Shown here: in pieces, positions 1 through 64,000 of the stretch | How the letters are laid out: each line of letters opens with the position of its first letter | How positions within the stretch are numbered: position 1 is the stretch's first letter | NCBI RefSeq assembly: GCF_963921235.1 | Contig: NC_086108.1 | Coordinates: forward strand, 35,652,001 to 35,716,000 | Source: Mobula hypostoma | Taxonomy: Eukaryota | Direction: 5' to 3' | DNA length: 64,000 nt | The notes under the pieces: model-generated | What the model saw: the letters and a program-made list of their open reading frames with translations, nothing else | What the model was told of the DNA's origin: nothing | Database searches by the model: none | Program-made: the position numbers and the translations under genes

Positions 1-1050
1 GGAGACATGGGATCCAAGGGGACATTGCTTTGTAGATCTAGAACTGGCTTGCCCACAGAAGGCAAAGAGTGGTTGTAGACGGATCATATTCTGCATGGAC
101 GTTGGTCACCAGTGGTGTGCCTCAGGGATCTGTTCTGGGACCCCTACTCTTCGTGATTTTTATAAATGACCTGGATAAGGAAGTGGAGGGATGGGTTAGT
201 AAATTTGCTGTCAGAGGTTACACCAGGACATTGATAGGATGCAAAACTGGGCTGAGAAGTGACAGATGGAGTTCAACCCAGATAAGTGTGAGGTGGTTCA
301 TTTTGGTAGGTCAAATATGATGACAGAATATAGTATTAATGGTAAGATTCTTGGCAGTGTGGAGGATCTTGGGGTCCGAGTCCATAAGACACTCAAAGCT
401 GCTACGCAGGTTGACTCTATGGTTAAGAAAGCATACAGTGCATTGGCCTTCATCAATCATGGGATTGAGTTTAGGAGCCGAGAGGTAATGTTGCAGCTAT
501 ATGGGACTCTGGTCAGACACCACTTGGAGTAATATGTTCAGTTCTGGTCGCCTCACTATAGAAGGATGTGGAAACCATAGAAAGGGTGCAGAGGAGATTT
601 ACAAGGATGATGCCTGGATTGGGGAGCATGCCTTATGAGAATAGGTTGAGTGAACTTGGCCTTTTTTCCTTGTAGCGACGGAGGATGAGAGGTGACCTGT
701 CAGAGGTGTATAGGATGATGAAAGGCATTGATCGTGTGGATAGTCAGAGGCTTTTCCCCTGGCTGAAATGGCTAGTATGAGAGGACACAGCTTTAAGGTG
801 CTTGGAAGTAGGTACAGAGGAGATGTCGGGGTAAGTTTTTTTACGAAGAGAGTGGTGAGTGGGTGGAATGGGCTGCCGGTGACGGTGGTGGAAGCAGATA
901 CAATAGGATCTTTTAAGAGACTCCTGAATAGGTACATGGAGCTCAGAAAAATAGAGGGCTATGGGTAATTTGAGGTAATTTCTAAGGTAAGAACATGTTC
1001 ATCACAGCTTTGTGGGCCGAAGGGCCTGTATTGTGATGTAGGTTTTCTGT
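1..1050 (+). mobile_element. CR1 LINE 3' fragment (RT C-terminus and 3' UTR), decayed
   Basis: ORF pieces [38 protein letters not shown] and FFTKRVVSGWNGLP; closely resembles the copy at 21567-22499. Confidence 0.93.
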
Positions 1051-1061
1051 GTTTACTGTGT

Positions 1062-1512
1062 CTAGCCTGTCAACATCCGAAAGGTTTCAATGAGATCCCC
1101 CCTCATCTTTCTGAGTCCCAGCGAGTACAAGCCCAGAACCATCAAACGTTCCTCGTATGATAACCCTTTCATTCCTGGAATCATCCTTGTGAACCTCCTC
1201 TGAACCCTCTCCAATGTCAGCACATCTTTTCTAAGATGAGGATCCCAAAACTGTTCACAATACTCAAGGTGAGGCCTCACCAGTGCCTTAAAAAGCCTCA
1301 GTATCACATCACTGCTCTTGTATTCTAGACCTATTGAAATGAATGCCAACATGGCATTTGCCTTCCTCACCACCAACTCGACCTGCAAGTTAACCTTTAG
1401 GGTGTTCTGCACAAGGACTCCCAAGTACCTTTGCATCCCAGATTTTTGGACTTTCTCTCCGTTTAGAAAGTAGTCTGCACATTTATTTCTACTACCGAAG
1501 TGCATGGCCATG
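1062..1512 (-). mobile_element. CR1 LINE internal RT fragment
   Basis: ORF with LVRPHLEYCEQFW and LERVQRRFTRMIPG. Confidence 0.9.
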
Positions 1513-2839
1513 CATATAGGTGGCTTTCAGCTGACAGCCATGCTGAAACTTGGTGATGTGTTCAGCAAACCAAATGACGAGAAGGCCAGCCCCCACTATT
1601 GCTTGAAACTGTTACCACATCACACACCAAAATTCTAGGCTGCCCAGGTAAGCAAATTCACACCTGCACAGGATCAAGGTCCTGAGTGGAACTGTTGAGT
1701 TCAAGAAGCTTGTAACTGACAAAGTGCAGCATTACCATGTGTCATGCAATAAAATCTGGCCAAGAATTCCATTGCAATTTCACGTCAAGGCACGTTCTCA
1801 GGCACCAGAATGTACCTCCGCAGAATAATCCTGCTTGCAGCCACACCATTTCATCTGGTTCTGGTCTCTTAGAAATATCACTCATTAGAAGGAATCAATT
1901 TGACGCACTGGAGTCGCTGCTGGATCGTAGTAGAACAAACAAGTGCCTGCCTACTTGACCACACCATTTAAGCAGCCTGGTGAAATCCCCCTTCAATTTC
2001 CATTGTCACTCCAGTTCCTTCTTCACCATAGTTGCTCCTTCAAAGTCACTCCATACACCCTCAGTTGGTCATATACCTCCTTTGTTTCAGCAAGGGAGTT
2101 TGGTTTTTGGTTAAGCCACGTGGGATATTTCCCCATCTGCTCAATATAAATACATGATTTTGTTGTTTTGTTTTTTCTGCTTTTAGAAGGTGAGAATGAA
2201 AAACAAAGCAAAAATTGAAATAATAAATCAAATAGCAAATTGAAATAATATAGTTTAAACATATCAAACCTGAAATATGAGAGAAATAATATTAAATTGT
2301 ATGACATTGCACAAAGTTAAGAGAAGGTCCTCCTTGTCAGCCACTCCTGGTCCCAAATCTCGAGAATACACAGACCAGGTATACTTGGAAAAGACTTAAT
2401 GTGTTTTTGCAGATTGACTGTGGGGAAACTTGGTCAATCCTTCAGCCATGAAAGAAGAGAGGGGTTAGATCCCAACACACAACAAACATGTCCTGTTTGA
2501 AGAAACAGGAATTCACAGGAGCTGAATTGTGAAGACAATTAAATTCACAGCTACCTCATGATTCTCAGAAATAACTTCTCTTGTAAAATATGCATGCAGT
2601 ATTGGTTTATATCAGTAAGTACACAGTGGTAAATTCTTCAGACTATCTTATTTCACACACAGGGATGAAATCAAGCTCAACCAGTCTAGAATCTGTAAGT
2701 TAGGCTACCTCTTGCAGGACATATGTCTAATACCATCCCTCTCCTAATTCACACAGGTAATCATTAAACCCAGAAGCAAACCACTCCCCAAATACTTTAG
2801 AGCTGCCAGCAAAGTAAATGAATCCATGTCAATCCTGCA

Positions 2840-3820
2840 AAGACACTGATGACATTGCTGTCATAGGCCAAATCAACGGTAGTGACGAATCTGCATTCAG
2901 GAGGGAGACTGAAAATCTGGCTGAGTGGCGCCATTAAAAAAAATTCTTACACAATGTCAGCAAGACTAGGGAGCTGATTATTGACTTCAGGAGGAGGATA
3001 CCAGAGGTCCATGAGTCAGTCTTCATCAGAGGTGGAGAAGGTTAGCAACTTTAAATTCCTCTGTGTTATCATTATGGGGGACCTGTCCTGGACCCAGCAC
3101 ATAAGGGGCAATTATGAAGGAAGCACAGCAGTGTCTCTATTTGCTTAGGAGTTTGCAAAGACTTGACGTGATATCTAAAACTTTGACTAACTTCTGTAGA
3201 TGCGTAGTGGAGAGTATATTGACTGGCTGCATTACAGTTTGGAATGGAAACACCAATACCCTTGAATGGAAAATCCTGCAAAATGCAGTGGATGTGGCCT
3301 AGTCCATCACAGGTAAAGCCCACCCCATTATTGAGCATTGTTGCAGGAAAGCAGCATTCACCATCGGGGACCCTCATAACCCAGATCATGCTCTCTTCTC
3401 ACTGCTTCCATTGGGAAGAAGTACAGGAGCCTCAAGATTCACACAACCAGGTTCAGGAACAGTTATTACCCCTCAAGCAACAGTCTCTGGAACCAAAGTG
3501 GATAACTTCACTCACTGTCACTTGCCCCATCATTGAAAGGTTCCCACAGCCTATGGATTCACTTTCAAGGACTCTACATCTCATGGTCTCAATATTTATT
3601 ATTTATTTATTTGTTATGGTTCCTTTTTTTTCGTATTTGCGGTTTTTCTGTCTTTTGCACACTGGTTGAATGCCCAAGTTGTTGCGGTCTTTCATTGATT
3701 CTGTTACGGTCATTATTCTATTATGGATTTATTAAGTATGTCCGCAAGAAAATGAATCTCAGTGTCGTATATATATGGGGACATATACGTACTTTGCTAG
3801 TAAATTTACTTTGAACTTCG
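2840..3820 (+). mobile_element. Rex1/Babar-type LINE 3' fragment
   Basis: RT motif remnant near 2845 (DD.AVIG), KEAQQCLYLLRSL and VVESILTGCITVW.G motifs, AT-rich tail ending TTTGAACTT. Confidence 0.8.
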
Positions 3821-4196
3821 AAATTTAAAACCCTATTTGACACCAAACTGCCTGGATAACCAGACACTTCACATCAGCCTGCAACTAGACTGTGAACTCT
3901 AGTATGATCAGGAGCAGAGGAAGACCTAAACATAGGAAGATTTTAAAAAATCACATTGATTCTGACAACCTGGTTAATCAGCTTTATTTAGAAGTATACT
4001 AAAGAATAAAGTCCATTTTAAAACAAATTTTAGCCATTGTACAATGAATTGCCTGTCTTTTATTACACTGATGACCTGGATGTAGCACAATGCCCATTCA
4101 TAGTCAATACTATATCTGATTTCCTCCAGAAGAAAACAGTGGTTTTGCTCTTGAAAGTGAGTGGCTTCACAGATTAGTTTCAGAAGTTATGATAGG

Positions 4197-5806
4197 ACCC
4201 CTATCCACTCTACTGGTTACATCCTCAAAAAACTCTATGAGATTCGTCAGACATGATTTTCCTTTCACAAACCCATGCTGACTTTGTCCGATGATTTCAC
4301 CGCTTTCCAAATGTGCTGTTATCACATCTTTGATAACTGACTCCAGCAGTTTCCCCACCACCGACGTTAGGCTAACTGGTCTATAATTCCCCAGTTTCTC
4401 TCTCCCTCCTTTTTTAAAAAGTGGGGTTACATTAGCCACCCCCCAATCCTCAGGAATTAGTCCAGAATCTAATGAGTTTTGAAAAATTATCACTAATGCA
4501 TCCACTATTTCTTGAGCTACTTCCTTAAGCACTCTGGGATGCAGACCATCTGGCCCTGGGGATTTATCTGCCTTCAATCCCTTCAATTTACCTAACACCA
4601 CTTCCCTACTAACATGTATTTCACTCAGTTCCTCCATCTCACTGGACCCTCTGTCCCTTACTATTTCTGGAAGATTATTTATGTCCTCCTTAGTGAAGAC
4701 AGAACCAAAGTAATTATTCAATTGGTCTGCCATGTCCTTGCTCCCCATAATCAATTCACCTGTTTCTTTCTGTAGGGGACCTACATTTGTCTTTACCAGT
4801 CTTTTCCTTTTCACATATCTATAAAAGCTTTTACAGTCAATATATATTAATGACTTGGATGAGGGAATTAAATGCAGCATCTCCAAGTTTGCGGCTGACA
4901 CGAAGCTGGGCGGCAGTGTTAGCTGTGAGGAGGATGCTAAGAGGATGCAGGGTGACTTGGATAGGTTGGGTGAGTGGGCAAATTCATGGCAGATGCAATT
5001 TAATGTGGATAAATGTGAAGTTATCCACTTTGGTGGCAAAAATAGGAAAACAGATTATTATCTGAATGGTGGCCGATTAGGAAAAGGGGAGGTGAAACGA
5101 GACCTGGGTGTCATTATACACCAGTCATTGAAAGTGGGCATGCAGGTACAGCAGGCGGTGAAAAAGGCGAATGGTATGCTGGCATTTATAGCGAGAGGAT
5201 TCGAGTACAGGAGCAGGGAGGTACTACTGCAGTTGTACAAGGCCTTGGTGAGACCACACCTGGAGTATTGTGTGCAGTTTTGGTCCCCTAATCTGAGGAA
5301 AGACATCCTTGCCATAGAGGGAGTACAAAGAAGGTTCACCAGATTGATTCCTGGGATGGCAGGACTTTCATATGAAGAAAGACTGGATCGACTAGGCTTA
5401 TATTCGCAGGAATTTAGAAGATTGAGGGGGGATCTTATTGAAACGTATAAAATTCTAAAGGAATTGGAAGGAAGATTGTTCCTGATGTTGGGGAAGTCCA
5501 GAACGAGGGGTCACAGTTTAAGGATAACGGGGAAGCCTTTTAGGACTGAGATGAGGAAAAACTTCTTCACACAGAGAGTGGTGAATCTGTGGAATTCTCT
5601 GCCACAGGAAACAGTTGAGGCCAGTTCATTGGCTATATTTAAGAGGGAGTTAGATATGGCCCTTGTGACTAAAGGGATCAGGGGATATGGAGAGAAAGCA
5701 GGTACCGGATTGTGAGTTGGATGGTCAGCCATGACCATACTGAATGGTGGTGCAGGCTCGAAGGGCTGAATGGCCTACTCCTGCACCTATTTTCTATGTT
5801 TCTATG
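4197..5806. mobile_element. CR1 LINE insertion with 5' inversion (4197-4839 minus; 4838-5806 plus)
   Basis: Minus arm encodes DCKSFYRYVKRK...KSPGPDGLHPRVL...FEDVTSRVDRG; plus arm starts IYINDLDEG, runs to the ORF2 end and a (TTTCTATG)n tail. Confidence 0.9.
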
Positions 5807-7524
5807 CTTTCTAAGGTTCTATTCATCATTCTTTGGGTGCTACAGAGCACCATTTCTTCGGCAGGGTAATGCTGACGGACCTCATCCACTTGTCCAGTTC
5901 TTGCTATTACAGCTCCGCGCAGTGTCTATAGAACTCCCATCTCTCCATGGGAATGTTGTTGCCACACACCCTCACAGCATCCCGCTCTTGCTCGAAACTC
6001 TCCATAGTCATAGGCAGAGCTTTTGAAATACTTTCTAATACATTGTACATTCACTGGTGCTGTTCAGTGCTTCTCCTCCATATCAAGGGATTGAGTGCAC
6101 GTCTTCAATTTAACAGAGCTTGATGCGTCTCCATCCTCTGACTGAGAACTTCTAGTACTCTCCCTCTCTCCATCTCCACTTGTGCTTATTTATGACGCAC
6201 AGGCGATTGGGTGCACGTTTCACAGCCTCTCTAATTATTGCCATGGATGTGTACACAGTCAGCCAATGCAGGGTCTGCATAAATGGCAGGACAAGACAAC
6301 ACTCAGTGAGAGATACCTGCTCTAAATGGTCTTTATCAGCAACCTCAGTTAAGTAGGAAAGCACTGTTGGGAAACGTTTGTCATTGAGCCAAGTATCCCG
6401 GAAGTTTCGGAGAGCATTGTAATTCATTCACTTCGTGTCAGGTCAACACGAGATAGTACTTCATGTTATGTTCTGCCTGAAGTCAGGATAATGCTACCTC
6501 CACACCCTCTGAGAACCAAGCATGGTGAAGCTCCACTGGACACCAGAGCCTGTGCGGGTTTTAGCTGTCAGAAGGGTGGAGGGCCATATTGGTTTCTTTC
6601 CCCTCCCCTCACACTCCATCATTCTTTTTCTTGCAGGGAATGGGAGAGGAGTCCAATGGATGGACAGCATTTGTTGATGGTGAGAGGGGGAATGTGACTT
6701 AGCATGAAGCCAAGGGGGAGTAGTAGAGGAGGATGGATGGATAAAGAAATCAGAACATGCTTTGACACTGAAGTGGAAATGAGGAGAGATATGGCACAGT
6801 AATCTTGACAGAGAAGGGAGAAGCTGCTGTCTGGTGGTAGACATACCCTCATCTTCATGCTCCTTTTAATCTATTAAAACAAATTGCACTCCTCTGAAGT
6901 GAATCCTGTGGAAAGTCTCTGGCTGTTGTCCTCTTACACCTTCTTAGTTTTGCTAATGGAGTTCTTCTTCCTTTGGATGAGTGTCTCCGTCCTGCTCTGC
7001 ACAGTTCCCCATAACACCTCAGTGGAGACAGTCATCAAGTGGTGTGGATTGAAACACAGATTGATGGCTTTGATCTTCTCAATGTTTTCTTTGAAGGGAA
7101 TTTTTGCCCATCCATGTCTGAATGTCGTAAGAGCCACATGACAAAACAGACGCAGTGGAAGGGCTGAGAGTTGTCGCTGAGATAGATCCTATGATTCTCA
7201 TCAAACGTAGTAGCCCAGGAGATTATGCACAAAAGGAGGTCAACTAGCCCATAATTTTCAGAGAAGGTTGATTCAAACTAATCCCAGTTTCCAGCATTCA
7301 GTCCATAGCTTTCTGAGATACCACACATCATGAGCTGATCCAGGGTTGTTTGAATGAGAAGAGAGTTTCTGCGTCCTTCATCATCTTGGATACAAAGTCC
7401 AAGACTTCGACACAACTCTTCATCTCTCCCCTAATCTTTCACTTAGCTATGGCCCCAGTTCTTGACATCTCCATTAGGGAAAAGCGTTCTTATGTCCTAA
7501 CCTTATGTCCATAGCCTCGCACCA

Positions 7525-7740
7525 CTGCCTGTACGGAGTTTGTCTGCTCTCCCCTGACCACATGGGTTTCCTCCGGGTGTCCGGTTTCCTCTGACAGTCC
7601 AAAGGTGTAGCATTTGGCAGGTTAATTAGTCATTGTAAATTGTCCCGTGGTTCGGCTCGGGTTAAATCAGGGACCTGATGGGTGTTGTGGCTCAAAGAGC
7701 CAGAAGAAGCTATTCCACACTGTATCTCAATAAAATAAAA
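7525..7740 (+). mobile_element. V-SINE fragment
   Basis: Central V-domain-like GGAGTTTG...GGGTTTCCTCCGGGTGTCCGGTTTCCTC...GTCCAAAG with an A-rich tail. Confidence 0.8.
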
Positions 7741-9549
7741 TCATTCTATAAAGCTATTCCTCACAACCCTGGCAAACTCTTCATCAGTTTGCATCCCCTC
7801 TAGTGTTATCGCTCTTCCTTGTGATGTGCTCCCCAGAACTCTATACAGACCTTTAAAGACTCGTACTGCACTCAGTTCCACCATTACTTCATTGCACCAT
7901 AACTATATTTTATGTTCTATGCTTTCTTAACCATTGTATCTACCTGGCTTGCTACAAGTAGAATCACAGAAAATAGAATTATGGTAAGGTACAATTTGGA
8001 GGAAGCCACTTAACCAAATTCTGTGCTTGTCTGAAAGAATAATATCTCCATCTTTATCCCACTTTCCTACACTTCATCTGTGGCCCTGTAAGTAATGGTT
8101 CTTCAAGCATGGATCCAGGAAATTTCTAAATCAACCAAAATTTCTTCCTCCACCATCTTTTCAGGCAGTGAGTTCCCAGACCCTGCCACTCTACGGATTA
8201 AGACGTAAAAAATGCTTAGCTCCCTGTAAATCCTCCTACTAATTAGTTTAGATCTATTGTTCCTGGTTTTTGGTCTCCATGGGAAAGAAGGAATTCCCTT
8301 TGCTGAGCTCTCGATAGGAACAGTATAGATTAATTAAAATGCACTGCCTCCGAGTTACTTCACCAAACTTTTCCCTCTCATGCAACAAGCTTTGATTATC
8401 CTGCATATTTCCAACTGAAAGTTTATTAAGTCCCTCAAAGTTAGATTCCGAAAATTTTCCCACCACTGAAGTTAAATTAACTCTCCTTGTTTACTCCTTC
8501 CTTTCTTTTTAAACAACAATCGAACATCAAGAGGCCTCTGTTCCTCCACCACCAAAATGGGTAAAAGAGTTTATTCCAAATTTCTTTAACCTCCTGCGGA
8601 AGTAGAAGTACTGTGATGCCCTGACTGCCGTTGAGCTCTTATAACAATCTAACAGCTTCATCGGCATTACCTTTATTAATAGCAGCATTTAATTCCTGGA
8701 TTTTAAACTAAATTCAAATTCTCAGATTGTCACACCGGGATGTGGGTGTACAGATTACTGGTCTAAACGCTGCACTAATGAACCTCAAAAGTGCTCGGAT
8801 TATGACTATACTCATGAGTCACGAGACACGCAACGGTACACGAGGGTAGATTCACATGAATAAAAGTGAATAACTCCTATTCTTGGAACTCTTATGAATT
8901 TTTCATCTATATTGACAAGTGCAGTAGAGAAAAATATATTGTTCATTCTGAAATACCGACAAATCGTAAAAGCAGTTTACTCTCATCACGAGGATAATAC
9001 AATGAATGCGTGTAGGTGAGCTTGATTAGGCCCACTGCTTCAGAATTGCTCACTGTAGTGTTAGTTACTGTACTGAATAATCAAGCTGTTGTAAGACATA
9101 CCTTCAAAGACCCTTAACTATGATAAATTTACAGTTTCAAATTAGAATGCGATTCTGTTTATTTGTGACCTCCAGCATGCAATGTGATTCCTCACATGCT
9201 GTGTGTACGTGCTCCATGCCCTCTCAATCACTTCCTCTTTATGCTGCTTCTATAGGACAAAGTCTCACTTATTTCGGAGTTATTTCACTCAATGTGTTTG
9301 AACAATAGTAGATCTAACAAGGTGATCGTTGGTATGCAGATTGTGGGCTGATCGCTGGGCTGGCCGGTCTGGATTGTGCATCATTATCCCGGGATATCAG
9401 CCCAGACAAGGCAGGACAGCTGCCTTCAACAGTGACCAGCTTCACTTATAGAGCTGCTTTGCAGCTAGTCAGAACCTGCCTCAACCCTCAGCTGCTGCCA
9501 AAGTTAGCATTTGCAGGCAGTCAGATCACTCAAGACTAGTGACAGAATT

Positions 9550-12378
9550 AAATATTGGCAGAAGATTTATAACATTAAAAGAACGGGATAAGATATTAAT
9601 ATCCCTCATGCCAATGAGTCATGAGTACATGCTCGAGACAGCCTTGATGTTGGGAGTGCTACAGGGTTGACACGCAGGGGTTATCGAGTGGGCACCCTCC
9701 TTCCTCAATGTTTCATCAACTAGCCCACTACATCTCTGGAGGGCTTGACGATGACTTCTGGTGTCCCAGAATCACCTCCCATTGTGTCTTCCCACTCTCT
9801 TGATGCTCTCTTGGGAGTCCAGGAGAGGTCTTTTTGCTTGATCCAAAGCCGGTGACCGCTTCTTCCTGCCGCCTCTGATATGGCTCTGATAGTTCGCTGT
9901 AGAGTCTGACCATGGATCCCTAACTCCTTCAGCAATAAATCCCTTACAACCCACCTCCAAGGGACAAACCTTGATGTTCCAGCCCCATCCCTGAGCCTCA
10001 GCTGCCAGATCTGCATAGCGTGGGCTCTTCCGTTCATATGCTTCAGCCACAGTGTAGACGATCTGTAATGGATGGACCAGAGAATCAAGGCTGGCCTGAG
10101 CTTGGTGGTAACAATTTCCAGTGGAAAGGTGATTTGTTTATTGACATCCTCCAGCATTTTCCAGTCACGGACTATGTTCATCGGTCCTGTTTCTGGCTTA
10201 GGAGGGAGATTATTTGATCTTTTCCCTCCTGAACGAATGAATGCTGCTGGTGTCAGGGCATTAGTCATTCTAGGGGGCAAGGAGTTGGTTGCTACCCTCT
10301 TGGTCACGATTGCCACTGCCAGACTCTTCAAGGCCTGGTTGTGACGCCATATTTATCCGCCTTGTGTGAGGCTGGTTCTGCAGCTTGCCAGGATATGCTT
10401 GAGGGTTGCCGGAATCGGGTACGGGGCACAAGCTGGGTTCTCACTGAACCACTGGAGGGTTTTTTTTTTGTGAGGGAAGCACATCATATGTAGCTCTGAT
10501 GAGAAAGCTACGTCTGTGTGCTTCCATCTCCCATATGTCCTTCCAGCTGGATTTTCTCCTCTTAATGCTTTCCCACCACATCCATTGCCCCTGCTTTGCC
10601 AGGGAGACAGCCTTTGCAATTCTCTCTGACTCTTCTTGTTGCCGCACTTCCTCGACAACCATCTTCCTTCGATCTGGGATTGTGGCCTTGTGCCAGGTGG
10701 GTCCACTTGCTGCCAGACCAAAGCCACCCCTGCCCTGTTGGAATTGCCCCACAATGTCTCTATGCCTAAGGGCTGCTGTTGCTTGCTGCACCACATCAGC
10801 GGGGGTCCATTTCTGCCCTGTTGATACAGTCCGTGCAGCATGACTGATGATCTTGTCACAAGAGTCTTTGAGTGTCACCTGTAGACATACCTCAGAATAC
10901 TTGAATTCCTCTGTAAGGCCAGTGAAAGGTAGTTCAAGGACTCCTATACTATAGAGACTGGTGATACTGATACACCTTGGGACACCGAGCCACTTCTTTA
11001 CGAACAACATGATGGTTTGCTCGAGCTTCTTCACGGTTTTAGTGGGACCTCATAGACAGTGAGTGGCCACATCACCGGGAATAGGAGTCCAAACTGTAAG
11101 CACCAGAGCTTCAGTTTTCCAGGCAGCATTGTCTTGTTGATGTTATCCAGGCCATTGGTGACGTGTTACTTTGGTTGCTGCACCTGGTCTTTGTCTGTGA
11201 GGCTGACACTGTACCATCTACCCAGGCTTTTGACAGGCTGTTCAGACACTGTTGCAATTGGGTTATCACCGATGAAGAACTTTGTCTTTCAGCTTTCCCT
11301 TGACTGTGGAGATGCTTCGTGACTTGCTGGGTTTGATGTTCATTCTGGCCCTCCTGATGTTTTCCTACAGCTTTCCAAGTAGTCGCTTGGTGCATGCTGC
11401 AGTGGTGGTCAGTGCTGTTATATCATCCATGTACACCCTGATAGGGGGAAGACTAAATCCAGCACTTGTTCCTTCACTGCCTACCACCCAGCCTGAAGCC
11501 CCGATAATGACCTCATGACCATTGTGAAGGCCAGGGTTGATAGAGTGTAACCTGCCATAATGCCTCCTTCCAGTCTGTGCCATGTTGTGGTAAAATCTGC
11601 TGTTGTGAAGCACAATTGCAGGACTTGAAAGAACAACTTCACCAGCGTTGTGATGGGCTCTGGTATCTGGAAGAAGTCAAATGCTTCCCAGAGTAGTGCA
11701 TGGGGAATTGAGCTCAATGCATTGCCGAATCCAGGAAGATCACAGAGATTTCTTTTGTCCTTCCTGGCTGCTTAGATCTGGTGCCATATCATGCTAAACA
11801 CCTGGAGAACCCTGGAATTCCTGCTTTCTGTACAGATGTATCAACATACTTGTTTCTCTCCAGGTAGCTGGCCACCCTCTGTGCTACTACCGTGAAGAAG
11901 ATTTTCCCTTCGACATTCAGAAGGCAGATTTGTCGAAACTGACTGATGTTTTCTACACCCTTTTCTTTTGGAATCAGGACACCGCCAATGTTGGGCATTA
12001 TTTGCCTCTGACACACTACCCTCATGCCCCTCCAAAGAAACTCCAAGACATTTGGTGCGTTCTTATAAAACCTATATGATAGCCCATTATGCCGAGGAGC
12101 AATTGTCACTCTTGCCATCAGACTGCCTTCTCCACTTCTCTTCTTTTCGCAGGGTCAGAATCCAGGTGGTAAGTGGGGGGGGGGAGGGTGGGCTGAATTA
12201 GCGGGATGTCAGATGGAATGATCATACACTCCTGCCTTTTCAAGTCAGTGTGAATCTTTTCCAGGTGCTCTTCCAGTTCCTGCTTTGATGTTTTCAAACT
12301 TCCCCTTTTTTCCAGTGTGAAAAGAAGTTCAATGAGCTTAACAACATCTTTGTAGAACCGTGTTCCTGTTTGCAGTTC
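9550..12378 (-). mobile_element. HERO/R2-group non-LTR retrotransposon (RT, CCHC knuckle, restriction-like endonuclease), 5'-truncated and frameshifted
   Basis: FRQICLLNVEGKIFF, YMDDIT, degenerate knuckle C..TLKHILASC, endonuclease motifs KLRP(A)LILWS, AYERK..RYADL and LEVGCKGF. Confidence 0.88.
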
Positions 12379-13095
12379 TATACACAAACAAACACACAAA
12401 GCATGAACACGGACCAACAAAGATATGTACACATATGGCCACTTAACTGGACATGAACGCAATAACACACACCGAACATATAAAAAGCCACATTCTGTAC
12501 ATAAGGCACAGGCATAAGCCCTACACATATACACACACAACATGCACAACACACATACTTAATCACAACCCACATATCCAAAGCATCCACAAAACAAAAA
12601 TATACACACACAGGCACAAACACAGCAATGAACACATACACAAATTAAAAACAGAAACATACACACGCGTATTCCAATACACAGACACACTCACAAACAC
12701 ACATGAACCACACTTATACATGACAAACATATAGACAGCCACAAGCACATACAACAAGAACACACACAAAGTCATGAATATACATCGACACACAAACACA
12801 CTCACGTACGAACACGAAAACACACATATACTCACTATACATAGGAAACCACACGCATGCCCACAAACAAAGTTATGCATGCAAACACACAGGCATGAAC
12901 TATACACAAACACACTTACACAATTACACAGAAACACACAGAAGCAAATGATTATGTGCAGGTAACCACACACAAGAATATGTGCATACACAAATGCACA
13001 CACCTACACAAACACACATATTGTGTATGAAAATCCAGACAACTTTGTTTAAAGTACAAACATAACATACATTACACAAAGGCACACACATACAG

Positions 13096-13149
<54 letters not shown>

Positions 13150-13410
13150 ACTCACACACACACCACAGCCTCAAAGACACATGCAGATACACACCACACA
13201 CATGAACATACAGACACACAAAAAGAACCATGAACACACACATATGCTCACCATACATACACACTACATACAAGCATACAAACACAGACAGAAGCAGGCA
13301 TAAACACACACAGAAGCACATTAAAATGAATGCACACACAATATGTAAAAATGAATACGTGCACACATGAACATAGACACACACTCAAAACATCCACACA
13401 GGTGCACATG
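12379..13410. repeat. ~1 kb degenerate CA-rich satellite with a pure (CA)n core near 13100-13160
   Basis: Direct inspection: CA/ACAC-dominated with strong strand skew. Confidence 0.95.
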
Positions 13411-14680
13411 TCGTCTACCGATAAATTATTTGAACTAATTCTTTAAGTCAAATGAAGAGCTTTGGTGATCATTCTCCAGACAGACAATGTCTCCCATTAA
13501 TTTCAATGAATTTGCCATGTTTGTGTTGTTTAATTTGCCATCCGTTTGCAAAGGGTCTTTGACTTAAACCAGTCCTCTATTTCTCTCTCAGAGAGTGTTG
13601 CATGACCTTTGATTATTTCTAGCATTTGGCTTCAGGTTTTCTATGTCCACAATTTTATCCTGATTTCCACCAACCTGCAGTGGGTCTATGGACAGATTTC
13701 ACTGCCTGACAGCCGCAGTAGTGTGTGCTGCAAAACTGGGCTCATGGAGAAGGCGACTGGTTTATTTCAGGTTCCCTGAGATCAACACCCTGCTGGGCAA
13801 AAGGCTACATTCCTGCTCTATCAAGAAGAACAAAGTTAGGGGCACATCTGGAGGGAAAATCATTTGGAGCTCAGCAGTAGACTGGTGCCACTCAATGTGT
13901 TCAGTTGCTAATAAGGTATCATAATCCATCAAAATCTGGTGGCAGGTTGAATCGTGTGATGAACCAATGCATAGTAAGTCTCTTCTGCAATTTAAAGAAA
14001 TGTGGGAAAATCCTCAGGTAATATTAAAATATCTCTTGTATAATATGTCATCACCGTTAACAGTGTTAAGCCATTTCATAATATAGCCTTACCACAACAG
14101 ATTGAATGTTTGAACTCAAGGTCTTGTTCTGCTGTTTACCTCATCTTTGAATTTAAAATTGTGCCAATTTACTGATTTGTGTTGCAAATGGGTTGTAGCA
14201 AGGTAACCCTGCCCATTAGTGCAAACAGAAGGATTATTTTTACCTGCAATCCCATGTCAGTGTATGTAATAGGTTACACTGAAATACGAGGGGCAATGAA
14301 ATTGCTCTGAAATCCCTTCTTTTTTCGGCATATGAAATATGAGAACCAAAATCTTTACCAGAGCATTTAACCATATCTCCTGCAAATTGAGAAATTAGAA
14401 ATGTCACCAAATATTTGCATTCAGTTCATTCGGTGACTGCTTATTTTGATAGCACAAACATCAGTGTTTCCAAATGAAGCAGCAACTTTGCTATTTTGGG
14501 GCTGTATTAACCTTGAACCTGAGTGAGAGGACATCCTTTCAGAGGGACAATGCATATTGAATACTGCATTACTTTCCACTGTTGGTTCGATCAGCTCCAA
14601 TTCCACAACCTCATGTTCACCCTTTCCACCCCAATGTCAAAGGTTGGATTGCACTCACCGTAAATTACCAATGCCAAGGA

Positions 14681-14778
14681 ATGACTAGTTTGGTCTGGCA
14701 TGTGAAAGGGTTAAGGTGGAGAGGATCACTGTCAGCTAAAGGGCAGATAAACCTGCCAGCTGCATCAGACTTATCCAG
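14681..14778 (+). CDS. Possible first coding exon of the RGS gene (speculative)
   Basis: ATG to CAG|GTAAGG donor, 98 nt, ends in phase 2, compatible with the exon at 30963. No homology support. Confidence 0.2.
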
Positions 14779-15684
14779 GTAAGGCATTGTCCTCACCCGA
14801 CAGGTTGAGAGCAGGACAAGAGAAGAACGTGTAAGTTTTGGTCATGTGAATTTTTCAATTTCTATAATTTGTTTAGTTATTACAAAGAGGAAACAACTTT
14901 TACAGTAAAGTATTGCAAATTCTGTTTCTGATATTGTGACAGAATATGAAATATTTCAGTATTCTTCATCATAAACTTTAGTAATGTTGCATCCACTAAA
15001 ATCTATCCACTAATAATTACCTTATGCAGAGGTTGGAACTGCGCAACACTGTTTAGAACATGTTCCTTGTATTTTTGCTGAATGTTTGAAATATCACCCA
15101 GATTTGAAGGATCCTTATATTAATGATGTAAATTTTTGGGATGTCCTTTGATGTTGCTTCCACAGATACTGTAAGAGATCAATTTGACACGATTGAATCT
15201 TTTTTCCATGCAAGTGACCTGGTTTGCTACTTCCGTGAGGTGAAAAGACTGCAAGATAGTGTGGTCGGTGTTTTAAAGGACTACAATTTAGGAAGTGTTT
15301 GTCACATATTTCTGCTTGCTTCCCATCCCTATTCTCCTTACCCCATGTCTTAATTCTTTAGCGGGAGTTCCACAAGGTAAGCCATTCACTGCAATATTGC
15401 TCATCCTGGGATTCTTTGTGTATGATGGATTTGTTAACCACCCATGCCACCAGTACTGAATCCAAGTGATTCATCACAGGTACTTCCAGTAGATATCAAA
15501 CAGAAAGCTGCAGATGCTGGATATCTGAAATGAAGGGATTCAAACCCAGAACATTGACTGTTTCTCCTTCCATAGATGCTACCTGAACTGTTGAGGTTTT
15601 TGGGGTTTTTTTTGCTTTTACTGCCAGTGGAAGCTACTTAAGAACCTTTAGTCGCAAAAAATGAGAGGCACCTCTGTCCTCACT

Positions 15685-15880
15685 TGGCCGGTGGTGCAGT
15701 GACATCCACACTGGACTTTGAGGTGAGTGGTCCCAGGTTCTAATCCGGCTGGTTCCTTGCACGCTTTCCATCTGCCCTGGGTTGAGCATCGACCGAGCAA
15801 CTCGGCCTCGTAAAAAATAAAGGCAAGGACTGAAGAAATGGCAATGTTGCTGCTCGGTGTGTCACAGGGTGCTGAGAGGA
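15685..15880 (+). mobile_element. tRNA-derived SINE
   Basis: A-box-like TGGTGCAGTG and B-box-like GGTTCTAATCC, followed by a body and an A-rich run. Confidence 0.6.
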
Positions 15881-18010
15881 ACAGCATTCTGTCTGCTTCA
15901 ATTCAAATGCTGCAGAGCCAAATGGATGAATTTCAAATATCTCCATTTCACACCATCTTAATCAGATCAAAATTAGGAGCAAGCCAATTTAGGATTGATT
16001 CAGTAGTGTGACAAGATGGGATTTAACCCAATGAACCAGATGCAACTCTTCTTTCTAGTATTATGCTTGTATATTATTCAAAAATTATAATAAAGCTGGC
16101 TAAAACAGTTGGATTTAGTAAAGATAATGAGGAAAAATAATACTTATATTGTGCCTTTTCAAGACAACCCAAAAAGCATGAAAATTAGTTAAGTGCTGTT
16201 GTTATTGTTGCATTAAAAAAGCTACAACTAGTTTGTCATACCCACAAACATCAATGTGATCATGACCAAATAATCTGCTTTAAACAATGTTGAGTGAGGG
16301 ATAAAGTTTGATCAGGACACTTGGAATATCTCGTTAGTTCTTCTTTATGATGGTACCAGGAGATCCTTTGTATCTACATTACGAAGCAAGTGAAGTCTGG
16401 ATTTAATGTCCTTTCTGAAGGACAGTATCACTGACAATGCAGAATTCTCTCAACCCTGCACAGAAGTATCAGCCTAAAGTTCTGTGACCCATCTCGTAGT
16501 GTAGGACTTCAACATAGAAGGTTCTGACTTAAAATTGAAACTAGGCAAAATTTAAACTTTGTGAAAATGAAGATCAAAAGCAGAAATAAATTAATTCAAA
16601 ATCGGTATCTTAAGTGCTAACAAAGAAAAAGAAAACACCTAAAGTTACCTTAAAATAATCGATAAATTGCATGTTTTAAGTTCAGAGTCATTCTCTCCTG
16701 ATCCTAGATGCTTTTATGTATAATTTATATTCCGTGCCTGTGATGTTGCTACAAGCAGGTTTTTCACCGCACCTGTCTCTTACCCTACTCATCCACACAA
16801 CAACAAAGCCAACTTGTCTTGACTCGATTTGAATTGAATTACTCATTTCAATATCACTATTGATGCCTTTCATAAAAGGACGACAGCACATTCTGTACTT
16901 CTGTTTTGGAAGTCACATCAACAATCAAGACAGACTAATAACTACTTTGACTACTCTGAATAAGCTATAAATTTACTAAACCCATAGCTAGTTATGGATT
17001 GCACATTCCATCATTTCCTACAAAATAATGAAGGCATGAAGCAATGACTCCATATGAAAAGAAATAATATATAATCCAAAAATAAATAAACAAAGCTGGA
17101 AACCTCAAATCAGGCAGCATCTGGAAATAAGAAATAAAATTAATATTTCGTAAATGAACTCAAAGATTCAAACTATTTGGATCAGTCATGTAAATGCATA
17201 ATAAGCCTTCATGTTCTGATCTTAAGGAAAATTCCTTCTATCAAGATAAATAAAGAATTTTTTTAAATAACTTAGTTCAAAGTATTCTGTGCATGCTTCA
17301 CAGAGCCGTAAAATCATGGACTAATACAATACCCTTTGCCCATCACATCCATGATGACCAAGCTGCCTTCCTAAGCTAGTCCCCTTTGTCTGTATTTGGT
17401 CAATGTCTCTGTAAATATTTCTATGTCATTGTCTTTTAAAAGTTGGAACTGTACCTGCCTCTAGCACTTCCTCTGGCAACTGGTTCTATATTCCCACCAC
17501 CCTCAGCGTTTTAAGAGCACTTTCTTCCCCACTGCCATTCTGCTTCTGAATGTTTTTTGAACCCATGAACTCTATCTCAATGTTTGTCTTTTGCACTCTT
17601 TATTTTGTAACTTATAGTAACTCTGGGTCTTGCCCCCTACTGCCGCTGCAAAACCACAAATTTTACCACATATGTCCGTGAAAATTAACCTGATTCTAAT
17701 CCTAATTCTGACCTTCTATGTGGAAAAAACTTGCTCCACAAGTCCCCTTTAAATGTTTCTTCTCTCAACTTAAACTAGTTTTAAACTTCACTACCCTGGG
17801 GAGAGTGCAACCATTCACCTTACCTATGACCATGGTGAATGAAGAAACCTCAGAAGAACAGTACAGCACAAGAACAGGCCCTTTGGCCTACAATATTGTG
17901 TGGAACCAGCTAAACAGTAAATCAAAAAGCCCCAAAAACAAATCACTTCTAGCTGAAGATGTCCATATCCCTCCATCTTCGTCATATTCATGTGCCTATT
18001 TCAATGTCTC

Positions 18011-21000
18011 TTATTTCTTCAGTGATTTGATTGGAGCACAACTACACAAGTGCGTAGACATCAGCCAGTGAGAACAGCGAGAAGAGTTTAAAAGTGAAAA
18101 GAGTTTAAAGGGAGACAGTTATTTCTTCAGCGGTTCGATCAGGGCACGACTGCGCAAGTGCGTGGATGTCAGTCAGTGAGAAAAGTGAGAAGAGTTTAAA
18201 AGGAGACACTTTATAGAGTGGGCGCCAGAGTAGAGGGAGACAGAGTAGGAAGGCTTTGGCTCAACGGGGCTTAGACGGTAATGGGTCGAGGCGAGGTAGG
18301 TTGCCTATGTAGAATACGGACAGGAAGAATGTGTTGCGGCTGGTGTTCTATACTCAGTGTCAGATGTGGGAAGTCTGGGAGACTCCCAGCCTCCCGGAAG
18401 GCCAGATCTGCACCAGGTGCAACGAGCTGCATCTCCCTTAGGGAACTGGAGATGCAGCTCGATCACCTTTGTCCGGTCAGGGAAAGCGAGTAGGTGATAG
18501 GGAGGAGCTACAGACAGGTAGTCACACCGGGACCTGGGGAGACAGATAAGTGGGTCACAATCAGGAATGGGAAGGGGAAGAGTCAGATACTAGAGAGCAC
18601 CCTTGTGGCTGTACCCCTTGACAATAAATACTCCTGTTTGAGTACTGTTGGGGGGGAACGGCCTACCTGGGGGAAGCAACAGTGGCCATGCCTCTGGCAC
18701 AGAGTCTGGCCCTGTGGCTTAGAAGGGTAGGGAAAGGAAGAGGATGGCAGCAGTGATGGGAACTCTGTAGTTAGGGGGTCAGACAGGCGATTCCCAAGTG
18801 CCAGGGTCTGGATGCTTCTGATCACATCCACGATATCCTGCAGTGGGAGGGAGAACAGCCAGAGGTCGTGGTACATTTTGGTCCCAACGATATAGGTAGG
18901 AAAAGGGAGGAGTTCCTAAAAACAGACTACAGGGGGTTAGGAAGGAAGTTGAGAAGCAGGACCACAAAAGTAGTCATCTCGGGATTACAGCCTGTGCCAT
19001 GCAACAGTGAGTATAGGAATAGAGTGAGGTGGAGGATAAATGCGTGGCTGAGGGATTGGAGCAGGGGGCAGGGATTCAGATTTCTGGTTCATTGGGACCT
19101 CTTTTGGGGCAGGAGTGACCTGTACAAAAAGAATGGGTTGCACTTCAATCCTAGTGGACCAATAGCCTGGCGGGGAGGTTTGCTAAAGCTATTGGAGAGA
19201 GCTTGGAGACAGTGCAAGAGGAAAGATAGGCAGTTGATAGAGAAGGGACGCGCTCAGACCGATGGTTTCAGATGTGTCTATTTTAATTCAAGGAGTATTA
19301 TGAACAAAGTGGATGAGCTTAGAGCGTGGATCAGTACTTGGAGCTTTGATGTTGTGGCCATTACAGAGACTTGGATGGCTCAGGGATAGGAATGGTTATT
19401 TCGAGTGCCTGGCTTTAGATGTTTCAGAAAGAACAAGGAGGGAGGCAAAAGAGGTGGGGGCTTGGCACTGCTGATCAGAGATAGTGTCACGGCTGCAAAA
19501 AAGGAGGAAGACATGGAGGGATTGTCTATGGAGTCTCTGTGGGTGGAAGTTAGAAACAGGAAGGAGTCAATAACTCTATTGGATGTTTTGTATAGACCAC
19601 CTAATAGTAACAGGGTCATCGAGGAACAGATAGGGAGACAGATTCTGGATAGGTGTAATAACAACAGGGTTGTCGTGGTGGGAGATTTTAATTCCCCAAA
19701 TGTCAATTGGCATGTCCCTACAGTGAAGGGTTTAGTTGGGGTAGAGTTTGTTAGGTGTGTTCAGAAAGGATCCTTGACACAATACGTAGATAAGCCTACA
19801 AGAGGAGAGGCTGTACTTGATCTGGTATTGGGAAATGAACCTTGTCAGGTGTCAGATCTCTCAGTGGGAAAGCATTTTGGAGATAGTGATCACAATTCTA
19901 TTTCCTTTACCATAGCATTGGAGAGGGATAGGAACAGACAAGTTAGGGAAATGTTTAATTGGAGTAATTGGAGTAAGGAGTAAATGTTTAATTGGAGAAT
20001 ATGAAGCTATCAGGCAAGAACCTGAAAGCATAAATTGGGAATAGATGTTCTCAGGGAAATGTACAGAAGAAAGGTGGCAAATATTCAGGGAATATTTGCG
20101 TGGGGCTCTGAGTAGGTACGTTCGAATGAGATATGGAAAAGATGGTAGGGTGCAGGATCCGTGGTGTAAAAAGGCTGTTGTAAATCTATTCAAGAAGAAA
20201 AGAAGAGCTGCGAAAGGTTCAAAAAACTAGGTAATGATGGAGATCTAGAAGACTATAAGGCTAGCAAGAAGGAGCTTAAGGAGGAAATTAGGAGAGCCAG
20301 AAGGGGCCACGAGAAGGCCTTGGCGGGCAGGGTTAAGGAAAACCCCAAGGCATTCTACAAGTATGTGAAGAGCTAGAGAATAGGACGTGAGAGAACAGGA
20401 CCAATCAAGTGTGACAGTGGAAAAGTGTCAATGGAACTAGAGGAGATAGCAGAGGTGCTTAATGAGTACTTTGCTTCAGTATTCACTAGGGAAAAGGATC
20501 TTGGCGATTGTCAGGATGACTTACAGCAGACTGAAAAGCTTGAGCATGTAGATATTAAGAAAAGAATGTGCAGGAGCTTTTGGAAAGCATCAAGTTGGAT
20601 AAGTCACCGGGACCGGAAGAGATGTACCCCAGACTACTGTGGGAGGCAAAGGAGGAGATTACTAAGCCTCTAGCGATGATCTTTGCATCATCAATGAAGA
20701 TGGGAGAGGTTCTGGAGGACTGGAAGGCTATAGATGTTGTTCCTTTATTCAAGAAAAGGAGTAGAGATAGCCCAGGAAATTATAAACCAGTGAATCTTAC
20801 TTCAGCGGTTTGTGAGTTGATGGAGAAGATCCTGAGAGGCAGGATTTATGAACATTTGGAGAGGTATAATATGATTAAGAATGGTCAGCATGATTTTTGT
20901 GAAAGGCAGGTCATGCCTTATGAACCTGATTGAATTTTTTGAGGATGTGACTAAATACATTGATGAAGGTAGAGCAGTAGATGTAGTGTATATGGATTTC

Positions 21001-22499
21001 AGCAAGGCATTTGATAAGGTACCCCATGCAAGACTTACTGAGAAAGTAAGGAGACCTGGGATCGAAGGGGACATGTTTTGTGGATCCAGAACTGGCTTTC
21101 CCACAGTAGGCAAAGAGTGGTTGTAGATGTGTCATATTCTGCATGGAGGTTGGTCACCAGCGGTGTGCCTCAGGGATCTGTTCTGGGACCCCTACTCTTT
21201 GTGATTTTTATAAATGACCCGGATGAGTGAATGCAAGCAGGCTTTTTCCACTGAGGCAAGGGGAGAAAAAAAACAGAGGACATGGGTTAAGGGTGGGGGG
21301 GGGGAGTTTAAAGGGAACATTGGGGGGGGGCTTCTTCACACAGAGAATGGTGGGAGTGTGGAATGAGCCGCCAGACGAGGTGGTAAATGCGGGTTCTTTT
21401 TTAACATTTAGGAATAAATTGGACAGATACATGGATAGGAGGTGTATGGAGGGATATGGTCCATGTGCAGGTCAGTGGGACTAGGCAGAAAATAGATCGG
21501 CACAGCCAAGAAGGGCCAAAAGGCCTGTTTCTGTGCTGTAATTTTTCTATGGTTTCTATGTTTTCTATGAGGAAGTGGAGGGATGGGTTAGTAAATTTGC
21601 TGATGACACAAGGGTTGGAGGTGTTGTGGATAGTGTGGAGGGCTGTCAGAGGTTACAACGGGACATTGATAGAATGCAAAACTGGGCTGAGAAGTGGCAG
21701 ATGGAGTTCAACCCAGATAAGTGTGAGGTGGTTCATTTTGGTTGATCAAATATGATGGCAGAATATAGTATTAATGGTAAGACTCTTGGTAGTGTGGAGG
21801 ATCAGAGGGATTTTGTGGTCCGAGTCCACAGGACACTCAAAGCTGCTGCACAGATTGACTCTGTGGTTAAGAAAGCATACGATACATTGGCCTTCTTCAA
21901 TCGTGGGATTGAGTTTAGGAGCCAAGAGGTAATGTTGCAGCTATATAGGACCCTGGTCAGACCCCACTTGGAGTACTGTGCTCAGTTCTGCTCACCTCAC
22001 GATAGGAAGAATGTGGGAACCATAGAAAGGGTGCAGAGGAGATTTACAAGGAAGTTGCCTGGATGGGGGAGCATGCCTTATGAGAATAGGTTGAGTGAAC
22101 TTGGCCTATTTTCCTTGGAGCGACGGAAGATGAGAGGTGACCTGACAGAGGTGTATAAGATGATGAGAGGCATTGATCGTGTGGATAGTCAGAGGCTTTT
22201 TCCGTAGGCTGAAATGGCTAGTACAAGAGGACACAGCTTTAAGGTGCTTGGAAGTAGGTACAGAGGAGATGTCAGGTGTAAGTTTTTTACGCAGAGAGTG
22301 GTGAGTGCATGGAATGGGCTGCAGGTGACGGTGGTGGAGGCGGATATGATAGGGTCTTTTAAGAGACTCCTGGACAAGTACATGGAACTGAGAAAAATAG
22401 AGGGCTATGGGTAACCTTTGGTAATTTCCAAGGTAAGGACATGTTCGGCACAGCTTTATGGGCTGAAGGGCCTTCAGATTTTCTATTTCTATGTTTCTA
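18011..22499 (+). mobile_element. Near full-length CR1 LINE (5' UTR, ORF1 with esterase-like domain, ORF2 endonuclease and RT), inactivated
   Basis: ORF1 VHFGPNDIG and LYKKNGLHFN; endonuclease VAITETW, YRPPNS, VGDFN, SDHN; RT DFSKAFDKVPH; TTTCTATG tail; many stops and frameshifts. Confidence 0.95.
21228..21566 (+). mobile_element. CR1 3' end of a second subfamily nested inside the CR1 RT
   Basis: Interrupts INDLD|EEVEG; ATGAG at both 21223-21227 and 21567-21571; same subfamily as 34537-34905. Confidence 0.9.
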
Positions 22500-22800
22500 A
22501 AAGCCTCTAATGCATTTGCCTCTACTACCACACAGGATAGCACTTTCCAGGCATCCACCTCTCTGAGTAAAAAAATTATCCCTCACATCCAATTTAAACC
22601 TGCCCTTTCTCACCTTCAAAGCACGCCCTCTTGTATTAGACATTTCTACTCTGGGGAAAAGATACTCCTTGTCTACTCTCCCTGTGCCTCCCATAATCTT
22701 ATAAACCTCTTCTGAGATCTCCCCTCAGCCTCCACTGCTCCAAAGAAAACAACCCAAGTTTGTCCAGCCTCTCATGACAGCACATAGCCTCTAAACCAGG
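22500..22800 (-). mobile_element. Older CR1 3' fragment
   Basis: RVDKEYLFP...NTRG.ALKV...NFFTQR. Confidence 0.8.
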
Positions 22801-24521
22801 TTACCTCTCAGCCTCCTTCACTGGGGCTAAAACAGTCTCTCGTTACAACACAAGCCCTCCAGTGCCAGCAACAGCCTGTGAATTACTTCCCCATCCATTC
22901 TGGCACAGATGCGTTGCTTCCCACAACAAATTTGACTTCCTTGCCTCAGATCTGATATGAATGCAGCACTGACTGTCATCAGTATACATTACACTGAACA
23001 GATAAATGTCAGAATATAATCACATTACTAGAAATGACAAGAGGTTCTGAAGTACGTTCCCCTCTTACTAATTTACTATACTGTTTGCTAGGTTCCCATG
23101 GCTGAAGATTATACTGAAGTATATTCAGTCAAATGACACTGCCAGCTGTGCAGTGAAACTAATGCTGCCCCATATCATTTATGCATAATTATTGCAGCTA
23201 TTTCAGCAACTCTCGGCATAGTTAAATATGAATAGATATGCAAAAACCGATGTATAATTTATGCTGTTTTGTTGATCATGTCAGAAAACAGCTTCTGCCA
23301 TTTGGCTTACCTTGAAATTCATTAATTAATGTAAAGTCACTGATTCCATGTCGTGGATACAAAGTACAAACAGACTGCTGCATAATCTTCATAGACCAAA
23401 AGGCAGAGGAGCAGAATTAGGCCATTTGGACTACTGGGTCTGCTCTGCCATCCGATCATAGCTGATTTATTTTCTCTTTAAACCCAATTTTCCTGCCCTC
23501 TCCCATAATCTTTGATATCCCAACTAATCAAAAACCTAACAACCTCTACATTAAATATGCCCAATCCTCTGGCCTCCCACCGCCATCTGTGGTAATAAAT
23601 TCCACAAACTCAGAACCCTCTGGCTGAAGAAAATCCTTCTCATCTCTGTTCTAAAGGGACCCCCTTCTATTCTGGTACATCTTCACCACCTCCACTCTGT
23701 CTGGGTCGTTGACTGCATTCCAATGGCAGCTTTTCATGTGGTAGAACTCCATCAGGAGTATGTCAAAGCAATGGACTGGCATGAACCTGGTGGGCCGAAG
23801 GACCTGGTTCTGTTCTATGACTGATGGTCGTTGAATGCTTGCTTTGTTATTCCATGGTATTTTAACCTCAGACATCTCCCCATGTACACTATAAACCTTG
23901 TCAGCCTTAAAATCTCTTGACACTGTTGTGTGCTAGTAACTTAACCTTCGAAGGTCATTAAAGGTTAAAGGGATAAAACACATTTTGAAATTACATGACT
24001 TGAATTTTAGAAGCAAAGTATGAGGAGCAGGTGACATTACCAAGAATGAATTTTGCCTCACTGCACCTTATAATTGTTCTTTTATTTAACATTAATGGCC
24101 AATAATCCTGGAAACTGTACGTACCGTATTAACTATTAGTGCAACAAGAGAGGCCTCTATGATGGAGATAAATTTGCTCCATGATACACTTTTCCTGGGA
24201 AAGGACAATGTCATCACTGGCAGGTTCTGTCAAGGCCATTATAATGCATTCATCCACACAGAGCTCCTGGGCCCTATTCACTACAGATTGTGTAAATCCA
24301 CTCTGAAAGTAAGAACAATGTAGCATGCAATCAAATATATCACTAACTCAAAGCATCAAACAGTACTTGCTTTTTCACTTTCCCCTGTTCTGATGGAGGA
24401 TCCCCATTCAACTCTATTTTCCGTCTTGTTGATCTTGTTTGATCTGCTGATGATCTATATTAACATATTCTATAACAGCATTGTATTTACAGAATTTGAA
24501 ATTTTTCTATAACCCACACTG

Positions 24522-24796
24522 TGTCAGGCAATGTAGAGGGGTCTTCACAGAAAAGCAGTGGGAAAATTTAGCAGTAAATGATACTTGCAAAATAACAAGC
24601 CACAGGGGTCCACAAGAGAAAACAGATACTAAACTCACAGGCAACAAGATAAGCGAAGGCTAGGAGAAACTGGATGAGGCTGTCTGGTTCAATTAGTGAA
24701 CAAGGATTGTGGATGAGAGCTGGGTTTAAGTAGGCTGCAGGTGGCTCCTGTTAGCTGGGTGGAGATTGGGAAGGGTCTACCTGTGCAGGCTTGACA
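24522..24796 (-). repeat. 3' LTR of the Ty3/Gypsy element
   Basis: TGTCA...TGACA termini, preceded on the minus strand by purine-rich GTGGAGGGAG right after the chromodomain. Confidence 0.8.
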
Positions 24797-27700
24797 GGAA
24801 CTCCCTCCACACTACAGCCGACACCTAACAGCCCTGGAGCGATGGATCCAAGATGAAACTGGATGGCACCCAAAATCTCTCCTCTGGGCCTTATCCCTCC
24901 GTAGCAAGCGAGGTACTGCATGTTCCATCCATGCTGATGTGAATCCATCAACCAGCAAACCACACACATTGGACCACCTTCTACCATCCTGGGTTCCAGA
25001 GGTGCAGGCTTAGTTGGGGTGATTGGTCCATGGTCAACAAGCTTGAGGCAGGATCTTGAAGGACTGTGGCAGCCGGAGATGGGAAGTAGCTCGATTGATG
25101 TGATGGTTAATCTTGAAGAGACCAAGGAACTGCGGTGAGAGCTAGTAGGAGTCGGTGCGCAGGGACAGATCTCAAGTGGACAGCCAGACACAGTCTCCAG
25201 GCCAGAGTAGTCTGGCAGGGCACTGTCAATGGTTGGCCTGGTGGCAGCAAGCATAATTGGCACCTATGAAGGCCCTCTGTGCCCTCTTCAGCGAACCAGA
25301 TCCCTCAAGGACGGAACATCCACTGTTGGCTCCCCCGTGGGGAACACCAGGGGTTGGGAGCCATGAAGCACTTCAAAGGGTGACAGACGCATGGCAGAGA
25401 AGCTGTATAGATTGTGGGACAGTGCAGCCCAAAGCAGGTAGGCCTTCCATGTGGAAGGGTTAGAGACAGCAAAGCATCGCAGAAACTTCTTGACTTGCTA
25501 ACTGGCTTTTTCTGACCCACTGTTGGCCTGCGGATGACAGCCAGAGGACAAACTCACTGAGGTGCGTTGGAGGGAGCAAAAGGCTCACAAGAAGTGGAAG
25601 ACAAATTGTGGGCCCCAGTCTGACACAACATCCTGAGGGTAATGATGGAGACAAACTACATTTTGGAAAACCAGATCTGTCATCTCAGTGGCTGTCAGAA
25701 TTTTGGGGAGGGTAATGAAGTGGGGGACCTTGGAGAACTGGTCCACCACTGTCATGATCACCATGGGCAATCAAAAGGTAGCAAACCTGTGATGAAATCG
25801 ATAACAATGTGGGACAATGGGCATCAGGGGACAGTAAGGGTCACAAACGCCCAGAAGGCCACTGGTTGGAGGGATTGGACTGGGTACATTGAGGGCAGAA
25901 GTGATGAATTGACATCTGTAATCATGGTGGGCCGCCAGCTCCTGCATTGCAGAAAATCCAGGGTCTGCTGTGGACCTGGATGGCTGAAGAGGTGTGAGGC
26001 CAGCATGTACATGCAGTGTCAGATGTGTCACCCAGAGCAGACTCAGACTGTAGGGATTGGTGGATCTGGTTCTCAAGATTCCAGTTGATCAAGGCAAGGA
26101 TCTGCAAGGATGGAATGATGGTCCAAGGGTTGATCTCCATTTCAGCTGGGTCATTTGTCATGACAGGGCATCTGCCTTAATGTTCTTGGAGTTGGGTCGA
26201 TAGGAGATGGTGAATGTGAAGTTGAACTGCTCGAAGGAGGGGGCAGCGAGCCCAACGTGGGTTGAGTTGGCAGGTCTGTTGTATGGTTCTGTTTGTCGGT
26301 TCAAATCAGGAAGGGCTCGGTGTTTCCAATCAGGCAATGCCTCCATTCCTGAAAGGCTTATTTAATACCGAGTAGCTCCCTGTCTCCTATTCCATGATGG
26401 TGCTGTGTAGAGTTGAACTTGCACGAGAAGAAGGGTGTATCTTCCTGTCTGATCCTTGTTGGGAGAGGATGGTCCCGGCACCCACATCAATTTGGCTGTA
26501 GTTCCTGATGAAACAGCAGTAGAAATGGAGAAGCCCAAGAAGTACTCTGGCTGATTGAGGGAGTGTAGTCAGAGCCATTCAATGATGGCACATGCTTTCT
26601 CTGAGTCCGTGGTTATGCCTTGGGGTGGAAGGACATAACCCAGGAAGGAATTGGCTGGGATTTGGAACTAGCATTTTTTTAACTTGCAGTACAGTTGGCT
26701 TTTGAGGAGATGCTGAAAGACTAAACGGACATGACAGATGTAGTCTTGGAAGTCCTTGTGGAAGATGAAGATATCACCAAGGTGGACAAACACATAGCTT
26801 TGTAGCAAGTCTCAGAGAATCTCATGAATGAAAGCCTGTAAAGTCTGAAAGGCATTACCAAGTATTCATCATGGTCAGTGTGTATTACGAATGCCTAATT
26901 TGCACTCATCCCCCACCCCCGGTGGATGTGGATCAGGTTGCACGTGCTCCATAGATCCAGTTTGGTGAAGATCTGGGCCCTGTGGAGTGTTTGGAATGCA
27001 CTATCCATCAAGGTGAGAGGGTAGTAATTCTTAATGGTGATTTTATTGCTTCACACTATAGTCGATGCAGAAATGGTGACACCATCTTATTTTTTGACAA
27101 AGAAGAACCCTGCACCAGCTGGGGACCGGGATAGTCAAATGAAGCCATGTTGTAGCACTTCAGTGATATAGTCATTCATGGCTTGGGTGTCAGGAGGGAA
27201 GAGGAAGAACAAAGGACCTTGGGGAGTGGTGGTGCCCAGGAGGAGGTCAAGCACGTAGTCATGTGGTCTGTGAAATGGCAGGATGCTGGCCTCTCTTTTA
27301 CTGAAGGCAATGACTAAGTCGTGGTTTTCCTTTGGGAGTATGGCGAGGTCAAGGGTTTTCTCCATCTCCACAGATTTACAGGATGAAGTGAGGTTGCCTC
27401 AGTGGTGGACCAGACGACCAGGCAAAGTGAGGCTCATGAGTAGAGACCCAATATGAGAGGACTTTTGGGTGAGTCGATGAAGGGTGGTTTTGGGTGACTG
27501 GATGTACTCAAGGTGTTCCACGATGCTCGTGTGCTCAGGCTGCATGTGCACTCTGACCATCCCAGACCCCAAGGGACGCCTGTCAATGGCCGTGGTATAT
27601 GAGGGGCTCAGTAGGCAGTCCAGGCTGCACACACAGATTCCAGTCCAGAAAGTTGCCTGCTGCACCAGAATCCACCAAAGCCTCCTGTGTGCAGAGAAAT

Positions 27701-28694
27701 GTCAAAGTGTGGAGGAGGACAGAGAGAGTGAGTTGGGCTATGGTGCTGAAATGGAAGGTCAGGGGGAGCTTACCAAATAGAAGGTCCCTACTCTCTACGC
27801 AGTGGTGCTATTTTCCCAGACGCAGTGGGCATTTGACGCATAGGTGATCGGCGGCTCCACAGTAAGTACACAAGTTGATTCTCCAATGATGCAGGTGTTC
27901 TTGTGGGATTAAGGGAGCTCTCCCTAACTACATGGGTTCTGGAGGCATTGTTGATGAGGGGCCTGCAGCCTGGAACGGTTCTGGGAATGGGACTGGGATT
28001 CTGGCTGGTGATCTGGGGGGTCGTTCCATAAGACACTGGACAATTTGGAGAGCCAGAGTGATTAGGCTTTTGAAGTCAAGGGCATCCCTGGGTGGACAGC
28101 TTGACTTTCAAGTCCACTAAGAGGCTGAAGTGGTAATGGACTATCGGCCCTCATCCATTTCAGCCACACTCTGCTAAAAGGGTGCAAAATTCCATGGTGT
28201 AATGTAGCACTGAGCGTGAACCTTGATGCAGGCGGAGTATCCATTCCACTGTCCATTTCCAGTTCCTGGATGGTCAAAAACCTGGTGCATCTCTGTGGTA
28301 TATTCCTCATATTTATTGCAAATGGTAGTTTTATTGTCCCAGTTGGCAGTGGTCCAAGTCAGAGCTTGCCCAGTCAAAAAAGAGGTGATGAAGGCAATCT
28401 TGGCTCAGCGCATAGGGTACAAAAATGGCTAGAGCTCAAAGTGTAAGATGCACCGGGACTGGAAATTGCAGCATTAGTTTGGGAATCCATTGAAGCAATG
28501 GACACCAGAATCCAGGGCAGAGGGAGGCGGTTGACTGTTGCAGAGTTACTGTATTGAAGGAGGGTTGGAAGAGAATACGAGCGGATGGTTAATAGTTTCC
28601 TACTGATTCTAGATGGTGCGCTCGTGCCAGCGGATGAGTTCCTTTAGGTGAGCATATTCTGCTAGGTCAATCAAGGACCTACCCATTCTGTCCC
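24797..28694 (-). mobile_element. Ty3/Gypsy chromovirus-type (sushi/PEG10-like) internal region, decayed gag-pol
   Basis: Knuckle CTYCGAADHLCVKC (27829-27870), LPFHRPHDY.LDLL, RNase H DVGAGTILSQ, NIKADALS, integrase VVDQFSK and DVVSDWGPQF, C-terminal chromodomain QYL..GYGPEERSW. Confidence 0.92.
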
Positions 28695-30515
28695 TGTCAG
28701 ACCTGCACAGTCAGGCACCTCACAGTCTCCACCCAGCTAACAAAGTCACCTGTGGTATGTTTCCAACTCGTCATCTACAGTAGTGCTCAACAACCTTTTT
28801 AAGTCCAAGATCCCCTACCTCGACCTTAGTGAAAGGCAAGATCTACCTACTAAATCGTTTAGAGAAAAAGCAGCTCAGATTGTACTTCTAATTTGAGGCC
28901 TTTTATTTGGGCTAATTGTATTTGAATTACACAAAATACTTCTGTCAAACTTTCAAATTAATTCAAACAAGAAAACACTGTAACTAGCATATCAAACAGG
29001 CCATAATATTCTTTAAGAATATTACAATACTTCACACCTTTAATTCTAAGTTTCATTATTTACTTTTATTTGAACTCGAAAAATAAATGAATAAAAATTG
29101 ACTGTTGCACTCAGTGTGATGACTGGGGCTGAATACTTTCTGCTAGTTCCCTGAAATTTGGCTCATAACTACAGACAGCCAGTTTGAGAGGTGTCTGTAA
29201 GACAGCTCCTGTACGTAGATTTAATAATTTTCATGCAATTTCACATAGATAAGTTGACCCAAAGTAGGCACTAACTTTCAGTGCTATAAAACCAATGCAC
29301 ACACTGCGCATTGCTAGGGCCCCATCAGTTGTAATTGCCACCAGTTTATGAATGGGGGTGTCATTTTCATGAGCATATTTTTAAAACTCATTGTAAATAT
29401 CCTCACCTCTTGTTCTCTCCTTTAATTGCAAAAGAGTGAGGAAGTCCTCCTTTGTTGTGAAATCCTGGAAAGCCATTCTGACAAGTACAAGCTGGGCTGT
29501 TTCCATTACATCCAGTGATTCACCAAACTGTAGTGAAAAATATTCACAGAGTGACAAGTTGATCCATGTCCTCTGACAGTGACTCTACCCCCCTTGTCAC
29601 TGTTGCAGGGCCAAGCGGTATATTATGCATTGCGGTTGCGATGTCGTTTTTGTTTTTAAATTCATTAAAAACACTGTGGTAATGGCCATTGCTTCCTTGA
29701 ATAAATGACCGTCCATAAAAGGCTTCTTGTGTTTAGCCAAAAGGTGACTTACACGAAATGATGCTTCAATAGCAGCCTTATTTTGAGCAGCAAGTTTTGT
29801 AAAAAACAATGCTGGGCCTTCAGCCCTGATTTCAGCTCCTCAACTTTCCAGGCACAAATTGCGCTCATTGGGGGGTTAAAGCTAAAGTCTGCCCCGAGCC
29901 TTGTGGCCCAACAGGCCAATGCTTATGACGGTTTCTGTGGCAATTGCTGATTGCGTCGCCTCTGATCTGCGCCGACATTTACGTGCCAGGTGGCACCTAA
30001 TTAATTAGCTTGTTTATTTCGGCTTTTTTTCTTAAAGATGTGCTGGGTGGGCTCCGGATACCCCTGCACCCCTGCACCCCTGCATGCCTTGCAGCCCGGT
30101 ATCGGTCCACGGCCCGACGGTTGGGGACACTGCCGTATATTGATGTTTGCGAAAGTCTGTACTCTTATCTAATCTAATTGGTCGCTTTGATGCCACACAA
30201 GCTACGCTGAAAATGTGGTGCATGGCGGGGGAACTATACACGTGCGCACTGGGCAGAAAGAACGGAACTGAAACCCCGCAACCCAGAAACAATTGCTCTT
30301 TATAAACAGCGTTCAATAGCAAAAGTATTGCTAAATTACCATTATCCTAATTAGTATTACTTATTTTTATAATGCTCACACTACAACAATATTTGTGTTT
30401 TTATTTTTTATTTTTTTCGGGATTTACTGGGAAAGTCTCAAAGATCGACGGGTTGGCGACCCCTAATCTGCAGCCTATTTAAACCCAGCTCTCATCCACA
30501 GTCCTGCTTCACTCA
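28695..30515 (+). repeat. Partial LTR copy (28695-28780 plus 30474-30515) in opposite orientation to the 3' LTR, split by a hAT element
   Basis: TGTCAGACCTGCACAG...CTCCACCCAGCTAACA and CCTATTTAAACCCAGCTCTCATCCACA match the reverse complement of 24522-24796. Confidence 0.8.
28781..30465 (-). mobile_element. hAT (Charlie-like) DNA transposon, internally deleted, containing a nested hAT-like end near 29890-30132
   Basis: Imperfect TIRs TAGTGCTCAACAACC / TAGGGGTCGCCAACC; 8-bp TSD ATCTACAG/ATCTGCAG; transposase remnants EASFRVSHLLAKHKKPF.DG and FGSTYLCE. Confidence 0.9.
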
Positions 30516-30962
30516 CCCTGTCTGGAAATGTGATATTCTATATTACCATATTCTATTTTAGCATTAATGATGATGATGCAACAAAGGAGCAAGTGTGATA
30601 TAAACAAGAATTAAATGAAATGTTAATTAAATTAGATTAGGTACGGGCAGGAAGAGCCTCACATGGACCGCAAATAAGACATAAGACAATTTGAATGACC
30701 TTTTTCTGTAGCATCAATTCAACATAATTCTTTGAAATTATCCACAATACACAATCTCCTGTGGTGATAAAACAAGCAATAAATGTTCCTTAAACGTGCT
30801 TCAAATCCAGCAACTGTATTCACTTACCAGGGGTTACTTCCTCTGGGTGCATTTCATAAAATGTTAGGTGAACATTTTACTTCCAGTCAGCAGATTTAAT
30901 ATTTAACTGATCACAAAAGTGAGGGGTTGAAGACTAAACACATTGAATTTCTACATTCACAG

Positions 30963-31028
30963 AACTCAACCAGGTGGTTTGCCTCTTCAGCTTAAGGACC
31001 AAGAGAAGGCTAAGAAGATGGCAATAGA
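30963..31028 (+). CDS. Probable RGS N-terminal exon (TQPGGLPLQLKDQEKAKKMAIE)
   Basis: CACAG acceptor and GA|GTGAGT donor; the phase-2 end joins the next exon in frame. Confidence 0.6.
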
Positions 31029-31071
31029 GTGAGTTAGCATTTATTTTAACACACTTTCTCTACATTAAGTA

Positions 31072-32240
31072 CACTGGACAACAAAGATGTCGCTCCCTGA
31101 ATACTTTTGACTGCACCTTATGGATTCTTGCCTGTTGATCATGAAAATCGCCATGAAATTTCCCTCACACACACCATTTTTTTTAATCGCCTATATTTGT
31201 TATTTCAATTCATAATTCATATCAATTAAAATGTTACCCACAATATAAGCTGAAAAGTTTTCTATCTTGTCTGTACATGCCTGGGCATGCTCAGACAGGG
31301 TGGATGCTGCATAGCAGGACAGGTTTTAGAAAGGCTATAAAAGTATCACACACACACCATTCTATAAATTTTGTTTACATATATTGGTTTGCAATCTAAT
31401 TGATAGAATCTGCTGTCACCAGGCACAAAAACTCGTTAAGCAGGTAGTTCCAGGGCAGAAAAGTGTGGCACTTGTAGACCAAACAGAAATATTTTTGCCT
31501 TCTCTTCATATAAAACAGGGGCTTATGAAAAATTTTGTGACAGGACAAGGAAGGTGAAGGGTTTCAATATTTGAGACAAATGTTTCCCAGAACAACTGAT
31601 GCCAAGATTAAAGAAGGCATTTTTGCTGGTTCACAAAAAAAACAAGCCATCAATGATAGGCAGTTCGAAAAACCCCTAGTGAGACCAGAGAAAATTGAAT
31701 AGAAGGCATTCAAGGATGTTGCTGAAAAATTTCTTGGCAATTACAGATCACCAATCTACGTACAGCTGGTTGACAACATGCTTCAAGCATACAAAACCAT
31801 GAAGTGCAACATGTTACTAAAAATTAATTTACTACATCCTCATTTAGATCTCTTCCCTGCAAATCTTGGCAATGTTAGTGATGAGCATGGTGAAAAGTTT
31901 CACCAGGACATTGCGGTCATGGAGAAATGGTATCAAGGCAACTAGAATTCATCAATGCTGGCTGATTATTGTTGGACGTTTAAGGGAGAAACCTCTAACA
32001 CCAAGTACAAATGAAAATTATCAATAACACATTTTTAGCTCAGTTGAACTGTTGCAAAGCATCAGCACCATCATGCAATTAAACACATTATATTCAATAA
32101 AAGTTAATTTCTCATTTCTCCAGACTTCTACGTGATACAAGTAGTCTGAAATTATATTTATGCTCATCTTCAAGTTTTCTATCATAACCACAAAAAACAC
32201 TGATAAAGCAATACTTTCAAAAGAAATTAGCTGTCCGGTG
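31072..32240 (+). mobile_element. Chapaev3 (CMC) DNA transposon, internally deleted
   Basis: Termini CACTGGACA...TGTCCGGTG, flanks GTA/TTA, motif SDEHGEKFHQDIAVME; homologous to 54522-56272. Confidence 0.85.
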
Positions 32241-32408
32241 TTACTGTTTGAAAGATGAGTATGTATTTTTGGAATAAATCATATGCAATGATGATACCAA
32301 AATTCTGTTACCATTAAGGGATGCATGGATCAAAAATTAATTTATGTGTTGGTTTCTCTGAGGAAAGAGTTTCAAAGTTGGCAATTGTAACCTGTTCTTA
32401 TCTAATAG

Positions 32409-32470
32409 GGTGACTCTTGAAGAGGCATTACTGTGGTCTGAGTCTGTGGATAATTTACTATATCACAAAG
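32409..32470 (+). CDS. RGS21-like R4 RGS exon (VTLEEALLWSESVDNLLYHK)
   Basis: 62-nt AG/GT exon encoding RGS helices 1-2, in frame with the next exon. Confidence 0.92.
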
Positions 32471-32711
32471 GTAAGCAAAGATTAACCACTATGAAAAGTT
32501 AAGGAGAATATACAGTTCATTTCTTTTCTTGCCTTGTTAAAAGCATTTTATAAGTTTATTCTTGGAGAGTGGTTTCCTTCTGTAAATTACCATGGATTCC
32601 CTTTACCCTTCACTCTCTGCTAACGTCACCCCTTTCCTGTGCACCTAACACCCTGTCCACCCCCTCAAATTTCTTTGCAACAAGGCACTCAATAGAAATG
32701 GAACAAAACAA

Positions 32712-33715
32712 AATTACCAGAAAGCCCTGTTTCTCCCAACTATCCTTGTATCATCTGCAAACTTAGCCACAAAGCCATTGATTCCATCATCCAAATCAAT
32801 AAGAAATAATGTGAAAAGAAGCAGTCCCAACACTAACCCTTGTGGCACGCCACTAGTCACTGGCAGCCAACCAGAAAAGGTCCCCTTTATTCCCACACTT
32901 TACCTGCTACCAGTCAGCCAATTATACATCCATGCTACTACCTCTCCTGCAACAACATGATCTTTTATCTTGTTAAGCAGCCTCACTTGTGGCACCTTGT
33001 GAAAGGCTTTCTGAAATTCCAAATAAACAACATCCACCAACTTGCGCTTGTCTATCCTGCTTTTTATTTCCTCAAAGAATTCCAGCAGATTTGTCAAGCA
33101 AGATTTCCCCATGAGAAAACCATGCTGACTTTGGCCTATTTTATCATGTGCCTCCAATTACCCTGAAACCTCATGCTTATAATGGACTCCAACATTGTCC
33201 AGTCACTGAAGTCAGGTTAACTGGCTATAATTTCCTTTCTTCTGCCTCCCTCCCTTCTTAACAAGTGGAGTGACATTTGCAATTTATACAGTCCTCCAGA
33301 ACCATTCCAAAAACTAGTGGTTCTTGAAAGATCATTACTAATGCCTTCACAATCTCTTTAGCTACCTCTTTCAGGTCCCTGGGATTCTATACTTTTTGTA
33401 TCCTCTATTGTATTATTGGCTAGCTTACCTTCATATTTCATCTTTTCTCTCGTTATTGCTCTTAGCTGCCTACTGTTGATTTTTAAAAGCTTCCCAATCT
33501 TCTACTTTTTTTGTAATATTTTATGTGCTCTTTTGGCTTTTATGGTGTCTTTGACTGTCCATGTCAGCCACAGTTGCCTCATCCTCCCTTTAGAATACTT
33601 CGTTATCTTTGAGGTGTATCTTTCCAGTGCCTTCCAAATTTCCCTCAGAAATACCAGCCGTTGCTGTTTTGCCATCATCCCTACTAGTGTCCCATTCCAA
33701 TCAGCTTTATCCAGC
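32712..33715 (-). mobile_element. CR1 ORF2 fragments, intronic
   Basis: [32 protein letters not shown] and KFADDT. Confidence 0.9.
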
Positions 33716-33996
33716 TCCGTACCTGACTTATGGTCATTGGAGTTTCCATGCAGGCCATAAAGCAACCAATGAGAATGCTTTCCACTGCATAAAATGTATC
33801 TGGAGGGAGATTGTGGCTCAGAGGAATAACTGCTACTGAATGAACCACATCTAACATTATTAATGCATTGAACTTACCTTTTGAATCCACAGATGAACAG
33901 TGACTTACAGAAAGTGACCAATACTTTCCATTTTTGTTTGTAGCATGCCCAGTCACATTTCCATTATTCTGCTAAGTCTTCATTCCTTGTTCTCAG

Positions 33997-34163
33997 CTGG
34001 CCAGGTTGCTTTCAGAAACTTCCTCAGGAAAGAATTCAGTGAGGAGAACATTGACTTCTGGCTTGCCTGTGAGGCTTACAGGAAGATCAATTCTCCTGAG
34101 AAGATGGCTTCTACGGCCAGGAAGATTTATTCTGAATTCATAAAAGTTGAGGCCCCTAACGAG
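33997..34163 (+). CDS. RGS21-like R4 RGS exon, RGS box core
   Basis: 167-nt AG/GT exon: [29 protein letters not shown]...[13 protein letters not shown]. Confidence 0.97.
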
Positions 34164-34296
34164 GTATGGAATTTGGTTTCATTGCTTTAGCACTAACTTC
34201 AGATGAAGTGACAGGTGGAATCTTTTTATCACATTGTTCTAAATTCACAGTTTTAAAGCTTACACCTTTATCCAATTTTCTCCATCACTCCTTTTA

Positions 34297-35115
34297 CAAG
34301 GAGTGATTGATAAGTTCATGACCTAAGGTAGAAGGAGTCAATTTTAGAAAACCTAGCACATTTATTTTTCAACATAGTCCCCTCCTACATGTACACACTT
34401 AGTCCAGCAGTCGTGGAGCACACGAATCCCTTCTCTGTAGAAGTGGTCTACAACAGGGGTGATTGATAAGTTTGCGGCTTAAGGTAGAAGGAGATGAGTT
34501 ATTAACTTCAAACTTTCTGCATTATCACTCGAAGAGGTATATAAAATTATGATGGGTATAGATAGAGTGAATGCAAGCAGGCTTTTTCCACTGAGGCAAG
34601 GGGAGAAAAAAACCAGAGGACATGGGTTAAGGGTGAGGGGGGAAAAGTTTAAAGGGAACATTAGGGGGGGCTTCTTCACACAGAGAGTGGTGGGAGTATG
34701 GAATGAGCTGCCAGACGAGGTGGTAAATGCGGGTTCTTTTTTAACATTTAAGAATAAATTGGACAGATACATGGATGGGAGGTGTATGGAGGGATATGGT
34801 CCATGTGCAGGTCAGCGGGACTGGGCAGAAAATGGTACGGCACAGCCAAGAAGGGCCAAAGGGCCTGTTTCTGTGCTGTAGTTTCTATGGTTCTATGGTT
34901 CTATGCACGTGCATGTAACGAGAGCATCTTGGACCTCCAGGTGGTCCACAGCAGGGGTGATTGATAAGTTCATGGCCTAAGGTAGAAGGAGATGAGTTAT
35001 ACAGCTCCCATTACATGTACGTGGAGTTCAATTCTTTGAGTGAAAATGCAGAAAGTTTGAAGTTAATAACTCATCTCCTTCTACCTTAGGCCACGAACTT
35101 ATCAATCACCTCTCG
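34297..35115. mobile_element. Non-autonomous Tc1/mariner element with internally repeated TIR motif
   Basis: TA on both sides; TIR motif GTGATTGATAAGTT...AAGGTAGAAGGAG at ~34302, 34459, 34957 and inverted at ~35075-35115. Confidence 0.85.
34537..34905 (+). mobile_element. CR1 3' end nested in the mariner element
   Basis: FFTQRVVGVWNELP and (GTTCTATG)n tail. Confidence 0.92.
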
Positions 35116-36130
35116 TAAATGCCACTGACTTAACAACCTTCCATGAACTTAGTCACTTGTCTTCCTTTGCCTCACTTTCCTCATTTTTGTTGTCATTCCT
35201 TCAGCAAGACAGGTCCTGGACATGTCTACTATATCCACCTTTCCCTCCTCTTTAAGATGCTCCCTAAACCCTTCATTCTTTGAGCGAGCTACCCTACAGA
35301 AGCTTTCCTTTACTTACTCTTTCACTAAAATATATTTCCATTAAGTATCTAAAGAAATTTGGGATATTTTAACAAAATAGAAGTTCAGTCTCAATGAAAG
35401 TTATATGGTTTGATTTTCTGTGGTATGAATGGGAATTATATTTACCTGCACACCACCTTTTTAACAAGTTACAGCTTGACAAAATTTGAAAACCATGAAA
35501 ATTCCCTGCAGATTCTTTCAACATCCTAGGAAGCGCCTGCGGCTAGCAGCCTCCTCCCTCAACATATGGTGCCCAAAGCTGCAGCTGTCTATTTTCAACT
35601 GCACATAGAGAGGGGTGGGGACATGGATTCTAACCCTCTAGGAGGATCAGGAGATAAGTACTCATAAATGATGCCAATTCACCTACTTACATCAGAGCGT
35701 GAGCAAAATATATCCAGGAGAGGCACACTGACAAGTACTTATTAAGAAGTGAGTTAACAATTGTTTAGGCCTTCAGCTATGTGCCTGTAGGTCCATGGAG
35801 CAGTCAAGGCAGCAAAATCATCATTGCAGCTTGTCAGTGGTAAGGTGTACTATGTGTTGAAATGATAACATGGCATTCTTTGAATGCATTACCCACGGCT
35901 TACACATCAAGGTCAAGAACCCAGTTATTAGCAGCTAGCCTTTAGCATCCAAATGTCAGATATAATTTGTCCCCATAACACAGCAGACCGCTGCAGTCTG
36001 AAGGGACATGACAACTGCCAGAATATCAGGACCAACCTGGGTATGGTGACACAGGGCAAACTGAAGCATCTTGTCCGAGGTTTATTCCAGAGTTGATTAG
36101 CAATACCCAGAAAATGACATGCTGTACATA

Positions 36131-37110
36131 CAACACACACAAAAGGCTGGTGGAACGCAGCAGGCCAGGCAGCATCTATAGGAAGAAGTACAGTCGACAT
36201 TTTGGGTCGAGACCCTTCGTCAGTACTAACGGAAAAAAGAGATAATAAGAGATTTGAAAGTGGGAGGGGGAGGGGGAGATCTGAAATGATAGGAGAAGAC
36301 AGGAGGGGGAGGGATGAAACCAAGAGCTGGGAAGTTGATTGGCAAACGGGATACAAGGCTGGAGAAGGGGGAGTATCATGGGACGGAAGGCCTTGGAAGA
36401 AAGAAAGGGGGAGGGGAGCACCAGAGGAAGATGGAGAACAGGCAAGGAGTTATTGTGAGAGGGAAAGAGAGCAAAAAATATATATGTCTAAATAAATAAA
36501 TAAGGATGGGGTAAGAAGGGGAGGAGGGGCATTAGCAGAAGTTAGAGAAATCAATGCTCATGCATTGAATATAAGGTGTTGTTCCTCCAACCTGAGTGTG
36601 TCTTCATCTCGACAGTAGAGGAGGCCATGGATTGACATATCAGAATGGGAATGGGGGGATGTGGAATTAAAATGTGTGACCCATCTTACCCCATCTTTCT
36701 TTCTTTCTTTCTTTCTTTATTTATTTAGATTTTTTTTCTCTCTTTCCCTCTCACAGTTACTCCTTGCCCGTTCTCCATCTTCCTCTGGTGCTCCCCTTCC
36801 CCTTTCTTTCTTCCAAGGCCTTCCATCCCATGATCTTCCCCCTTCTCCAGCCTTGTATCCCGTTTGCCAATCAACTTCCCAGTTCTTGGCTTCATCCCTC
36901 CCCCTCCTGTCGCCTCCTATCATTTTGGGTCTCCCCTCCCCCTCCCACTTTCAAATCTCTTACTAGCTCTTTTTTCCTTTAGTCCTGACAAAGGGTCTCG
37001 ACCTGAAACGTCCTGTACTTCTTCCTATAGACCCTGCCTAGCCTGCTGCATTCCACCAGCATTTTGTGTGGGTTGCTTGAATTTCAAGCATCTGCAGATT
37101 TTCTTGTGTG
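36131..37110. mobile_element. Penelope-like element remnant with inverted terminal repeats
   Basis: Arms 36131-36516 and 36684-37075 are reverse complements; the spacer encodes HSDMSIHGLLYC...RLEEQHLIF on the minus strand; hammerhead-like motif in each arm. Confidence 0.85.
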
Positions 37111-37484
37111 TGTTCTACATGCAGTCTTCATGGCATCACAGTACTTGCTGCCCTTTGCCTAGAGGTATAAAGAACAGTCAGCTTTCTTAGAATGGATTCA
37201 CTGACCCACCTACCCAGCGGTGGATGACGAACTGTCAGATGTTGTCAGTATCTCAAGCTTTTGCCCGAAAGTTGCAAGGGTTTGATGCCATTGTTTCCAG
37301 GTAGAAGTGAACATAACCAAGGGTCATTTTCCCAGTCCTTCCAGTAAGACAAGATGAGATAATGGATTTCAAGTCTTTGATAAGGCCCTTTGTTGGAGGA
37401 CCCAACCCGATTCACATCAATTCATATCCAGCAATTTTTTTAGGAGATATCTTCAAGTTCCTCCTCACAACAAGCAATGAATAT

Positions 37485-37742
37485 TTATTTATTTTTATTT
37501 ACTTAGAGATACATCACTATAACAGACCCGTCGGACCCACCGTGCTTGTGCCACCCAATTACACCCATGTGACCCACTAACTCGCACATCCTTGGAACGT
37601 GAGGGGAAACCAGAGCACCCAGAGGAAACCCATATAGCCATGTGGAGAATGTACAAGCTTCCTACAGTCAGTGGCAAAGTTGAACCCGGTTCGCTGGCAC
37701 TGTAATAGCAGTATGCCAACCTCTCTGCTGCCGGGCCGCCCC
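37485..37742 (-). mobile_element. V-SINE
   Basis: tRNA-like head and V-domain GGGTTTCCTCTGGGTGCTCTGGTTTCCCCTCACGTTCCAAGG. Confidence 0.8.
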
Positions 37743-38139
37743 CAATATTCTTTCCAAAGAATACTCCTTACAAAGCCCTCTTTTTTTGTTTCTAACTCTT
37801 TCCTGAGTCGGTTTGCAATGTGGACAGGTAGTACATTTGTCCATCGCCTCATCGAGATCTTTATCTAAGCTTAGCCGGTAAACAAAACTTCTAGCAGTTG
37901 GCTTCATGACTGGAATGTTCAGGGTGAAGTTCTTCCAAAGTCTGTCTTTTTGACATGCTTGGCCTGACAACTGTGTGTTCCCATTAGGCAAAACTTTGTT
38001 CCATTAGCCACTCATATGCATAGAGTCATCAAATCATGCACCACCTTGTCCATGCTGAACTTTTCCCCATCTACACTCATCACATTTACCCATATGTGTT
38101 CGTCCATTGTCATCAACGAGGACCTCAACACCATTATGA

Positions 38140-38645
38140 TGGTGTCGAGACCAGCGCGTGACTTGGATTTAAGTGAGGGAGAGTTGCGCAGTGTCAGCCT
38201 CACACTCTCTTCCCAATTCCCATCTGGATCCAGTGGCAAGACAAAGTCGAGACGGCTGGAGACGGGACTAGGCTCAGTGGATGACCAGGACGTCTTCTGT
38301 GTCTTGTCCTGCTCTACACGTTCTACAACGCTTGCAGAGACCATCTTCTTGACCGTTGGACCTTCCATTGGTCTCGTCCTCTCAATCCGCTGGAGTCTGT
38401 CCTCACATGCTGGGATAGACAGCTCCCTGTCTCACCGAGGGATTGAGACCCGTCGGCTACCCTCACCTGGTTTAGCCGGCTTGCCAAAGCCATTGACCGG
38501 CATGTGGCTGCTGTCGCATGCAAACAGCTACGGGGAGCCACAGATGAGACCTGAGTGCCAGGTTGGGACCAAAGGTAGACTAACCGCCTTGAAAAGGATG
38601 CAACATGTTCCCCCACCAGAGGTGCTGGCCTTCCCTGACACCCCA
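38140..38645 (-). mobile_element. GC-rich interspersed repeat, possibly RTE-related non-autonomous element
   Basis: CpG-rich block sharply distinct from AT-rich flanks; family assignment is only a resemblance. Confidence 0.35.
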
Positions 38646-41600
38646 AACACCCACCCATATGAGGACTATATTGAAGAGCTGGGTGGCTTGCTCTTGCTTC
38701 TGTTCCCTGTTGGTGGTACCTAATTGAACTTCCTTTATTATATATCCTTGTCCATAATCAAGCATTCTCCTTCTGTGTTGATGCCCATATCACTGCCCTG
38801 ACTATTTAACGAGACCTGGGGCGTAAACACAACACAAAAGCGGTCCACGTTTCTCACTTTGATTTCAATATTGTGGAAACTTCTTCCCTTGGCTTCTGAC
38901 TGCAAAAACTTTCCTCTATAAGGAGATTACACTGCTAGAACTGTTTTGACTAACAATCTTGGCTACAAACTTGCATGCTGGAAGCTAAGTACCTCTTTTC
39001 TGACAGCGAAAATGTATTGCCATTTTGCATTGAACAAATATACAGTGAGCTGGTGGCTTTGATTTCATCAGTGATCGCAACTTATCTCACTCATGTACAG
39101 TAGTTCACATTCTGCTTTTCCACTCCAGTGCTCACTGATGTGCCAGAACAATAAGCTACAATTGCTAACGTAAATTAAAGAACTGCAGATTCTGAAAGCC
39201 TGCAATAGAAACAGAAACTGACGTTAATTCAACCAGAACTGTTAGCTCTGCTTATTATTCCACGGATGTTGCCTGACCTACAAAGTGTTTCCTGCACTAT
39301 TTGTGTTTTTTTTTGCAGTTGCTGGTGTACCTTGCATTGGATAACTTATTTTAGTTATTCCTTGATGCCATTTCCCTAGCTCAATCACTTAGCCTGCAAG
39401 AGCAAATGTGAGAGATCTTGTGTCCTTGATTTAGTACACTCATTGTTTAAGCCACAAACAAAACTGTCATGCAGCACACACTTGCCAATTGATTACATCT
39501 GAGGCAGAAACTGCAAAGAGACTACTTACCTACTGATACTGTCACCTGACCTATGATCCTTATCGACTTTTGTAGCTCTGTATAATATTTGATGGTTTAA
39601 GAATCAAAACGGTAATCCTGCAACTTCTGCTGACACCCTCTTCTTCCTGTGGCATAATTTGAGCAAGAAGAATGGCTTTTATTTTGCTCAACTACGATAT
39701 AAATTTCTGTAGACACAATCTCAACACTACTATCAATTTTCATTATGTCATTTGTAGTAAAAAAAATCATGTTCTGAGTATATCCCAAAAGATTCATGCA
39801 TTAGATTTTTTGCACTGAAGCTCCCAATGGAACCTGCTTGAACTTGAATAATCATTTCATACTTTCCTGCTGCTATAGTAAAGCAGGTTTGCTTGAGAAT
39901 AATGATATATAGTGGTGTTATTTCTGTCATTTCTTTTTATCCACATATCTTTGTTTCACCCAAATCGTGTGCCTGTAGAGCTAAACAACTTCTTGCTCAA
40001 GGTCAAAGTAACACTGGTCCTGAGCTTACTCACTCTACAAACCGTTCACTCACAGTCTGTGACAGACTTTACTTTTTGATGATCTTCTGTCTTTGTTACT
40101 AATTTGTGATGCACATGCACATGGTCTTTACTACAAGACAATAAAGAACCTACAGGGAAACACAAAGCCCCACAAAGCACCAGAACACTAGACTAATGAA
40201 GGGTACCATTAAAAAGATTCTTCAGCATGCAGCTAGAAGAAACAGAAATGACTAGCAAATTTCATCCACTCCAAGAATCATGGGTATCTAGCGATCTGTT
40301 CTCTTCAAATCTCCAAGTATCTCCCCATATAGTAGTCCTTAATGCAATTTCCAGCATTGTAGCAGGCTGACGTCCAGCCAAGATTCTACATCCAGTATTG
40401 ACATTCACATCTCCCCAAATTTTATTAAAGCAGAACTAATGATCAAATTAGGCATCTATTAGGCATTGGAAATATTAGTCTGTGAGTTTTTCCCAGTGCA
40501 GGTCTGCATAACAGATCAGAAGAAAAACATAATTTTGATTAAGAATCCTTGTTATCTAATGTATAGTCAGAGATATTGTTAATCCTGCCTTAGGACCCAC
40601 ACCCTCTGGAGGAGCAACTTCATTTTTTGTGCACAGACATCCCATTGCTCCAATAACAGAGGGAGATTATCCAATGTTAGCAGCTACAATTCCATTCCAA
40701 TTATTATTGTTAATCATAAAGATCTTTAAATACTGAAAGGAGTTTTGGGTTATGTTTAAATGCGTGAAGCTTGATTGCTGAGTGGTGCAGTAAAGCTTGA
40801 CGATGCAATTATTGATCTGCCTGTTTCAGTTCATCAAAGGGGGTAAGGGGTAACAATGCGGAGGAGTTAAAGCCGTGGGAAACAACTGAATGTGATAGGG
40901 TCGCTTGGCCAGATAGAATCAATATAGAAGTGACCACAGCTGTCTCTGTTGTATATATTTGAGCTCTGCCAGAAAGGGTGTTATAACAGCCATACAGCCA
41001 CCAGTTAGGACAGCCAGCTGTGGTTGAATGCATCATGAAAGAGTCCATCACATGAGCCCTCTTCTCCAATCGTCACAACCAGCTATCTTTCTTCGTGGTG
41101 ATAAAACTCGCTAATAAAATTAAAGACATGTAGAGGACACATTATTGATTAACCTCAGAAGTAGGCATACAGATTGCAACATGTTAAAAATTTTGGACCT
41201 TGATTTCTAGTACAGACACCATAACAACTAAGGTCACAATGGTCCTTCCCAATCTGACAAAGGGTCCTCGAAATGTTCAATTGGTTTCACTATGCACAGA
41301 GGATCGCTGAGTGTTTCTAGCATTTTATTTCAGGTTTTTGACATATTCCAATCTAACGAAGACTGATGGGGGTGCAAAATGGCATATTTTGTGCATTGGG
41401 AAGCTTGCTGGAAAACTAGCTTGAAATATCAAAGACTAGTAGCAGTTCAGCGCTAGTCTTCTAAAAAGCTTTCTGCATAACCTGGAGGTCTTGTTTCAGG
41501 GACAGAAGTGGTGGGAGGCTCCATAATCTGTCTCTGCCTGCAGTGCAGCACAAACAATGCATGTATGTTGTAGAGAAAATGGAGGCTGCTGCTGTCCTGG

Positions 41601-42440
41601 CTGTAGAAATCAAAAAAGATTGAAGGACATGAGTACTAATTTAATTGGCTTTGCACAACATTAGGGCCTATTCCATTTCTTGGGTCTGCTTTGCTGGGGC
41701 TTGCAGAATGACAGTGGCTCTGCTGAACAGGAACCTGCTGTCTGCTTATGTTATCATCACACCAGCACCTTGATGCTTCCTGCAAATTAGCCACTGAAGC
41801 AAAACAATACACTAGAAGTCAGCAAACATTTTTAGAATTGTAGCAATGCAGTCAACCATAACTAACCTGAAAGCAAATAAATATCTGAATGTCTTCCATC
41901 AGGACTTGGACCGGTACTCGGATAGGTGAGATTTAGAGGGGCATTGGTCAAACAAGGGAAAGTGGGACTACTGTAGTTGAGTTAGGAATCTTGGTTAACA
42001 TTAACCAGTTGGGCCTGCTTCTGAGCAGTATGAACCTATGATTCTATAACTTGAGGAAATATGGGCATGTATAAGTCACCAGGACCCTCCATTTAATTTG
42101 TCATGGCTGATCTATACCGGCCTCAATTTCTCCATAACGCTCAGTTCTTTACTGTTTCAAATTTTCGTTTATTTCACCCAAAATACATCTAATAATCCAA
42201 CCTCCATTCTTCAGGGCAGAGCATTCCAGAGAATTTCACAAGAGGAAATTTCTACACACCTGAGTCCTAAACAAGCAGCTCCTTAATTTGCAGTTACACG
42301 CCCTTGTCCATAGCTCCCACTTGTTCGTATACACAAATCACAGGATATCTTCAGGAAACTTCGAACCTGATCAATAGATAAGCCAAGGAAAAGTACCTCA
42401 AATGCTAATGATCTCATGCTTTCGATTTTCTTTCTGATAG

Positions 42441-42626
42441 ATTAACATTGATTTTACAACACGGGAGAATATCACCAAAGACATCAATGAGCCCACACAG
42501 TCCAGCTTCGATACGGCGCAAAATATCATTCATAGCCTTATGGCAAAGGACCCTTACCCCAGGTTCCTGAAATCAGACAGCTACCTGGAGCTGATAAACA
42601 AGAAGAGAAGCAACCAACAGAAGTGA
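42441..42626 (+). CDS. RGS21-like R4 RGS terminal coding exon
   Basis: Polypyrimidine/AG acceptor, phase 0: INIDFTTRENI...FDTAQNIIHSLMAKDPYPRFLKSDSYLEL...K*. LMAKD and INIDF resemble RGS21; orthology not proven. Confidence 0.95.
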   Translation: MNIDFTTRENITKDINEPTQSSFDTAQNIIHSLMAKDPYPRFLKSDSYLELINKKRSNQQK

Positions 42627-42870
42627 AGCCACACATCTCTTGCAGTCATGTTGAATAATTAGTGGGTAAAGAGCTCAGAGGTGTATATTATCTCTGACAG
42701 TTTCCATTTCTGAAGAAAGATTCTCAGCAATGAATGAATTCTGTCTCTGCTACCATAGATACTGCATAACCTGTTGAGAATTTTACACGTTTATTCCCGA
42801 GATGTACACTGAAAATATTCTCAACATTCTCAGCCTAAAATTCCAACCATATAATAGTGCTATTCTAAAT

Positions 42871-42914
42871 AATAAAATTGAATTTTTTGGATTTCTGGAG
42901 TGAAATGCAATAAA
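42871..42914 (+). promoter_or_regulatory. Candidate polyadenylation signals of the RGS gene
   Basis: AATAAA at 42871 and 42909, about 250 nt after the stop codon. Confidence 0.55.
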
Positions 42915-43759
42915 ACCCACTTCTTGAAAGTTTTGCGTTTACGTACTAAACTTTTGATTAGGAACTTCTGGTTGTGAGTCAGATCATACACTTGATGTGG
43001 TTTCTACATCAATGGAGCTGAGAATAGTATCATTTCTTGTGCAATGCTCTGCCTAGCCACCCATAGCTCAATGTAGTCTTCTTATCAAAGAGCCAGAGTG
43101 GCTTATCTGTCATGTAAATCGCTAGCCTACCGCTTCATTCTGAAACTCTATCCCTCATCCTCTGCAACACACACTGCAAACAATGTACCCTCCCCACTCC
43201 AAATCTGGCAAACCCTGATCCCATGATGACTGGAGTCCCAGATCCCATGGTTCCCAATATGACACTTCCCAACCCAGCAACCTCCTCCTATCTGAGGCCC
43301 AAGCCCACCCACCACCCTCCAGTCATTGCCAGTCTCCTGTTTCATGTCCCTGACAAACATCAAAATATTAATGTTCTCCTAAACTCTTCCAACCCAGAAC
43401 CATCCATTTATGCGTTCAGAGCTCTGTGCTGCTACCTTACATCATCCACAACACTGTCTGACTGTGGTTTAGAGATTCTGATCACAGTATGAGGTACTTT
43501 ATGATTGGTTCACAACTGAGAAATGACATCTGAAGTTGTGCAGGCTGTGCAGGAATTTCTAGGGAAGTTTTTTTTCATGTATTCATTTACATGATGTGGG
43601 CATCATCAGCAAACCAGCATTTACTGTCCAACCCTAGCTGCCCTTAAGAAGGTGGTGATGAGCTGCCTTCTTGAACTGCTGCGGTTCCTGAGATGTAGGT
43701 TCTTCAAACTGGATGATTGAATAAATGGCAGAGATTGAGCAATTGGGTAAATGACTATA

Positions 43760-44128
43760 CTTTATATTTTATTGTTGCTAAACAATTGATACTAGAACGT
43801 ACAATCATCACAGCGATATTTGATTCTGCACTTCACGCTCCCTGGAGTTCAAATCGAAAGTAAATATTAAAAATTAAAAATTTAAATTATAAAATCATAA
43901 ATAGAAAATAGAAAAGGGAAAATAAGGTAGTGCAAAAAAAAAACCGAGAGCTAGGTCCGGACTTTGGCAGGTGCGGCCCAGATCCAGGTCAGGATCCGTT
44001 CAGGAGTCTTATCACAGTTGGAAAGAAGCTGTTCCCAAATCTGGCCGTACGAGTCTTCAAGCTCCTGAGTCTTTTCCCGGAGGGAAGAGGGACGAAAAGT
44101 GTGTTAGCTGGGTGGGTCGTGTCCTTGA
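43760..44128 (-). mobile_element. Rex/Babar-like LINE 3' tail
   Basis: Reverse strand reads ...GRRLRSLKTRTARFGNSFFPTVIRLLN followed by an AT-rich UTR. Confidence 0.75.
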
Positions 44129-44129
44129 C

Positions 44130-44985
44130 TAGCAAATGGAGTTGAATGTGGGGAAGTATAAGATTTTATGATCTGGCAAGAGCTACGAAAATGCTAATTA
44201 TCCAACTAGAGGATGTGCAAATGAGTGAAGTACTGAGGGATCAAGGTGTTCTAATCCATGAATCACAGAAGACTACCAGGCAGTCCATTATGTAGTTAGG
44301 AAGCCAAGCACCATTTTGGCTTTCATTATAAAGGGATCAGAGTTTAAGAATGGGGGAGGTTTTGTTACAATTGTGAGGTGCCGGAAGTCCTCACCTATAA
44401 TACTGTGCGGAGATTTAGTCCCCTTATCTGAAAAAGAGACAGTAAGATTAAAGACAGTACATAGGAGATTCACAGGGCTAATTCCTGGTGACACTTAAAT
44501 AGCTTAGGCCTGTGTTCCTTGAACTTTAGAAGAACAAAGGGAGACCTTATTTAAAAATATAAGATACCTGTACCCGGCTGGAAGCCCGAGAAGAGTTTAT
44601 TCGTACAATGAAATGCATCACCTGTGACAGATGTGCTGGGGGAAAGTGAAAGATTTGAATGTTTTCACTAGTGGGTGAGTCACCAAAAAGGTAACCTAGC
44701 TAAAAAGTAAGAGACTGGTCATTTAAAACTGAATACAAAGAAATTTCTTCTTATAGAGAGTGGTGAAGTTTTGGAAGTTGGCCCAAAGGGTAATGGAAGC
44801 TGGATCATTAGAAGTATTTAAAGTAGGGATGGATCTGTATATAGGTATTTGATCCTTGGAGGACTCGAAGAATGCTGAGAACAGGCACAAAAGAGGAACT
44901 GAAGACAGCATAGATCAGCCATGATCATATTAAATGACGGTAAAGGTTTGAGGGAGCTGATGGATTACTGAAGTTTCTCTATCTT
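44130..44985 (+). mobile_element. Old, highly decayed CR1 3' fragment
   Basis: VHRRFTGLIPG and a CR1-like 3' UTR (ATCAGCCATGATCATATT). Confidence 0.75.
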
Positions 44986-45699
44986 GAAAAGTGTACTTAG
45001 AAGTAGAAACTGATAAGAAAATGACACAGAACAGTTAGTATCAATGCAAAACAGCCTATATTCAATTCCATTGTCGGTTATTGACTGCATGTCCAGGCAC
45101 TGAATGCATTAGCACCCATTTAGTACCAGGACCGAAGACAAATTTCTACACCCTGGTTACTTTCAGAAGGTTTGACAGAGAGGATTTCTTTCTCCAAGAC
45201 TGAACAGGACACTAAATAATAAACAGATAACCCTTGTGTTTAGTCACGTTATGGAGGAGTGTGAAGTAAATCTCCTCATTTGGATCGCATGTTTAAGCTC
45301 AGCACTTGAAAATAATCAAGTTTTACTGAGAAGCAGAGAAGAAAATATTTTGTATTAGTTAGAACAATGAGGTTTGACTATATCCAGGCTCAGTTCTTGG
45401 CTGGCTCATTGATATAGGCCTTTTGTATTAACAAAACAACCACACTGATTACGGGAAATGAACACAGATTTGTAGTACGATATCCTCAGAGCTTGGCACA
45501 ACTCAAAAGAGTAGTACTCAGTCTTAGCATTGTAAACAGAGGCATGCATCACAATAAACAGCACCTTCCTTTCTGTTTTTTGGTGTTTACTTAATTATTT
45601 AAGTTACAGAGACCCAACAAAGTAATAGAGAGGTTTCAGATAAAAGTAAATTTAATGACAATGTAATTTAGGTGATTTGGGAGAGTAAATGTAAAAGAG

Positions 45700-45980
45700 T
45701 GACACAGTAGCACTGCAGTTAGTGCAAATGCTATTATAGCTTGAGGTGTCAGAGTCAGAGTTCAGAGTTCAGTTCCAATGTCTTCTGGAAGGAGTCTATA
45801 TGTCGTCCCCATTGAGTGCATGGGTTTTTTCCAGGTGCTTCGATTTCCACCCACAGTACCAATTGGCCCAGTCCTGGGTCAATCGGTCTTTGTAAATTGT
45901 CCCATGATTACTGTGGCAACACGGTTTGAAGGGCTGGCATGGCTTATTCTGCGCTGTATCTCAAAAATAAAATGAAAAAA
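45700..45980 (+). mobile_element. V-SINE, decayed
   Basis: GCATGGGTTTTTTCCAGGTGCTTCGATTTCCACCCACAGT and tail GCTGTATCTCAAAATAAAA, shared with 7525-7740. Confidence 0.7.
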
Positions 45981-46714
45981 TTAAAGTGGTTATTTACCAA
46001 GAAATACAAATGAAGGACTAGTGCACGCACACTGGTTTACTACCATCATTTGGATCTGTAAATCACTTACAACGGGCATCAGCTTTTAGTTTACTATTTT
46101 CAACATCTACCCTCATTTCAAAATATACACTTTGTGAATGTTGCTTTTGATACTTTATGGCTTCAACAACAGAATAAAATCATACTTCAAATTCACAGTT
46201 ACTTTGAGTCCTTGCTTTAATTTAAGTAATGTTTAATTCCTTCTTCTAAATTTTGCAATTGGTGGATGGTAGAACCACATTGAACGATTCAACACTTCCA
46301 CGAGGCAGTGTTTAGATCACGTTCACGAATTACCCACCCCAGAGGCCATTCTTACCTGGGGAGGATCCGAAACAGGTTTATTATCATTGTCTTATACGAC
46401 ATGAAATCTGTTGCCTTACGGCAACAACGCATTGGAAAGACATGAAAATCTATAAAGTTCAAAGTAAATGCAGTATCAAAGTACATATATGTCATCATAT
46501 ACAACCTTAAGATTAATTTTCTTACTCAATAAATCAATGGAATAATAACCATAATAAGATCAATGAAAAACCTGCCGAACTCGAGCATTCAATCAGATGC
46601 AGAAGACAACAAACTGTACAAATACAAAATGAAAGAAATAATAATAATAAATAAATAAACAATATTGGGAACATGAGATGAGAAGTCATTGAAAGTGGGT
46701 CAATAGGTTGTGGG

Positions 46715-46854
46715 CAACCAACAGGAATTCTGCAGATGCTGGAAATTCAAGCAACACACATCAAATTTGCTGGTGAACGCAGCAGGCCAGGCAGCATCTC
46801 TAGGAAGAGGTACAGTTGACGTTTCAGGCCGAGACCCTTCCTCAGGACTTCGAC
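46715..46854 (-). mobile_element. Short Penelope terminal fragment inserted in a Rex-like tail
   Basis: Homologous to the ends of the 36131-37110 arms; flanked by the direct repeat AGGTTGTGGG (46705-46714, 46855-46864). Confidence 0.85.
46814..46849 (-). ncRNA. Minimal type I hammerhead ribozyme motif
   Basis: Minus strand: AGUC CUGAGGA AGG-GUCUCGG-CCU GAAAC GUC AACU; core boxes intact and palindromic ACGU helix III. Confidence 0.75.
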
Positions 46855-48180
46855 AGGTTGTGGGAACAGTTTGGTGATGGGTTGAGTGAAGTAAGTGAAG
46901 TTATCCTCTATGGTTCAAGAGCCTGATGGCTGAGGGGTAGTAACTGTTCCTGAACCTGGTGGTGTGAGTCCTGAGGCTCCTGTACCTTCTTCATAAATTA
47001 CAAAACAAAATAAATAATGCAAAGGAAGAAGTAATGAAGTAGTGTTCGTGGTTTCACGAACTGTTCATAAATCTAATGGCAGAGGAGAAGGAGTTGGTCC
47101 TAAACTGCTGCGTGTGGGACCTCAGACATCCTGTACCTCCTTCCAGATGATAGTAATGGGAAGAGGATATGACCCAGCGTAAGAACTTACTCAAAACAGC
47201 TCATTCTAACTTGCTTGATGAGGCTTCAGGCTATGCAGGACAAACTAATCAAGATGCTATAGAAATATCTTCACAACCAGTTGAATTCTACCTCCCTCCT
47301 GATCCACCAGTTAAAGTAGCAAAAGACATAAATATTTGTAAATGTTTTCCAAAGCTCACAAGTGTTAAAAAAAACCATGAATAAATAAATAAAGTACTAA
47401 AAATGCTCCAACATTTAAAATATATAAATATATTAAAGTCTATAAAGACTTAAGTTAACTCAATTAAGTTATTGAAAATGTAAATTGCCTGTAGCTCTTT
47501 GCCACTGAGAAGAATAGGAACTTTAAGCCAACGTAGGTTTTCCACATCAAATTCATGAAGTTCCCGATACTCCACATGGAGCTGCTGGCTCTCTGCTGGG
47601 AATCTTGAATTACAAATTGAGCACTTTAGTTGTTCATTCAGGAATGGGTTTCATAATGAATACTGACCAGGGACTGGGATGTTGAGGCTTTGGAACTGAC
47701 ATCACCTGCAGGTCAACGTTGAGATATTTCTCTCACCTCAGAGTCCACCCATGTTAAGTTTAGGATTTATACATGAGTAGCAGTTTGAAGATGCCCATCA
47801 GGCCTTACATCGCTATTAGTTTCCATTTCATTGTTCTACATGTCCCTCTATTTCTACTGCACTCATTCACATGGATATAACTTAACTGAACCAATTACCC
47901 TAACCAGATGGGGGCAAAACCCTTTCACTTTATGGATTTCAATCCTAAATCAACTTAACACCAAGAAAAACTTAAAACAATTTTTGCTTTAAACACAAAC
48001 AATTTTAAAAATTCACATAATAAATTTTGGAGGTCTCTACCAGCATGAGCTAAACTACTGAACAGTGATGGGTAAACTTTGGATTATAGAAGAGTTGAAT
48101 CCTATGGACAATAAACAAGAAACAATTTCGCTCTATAAAGTTAAAATATAACGGTTGCTTTAATCAGATCCTGTGCTTTT

Positions 48181-48365
48181 ACATAGAAAACCTACAGCAC
48201 AATACAGGCCTTTCGGTCCACAAAGTTGTGCTGAACATGTCTCTACCTTAGAAATTTCTAGACTTCCCCATAGCCCTCTATTTTACTAAGCTCCATGTAT
48301 CTATCTAAATGTCTCTTAAAAGACCCTATCATCTCCACCTCCACCACCGTTGCTGGCAGCCCTTC
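48181..48365 (-). mobile_element. CR1 3' end
   Basis: Reverse complement of the 3' UTR seen at 880-1050. Confidence 0.88.
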
Positions 48366-48461
48366 CATTTTCTTAAAGTCATAATAACACACCACTGAAC
48401 TAGGCCCTTCAGCCCAAGACATCATACTGAGCTGGTTCCATTTGTCTGCAACCCTCTAACC

Positions 48462-48544
48462 CAGGGGTTCCCAACCCCTTTTTTTATGCCATGAACTCCT
48501 ACCATTAACTGAGGAGTCCGTGGACAACAGGTTGGGAACCCCTG
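48462..48544. mobile_element. 83-bp hAT-type MITE
   Basis: Perfect 15-bp TIR CAGGGGTTCCCAACC; no clean TSD. Confidence 0.8.
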
Positions 48545-50334
48545 CAAACCTTACCTAACCATTCACTCATTCTATCCTTTCAGAGAAGGAAGAGTGGTAC
48601 CAAATGAGCCACAGGTGACACAGATTTGAAAACCATTTGTCATATATAGCTGCACACATCAATGCCTGGAGTGAACTTCAGAAACTTTGATGCAGGTTGC
48701 ACAAGTTGTAACGTTTATGGATTATGGCTTAGATTTAACTGAACATATCATTCTCCCTAAAATATTCACAATGTACTTCCCTTCAGGGGAACAGATTCTG
48801 ATGACTGGTTAGGAACCTAAAATTCAACATATGAAATGAACTCTTCTTTATAAGTTTTTTTCAGTACAGATTTTCCATAATATACCTATATAAATTAATT
48901 TCATGAGGAGCATCATATTTAGCCCTGAGAATGTGCAAGGTTTTAAGAAAGAGAAGTCAGGTGAAAGACTTTCACTTGTTTTGGTTGCAAGTTAAGTAAT
49001 GATCACCCTTTGCAGGCATTGTCCTAATTTTACTTCCCAAATAATATCTGCTGAACTGTAGAAAGCTATTAACATCTGGGTTATTACTGTTTCACTTTGA
49101 CAGTTGGCATAGTAACCACAATGTTTAGTTGGTGACAGTAATGTTTTTTTCCCGTTTTTAAATGCCATGCTTAGATGGGTGAGATCCCACAATATTGCAC
49201 CAAGAGAGTTGATTCTATCATTATGTAGGGATCAGATGTTCCTTCACCCTGCTCAGTGTTAACAAACCACTTCCCATTTCACCAGTTTAACATTGCAATT
49301 TCAAATCCTTTTTATTAAGAACAGTAGTTTTGTGATCTGAACCCATACACGCTCTTAGCTCAAGTTATTAATGGATTCCTGTAACTCAGGCGTTAATGGT
49401 TTCCTGCAACCTTGATATTAATGTTGTTTGGTAATCACAATTCTAATGGAGTATATTCATCACAATATTAAGTTTCTGTAATCATAATACTGATTATATG
49501 TAATAATCCCAACATCAATTTTATTTATAGCCATTATATTAACGGTAAGCAGTAAGCCTAGCGTAAATCATGGTCAATACTCCTGATGTTAATAGTGTGC
49601 AGTAGCATTTAATTAGTGCTGACAGATTCTGCATACTTTTGCAGACTTTTTACTGATGTGGCAATCACCGGAAATTGCTCCATAGATAGTACAAGCATCA
49701 TTTTTATATTTGGACATTGTCTATAGCTCACAAATAATGGAAATTGTCAAACCAAGTTCTGGTCTGCATGTTTACCATTCAGAGAATAAAATAGCTTTGG
49801 ATGATATCCATTCAGAAGTTGGCCTTTATCTATCTATCTACCTATATAAATATATATATAGTCGCATTGATGCATAAACTGCATAGATGTAATCAGGGCT
49901 TGACTGGCAGTAACAGGTTGAAGAGGTGATATGTCATTTGCACCTGCATCCTCTACACTAGCTGCAAAATGCCCTTAGAAAAAAATGATCCTAGTTGGCC
50001 CTCATTGAGTATTGAAGACTCAGTTTGAAAATCAAATTCAAAACGCAATATTCTCTGAGAAGTTGTATCACTGCCTTTGGAGGAGTTGCATTCATTTTTC
50101 CTCGATGAACACAAAAATCATCAATGGTTCTCCTCAAACCCATTCAAGATATGCTTTATATCATTGAAGCTGGGTAGATTAGGGCAATGATAATATTTTC
50201 TGTCCATTTTAGGGGAAGATTTTTGGGCCTGCAGTTCTGGGATGGGTGGATGGGTCAGTATTCCACCAATTTATCTGATGGTATGTTCCTTCCTTTCACT
50301 CACACTTCGCCAGTGTGCATTCACTTACGTAGCC

Positions 50335-50570
50335 TAATCCCAGCATTTGCCAGTCCTCTCACTTACACATGAGGAGCAACTTGCAATGGCCAGTTAACCT
50401 ACCAACAGATGTTTAGGATGTGGGAGGAAACTGAAGCATCCTGAGGTAATGCATGCAGTCACAGGGAGAATGTGCAAACTCCACACAGACAGAACTGGAG
50501 GTTGGAATTGAAGCTGTATCATTTAGGCTGTGAGATAATAGCCCTACCTTCTGTGCTCTGCAGTGCCCTA
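50335..50570 (-). mobile_element. V-SINE, decayed
   Basis: Reverse complement reads GGAGTTTGCACATTCTCCCTGTGACTGCATG...CAGTTTCCTCCCACATCC. Confidence 0.75.
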
Positions 50571-50922
50571 AAACAAAGAGAGAGTGAAATAAGATGTGTG
50601 TAGGATCTGTGTAAATGGGTCTTTAACGATCAGTGGGCTGAAGGTCCTGCTTCCTCACTATATGATTTGCCTATGAAAATGCCTGTAGAGAGAATGCAAA
50701 ATGATGAAGTAAGGGCACTGACTCAATTACTGCTCTTAGTCAGAAATCTTCCTAAATTTGCATTGGGGGTTAGATCACCTTCAATTGACTTCATTCTGTA
50801 AAACCCTTTGTAAGGCACGGGCGGCACTGTGATGCAGTTGGGAAAATTGCTGCCTCACAAATCCGAAATCCAGCTCACCGCTGATTACCAGTGGTATCTA
50901 TGTAGAGTTTCACATCCTCCAC

Positions 50923-51759
50923 TGTTGACTATCATCGACTGATCTAGGTTAGGCAATTCACTACACAACTCTTAATTAATTAAAGCTTGAATTTTATTGT
51001 CTCTGCACAAACCATGTTGAACCCCAGACCAGCAATCTACTGTTCCCTTTCTACCAATAATCTCACTCAGACCATTTCTCCAATTTATAATGATGAAAAA
51101 TGGGATCTCCCGCTGGACAAACGACTGATCTTTCTTCTCCCAGCTCCTGGCATGGGGGTCTTCCTTGTGATAGTTAGTCTCTAGAGTTCTAGCCGCTTCA
51201 CATTTGAATCCCCTCATTCTTATACACTTTCCTTATCAGTTCAAATGCTGTGTTTCCATCTCGTTGGCTCTGGCCTATCCGGCTAACGTGTATCAGCTTT
51301 CCACTGGTTCTGGTCCAAGCCAGCATCACTTTATTGCCCAATTCACAAATAATAACTCGTAGTTAATGTCTCTTTGTTCTGAATCATGGCAGACCAGCCA
51401 GTTACCAAGCTTGGATTACTCAGGTCAGACACAGACTCCCCTAATCATGAATGCATGTTTTATTTTAGCAAAGAACACCTCACAAATAACTTTTAATTTG
51501 GAAATATTTGGTAGTTCAGCAGATTATCAGGATTACCATTATGTACATATTAAAGCACGTTGAAACAACTATTCCTGAGCAGAACCAGTTCACACAACAG
51601 CTCACAAAATGGAGATTACAGAGCAGCTCCACAAAATGGCAGCCACCATTCCATCAACCACATGGCAAAAATAAAGACAATTGGTTTGTCTACTTCCACT
51701 ATACTTGACTCATTTGAGTTAGATGTTTTCTTTCATACTGCAATTCCTTATGGCCAACA
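50923..51759 (-). repeat. 3' LTR of the endogenous retrovirus
   Basis: Starts TGTTGG directly after a G-rich tract (51760-51782), ends TCAACA; minus-strand TATAAG near 51220 and AATAAA at 50993-50998. Confidence 0.75.
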
Positions 51760-53732
51760 TCCACCCCCCCCCACCGCCTTTTGATCCACAGAAAATGCTA
51801 GAGATCACATTATTGTTTATGTGTCTGAGTTTAATACAGTCCAAACGGAACGCCAGCATTCACGACAACACCAAATAATACTGATAAAGATACAAGCAAA
51901 ATATCATAGATGTAAAGCGTAGATATCAAAGCCAGCATATTTAAAAATATCAGTACCAATGCACATAAAAGAACATAATAAAACATACCTAATTTCATAC
52001 CATATATTGCCATATATAACAACAAATAAAATATAATGATGTACAAGTACATAATACTATGTAAGACAACATCATGGTGCAAAGTCAGACAAAATCACCA
52101 AAAAGAAACATGGCTCATAAACACTTAAGCTGTTTTAGTTGCCATTGAAAACCACGAAGCAAATTACATTGGATATCATTAAAACAAAGTGCAGAACTAT
52201 AATAACATGTTAAATAATATGAATTCAAGAATATACATTAGCGTTTAGACACCAGTTCCAAACCTTACTCCAAAAGGGTGGATTCTGCAAAACATCACTA
52301 GCTAAATCTGCATGATCTTGAATAGTCTCGGATAATTCATCCCATTGCATAATAATGACTTCATTATGGTTAACTGTGCAGTAAAATAAGGGATAGGTGG
52401 AAGAGCAGGAAATACATACCTAACTAAGCCCTCAGTAATATTATTGATACATACATTCAAGTGAATAGGTGGTTTTACAACAGCTTTGGGTGATAATTGA
52501 CCAACCAAAACTAAGTCCCTCAAAACACTGGAAACCACCACCATAAAGCTAACAAACTGCAAACTAAAGATCCCTTCTTGTAAAGTGTGTTTGAAGTACC
52601 AATCATTCACCAAAGCAAATTTTAGCAATGTCCTGTTATTGAGAGGCAAAATAGAAAGAGAATATTTACTATAAGAAATAAACCCACAATTTGTTAATCC
52701 ATTCTTAGCTAACCCCAATATTCTCCCTTATGATGACAAATTTACAGCCGTAGAGATCCTTGTCATTTAATAGCATATGAGGTAGATTAGTACGTGAAGT
52801 CCAAACTCCTTCTTGATATTTCCTGACATTATAGCGGGTATGCTCAGTTGTCACTGTGCTGATGAATATGAAGAACAGCTCCAACATACAGTGGTCCATG
52901 TTAACTCCATTTACAGAAAGTAACAAGAGGTAGAGGTTGTACATACAGTATTCTTATTATGTTGAGTAGATTCATTGTTAATTCTGTCAATAATTTGGCT
53001 TGTCATATCTCCCAAGGATTGTAAAATATGGAAGATTCCCGAAACTACATTTGCTTGTAGCTTACCTAAAGTGCTCACTCCTCCCATAGCCTCACAATCT
53101 CGATTTTAAATTTCTTTCACCTTTTTTGCCTTAGAGAATTTTAACTGAGAGTTTACCTCTGCAATATCTAGTGTATTTACTGTGGAAAATCTAACAGCCA
53201 ATTCAATAAGCCCCCTTCTTCACCTCTCTTGTGTTTTAAATTCTGAATAGGTAAACTGCTCAATTAGTAAATGTTGGGAAAACTCCTAGAGGCTTAATCT
53301 ACACCAGCTGGGAATGTGGAGGGAAGTCAAGTTGAACAACACTTACACATCTCTCTATCCCAGTACCTGAATAATTCAATCTTCTGTTTCTTCTGACGCA
53401 ACTCCCTTTCTATATGTCTGAAGCTCATCACACAATATAGGGCTAGTAACAGATGGCACTGCAATGGTTGTATCCTAATCCATTAGAGAGTCTAAGTCAT
53501 ATTAGACTCTAATATCTTTAGTTGAACTATTGACATGCAGGTTTAAGAAACCATCCTAGATTTACCTAACAAATTCTACCCCATATAAGTCCCTGGCAAT
53601 AAAGAAGTCTCAGGTCAGTACTGGAAATTAAAGTCACCCACTGTGTGATGTTGTCGACTCAATCATGGGGTAAGTTATACATGGAAGGTCTCAAGGCTCC
53701 AGAGCAACTGGGGTTGAGGTGCCTGGGGCACA

Positions 53733-54325
53733 TATAACCATATAACCATATAACAATTACAGCACGGAAACAGGCCATCTCAGCCCTTCTAGTCTGTGCC
53801 GAACTCTTACCCTACCTATTCCCACCGACCTGCACTCAGCCCATAACCCTCCATTCCTTTCCTGTCCAGATATCTATCCAATTTAACTTTACGCGACAAC
53901 ATAGAACCTGCCTCAACCACTTCTGCTGGAAGCTCATTTCACACAGCTACCACTCTCTGAGTAAAGAAGTTCCCCCTCACGTTACCCCTAAACTTTTGTC
54001 CTCTAATTCTTAACCCATGCCTTCTTGTTTGAATCTTCCCCACTCTCAATGGAAAAGGTCTATCCACGTCAACTCTATCAATCCCCCTCATAATTTTAAA
54101 CACCTCTATCAAGTCTCCCCTCAACCTTCTACGCTCCAAAGAATAAAGACCTAACTTGTTCAACCTTTCTCTGTAACTTAGGAGATGAAACCCAGGCAAC
54201 ATTTTAGTATCTTCTGTACTCTCTCAATTTTATTGACATCCTTCCTATAATTTGGTGACCAGAACAATATTCCAGATTTGGCCTTACCAATGCCTTATAC
54301 AAATTCAACATTACATCCCAATTAC
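53733..54325 (-). mobile_element. CR1 3' fragment inserted in env
   Basis: LSYRERLNKLGLYSLERRRLRGDLIEV and (ATATGGTT)n tail. Confidence 0.93.
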
Positions 54326-54521
54326 ATCCCACATGCTAACCGATGATCTCATTTCTGATTTGTGTCCATGTCAACAGTACTATTACATTCACAATGAAGA
54401 TGTACTTAAGTTAAAAGCCCTCTTTTTCCCGAAATAGGACAGAAAAAAATACATGGCTTCCCACTGTTAGCCTAGCACTCCCATCTTTCCCCCCATAATC
54501 ACCATTACTTGCCCCTGATTA

Positions 54522-55974
54522 CACTGGACAGCAATTTTTTTTCAAAGGTGTCACTTCCTCAGAAATATATTGTAATTATGATAGACCATTTGAATCTAAA
54601 CACAAAAGTAATTTCAGACTACTCGCAACACATCAGAATCTGGAGAAACAATAAACTAGCTTTTATTGAATACAATGTGTTTAATTGCTTAATGGTGCAA
54701 ACACTTTGCAATAGTTCACTAAGTAAAAAATGTTTTGTTGAGGATTTTTGTTTGTACTCAGTGTCTGAGGCTTCTCACTTAAGTGTCTAACAATAATCAG
54801 CCAGCATCAATGGATTCTAATTGCCCTAAACCCATTTCTCCATGACCACAAACTCCTGGTGAAACCTTTCACCATGCTTGTCACTGGCAGTGCCACAATT
54901 TGCAGGGAAGAAGTCTAAATGGGAATGCAGAAAAAGAACCTTTAGTGACATGTTGCACTTCATGGTCTTGTATTCTGGAAGTATGTTGTCAACCAGCTGC
55001 ACGTAGCTTGGTGCTTTGTAGTTACCAAAAAAATTTCAACACTATTCTTGTATGCCTTCCATGTGATTTTCTCCAGTCCCACTAAAAGTTCTTCAAATTG
55101 CCTGTCAATTTGATGGCCTGTTTGATTTGTGGATCAACACAAATGCCTTCCTTAATTTTGGCATCAGTTATTCTGGGAAACACCTGCTAGAGTATTGAAA
55201 TCCTTCAAGGATAGTTTTGTGCCTCGTGACAGCAGATTCCATCCTCGCAGTCTTGAACCCAGTAATTCTGCTTTTGCCTTTGACAAACCCAAGTCTCTGA
55301 ACAAGTCATTTAACTCAGATTGAGTTATCAGATGAGGCTCACTCAACATAAAAGGTTCAAAATCTGTATCAGAATTTGTGTCATTTTCCATTTCTGGCTC
55401 GTACGTTGTGGCATCTTCGTCTGCCTTCTCTGGACTCCATGTCTCTGGTAGCTTTGGCACTGGGGGACCACCGTCATACGGCACAGGTCTTATGGCTGAA
55501 GGAGATTGGGCATTCAATGGATTTCTTGTTTTTAGCAGAGAAACCAGACACATTTGTCAGACAGAAGTAGCATTCTGTCACATGATCCTTCTGCTCTTGC
55601 CATATCATTGGACGGTGAACGGCATTGACTTCCAAGTACCTCCCAGCCAAGCTCTAAGATCGACAGCGCATGTTGTGCAACAAATGTGAGGAGCCCAGGC
55701 TTTGTCTTTGTCACTATTTTTCCACCTAAAATAGAGTTCATAGGCTTTCTTAATAAGAGGAATCATGCTCCGTCTTTGAGATTTAAACGTATAATCACTA
55801 CAGATATAATAGGAAGTATCACAGCTGTTGCAACATTGGCGAGACATTTTGCTATCACAGATACTCCTGAAAATACAACTACTTTATTATAATTACACAC
55901 AATATGATATGTGCAGAGAGCATGTGCATCAATGTGATCGCAAACCGACATACATGCAAACAAAGTTCACAGAA

Positions 55975-56007
<33 letters not shown>

Positions 56008-56272
56008 ATGCTTTTATAGCCTTTCTAAAACCATGCAGCATTCGTCTTGTCTGAGCATGCCCAGGCATGCACAGAGAAGGTATAAAACTTTTCAACTTAC
56101 ATTATGGGCAACATTTTAATTGACTTGAATTATGATTTGAAATAATAAATATTGGCAATTTAAAAGATGGTGTGTGATAGGGAAATTTCATGGTGATTCT
56201 CATGACCAGCAGCCCAAAATCCATAAGACACACCCAAAGGTATTCAGGAAGCAAATTCTTTGTCATTGAGTG
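54522..56272 (-). mobile_element. Chapaev3 DNA transposon with internal deletion, inserted in env
   Basis: CAC...GTG termini with TTA on both sides; N-terminal Cys-rich domain (KKAYELYF, WAPHICC), ELNDLFRDLGLSKAKAELLGSRL, C-terminal SD.HGERFHQ. Confidence 0.9.
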
Positions 56273-56784
56273 TTACCAACAGACATTGGTCTTACTTGTA
56301 TTACAAAATCTTGTCTCAATTCTTCATAATTTCATACTACCATTTCATCTTCCTCATTCACAGAGTCTACTATGACCATGGCATCTGATGGAATCCATCT
56401 GCCTCCAACCCAATCTTCATACCTTGCATCTGTCCAGATGAATATATAATTATCCAATACTTTATTGTAGAACATATAACCTTCAGCAAAGCCTTCAACT
56501 GTTATGAGGCCACTCATCAGTAGTATATCAACACAAATCATTTCAGAATACCTGGAGAAAAACATTGGGCAGTTTCTGCACTTATCTAACTATTTGATAT
56601 TTGCTCTAAATTTAACTCTTCCATCTCTTGCTCAACTCACTGACTGGGGCAACTGCTCCTTCATCCTCATCACCATCAATTGCCTGAAAAATATATCTAA
56701 GATCATTATCATCTCCATACAGAACATCCCATTGACAGTGTGCTTTATGGACCTCAGCTGCAAGAAGACATTGACTTTCTCCAA

Positions 56785-59700
56785 GGGGCTAAGTTGGTTA
56801 ATGCTATCCAACCTTATTTATTAGGAGAAGTCTAGGTTTGATAGACAGACGGACTGTTTCTGTCAAGGACATCATCTGGTGCTACAAACCTTGGAGATGT
56901 CAAGGAAACTAGCTGATGTACTGAGATCATAACCTTCTGTCCTAATTCCAACTCCTTATGTTTCATTTGCATGTCTAAGTAAGCATTACTCTGCTGTTTC
57001 TTTTGTCCCATATTATGGGCTGCAACATAATGGGTTTCCTTGATATTGTCAATTAATTGCAGTACTCATTTTTCCTTTACAATACCATCATACTCAGGCT
57101 CTGATAAATCTAGCCCAACCAGGAATCCTAACACTCTTATTTCTCTCCCAGTCATCAATTTAAAGGTGTTAACCCAGTGGAAGAAGCTCTGCTGGTATAG
57201 ATTATCATAAGGACATGGGGTAAGACAGAGACCCATGTGCTCTTGTGCTGTTTAACCATCTTAGGCAATATTGTCTTTAAAGTCCTGTTCATCCATTCAA
57301 CCATTCCACTGGACTGAGCCCAATAAGGGATGTAGAACTTCTATTTTTGCCCAAACAGCTTCATCAGATTTTGCAGTGAAATCTTCATCTGGTTCCAGAC
57401 TCCTTGGCACTCCCCAATAGGTAAAAACTCTCTCAAACAAAATCTGAGCTATTAACTTGGTGGTGTTATTTTGAGTTGGGAAAGCCTCTATCCACTTGGC
57501 ATAAGTATTCACTATCATTAGGATATATTTCAGTTCTCCAGGTCTCACAAAATCAATCTGCAGGTTAACCCATGCCTTCCACAGGGTGTGTGTGTCTGAA
57601 TACAGCCAAATGAAACAACATTCCTCTGGGACAAAGGTGGAAAACACAGTACCAATAGTCATACACAGCATGAAGCATATACAGCACAAGTAAGGCATTG
57701 AAGCTGGGGTGCTCCGCTAGTAGCAGTGTGGTGTGGTGTCCAGGCTGGAATCGGTGCTGCCCCCCAGTGTTCACTTGGAAGAAGACAAGCTGAACCTCAA
57801 GCCAAATGTCACTTGTTTACAGCCACCAGGAGAGAAGCGTCAGAGACAGCACACTCCATCTGGGAGCGATGTGGTGTGGTGTCCAGTCTGGAATGAGTGC
57901 TGCCCCCAGTGTTTCCTTAGAAGAAGACATGCTGTATTATGGTTGACTGCAGATTTCTGCTACATTCATAGACTCAGGATCTGGAGTATTTTTTGTTTTA
58001 CATGGTGGTATTTTACTGATGTCTTACACATACTGGCTATCTTGTACATGCTATGTCTGCTTGGTGCTGTGTGTGACTGTTGGTTCTGTGTTTTGCACTG
58101 TGTCCCGGAGTAATACTGTTTCATTTGGCGATATTCATGTTTGATCGAATGATAATTGAACTTGAATTGAATTGATTGAATTGAATAATATAGCAGTAAA
58201 ATGCAGTCACACGAAAAAATATAGCCCAAGTTCCAAAATGACATGTCCCATAGCTTGATGGTGCATGGATGTTGTCAGCAAGAACAAGCCCTCAACAGTC
58301 CAGACGAATGCACACAATCCAGCTTGTCTTCCACTGAGTGAACACTGGGGGGTGGCACCTACAGGAGGGCCAGCCCCCAGTCCAGCATGGATGCCATGCC
58401 ACAACAAAGACCACACAACTCCCCACCGTTAAAGGCCAACGGGGTCTTGTGATCACAAGAAAAATGTCTCAGGCAATCATTCACTGTTTGACAGCATACC
58501 ACTTCTGTCCACTGGCTCCGAAACCCTTCTGTAGTGGGAAGCAACATGGTTCGCATCAAGTTCAGCTCCTCCGTCAATGAGCAACCTGCTGATGGGGTAG
58601 GCCAGTAGTACTTGAAGTTCTTAATGTCCAGTAGCATCTTGCAAACATAAAAAAGACAAAAGCACATTTGTTCGGCCCTGGAGAGGCCGCTGTGTCTGAG
58701 CACTCCACCAACTGACTGGAAGTCTCCCTCTGTATCTGGATTCCATTTCTCCCCACACTTTGCTGCTAATTTGGCTAACTCATCTGCCTTCACATTCCCT
58801 TCCAGAGATGTTTTTAAGCGAGCCCTTATCTTTTTTGCTTAATAAGTGTTCCCTCTTGCCTTCTCAAATATACCGTATACTTCAAGTGTGCTGATGGTAA
58901 AGGTATACAATCTGCTGAAATGTAACCTCTACCTTCCCATAACAGTAAAAATTCAGTCAAACTATTACAAAGGTACAGACTGCCTGGGTGTAAGATTGCT
59001 GCTGAAGGATATCTCCCTGCATGGCTGCCAACAACAGCTTATAGCAGCAAGCTCTGCCACTTGCACACTCATTGTTCTGGGAACGCGATCGCAACTCTTT
59101 CAATCTCTACTCCTTCCTTGTCCTCTACATGTATATCAAATCCTGTAAGCCTCTCTCCATCATGAGCTGATGACAATCCATCAACAAAGATCCCTAAAGA
59201 GGAAATTTCTGGTCTCGTGACTTCAGTTTCCTCTCCTGATTTTATGATGGGAACAACTGGTCCTTTCCATACTTGTTCTGCTGTCACCTGGCATTCATGA
59301 GTTTCACTCCGATAAGTTAAATTGTCGGTGGTCATGGCTGTCTTGTTAATTCTTTTAACTGTGACATTATGACTCTGTAATAGCAATGTCTATCAGGCTA
59401 GTTGAGTTTGACAGATTGTTACATCCTTGATTTGGCCATCCAGCAAAAGCTGGATGAGAATATGCTCTGTTAAGTTGGTTGGTGGATTAAGACCCACAAT
59501 ATAAGTGAACTGTTTAACTGCACAAAACACTGCTAATAGATGACAGTCACATGGTGTATATCCTTGTTTGATTGGGGTAAGCATTCGAGATGCATATGCC
59601 CCTGGCTCCAGTTTGCCATGTGCCTCCTGGAGTCACACAACTGATGTTGCATTATTGGTGGCAGGAACCTCCAAGGAGAATGGCTCGGAAAGGTTTGGGG

Positions 59701-61100
59701 TCTTAAGAGCAGGTGCTCCTGCAAGGCTGGTTTTAAGATCTGAAACTGCCTTTGTGTGTTCCAGTTTCCATTCCCATGGAACACCTATCTTCAAGAGCCC
59801 CATAAGTGGGTAAGATTGGCGGCAAAGTCATCTATGTGGACTCTACAAAGCCCTACCAAACCAAGAAACAACCCCAATCCCCTCACATCAGCGGGAAAAG
59901 GCAGTTCTGCCATAACACGTACACACAGTTTATCAATCTCTCGCCTTCCAGGGGATACGACCACCCCCAAGTAACTAACCTACTGTGTTACGATTTAAGC
60001 TTTTTTGGGGGTTTACCTTTAGACCCGTCTGCTGTAAAAGTTGCTGTAGCTCTTTAGGTAACTCAAAATGCTCCTCTTGAGTCTTTGTCTGTTACAGTAA
60101 TCTACATATTGAATTAAAAACTAGGGAGCTGAAAAGGATTTCAGCCCATTTGCCAACCATTGACAGAAAAAGACAGGCAAATCATGAAAACCTTTCATAC
60201 TGTCTATTTATACTGTTGTCCCTTTCAAGTGAATTGAAATTTACATTGATACTCTCTTTTCAAAGGAACAGACCAAAATCTATTACTTATATCCAGTACT
60301 GTGAACCACTTTGCTACAGTATTCTGCTTAATCAGTCTTGGGACTCGATGCTACAGTGGAGGGAGTTAAAGGAGTTCCCTGCAATCTATTGTGAGTCTCC
60401 AGTTTCCATCAAATGTTTGAACTGGTTATAAAGGAGAATTATTTGTAGATGTCATTTCTAACAAAACTCCCCATGTTAACAAACTCTGAAAAACATTCTC
60501 TAAATCTGCCTCTGCTTGTTTTGGAATTCCATTTTGCTTCTGTGGTTTCAGGTGCGGGCCTCATATACACACCTCTCCTTTCATCCTGCCACAGTCGTGT
60601 TCATGTTTAGCAAATACTGCCTGGCAGTCTAAAATAATTTATCCCCCATCATATCTTCTGCCTTCACCCACATCTCCCCAGCTGTACATGCCCTTCCCCA
60701 TATTGTCTGACTGGAATGTTTATAGGGAGCAGCTCCTTATCAACATTAAAGTACCAAATCATACAATTATTTGGATTAAATCCAAACCCAATTTCCTAAT
60801 AGAATCATTTCCCAGAATATGATTTTGAGCAATTGGCAGGTTGATGAGCTCAACCAAGTGGGGCACACTCAGTTGTCCCATCCATATATGTACAGATATG
60901 TAATCAACTCCCCTACCTGTGAATACCCAGTTAATCCAATTAAAAGAATAGTATTCTGTGTTTCCCAACCAGGTGCATTGAATGTGGATGTATTCAGGGT
61001 GTTTTGAGAGCTTCCTTTATCCCAAAAAAATTTTATAGGGCCGCCTTCTGTTCTAGCTTCTACAAGAGGTCTACCTGCACCATCCCACCTTGCGGTGTAT
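56785..61100 (-). pseudogene. pol: Retroviral pro-pol remnant (protease, RT, tether, RNase H, integrase)
   Basis: Protease region GRPLV...FWDKGSS; RT GNWRLTID, LDISN.FWSVPL, QYVD; tether AYASRML...HLLAVF.AVKQF; RNase H IFVDG.S, QVAELAA, GNVKADELAK; integrase LQIDF, KWIEAFPT, SSGMVE.MNRTLK. Confidence 0.9.
57580..58740. mobile_element. Cluster of Rex-like tails and unknown repeats interrupting the integrase N-terminus
   Basis: Oppositely oriented tails near 57590-57690 and 58040-58190; ~60-bp direct repeat at 57727 and 57870. Confidence 0.55.
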
Positions 61101-61199
61101 AGCCACATAATGGAGGCCTGACACCACCTTTGCACACTGGGAGTCCATCCCCATAGGTAACTATGGATACAGTAGAGGTTTCGTCTCTGCTCCCTGGAC

Positions 61200-63459
61200 A
61201 TTACATTGTGGGGAACATGGTGGACCTTCCAGGGGCAATGGAGCCTTAGTTACAACCTGACCTTTCCCAACCCATCTGGGTTGTGAGCAGTCTCTAGCAA
61301 AGAGACCTTAATGTCCATAGTTGAAACATTTCCATGGGAGTCTACTATTCATAACAGGAGGAATGTCGATTTTCCAGCCACATCCTCAACCGCCCTTGGC
61401 AATAGGTGGTGCTACCAAGCACGAAGGTGGCATAGCATACCCTGATAGGCTTCCCATCCATACTCTGACAGATTTCCCATCCATGCCCTGATAGGCTTCC
61501 CATCCATACTCTGACAGATTTCCCATCCATGCCCTGACAGGCTTCCCATCCATACTCTGACAGATTTCCCATCCATGCCCTGACAGGCTTCCCATCCATA
61601 CTCTGACAGATTTCCCATCCATACCCTGATAGGCTTCCCATCCATACTCTGACAGATTTCCCATCCATACCCTGATAGGCTTCCCATCCATACTCTGACA
61701 GATTTCCCATCCATACCCTGATAGGCTTCCCATCCATACTCTGACAGATTTCCCATCCATACCCTGATAGGCTTCCCATCCATACTCTGACAGATTTCCC
61801 ATCCATACCCTGATAGGCTTCCCATCCATACTCTGACAGATTTCCCATCCATACCCTGACAGGCTTCCCATCCATGCCTTGATAGGCTTCCCATCCATAC
61901 TCTGACAGATTTCCCATCCATACCCTGATAGGCTTCCCATCCATACTCTGACAGATTTCCCATCCATACCCTGATAGGCTTCCCATCCATACTCTGACAG
62001 ATTTCCCATCCATACCCTGATAGGCTTCCCATCCATACTCTGACAGATTTCCCATCCATACCCTGATAGGCTTCCCATCCATACTCTGACAGATTTCCCA
62101 TCCATACCCTGATAGGCTTCCCATCCATACTCTGACAGATTTCCCATCCATACCCTGATAGGCTTCCCATCCATACTCTGACAGATTTCCCATCCATACC
62201 CTGATAGGCTTCCCATCCATACTCTGACAGATTTCCCATCCATACCCTGATAGGCTTCCCATCCATGCTCTGACAGATTTCCCATCCATGCCCTGACAGG
62301 CTTCCCATCTCCCTTCATTCTGCCACTGTGCACCTTGTTCTCTCATAGGGGCCAATTTAGAACCCTGTTTCCCCTTATCCTCCTTAGTAACTTTTCCCTT
62401 ACTTCCTTTTCCCAACTTGTATCATCCCTCTGAGGACTCATGCTACAGTGTGTGTGGGATCAGTGGGATCAAACACTTCACGCACCCTTCTGCTCTCCTA
62501 GGTATTGTGCAACACCGCAGTCCTCAGGCAGTTATCACCCAGCTGTTCAGTCAAGTTCCGCCTATCCAAAATAGAACTGTAAACACTGGTGAAAACCGAC
62601 TACAACCTTGTTGCAAGTGCACTGGGGTGTTACCCTTTCTGCCCTCTGCATCTGTGCAGAGCCTCTACTGGGTCACCTCGATCAGTCCCTGCAGCTTCTA
62701 ATATAAATCACTCCGGCCTTGTACCTGTTCCTCTGGCAGGGCTGAGTGTAACAAAGAAGTTAGAGACAGAAGGGTGAACTTTGGCTCCTCTGCTTCGTCT
62801 AAACCATGAACTATCCTGTGCTGCTGGATGCACTGGAAAAGTTCTGGAGGATCCTCTCCCAGCCCTCGCGTTGGTACAGTATATTCGCAGCTATAGCACT
62901 CAACTGAGCCACGTCAAAAAGGGTTGAGTACTGAGTTACAACTGGTCCTCACACCCGAGCCCCCTCCTGGCTCTGGTATCTCCCGAACTCTCTCTATTAC
63001 CACCGGCATTGTTGGGGCAGTGGATGCTGAAGGTTCCATCCCCTCTTGGAGAAGTCCAGAGGGAGATGGGCCAATTTCCCAAAATCCTCACAATTATAGT
63101 GCGCCACCTCACACGCTAAATCACCCCAATCTATATCACCTTCATCATCTGTCCTCACCCCTAATGCATGTATCACTCCTCTCTGAGCTGAGAGTTGACT
63201 TGCAGTTTCTCAATCTGTTTTATACTCTTGGTGTGATCAAGGATGCCTTTCTTTCCTGCTGCCAATTTCTGCACAACGTTCATAGCAGTCTGTAAATTAT
63301 GACACTAACTTTTCCACTTCTCTAATTGCGTATTTGCCTATTTATGATCCTCTTCCCTTTTCTCCTTTTCCCTTATCATATATTCACACCGAGCCTGAAA
63401 CTGAGTCGTGTGTATCAAATTCAGCTGACACTGCTCCCTCAATCTTTTCACTTTCTTCC

Positions 63460-63460
<1 letters not shown>
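61200..63460 (-). pseudogene. gag: Retroviral gag remnant (coiled coil, capsid-like region, degenerate CCHC knuckle), 5'-truncated
   Basis: Charged helical N-terminal part (REKEKREEDHK...CHNLQTAM...KQIEKLQ), GDPVEALHRCR...HPSALATRL, and CFNYGH*GLFARDC near 61285-61330. Confidence 0.8.
61440..62309. repeat. Minisatellite of 38 x 23-bp monomers arranged as a 46-bp A/B dimer
   Basis: A = CCCTGATAGGCTTCCCATCCATA, B = CTCTGACAGATTTCCCATCCATA; one A-A irregularity near 61855-61900. Confidence 0.97.

Positions 63461-63492
<32 letters not shown>
63461..63492. repeat. (TC)n microsatellite at the provirus truncation point
   Basis: Direct inspection. Confidence 0.95.
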
Positions 63493-63498
<6 letters not shown>

Positions 63499-64000
63499 TC
63501 TTTTTGTAGCTGCTTGGTAGGACAATCAGGAGAATGGATGGCATGTGGGAGAGAATGGTTATAAGAGAATTAATGGGAGAACTTGATTGCTGGGAGAACC
63601 AGACAAGACTCATTGGTCTGATTATAAATTGTGAGAAATTTACTCCCTACAGAGTTAATCAGTAGATCACACCAATGTGGCTACATTGATTTTCACCAAC
63701 TGACCTCTGCTGTTTCCTCATGATAACACACACACACGTACGTATATACTGTGTGTATATTATATATATACACATACATATAATATATATAACATGAGAG
63801 AGTTTTCAGTGATGTACATGACACTGCTTTCAATCTTTTGAAAAAGTGATTTATATTCTCCTACAATACTTAGATTTTACAAGTTTATAAGTTTCCTGAG
63901 TTTCCTTAAACTTCTCAAAGGAACTTGTGTTGTAGGCACTACATTGATTTCTTGACTCAAGGGAAGTGACACTTGACTGCCTCAAATCAATAAAACCTTC

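Follow-up and report, generated by a model that had tools for sequence, protein, structure and literature searches.

The window, by which we mean the whole 64,000-nucleotide stretch of Mobula hypostoma DNA analysed here, carries on its minus strand (50923-63491) a provirus consisting of gag, protease (PR), reverse transcriptase (RT), tether, RNase H, integrase (IN), env, polypurine tract (PPT) and LTR. This copy is dead and has no present viral activity. Judged from sequence comparison and a structural model, it is probably the fossil of an old, multicopy endogenous retrovirus (ERV) family in a cartilaginous-fish genome, and the family is best read as an SnRV-like ERV carrying an F-type envelope protein (Env), a pairing that was not found in the literature searched.

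The gene order and strand proposed in the initial annotation were borne out by read-through translation with Pfam and by tblastn searches with relatives from the same genome, which placed gag, PR, RT, tether, RNase H, IN and env in order (E 1e-8 to 3e-68). The low end of the proposed span also stood, but homology to other copies reaches ~63491, 30 nt beyond the proposed high end of 63460. The features are as follows.

50923..51759, minus strand: 3′ LTR, 837 bp, with TG...CA ends, matched by the LTRs of six other copies (69-80% identity) and by numerous LTR-only loci
51760..51782, minus strand: polypurine tract AAAAGGCGGTGGGGGGGGGTGGA directly upstream of the 3′ LTR, read from the sequence
52075..56562, minus strand: env, F-type, in pieces (56562-56272, ~54513-54328, 53732-53649, 53471-52926, 52897-52144)
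53740..54330, minus strand: LINE 3′ fragment nested in env; in copies C18 and C71 the sequences on either side adjoin each other, and the insert matches an unrelated locus at 90%
54412..56276, no strand assigned: ~1.8 kb nested insertion in env with minus-strand ORF fragments; C71 and C18 join window ~56650/56277 to ~54415
56835..57593, minus strand: core and C-terminal portion of the integrase, spread over three frames; own IN profile 83-293 (E 1.7e-18, 8.6e-16), tblastn E 3.5e-47, Pfam rve E 0.0029
57594..58736, no strand assigned: 1.14-kb stretch with inverted and direct repeats, 379-444 bp in three other copies
58737..59197, minus strand: RNase H of the cellular/retroviral type, the second of the element, with a single frame change; E 4.3e-6 with the own RH profile, tblastn E 1.6e-41 and 3.5e-9
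59441..59770, minus strand: tether, an RNase H-like domain of the Ty3/Gypsy type that is dead; RT_RNaseH_2 E 7.3e-17, 61.7 bits, cut-off 29.8
59800..60629, minus strand: reverse transcriptase in two frames, YVDD decayed to YVDY; RT profile 24-173 and 176-307 (scores 232 and 78), RVT_1 E 0.0011
60632..61180, minus strand: protease region; tblastn to sister PR-RT ORFs, E 1e-25 and 1e-10, no Pfam match
61287..61334, minus strand: nucleocapsid CCHC zinc-knuckle remnant, located as a peptide; a sister-family ORF matches zf-CCHC (E 5.5e-6)
61298..62421, no strand assigned: 46-bp minisatellite expanded in gag; TRF core 61436-62309, 19 copies, 97% matches
62423..63433, minus strand: gag; tblastn to sister gag, E 3e-11 to 4e-9, N-terminal long-helix segment 63248-63433
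63461..63492, no strand assigned: (TC)16 microsatellite at which homology to other copies ends; 5′ truncation point, LTR and leader absent

Stops and frame changes occur throughout the window copy and every gene is broken. The nested insertions noted previously are real: comparison with six other genome copies, on which the insert calls are based, demonstrated that the flanks of the inserts are contiguous or much closer there. The copy holds four stretches of foreign or expanded DNA, namely the 46-bp minisatellite, whose site measures 52-85 bp in other copies, the LINE tail and two more inserts. The LINE fragment, possibly CR1-like judging by a peptide motif, contains an ORF (53939-54223) with no Pfam match. 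The five ORF pieces of the ~1.8 kb env insertion matched no Pfam family, and its low boundary is uncertain by ~100 nt, the tblastn env signal extending to ~54513-54582. The 1.14-kb stretch probably arose by an insertion or rearrangement through which the zinc finger of the integrase was lost or masked; an N-terminal zinc-binding domain of the integrase was not detected in the window copy. Neither the window nor the adjoining 10 kb contains a 5′ LTR, so the copy is 5′-truncated.

The family is old, with copies mutually 68-82% identical and LTR-LTR K2P distances of 0.20-0.28 in four other proviruses. The LTR gave 52 genome matches, ~30 of which are LTR-only (solo-LTR-like). Full length of the family genome is estimated at ~9.6 kb, and its ancestral layout would have been LTR, gag (N-terminal long helix, capsid and CCHC nucleocapsid), protease, RT, dead RNase H tether, active RNase H, integrase, env, PPT and LTR.

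The coiled coil that had been claimed for the N-terminus of Gag is present as a long helix, which the AF2 model of a gag from a sister family places at residues 2-79 (pLDDT 57-88). Its use as an SMC-like link to the lokiretroviruses (Loki) was not upheld, as scans of gag revealed no SMC family but only this ~78-residue helix. Furthermore, Gag showed no similarity to the Loki polyprotein P0097 (best BLASTP E 2.3). An smc-like gene or domain is present in some lokiretroviruses only and is optional there.

Domain matches bear out the reading as a decayed provirus that carries two RNase H domains. Five acidic columns that are invariant in 15 of 15 Ty3-type proteins read T/A/P, E/R/K, T/I/H, E/E/E and gap in the tether, the three rows being the window copy and two sister copies. 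The likeness of the tether to a Ty3/Gypsy RNase H was seen again, but it is not special to this element, since a canonical ERV from the same genome whose integrase has the MLV-type C-terminal domain (Pfam MLVIN_C) scores 9.5e-17 with the same Pfam model. For the second RNase H, sister elements match Pfam RNase_H at 6e-20 and 4e-10. The family therefore has the dual RNase H of lokiretroviruses, but as judged by the same-genome control this arrangement is common to all retroviruses and does not discriminate Loki.

The env gene of the window lacks ~57 codons near 52926/52897 and shows at least four frame changes and 12 stops in 425 codons. An intact family Env of 741 aa (L024 ORF), encoded on another chromosome of the same genome, matched the window in tblastn (E 3e-68, 1.6e-52 and 6e-22), the window Env being 69% identical over residues 203-390. 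In the AF2 model of this intact Env, residues ~214-600 reached pLDDT 64-90, at an overall mean pLDDT of 56.7 and pTM of 0.39. The best 50 Foldseek matches of the model in the PDB were all paramyxovirus/pneumovirus F proteins (top E 1.4e-11; 246 matches at E <= 0.001), and the nearest ESM Atlas clusters were of the Fusion_gly / Baculo_F types (0.94), with Gypsy/Baculo_F clusters listed too. One of the grounds for separating the lokiretroviruses was that their Env is similar to the F proteins of negative-strand RNA viruses and unlike a retroviral Env. The Loki-type Env P0032, which by eye is closely similar to published Loki-Sau and Loki-Bsp Env, shows weak homology to the family Env (E 1.5e-5, ~26% identity over 260 residues). 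A relationship of this Env to paramyxovirus/pneumovirus F is consistent with both the fold and this homology, and on the modelled intact member the family Env clearly has the fold of an F-type class I fusion protein.

Sequence searches gave little direct signal for this fold. Pfam PF00523 matched neither the window Env nor the family Env and only one of the 26 relatives scanned; the link to PF00523 runs solely via P0032 (4.7e-6, 25.6 bits, under the cut-off of 29.8). A family Env profile found nothing significant among PDB sequences, seven of its 17 weak matches being pneumovirus F0 (E 0.65-9.6). Relatives of the Env are present in frogs, and SnRV Env was absent among the named members of the 36 HMMER matches (20 looked up, the remainder short).

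A candidate cleavage site followed by a fusion peptide reads RRRR|GLIEF in the intact copy and RxRR|GLIEL in the window. The ancestral Env would have begun with a signal peptide and a long N-terminal part; a polybasic cleavage site would have led into a hydrophobic fusion peptide and a long heptad-repeat helix, after which came a beta-rich domain, another helix and a membrane anchor with a short tail. Furin-type cleavage presumably primed it, and refolding to the long-helix post-fusion form would have driven membrane fusion. The intact env copy sits in a provirus as old as the rest, and a 93%-identical annotated protein occurs in Hypanus sabinus, so this copy may have been co-opted by the host.

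For phylogenetic placement, an RT tree (58 rows × 304 columns, IQ-TREE, LG+C20) was calculated without SnRV, WDSV, foamy or class II rows, and the Loki clade was labelled by exact match to published consensus Pol motifs. P0095, P0097 and P0099, which carry these motifs (CPFGYSNSP with 38 occurrences, QYKLAFS with 32), formed a separate clade with support of 100/100. The window family fell into a 39-row clade together with canonical-type ERVs (UFBoot 100 / SH-aLRT 99). Xenopus P0058, with a trace of MLVIN_C (E 0.0081), grouped with the window family, and the window superfamily was joined to P0064/P0069 with weak support (80/76). The IN tree showed the same order (SH-aLRT 83). A clade of Loki and the window superfamily, a group chosen after the RT tree had been seen, was rejected by the AU test (p 0.002). 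With this sampling the RT did not fall inside epsilonretroviruses, spumaviruses or Ty3/Gypsy; its nearest named reference is SnRV.

SnRV is an exogenous fish retrovirus still circulating in cell lines. Motif queries were drawn from sister families, not from the decayed window copy. In the available text of the 818,833-character supplement of PMC7947760, DGSWRL, ECQY, QQYTWT, LPQGFH, IFHQ and NPKK occurred 3, 3, 3, 3, 3 and 2 times, every passage listed being an SnRV row, and SWRLTIDY occurred three times, solely in SnRV; all seven shared motifs (7/7) thus point only to SnRV. By-eye identity over two conserved RT segments was 31/43 and 20/45 for SnRV compared to 25/43 and 14/45 for WDSV, and the SFV and CoEFV rows, viewed by eye, contained none of the motifs searched. 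Taken by RT and integrase, the family is probably not Loki but lies on Loki's sister side with the canonical retroviruses, SnRV being the nearest named reference through motif sharing and by-eye segment identity.

The RNase H tree, which is unrooted, has 157 columns and was built without foamy and other references, has a split with support of 99 that separates the family from class-I-type RNase H and leaves it on the Loki side. As RT and IN lie on the canonical side, Pol may be a mosaic. This disagreement between domain trees, with RNase H and Env nearer Loki, would be explained if a canonical-side, SnRV-like gag-pol had anciently taken env, and perhaps RNase H, from a lokiretrovirus-like virus, and according to Wang and Han, in the available text of PMC7947760, RH and IN have been replaced repeatedly in retroviruses. 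However, the low identity to Loki Env implies that any env transfer is very old, and common inheritance of an F-type Env accounts for the same data. We regard such a recombinant origin as rather unlikely.

The lokiretroviral membership proposed in the initial annotation, whether within the lineage or as a new family of it, is very improbable. It would be in line with the F-type Env and its weak homology to Loki Env, with the dual RNase H and the side on which the RNase H falls, and with the Env relatives in frogs, a published Loki host group. Nevertheless, the RT is separated from the motif-verified Loki clade at 100/99, with the AU test and the IN tree in agreement, Gag is unrelated to the Loki polyprotein, and seven family RT motifs (QYKFAFTF, NSPSIFH, YCRDHI, LPQGFHNSP, DYRELN, VDDLLLQ and YTWTALPQ) have 0 occurrences in the published sequences of the Loki paper.

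Very improbable, too, is an epsilonretrovirus-like (WDSV/Xen1-type, class I) ERV. Some RT motifs resemble WDSV by eye (AFTF.G.QYTWT.LPQGF, FLGLVGYCR), and elephant shark is known to harbour epsilon-like ERVs (PMC4422223), but the family lies outside the 20-row clade of all MLVIN_C-bearing proteins (100/96, in the RT tree without a WDSV row), no MLVIN_C was found by Pfam in sister integrases, the RNase H is not of class-I type and the by-eye RT identity is greater to SnRV. A vertebrate Ty3/Gypsy 'errantivirus-like' element with F-type env can be practically dismissed: although such env genes occur frequently among the Ty3/gypsy elements of invertebrates according to the available text of bioRxiv 10.1101/2023.10.26.564294, which reports no vertebrate relatives of them, and Gypsy/Baculo_F clusters are among the Env neighbours, branches with support of 100/99 and 99 split RT and IN from 16 and 15 Ty3-type rows, respectively, and the element has a dead first RNase H followed by one of the Pfam RNase_H type.

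While the window copy by itself is an ordinary dead fossil, the favoured SnRV-like reading joins an F-type Env to a canonical-side RT and integrase, apparently near SnRV. If this pairing is true, it bears on how F-type Env was inherited or exchanged among deep retroviral lineages, which Env the first retroviruses carried and whether SnRV itself is F-type. Tentatively, F-type Env might not be restricted to Loki but also be native to a second, SnRV-like lineage of cartilaginous fishes and frogs, either as the ancestral retroviral Env or exchanged between deep lineages, with one copy kept as a stingray host gene. The intact copy would represent a possible case of envelope capture in a lineage of live-bearing rays, beyond those in mammals and lizards. 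Retroviruses with F-type env are also extended to cartilaginous fishes, which were negative in the Loki survey, where the available text gives three Orectolobiformes genomes screened with none positive and Callorhinchus unmarked (PMC7947760).

Compared with paramyxovirus/pneumovirus F (RSV, hMPV, hPIV3, NDV, Nipah and Langya), the Env ectodomain fits the post-fusion forms best, at a target-normalised TM-score of 0.41-0.56, but identity is 9-14%, with no significant sequence or profile match. The family Env is moreover retrovirus-encoded and has an extra N-terminal region of ~210 residues, outside the model. With lokiretroviruses (PMC7947760) the family shares the F-type Env, the polybasic cleavage site, the fusion peptide and the dual RNase H, whereas its RT and IN lie outside their clade, its Gag is unrelated and the smc-like part was not found. 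SnRV-like ERVs have been reported in elephant shark (CmiERV lineage I; Han 2015, PMC4422223) and in Xenopus tropicalis (PMC4131045), and the family resembles them in its hosts, cartilaginous fishes and frogs, in the gag-pro-pol-env plan and in the dual RNase H. A statement on the fold of SnRV or SnRV-like Env was not found in the literature searched. The available text of PMC12193657 attributes to SnRV accessory ORFs and an Env tail of 136 residues, whereas the tail of the family Env is ~24 residues long.

An ORF scan of the final 13 kb of the window yielded 79 stop-to-stop frames of at least 60 aa, and the longest minus-strand frame did not exceed 159 aa, one minisatellite frame excepted. Despite the missing long ORFs, a complete retroviral gene order was detected on the minus strand. 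Pfam analysis of a read-through translation, in which stops were written as X, gave matches to RT_RNaseH_2 (E 7.3e-17; 61.7 bits, cut-off 29.8), RT_RNaseH (E 4.2e-9) and, weakly, RVT_1 (E 0.0011), and rve was matched by single ORF pieces of the window (E 0.0029). When the read-through of tether and RNase H was used in a word-index search against longer proteins only, no match was returned. The genes were mapped by tblastn using the ORFs of better-kept relatives from the same genome as queries, and the LTR and purine tract were located next to them:

63433-62423, minus strand, gag (tblastn)
61180-60632, minus strand, protease (tblastn)
60629-59800, minus strand, RT (tblastn)
59770-58737, minus strand, tether and RNase H (tblastn)
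57593-56835, minus strand, integrase (tblastn)
56562 to ~52075, minus strand, env (tblastn)
50923-51759, LTR of 837 bp with TG..CA ends
adjoining the 837-bp LTR, purine tract of 23 nt

The domain matches, the tblastn map and the purine tract with its LTR therefore demonstrated that the initial annotation, which had proposed a decayed provirus at 50923..63460, was right in coordinates and gene order. No 5′ LTR was found within the window or 10 kb beyond. Other copies carry a 5′ LTR and a leader of ~380 bp ahead of the position at which they start to match the window; neither is present in the window copy, which is therefore 5′-truncated, at a (TC)16 repeat. Right after the 5′ LTR, copies C71 and C68 (loci L023 and L021) show decayed TGG-like, PBS-like strings starting TGGCATCCC / TTGACATCCC.

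Nested insertions had also been proposed, and alignment of six fuller family copies to the window indeed revealed four blocks of additional sequence in the window copy. Inside gag (window 61298-62421), a 46-bp minisatellite unit is expanded to ~19-24 copies, against 52-85 bp at this position in other family members. With no stop in any of its three minus-strand frames, this minisatellite produces misleading ORFs of 300-358 aa and spurious Pfam matches. The stretch from RNase H to the integrase core is ~0.8 kb longer in the window copy, and no integrase zinc-finger signal was obtained from this region. Within env, a block of ~1.8 kb and likewise a LINE tail of 0.59 kb are inserted. The 1.8-kb insert carries ORF fragments (window 54829-55966, minus strand) resembling a decayed transposon protein (e.g., ...FLHSHLDFFPANCG...GERFHQ...), which gave no Pfam match at E <= 0.01. 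The window env itself shows 12 stops in 425 codons, at least four frame changes and a gap of ~57 codons. The object in the window is a dead, 5′-truncated, insertion-riddled provirus of an old family.

Probing the 3.48-Gb genome, in which the window occupies C50:35652001-35716000, with 1.7 kb of pol gave 57 matches at 68-85% identity, and a 2.9-kb env-LTR probe gave 52, approximately 30 of them LTR-only. The first ten copies checked for long ORFs were all decayed. LTR-LTR distances (K2P) of 0.20-0.28 in four other proviruses indicate that the window family is very old. The same genome harbors less decayed sister families (L025, L027, L030-L032, L036 and L037), which share the N-terminal gag helix, the dead tether and the Pfam domains RNase_H and Integrase_H2C2, and whose env is related to that of the window family at 37-41% identity. 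Within this genome the lineage has therefore diversified.

Two further types of ERV were observed in this genome. Distinct from the window family, a canonical class-I-type ERV at L034 (G000:C59:61980000-61988000) and L035 (G000:C2:216146000-216154000) contains RVP, RVT_1, RNase_H, rve and MLVIN_C; its pol is open over long frames (690, 721 and 595 aa), and it served as control and tree row. A third type (L038:1545-2837, G000:C140) carries a tandem repeat of ~7 units of 27 residues around the YIDD motif in its RT frame.

The initial annotation had assigned the provirus to the lokiretroviruses (Loki) and named an RT tree as a check. For phylogenetic analysis, 120 Pol proteins with Pfam labels were sampled, and RT fragments of 27 loci were aligned to one shared profile, in which breaks were represented as gaps. 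After thinning of near-identical rows, 58 of 145 rows were kept for IQ-TREE, rooted on 16 Ty3-type rows; L038 (long branch), L003 (duplicate locus) and L015 and L020 (low fill) were left out. The Pol proteins P0095, P0097 and P0099 form a clade whose motifs exactly match those of the consensus Pol published for Loki. In the part of the Loki supplement available to us (Wang and Han 2020, PMC7947760), the motifs CPFGYSNSP and QYKLAFS occur 38 and 32 times, and seven motifs taken from the window family and its relatives are absent. The same part lists three genomes of Orectolobiformes, 0 of them positive, and leaves Callorhinchus unmarked.

In the RT tree, the Loki clade (100/100) is sister to a 39-row clade (100/99) that includes the window family, its sister families, the Xenopus protein P0058, and P0060 and P0064/69, all of these being joined together at 80/76 only. 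This clade also includes a 20-row set (100/96) to which every class-I-type protein with MLVIN_C and Gag_p30 belongs. When the window superfamily was forced together with Loki, this cost 46.6 log-likelihood units (AU p 0.002), the group having been named after the tree was seen. An integrase tree of 43 rows agreed in branching order, at lower support (SH-aLRT 83). In an RNase H tree, left unrooted and computed from 40 rows and 157 columns, the window family, Xenopus and others instead fell on the Loki side, split at 99 from class-I-type RNase H. By RT and integrase, the window family falls outside Loki and on the side of the canonical retroviruses, and its membership in the lokiretroviruses is not supported. 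What stands of the Loki reading is the type of Env.

The annotation had further described an N-terminal coiled coil in Gag, a part that it noted to be SMC-like in lokiretroviruses, and a Ty3/Gypsy-like tether. The gag contains a CCHC knuckle and an N-terminal helix of 78 residues, past which (beyond residue 80) the AF2 model of a sister-family gag has a pLDDT <50. The coiled coil is thus supported in the form of a long N-terminal helix, and nothing resembling SMC was detected; sister-family gag did not resemble the Loki polyprotein (E 2.3). The likeness of the tether to Ty3/Gypsy is true but not diagnostic, as the tether of the canonical control ERV (MLVIN_C, RVP) likewise matched RT_RNaseH_2 (E 9.5e-17). 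At five acidic columns conserved without exception in 15 of 15 Ty3-type proteins, most residues have been lost from the window family, from Loki and from the class-I set alike. In common with all retroviruses, the family has a dead tether as its first RNase H-like domain.

Neither the 34 ORF fragments of the window nor single env stretches from the window and from two further copies, translated through their stops, matched the fusion protein family PF00523 in Pfam. A protein search of the genome identified a single copy with an open env frame, on contig C2. The N-terminus of its 741-aa product is hydrophobic, GLIEFMGLGY... comes after an RRRR site, and there is a membrane anchor with a short tail; by sequence the product had no PF00523 match in Pfam, phmmer matched no PDB chain, and an Env profile against PDB sequences gave nothing significant. 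When all 1.84 billion representatives were scanned with HMMER, no more than 36 Env relatives were detected at E <= 0.001. Twenty of these were looked up, comprising 16 from cartilaginous fishes (sharks, skate and others), two from frogs (Pelodytes, Xenopus) and two without a name. One of 26 relatives scanned, the lokiretrovirus-type Env P0032, matched PF00523 at E 4.7e-6, just below the cut-off. By eye, P0032 closely matches the Env of Loki-Sau and Loki-Bsp printed in the part of the Loki supplement at hand (PMC7947760), which makes the family Env, at E 1.5e-5, a distant relative of real lokiretrovirus Env as far as sequence can tell.

An AF2 model built from a 26-row alignment (mean pLDDT 56.7; residues ~214-600 at 64-90) predicted a long helix, a beta-rich domain, a second helix and an anchor. 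Foldseek against PDB returned paramyxo-/pneumovirus F in all 50 ranks shown, with 246 matches at E <= 0.001; the best among the ranks shown was post-fusion RSV F (E 1.4e-11). ESM Atlas features agree with an F-type Env. On the modelled structure of the intact family member, an F-type Env is confirmed at the fold level, as the annotation had anticipated in relating Env to paramyxo/pneumovirus fusion proteins. The window env is 69% identical to this intact Env over residues 203-390. Pieces of this Env family also occur in two annotated host proteins, a Heterodontus fbxo15 isoform X3 (P0026) and an ankyrin/ion-channel protein (P0012), which may represent chimeric gene models or exonised ERV fragments.

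The intact env (L024:1790-4015; G000:C2:126459289-126461514) is located on a different chromosome from the window and comprises 741 codons without stops. At the stop density of the window env, ~21 stops would be expected by our arithmetic, and 0 were observed. Its provirus has large deletions in pol and, with an LTR-LTR K2P of 0.20, is as old as other family proviruses. A protein annotated in Hypanus sabinus (LOC132401028, 745 aa) shares 93% identity with the intact Env across 99% of its length. The open frame is consistent with purifying selection on a captured env, suggesting a candidate co-opted F-type env. No RNA run was listed for the locus; nine sequencing-run rows contained part of it, their RNA type being a guess only. 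Run X1 yielded short contigs that match the locus without a difference, both within the ORF and upstream of it. In run X2, a single contig of 2,875 nt covered L024 2126-4998, showing 159 differences from it and 12 gaps; neither run is readable as expression. In the portion of the literature accessible, nothing relevant on syncytin in elasmobranchs was found.

The RT motifs DGSWRL, ECQY, QQYTWT, LPQGFH, IFHQ and NPKK of the window superfamily, and likewise SWRLTIDY, occur only in rows of snakehead retrovirus (SnRV) within the RT alignments seen of the Loki supplement (PMC7947760). Counted by eye over two conserved RT segments, identities are 31/43 and 20/45 to SnRV vs 25/43 and 14/45 to WDSV. 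On these motifs and by-eye identities, the window family is probably SnRV-like. Four pattern matches among viral contigs were to a single canonical Pol, and none was confirmed. No paper in open-access full text was found on a pairing of SnRV-like Pol with F-type Env, or on a shark endogenous retrovirus with a paramyxovirus-type fusion glycoprotein. The accessible parts of the literature on SnRV and paramyxoviruses do not treat the Env fold of SnRV, and those on env of SnRV-like elements make no statement on its type. SnRV-like ERVs have been described in elephant shark as CmiERV lineage I (PMC4422223) and, in the sections available, in Xenopus tropicalis with ~9 copies (PMC4131045), and are treated, again in the sections available, as a deep ERV clade (PMC4977317). 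The window provirus belongs to an old family with an F-type Env, which lies on the side of the canonical retroviruses and is probably SnRV-like.

Follow-up and report, generated by a model that had tools for sequence, protein, structure and literature searches.

The window, by which we mean the whole 64-kb stretch of DNA analysed, carries a decayed gag-pro-pol-env provirus on its minus strand (Table 1), and the stretch singled out in the original prediction is the post-cleavage half of its env. Using tblastn with an uninterrupted 745-aa stingray protein (described below), we traced the env from ~56560 to 52118, with two transposon inserts splitting the reading, as collinear ungapped pieces at 55–88% identity (E=3e-65 and 6e-59). 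Because the alignment to an uninterrupted protein is collinear, the env features are not products of chance. The tblastn rows amounted to 18 ungapped pieces with 13 stops and ~11 frame changes, after one chance row inside the DNA-transposon-like insert had been dropped; ~8 frame changes lie between the basic site and the tail, and the features are spread across several minus frames. The observed/expected CpG ratio is 0.18 in the env stretch against 0.27 over the whole window, a depletion that fits general methylation decay. This env copy is dead, and protein can no longer be made from it.

Table 1 Features of the provirus, from gag to the probable 3' LTR start; residue numbers are those of the intact Hypanus sabinus protein P0002
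Feature	Position	Strand	Basis or remark
Decayed probable gag with a start that is coiled-coil-like, a 19-copy array of a 46-bp unit (61436-62309) and a zinc-knuckle-like remnant at ~61330	61280..63450	-	No gag Pfam match
Probable protease, decayed	60750..61120	-	Motif reading only; no Pfam match
Decayed reverse transcriptase (RT), SnRV-like by hand comparison	59800..60550	-	PF00078 E=7e-4; PDB matches
Tether / RNase H-like domain after RT	59495..59770	-	PF17919 E=1.8e-17
Probable second RNase H, decayed	58750..59200	-	Motif reading only; no Pfam match
Decayed integrase	56900..57650	-	PF00665 E=0.026 at 57560-57384, under curated cut-off; frame reading
Env piece 1: signal peptide and start of N-terminal module, residues 10-115	56273..56560	-	tblastn, 57-68% identity, ungapped pieces, two frame changes
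DNA-transposon-like insert splitting env, 4-bp duplication at flanks	54523..56272		Second copy at ~31080-32240
Env piece 2: remaining N-terminal module, residues ~116-176	54331..54522	-	tblastn
LINE 3'-end fragment splitting env	53745..54330	-	Related copies elsewhere in window
Env Thr/Pro-rich linker with ~177-nt extra stretch, then F2-like strand and helix, residues 172-290	53226..53744	-	Alignment; model elements E232-255, H267-282
Basic furin-type cleavage site R-x-R-R, in-frame stop TGA inside	53214..53225	-	
Fusion peptide, part of it deleted, with the HRA-like first heptad helix, residues 295-394	52926..53213	-	Alignment and model
Cysteine-rich beta core (domain III/I/II-like), residues 452-641, several frame changes	52374..52897	-	Alignment and model
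Second helix (HRB-like, from 52371), Trp-rich membrane-proximal segment (from 52275), TM helix (52209-52147), short tail	52118..52374	-	
Polypurine-tract-like run, then TG at ~51760: probable 3' LTR start	51764..51782	-	

Neither a partner 5' LTR nor a primer-binding-site match was found within the 64-kb window. The protease was called by its motif, and the zinc-knuckle-like remnant in gag is weak, with 2 of 4 ligands. The unit of the array in gag consists of two 23-bp halves (97% match), and the array is far more uniform than the surrounding provirus and so probably expanded recently. Between RNase H and integrase (~57700-58400) lies an insert that is non-coding and contains short repeats, both direct and inverted. 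Within env, the LINE fragment is presumably CR1-type. The transposase-like motif of the other insert, and the family it belongs to, are likewise our assumption, and the transposase-like reading had no Pfam match; its two copies in the window are ~80% identical and in opposite orientation, the one in env having the 4-bp target duplication. The extra stretch of ~177 nt in the linker (53472-53648) is missing from the stingray proteins and occurs once in the window. Farther off, a long nested inverted repeat at 36131-37075 (arms of 212, 80 and 63 nt at 90–92%) is probably two SINE copies head to head, and a short frame at 42441-42626, which by its motif resembles the C-terminal exon of an RGS protein, may mark a host gene near the provirus.

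The features previously read from the letters alone were recovered on closer analysis. The furin-like R-TGA-R-R is a basic site with an in-frame TGA, the proposed fusion peptide and heptad region have an apolar start and a heptad-rich stretch, and the second helix, Trp-rich segment and TM helix follow in that order. The predicted spacing of ~1.05 kb agrees with the distance in the window copy from the basic site to the TM start (1005 nt) and end (~1070 nt), whereas its equivalent of ~350 codons was an underestimate: ~57 codons after the first helix (residues 395-451 of the intact protein) and part of the fusion peptide are missing from the window env, and the cleavage site-to-TM distance is ~400 residues in the intact homologue. 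As first reported, neither CX6CC nor a pattern like that of the immunosuppressive domain (ISD) occurs in any of the three minus frames of 52100-53740. The window env returned no match when searched directly against Pfam and PDB sequences, and its frames had none to the gamma-type TLV_coat family at E≤1; chymotrypsin matches were rejected as chance (E=0.12).

Intact copies had been proposed as a check and were found in two stingrays. A search with an X-read window frame identified Hypanus sabinus XP_059838750.1 (P0002, 745 aa) as the sole protein among 3505 candidates. In the same cluster are Hemitrygon akajei XP_072911529.1 (P0003; also 745 aa, with 96% identity) and P0004, a shorter paralogue of 319 aa from Hypanus; P0002 and P0003 are annotated as uncharacterised. 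Judging from these nearest relatives, the provirus probably lies in a ray genome. P0002 has an N-terminal hydrophobic segment or signal peptide, RRRR at 291-294 as its single furin-type site, 451 aa after that site, one TM helix (~697-720) and a tail of ~25 aa. A HMMER search returned 36 proteins at E≤0.001. Of the 20 that we looked up, 16 came from sharks and rays (Heterodontus, Scyliorhinus, Mustelus, Chiloscyllium, Pristis, Rhinoraja, Pristiophorus and Heptranchias) and two from frogs (Pelodytes and Xenopus). Overall, the Env family was seen in ten shark and ray species and two frogs. P0011 (Chiloscyllium, 739 aa, labelled "Ig-like domain-containing" in one source) and P0015 (Pelodytes, 723 aa) are near full length and have differing N-terminal modules. 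P0014 (Pristis) and P0030 are gene models fusing a short env piece to an ankyrin/TRP channel and to an F-box protein, respectively; they may be chimeras of annotation or may contain exonised ERV sequence. When the word search was repeated with P0002, only P0002 itself came back among 8000 scored candidates. At the DNA level, 45% of sampled window words were present in sequencing runs of a second organism from a separate study, which suggests a copy there at ~97% identity; the small word shares in two further organisms (C and D) are no evidence, and no RNA run with these words was on record.

We modelled P0002 with AlphaFold2 from 36 sequences (pLDDT 56.7, pTM 0.38). Residues 21-217 were poorly modelled (pLDDT 20–35 in the N-terminal module), and blocks of the beta core (471-600) reached pLDDT 74–92. 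The predicted elements, namely strand 232-255, helix 267-282, cleavage site, helices 290-339 and 344-408, beta-rich core 436-602, helix 639-674 and TM, stand in the order of paramyxo- and pneumovirus F, and the F-type trait of a basic site, fusion peptide and long HRA is present. Foldseek against PDB returned 226 matches at E≤0.001, led by RSV F (E=1.4e-10) and including hPIV3 F (1.7e-9); all 37 among the matches listed were paramyxo- or pneumovirus F, as were all 50 rows of a second look with VIA. When VIA was applied to the Foldseek candidates, hPIV3 F reached Z 10.9 (rmsd 8.6, 315 residues aligned, model 226-606 on F 24-431), and in most second-look rows the model from 226 onward aligned to F from residues 22-36 onward. 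In the model, as in F-type proteins, one strand and the HRC helix of the core come from the N-terminal subunit. In a wide VIA search, NDV F ranked first (Z 8.8, rmsd 14.4, 357 aligned), foamy Env scored Z 7.4 (293 aligned) and HERV-K postfusion Env gave an 80-residue helix match only (Z 6.4). TM-scores were low (0.2–0.28 by query, rmsd 6–37). BFVD returned F-type proteins of many groups among 50 rows, baculovirus F included, together with the Envs of WEHV1 (E=3.2e-10), WDSV (8.6e-8) and feline foamy virus (6.6e-4, rank 45). The first two are predicted structures (rows Q9WHI8 and A4GTG3), and their match to the P0002 model suggests that epsilonretrovirus Env may also be F-type. At the sequence level, P0002 matched neither PF00523 nor any PDB sequence, the family profile matched PIV3 F at E=1.4e-4 until loki-like rows were removed, and Atlas feature leads for P0002 (spike, F, baculovirus F) all scored <0.9. 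Taken together, the fold of the intact Env is very probably F-type. The fold matches support the earlier reading as a paramyxovirus- or pneumovirus-like fusogen; they were obtained with the intact homologue rather than with the broken copy in the window.

F matches could also arise through generic coiled coils if the Env were of the gamma type, or another member of subclass Ia, but divergent and unusually long in its loop. Unrelated short helical matches do tie with F in the wide VIA search (Z 8.7 and 8.0), and GP41 matches the last 90 residues of P0002 weakly (E=0.21). We consider this reading highly improbable, given that CX6CC is absent from all nine long homologues, that P0002 lacks CX6CC and CXXC alike, and that TLV_coat, the gamma-type family against which the prediction was to be checked, matched neither P0002 (E≤10) nor 35 relatives (E≤0.1). 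Among the Foldseek matches listed there were no gamma- or beta-type TM chains, and the alignments to F span 270–350 residues, beta core included. As a control for coiled-coil bias, we folded P0002 425-612 alone, free of the helices (pLDDT 49.9). All 43 Foldseek matches listed were again F, at E=0.03–0.29 and none at E≤0.001. VIA gave F only Z 3.6 with this model, and its last 60 residues matched Ig/FN3 sandwiches weakly (Z up to 4.5); F domain II is Ig-like (PMC11468914).

The F-type fold could also have come from outside the retroviruses, through endogenisation of a paramyxovirus F gene that merely lies beside pol. The top structural matches are indeed mononegavirus F, and paramyxovirus-like EVEs have been reported in sharks (bioRxiv 2023.10.17.562709). 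Yet the gene sits in env position, directly behind integrase and before the polypurine tract on the same strand, structure-aligned identity of the P0002 model to F is only 7–15%, and the nearest relatives are vertebrate genomic proteins rather than RNA-virus F. Such a capture is hardly credible.

To place the carrier of this retroviral env, we compared its RT. Among PDB matches, which included no SnRV or loki RT, foamy Pol was best (E=4e-15), with Ty3 at 6e-5 and MLV at 5e-3. A by-eye count of the window RT pieces over ~199 positions of the published alignment in PMC7947760, with fish FLERV rows outside the tally, gave ~88 identities to SnRV, 70 to WDSV, 66 to simian foamy virus, 63 to HERV-L and 56 to Loki-Str. 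Over the 20 residues past the LPQ position, again by eye, the window RT shares 11 with SnRV, 7 with WDSV, 6 with foamy virus and 4 with Loki-Str. A pol homologue search did not help placement (one of 5572 candidates, a gypsy-type polyprotein at 29%). By the hand count, the carrier is probably an SnRV-like retrovirus and not a loki- or foamy virus. SnRV Env itself was neither among the 20 named of the 36 Env matches nor among the 50 BFVD rows.

An F-like Env is a hallmark of lokiretroviruses, and the Env family is linked to theirs. P0035, a loki-like protein that resembles by eye the lokiretrovirus Env sequence given in the PMC7947760 supplement, matches PF00523 at 4.7e-6; the family matched the loki-like Env by blastp (25%, E=7e-13), and a 32-sequence family profile built without the P0035 group matched P0035 with an hhalign probability of 97.4 (E=1.2e-11). 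The provirus could accordingly be read as a lokiretrovirus whose range extends to cartilaginous fishes, with a gag start that is coiled-coil-like, as is the loki smc region (by eye), a tether and a probable second RNase H. The second RNase H is read by motif only, and the pairing of tether and second RNase H is common to all retroviruses. Against this, the RT count is lowest for Loki-Str, and the loki-wide VPLSRWPM and G(Y/L)xNSPx(E/D)FN blocks of the PMC7947760 alignment are missing by eye from the window RT. The screen in PMC7947760 covered Scyliorhinus torazame and Chiloscyllium punctatum and left both without a loki mark (taking its asterisk as positive), yet both encode this Env family. 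P0035 is also only 571 aa long and has no N-terminal module. An extension of the lokiretroviruses is in our view improbable.

A fish foamy-like virus with an F-like Env would account for foamy Pol as the best PDB match of the RT, for foamy Env turning up in the fold searches and for a TM ectodomain of similar length. This possibility is slimmer still than that of a lokiretrovirus. Foamy Env has an RBD of ~330 aa between HRC and the furin site (PMC11468914), whereas fewer than 10 residues separate helix and site in P0002 (the helix ends at 282 and the site begins at 291), whose extra module is N-terminal. Foamy Env also ranks below F in BFVD, the RT hand count prefers SnRV to simian foamy virus, and the gag retains the weak zinc-knuckle-like remnant. 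The best explanation, in which we have good confidence, is that the stretch is the fusion subunit of a dead ERV's env, that the ancestral Env was F-type and that its carrier was SnRV-like.

Ahead of the F core, P0002 has an extra N-terminal module of ~160 aa and a Thr/Pro linker. Atlas features for the module scored 0.79 or less. A blastp comparison with five relatives found no link between their N-termini and that of P0002; the best alignment (E=0.026) fell in the signal peptide. In subclass Ib proteins the receptor module stands either at the N-terminus, the arrangement of coronavirus spike, or between the two subunits, the arrangement of foamy viruses (PMC11468914). The N-terminal position and the differences among relatives make this module a likely attachment module, and it is likely the receptor binder because there is no separate attachment gene. 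The ancestral Env was probably a subclass Ib (F-type) class I fusogen comprising, in order, signal peptide, ~160-aa module, Thr/Pro linker, F2-like strand and helix and basic site, followed after the site by fusion peptide, long HRA, cysteine-rich beta domains, HRB, Trp-rich segment, TM and a ~25-aa tail. If the protein works as F and foamy Env do (PMC11468914), its precursor would form a trimer that a furin-like cut at the basic site would prime, the F2-like strand and helix staying woven into the core after cleavage. Upon a trigger, the fusion peptide would be released and extended along the coiled coil formed by HRA, and a six-helix bundle would arise when HRB folds back, as in RSV and parainfluenza F. 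We infer the trimer, its cleavage, fusion and the receptor role from these likenesses.

F-like Env has already been published for loki- and foamy viruses (PMC7947760, PMC11468914), a precedent on which the original prediction was silent, and for errantiviruses (bioRxiv 2023.10.26.564294). Our literature search found no published description of an F-type Env on SnRV-like or chondrichthyan ERVs, though other foamy-virus work may bear on the point. The Env family is not described in the available portions of bioRxiv 2023.10.17.562709, bioRxiv 2024.03.17.585361, PMC13709493, PMC2717909, PMC12440569, PMC12193657, PMC12583693 and PMC11521997. What appears to be new is an F-type Env on a probably SnRV-like carrier, with the ~160-aa module before the F core. 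We lean towards the view that sharks, rays and frogs host an undescribed F-type retroviral Env family on SnRV-like viruses, with lineage-specific N-terminal receptor modules. If this is true, an F-type Env would be standard in the deep branches of the retroviruses (loki, foamy, epsilon and SnRV-like).

An undescribed family could also include a co-opted member, the 745-aa copy shared by the stingrays serving as an F-type syncytin-like or restriction gene in cartilaginous fish. This is conceivable given that both proteins are 745 aa long and differ at only 29 of 745 residues, with the fewest differences in the fusion peptide/HRA (1/116, against 8/161 in the N-terminal module). The Hypanus paralogue P0004 diverges about equally (16/319 vs 13/319), so that a young multi-copy family or recent viral activity fits as well, and from these sequences we regard co-option as unlikely. 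The two stingray genera carrying the copy are live-bearing.

The provirus in the window is dead and unremarkable. Structure and selection could be tested on the intact stingray proteins. On whether retroviral Env was ancestrally F-type or gamma/beta-type, Wang and Han (2020, PMC7947760) set out four scenarios that they could not separate. An SnRV-like backbone bearing an F-type Env, together with the structural matches of WDSV and WEHV Env, would put more branches on the F-type side, and the question becomes testable by an Env tree. Screens of fish ERVs for gamma-type motifs would miss a whole Env family; one survey of anamniote Env was screened with gamma- and beta-type queries (bioRxiv 2021.11.23.469661).

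Among known systems, the family shares with the F proteins of RSV, hPIV3 and Nipah virus its predicted fold and the succession of elements that starts with the F2 strand and runs to the TM; it differs in its low identity to them and in being a retroviral env, probably with its own attachment module. Foamy virus Env (subclass Ib, PMC11468914) likewise has an F-type core with nested domains, to which both subunits contribute, and a long fusion subunit, but P0002 lacks the inserted RBD, has one furin-type site only, measures ~745 aa against ~980 and carries its extra module at the N-terminus, as coronavirus spike does. Lokiretrovirus Env (PMC7947760) shares signal peptide, basic site, fusion peptide, coiled coil, TM and F homology, in addition to the sequence homology detectable by hhalign. 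The differences lie in the RT, which is not loki-like by hand count, in the negative screens of cartilaginous fishes in that study and in the ~160-aa N-terminal module and linker that the window family adds.

The SnRV clade is closest in RT motifs by hand count, and SnRV-like ERVs are known from elephant shark (CmiERV lineage I, PMC4422223). Its Env is not described as F-like in the available text of PMC4422223 and PMC12193657, the tail of SnRV Env, whose length is a trait of SnRV itself, is 136 aa (PMC12193657) vs ~25 aa in P0002, and the named matches hold no sequence link between the two Envs. Epsilonretrovirus Env (WDSV, WEHV1), which lacks gamma-type hallmarks (PMC9967133), resembles the P0002 model in the predicted structures found in BFVD, but it is much longer (1159–1317 aa), and the window RT is less similar to that of WDSV than to that of SnRV. 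Errantiviruses and baculoviruses offer a further parallel, an F-type Env on LTR elements (bioRxiv 2023.10.26.564294); errantiviruses are invertebrate Ty3/gypsy elements, whereas the window RT matches foamy Pol far better than Ty3.
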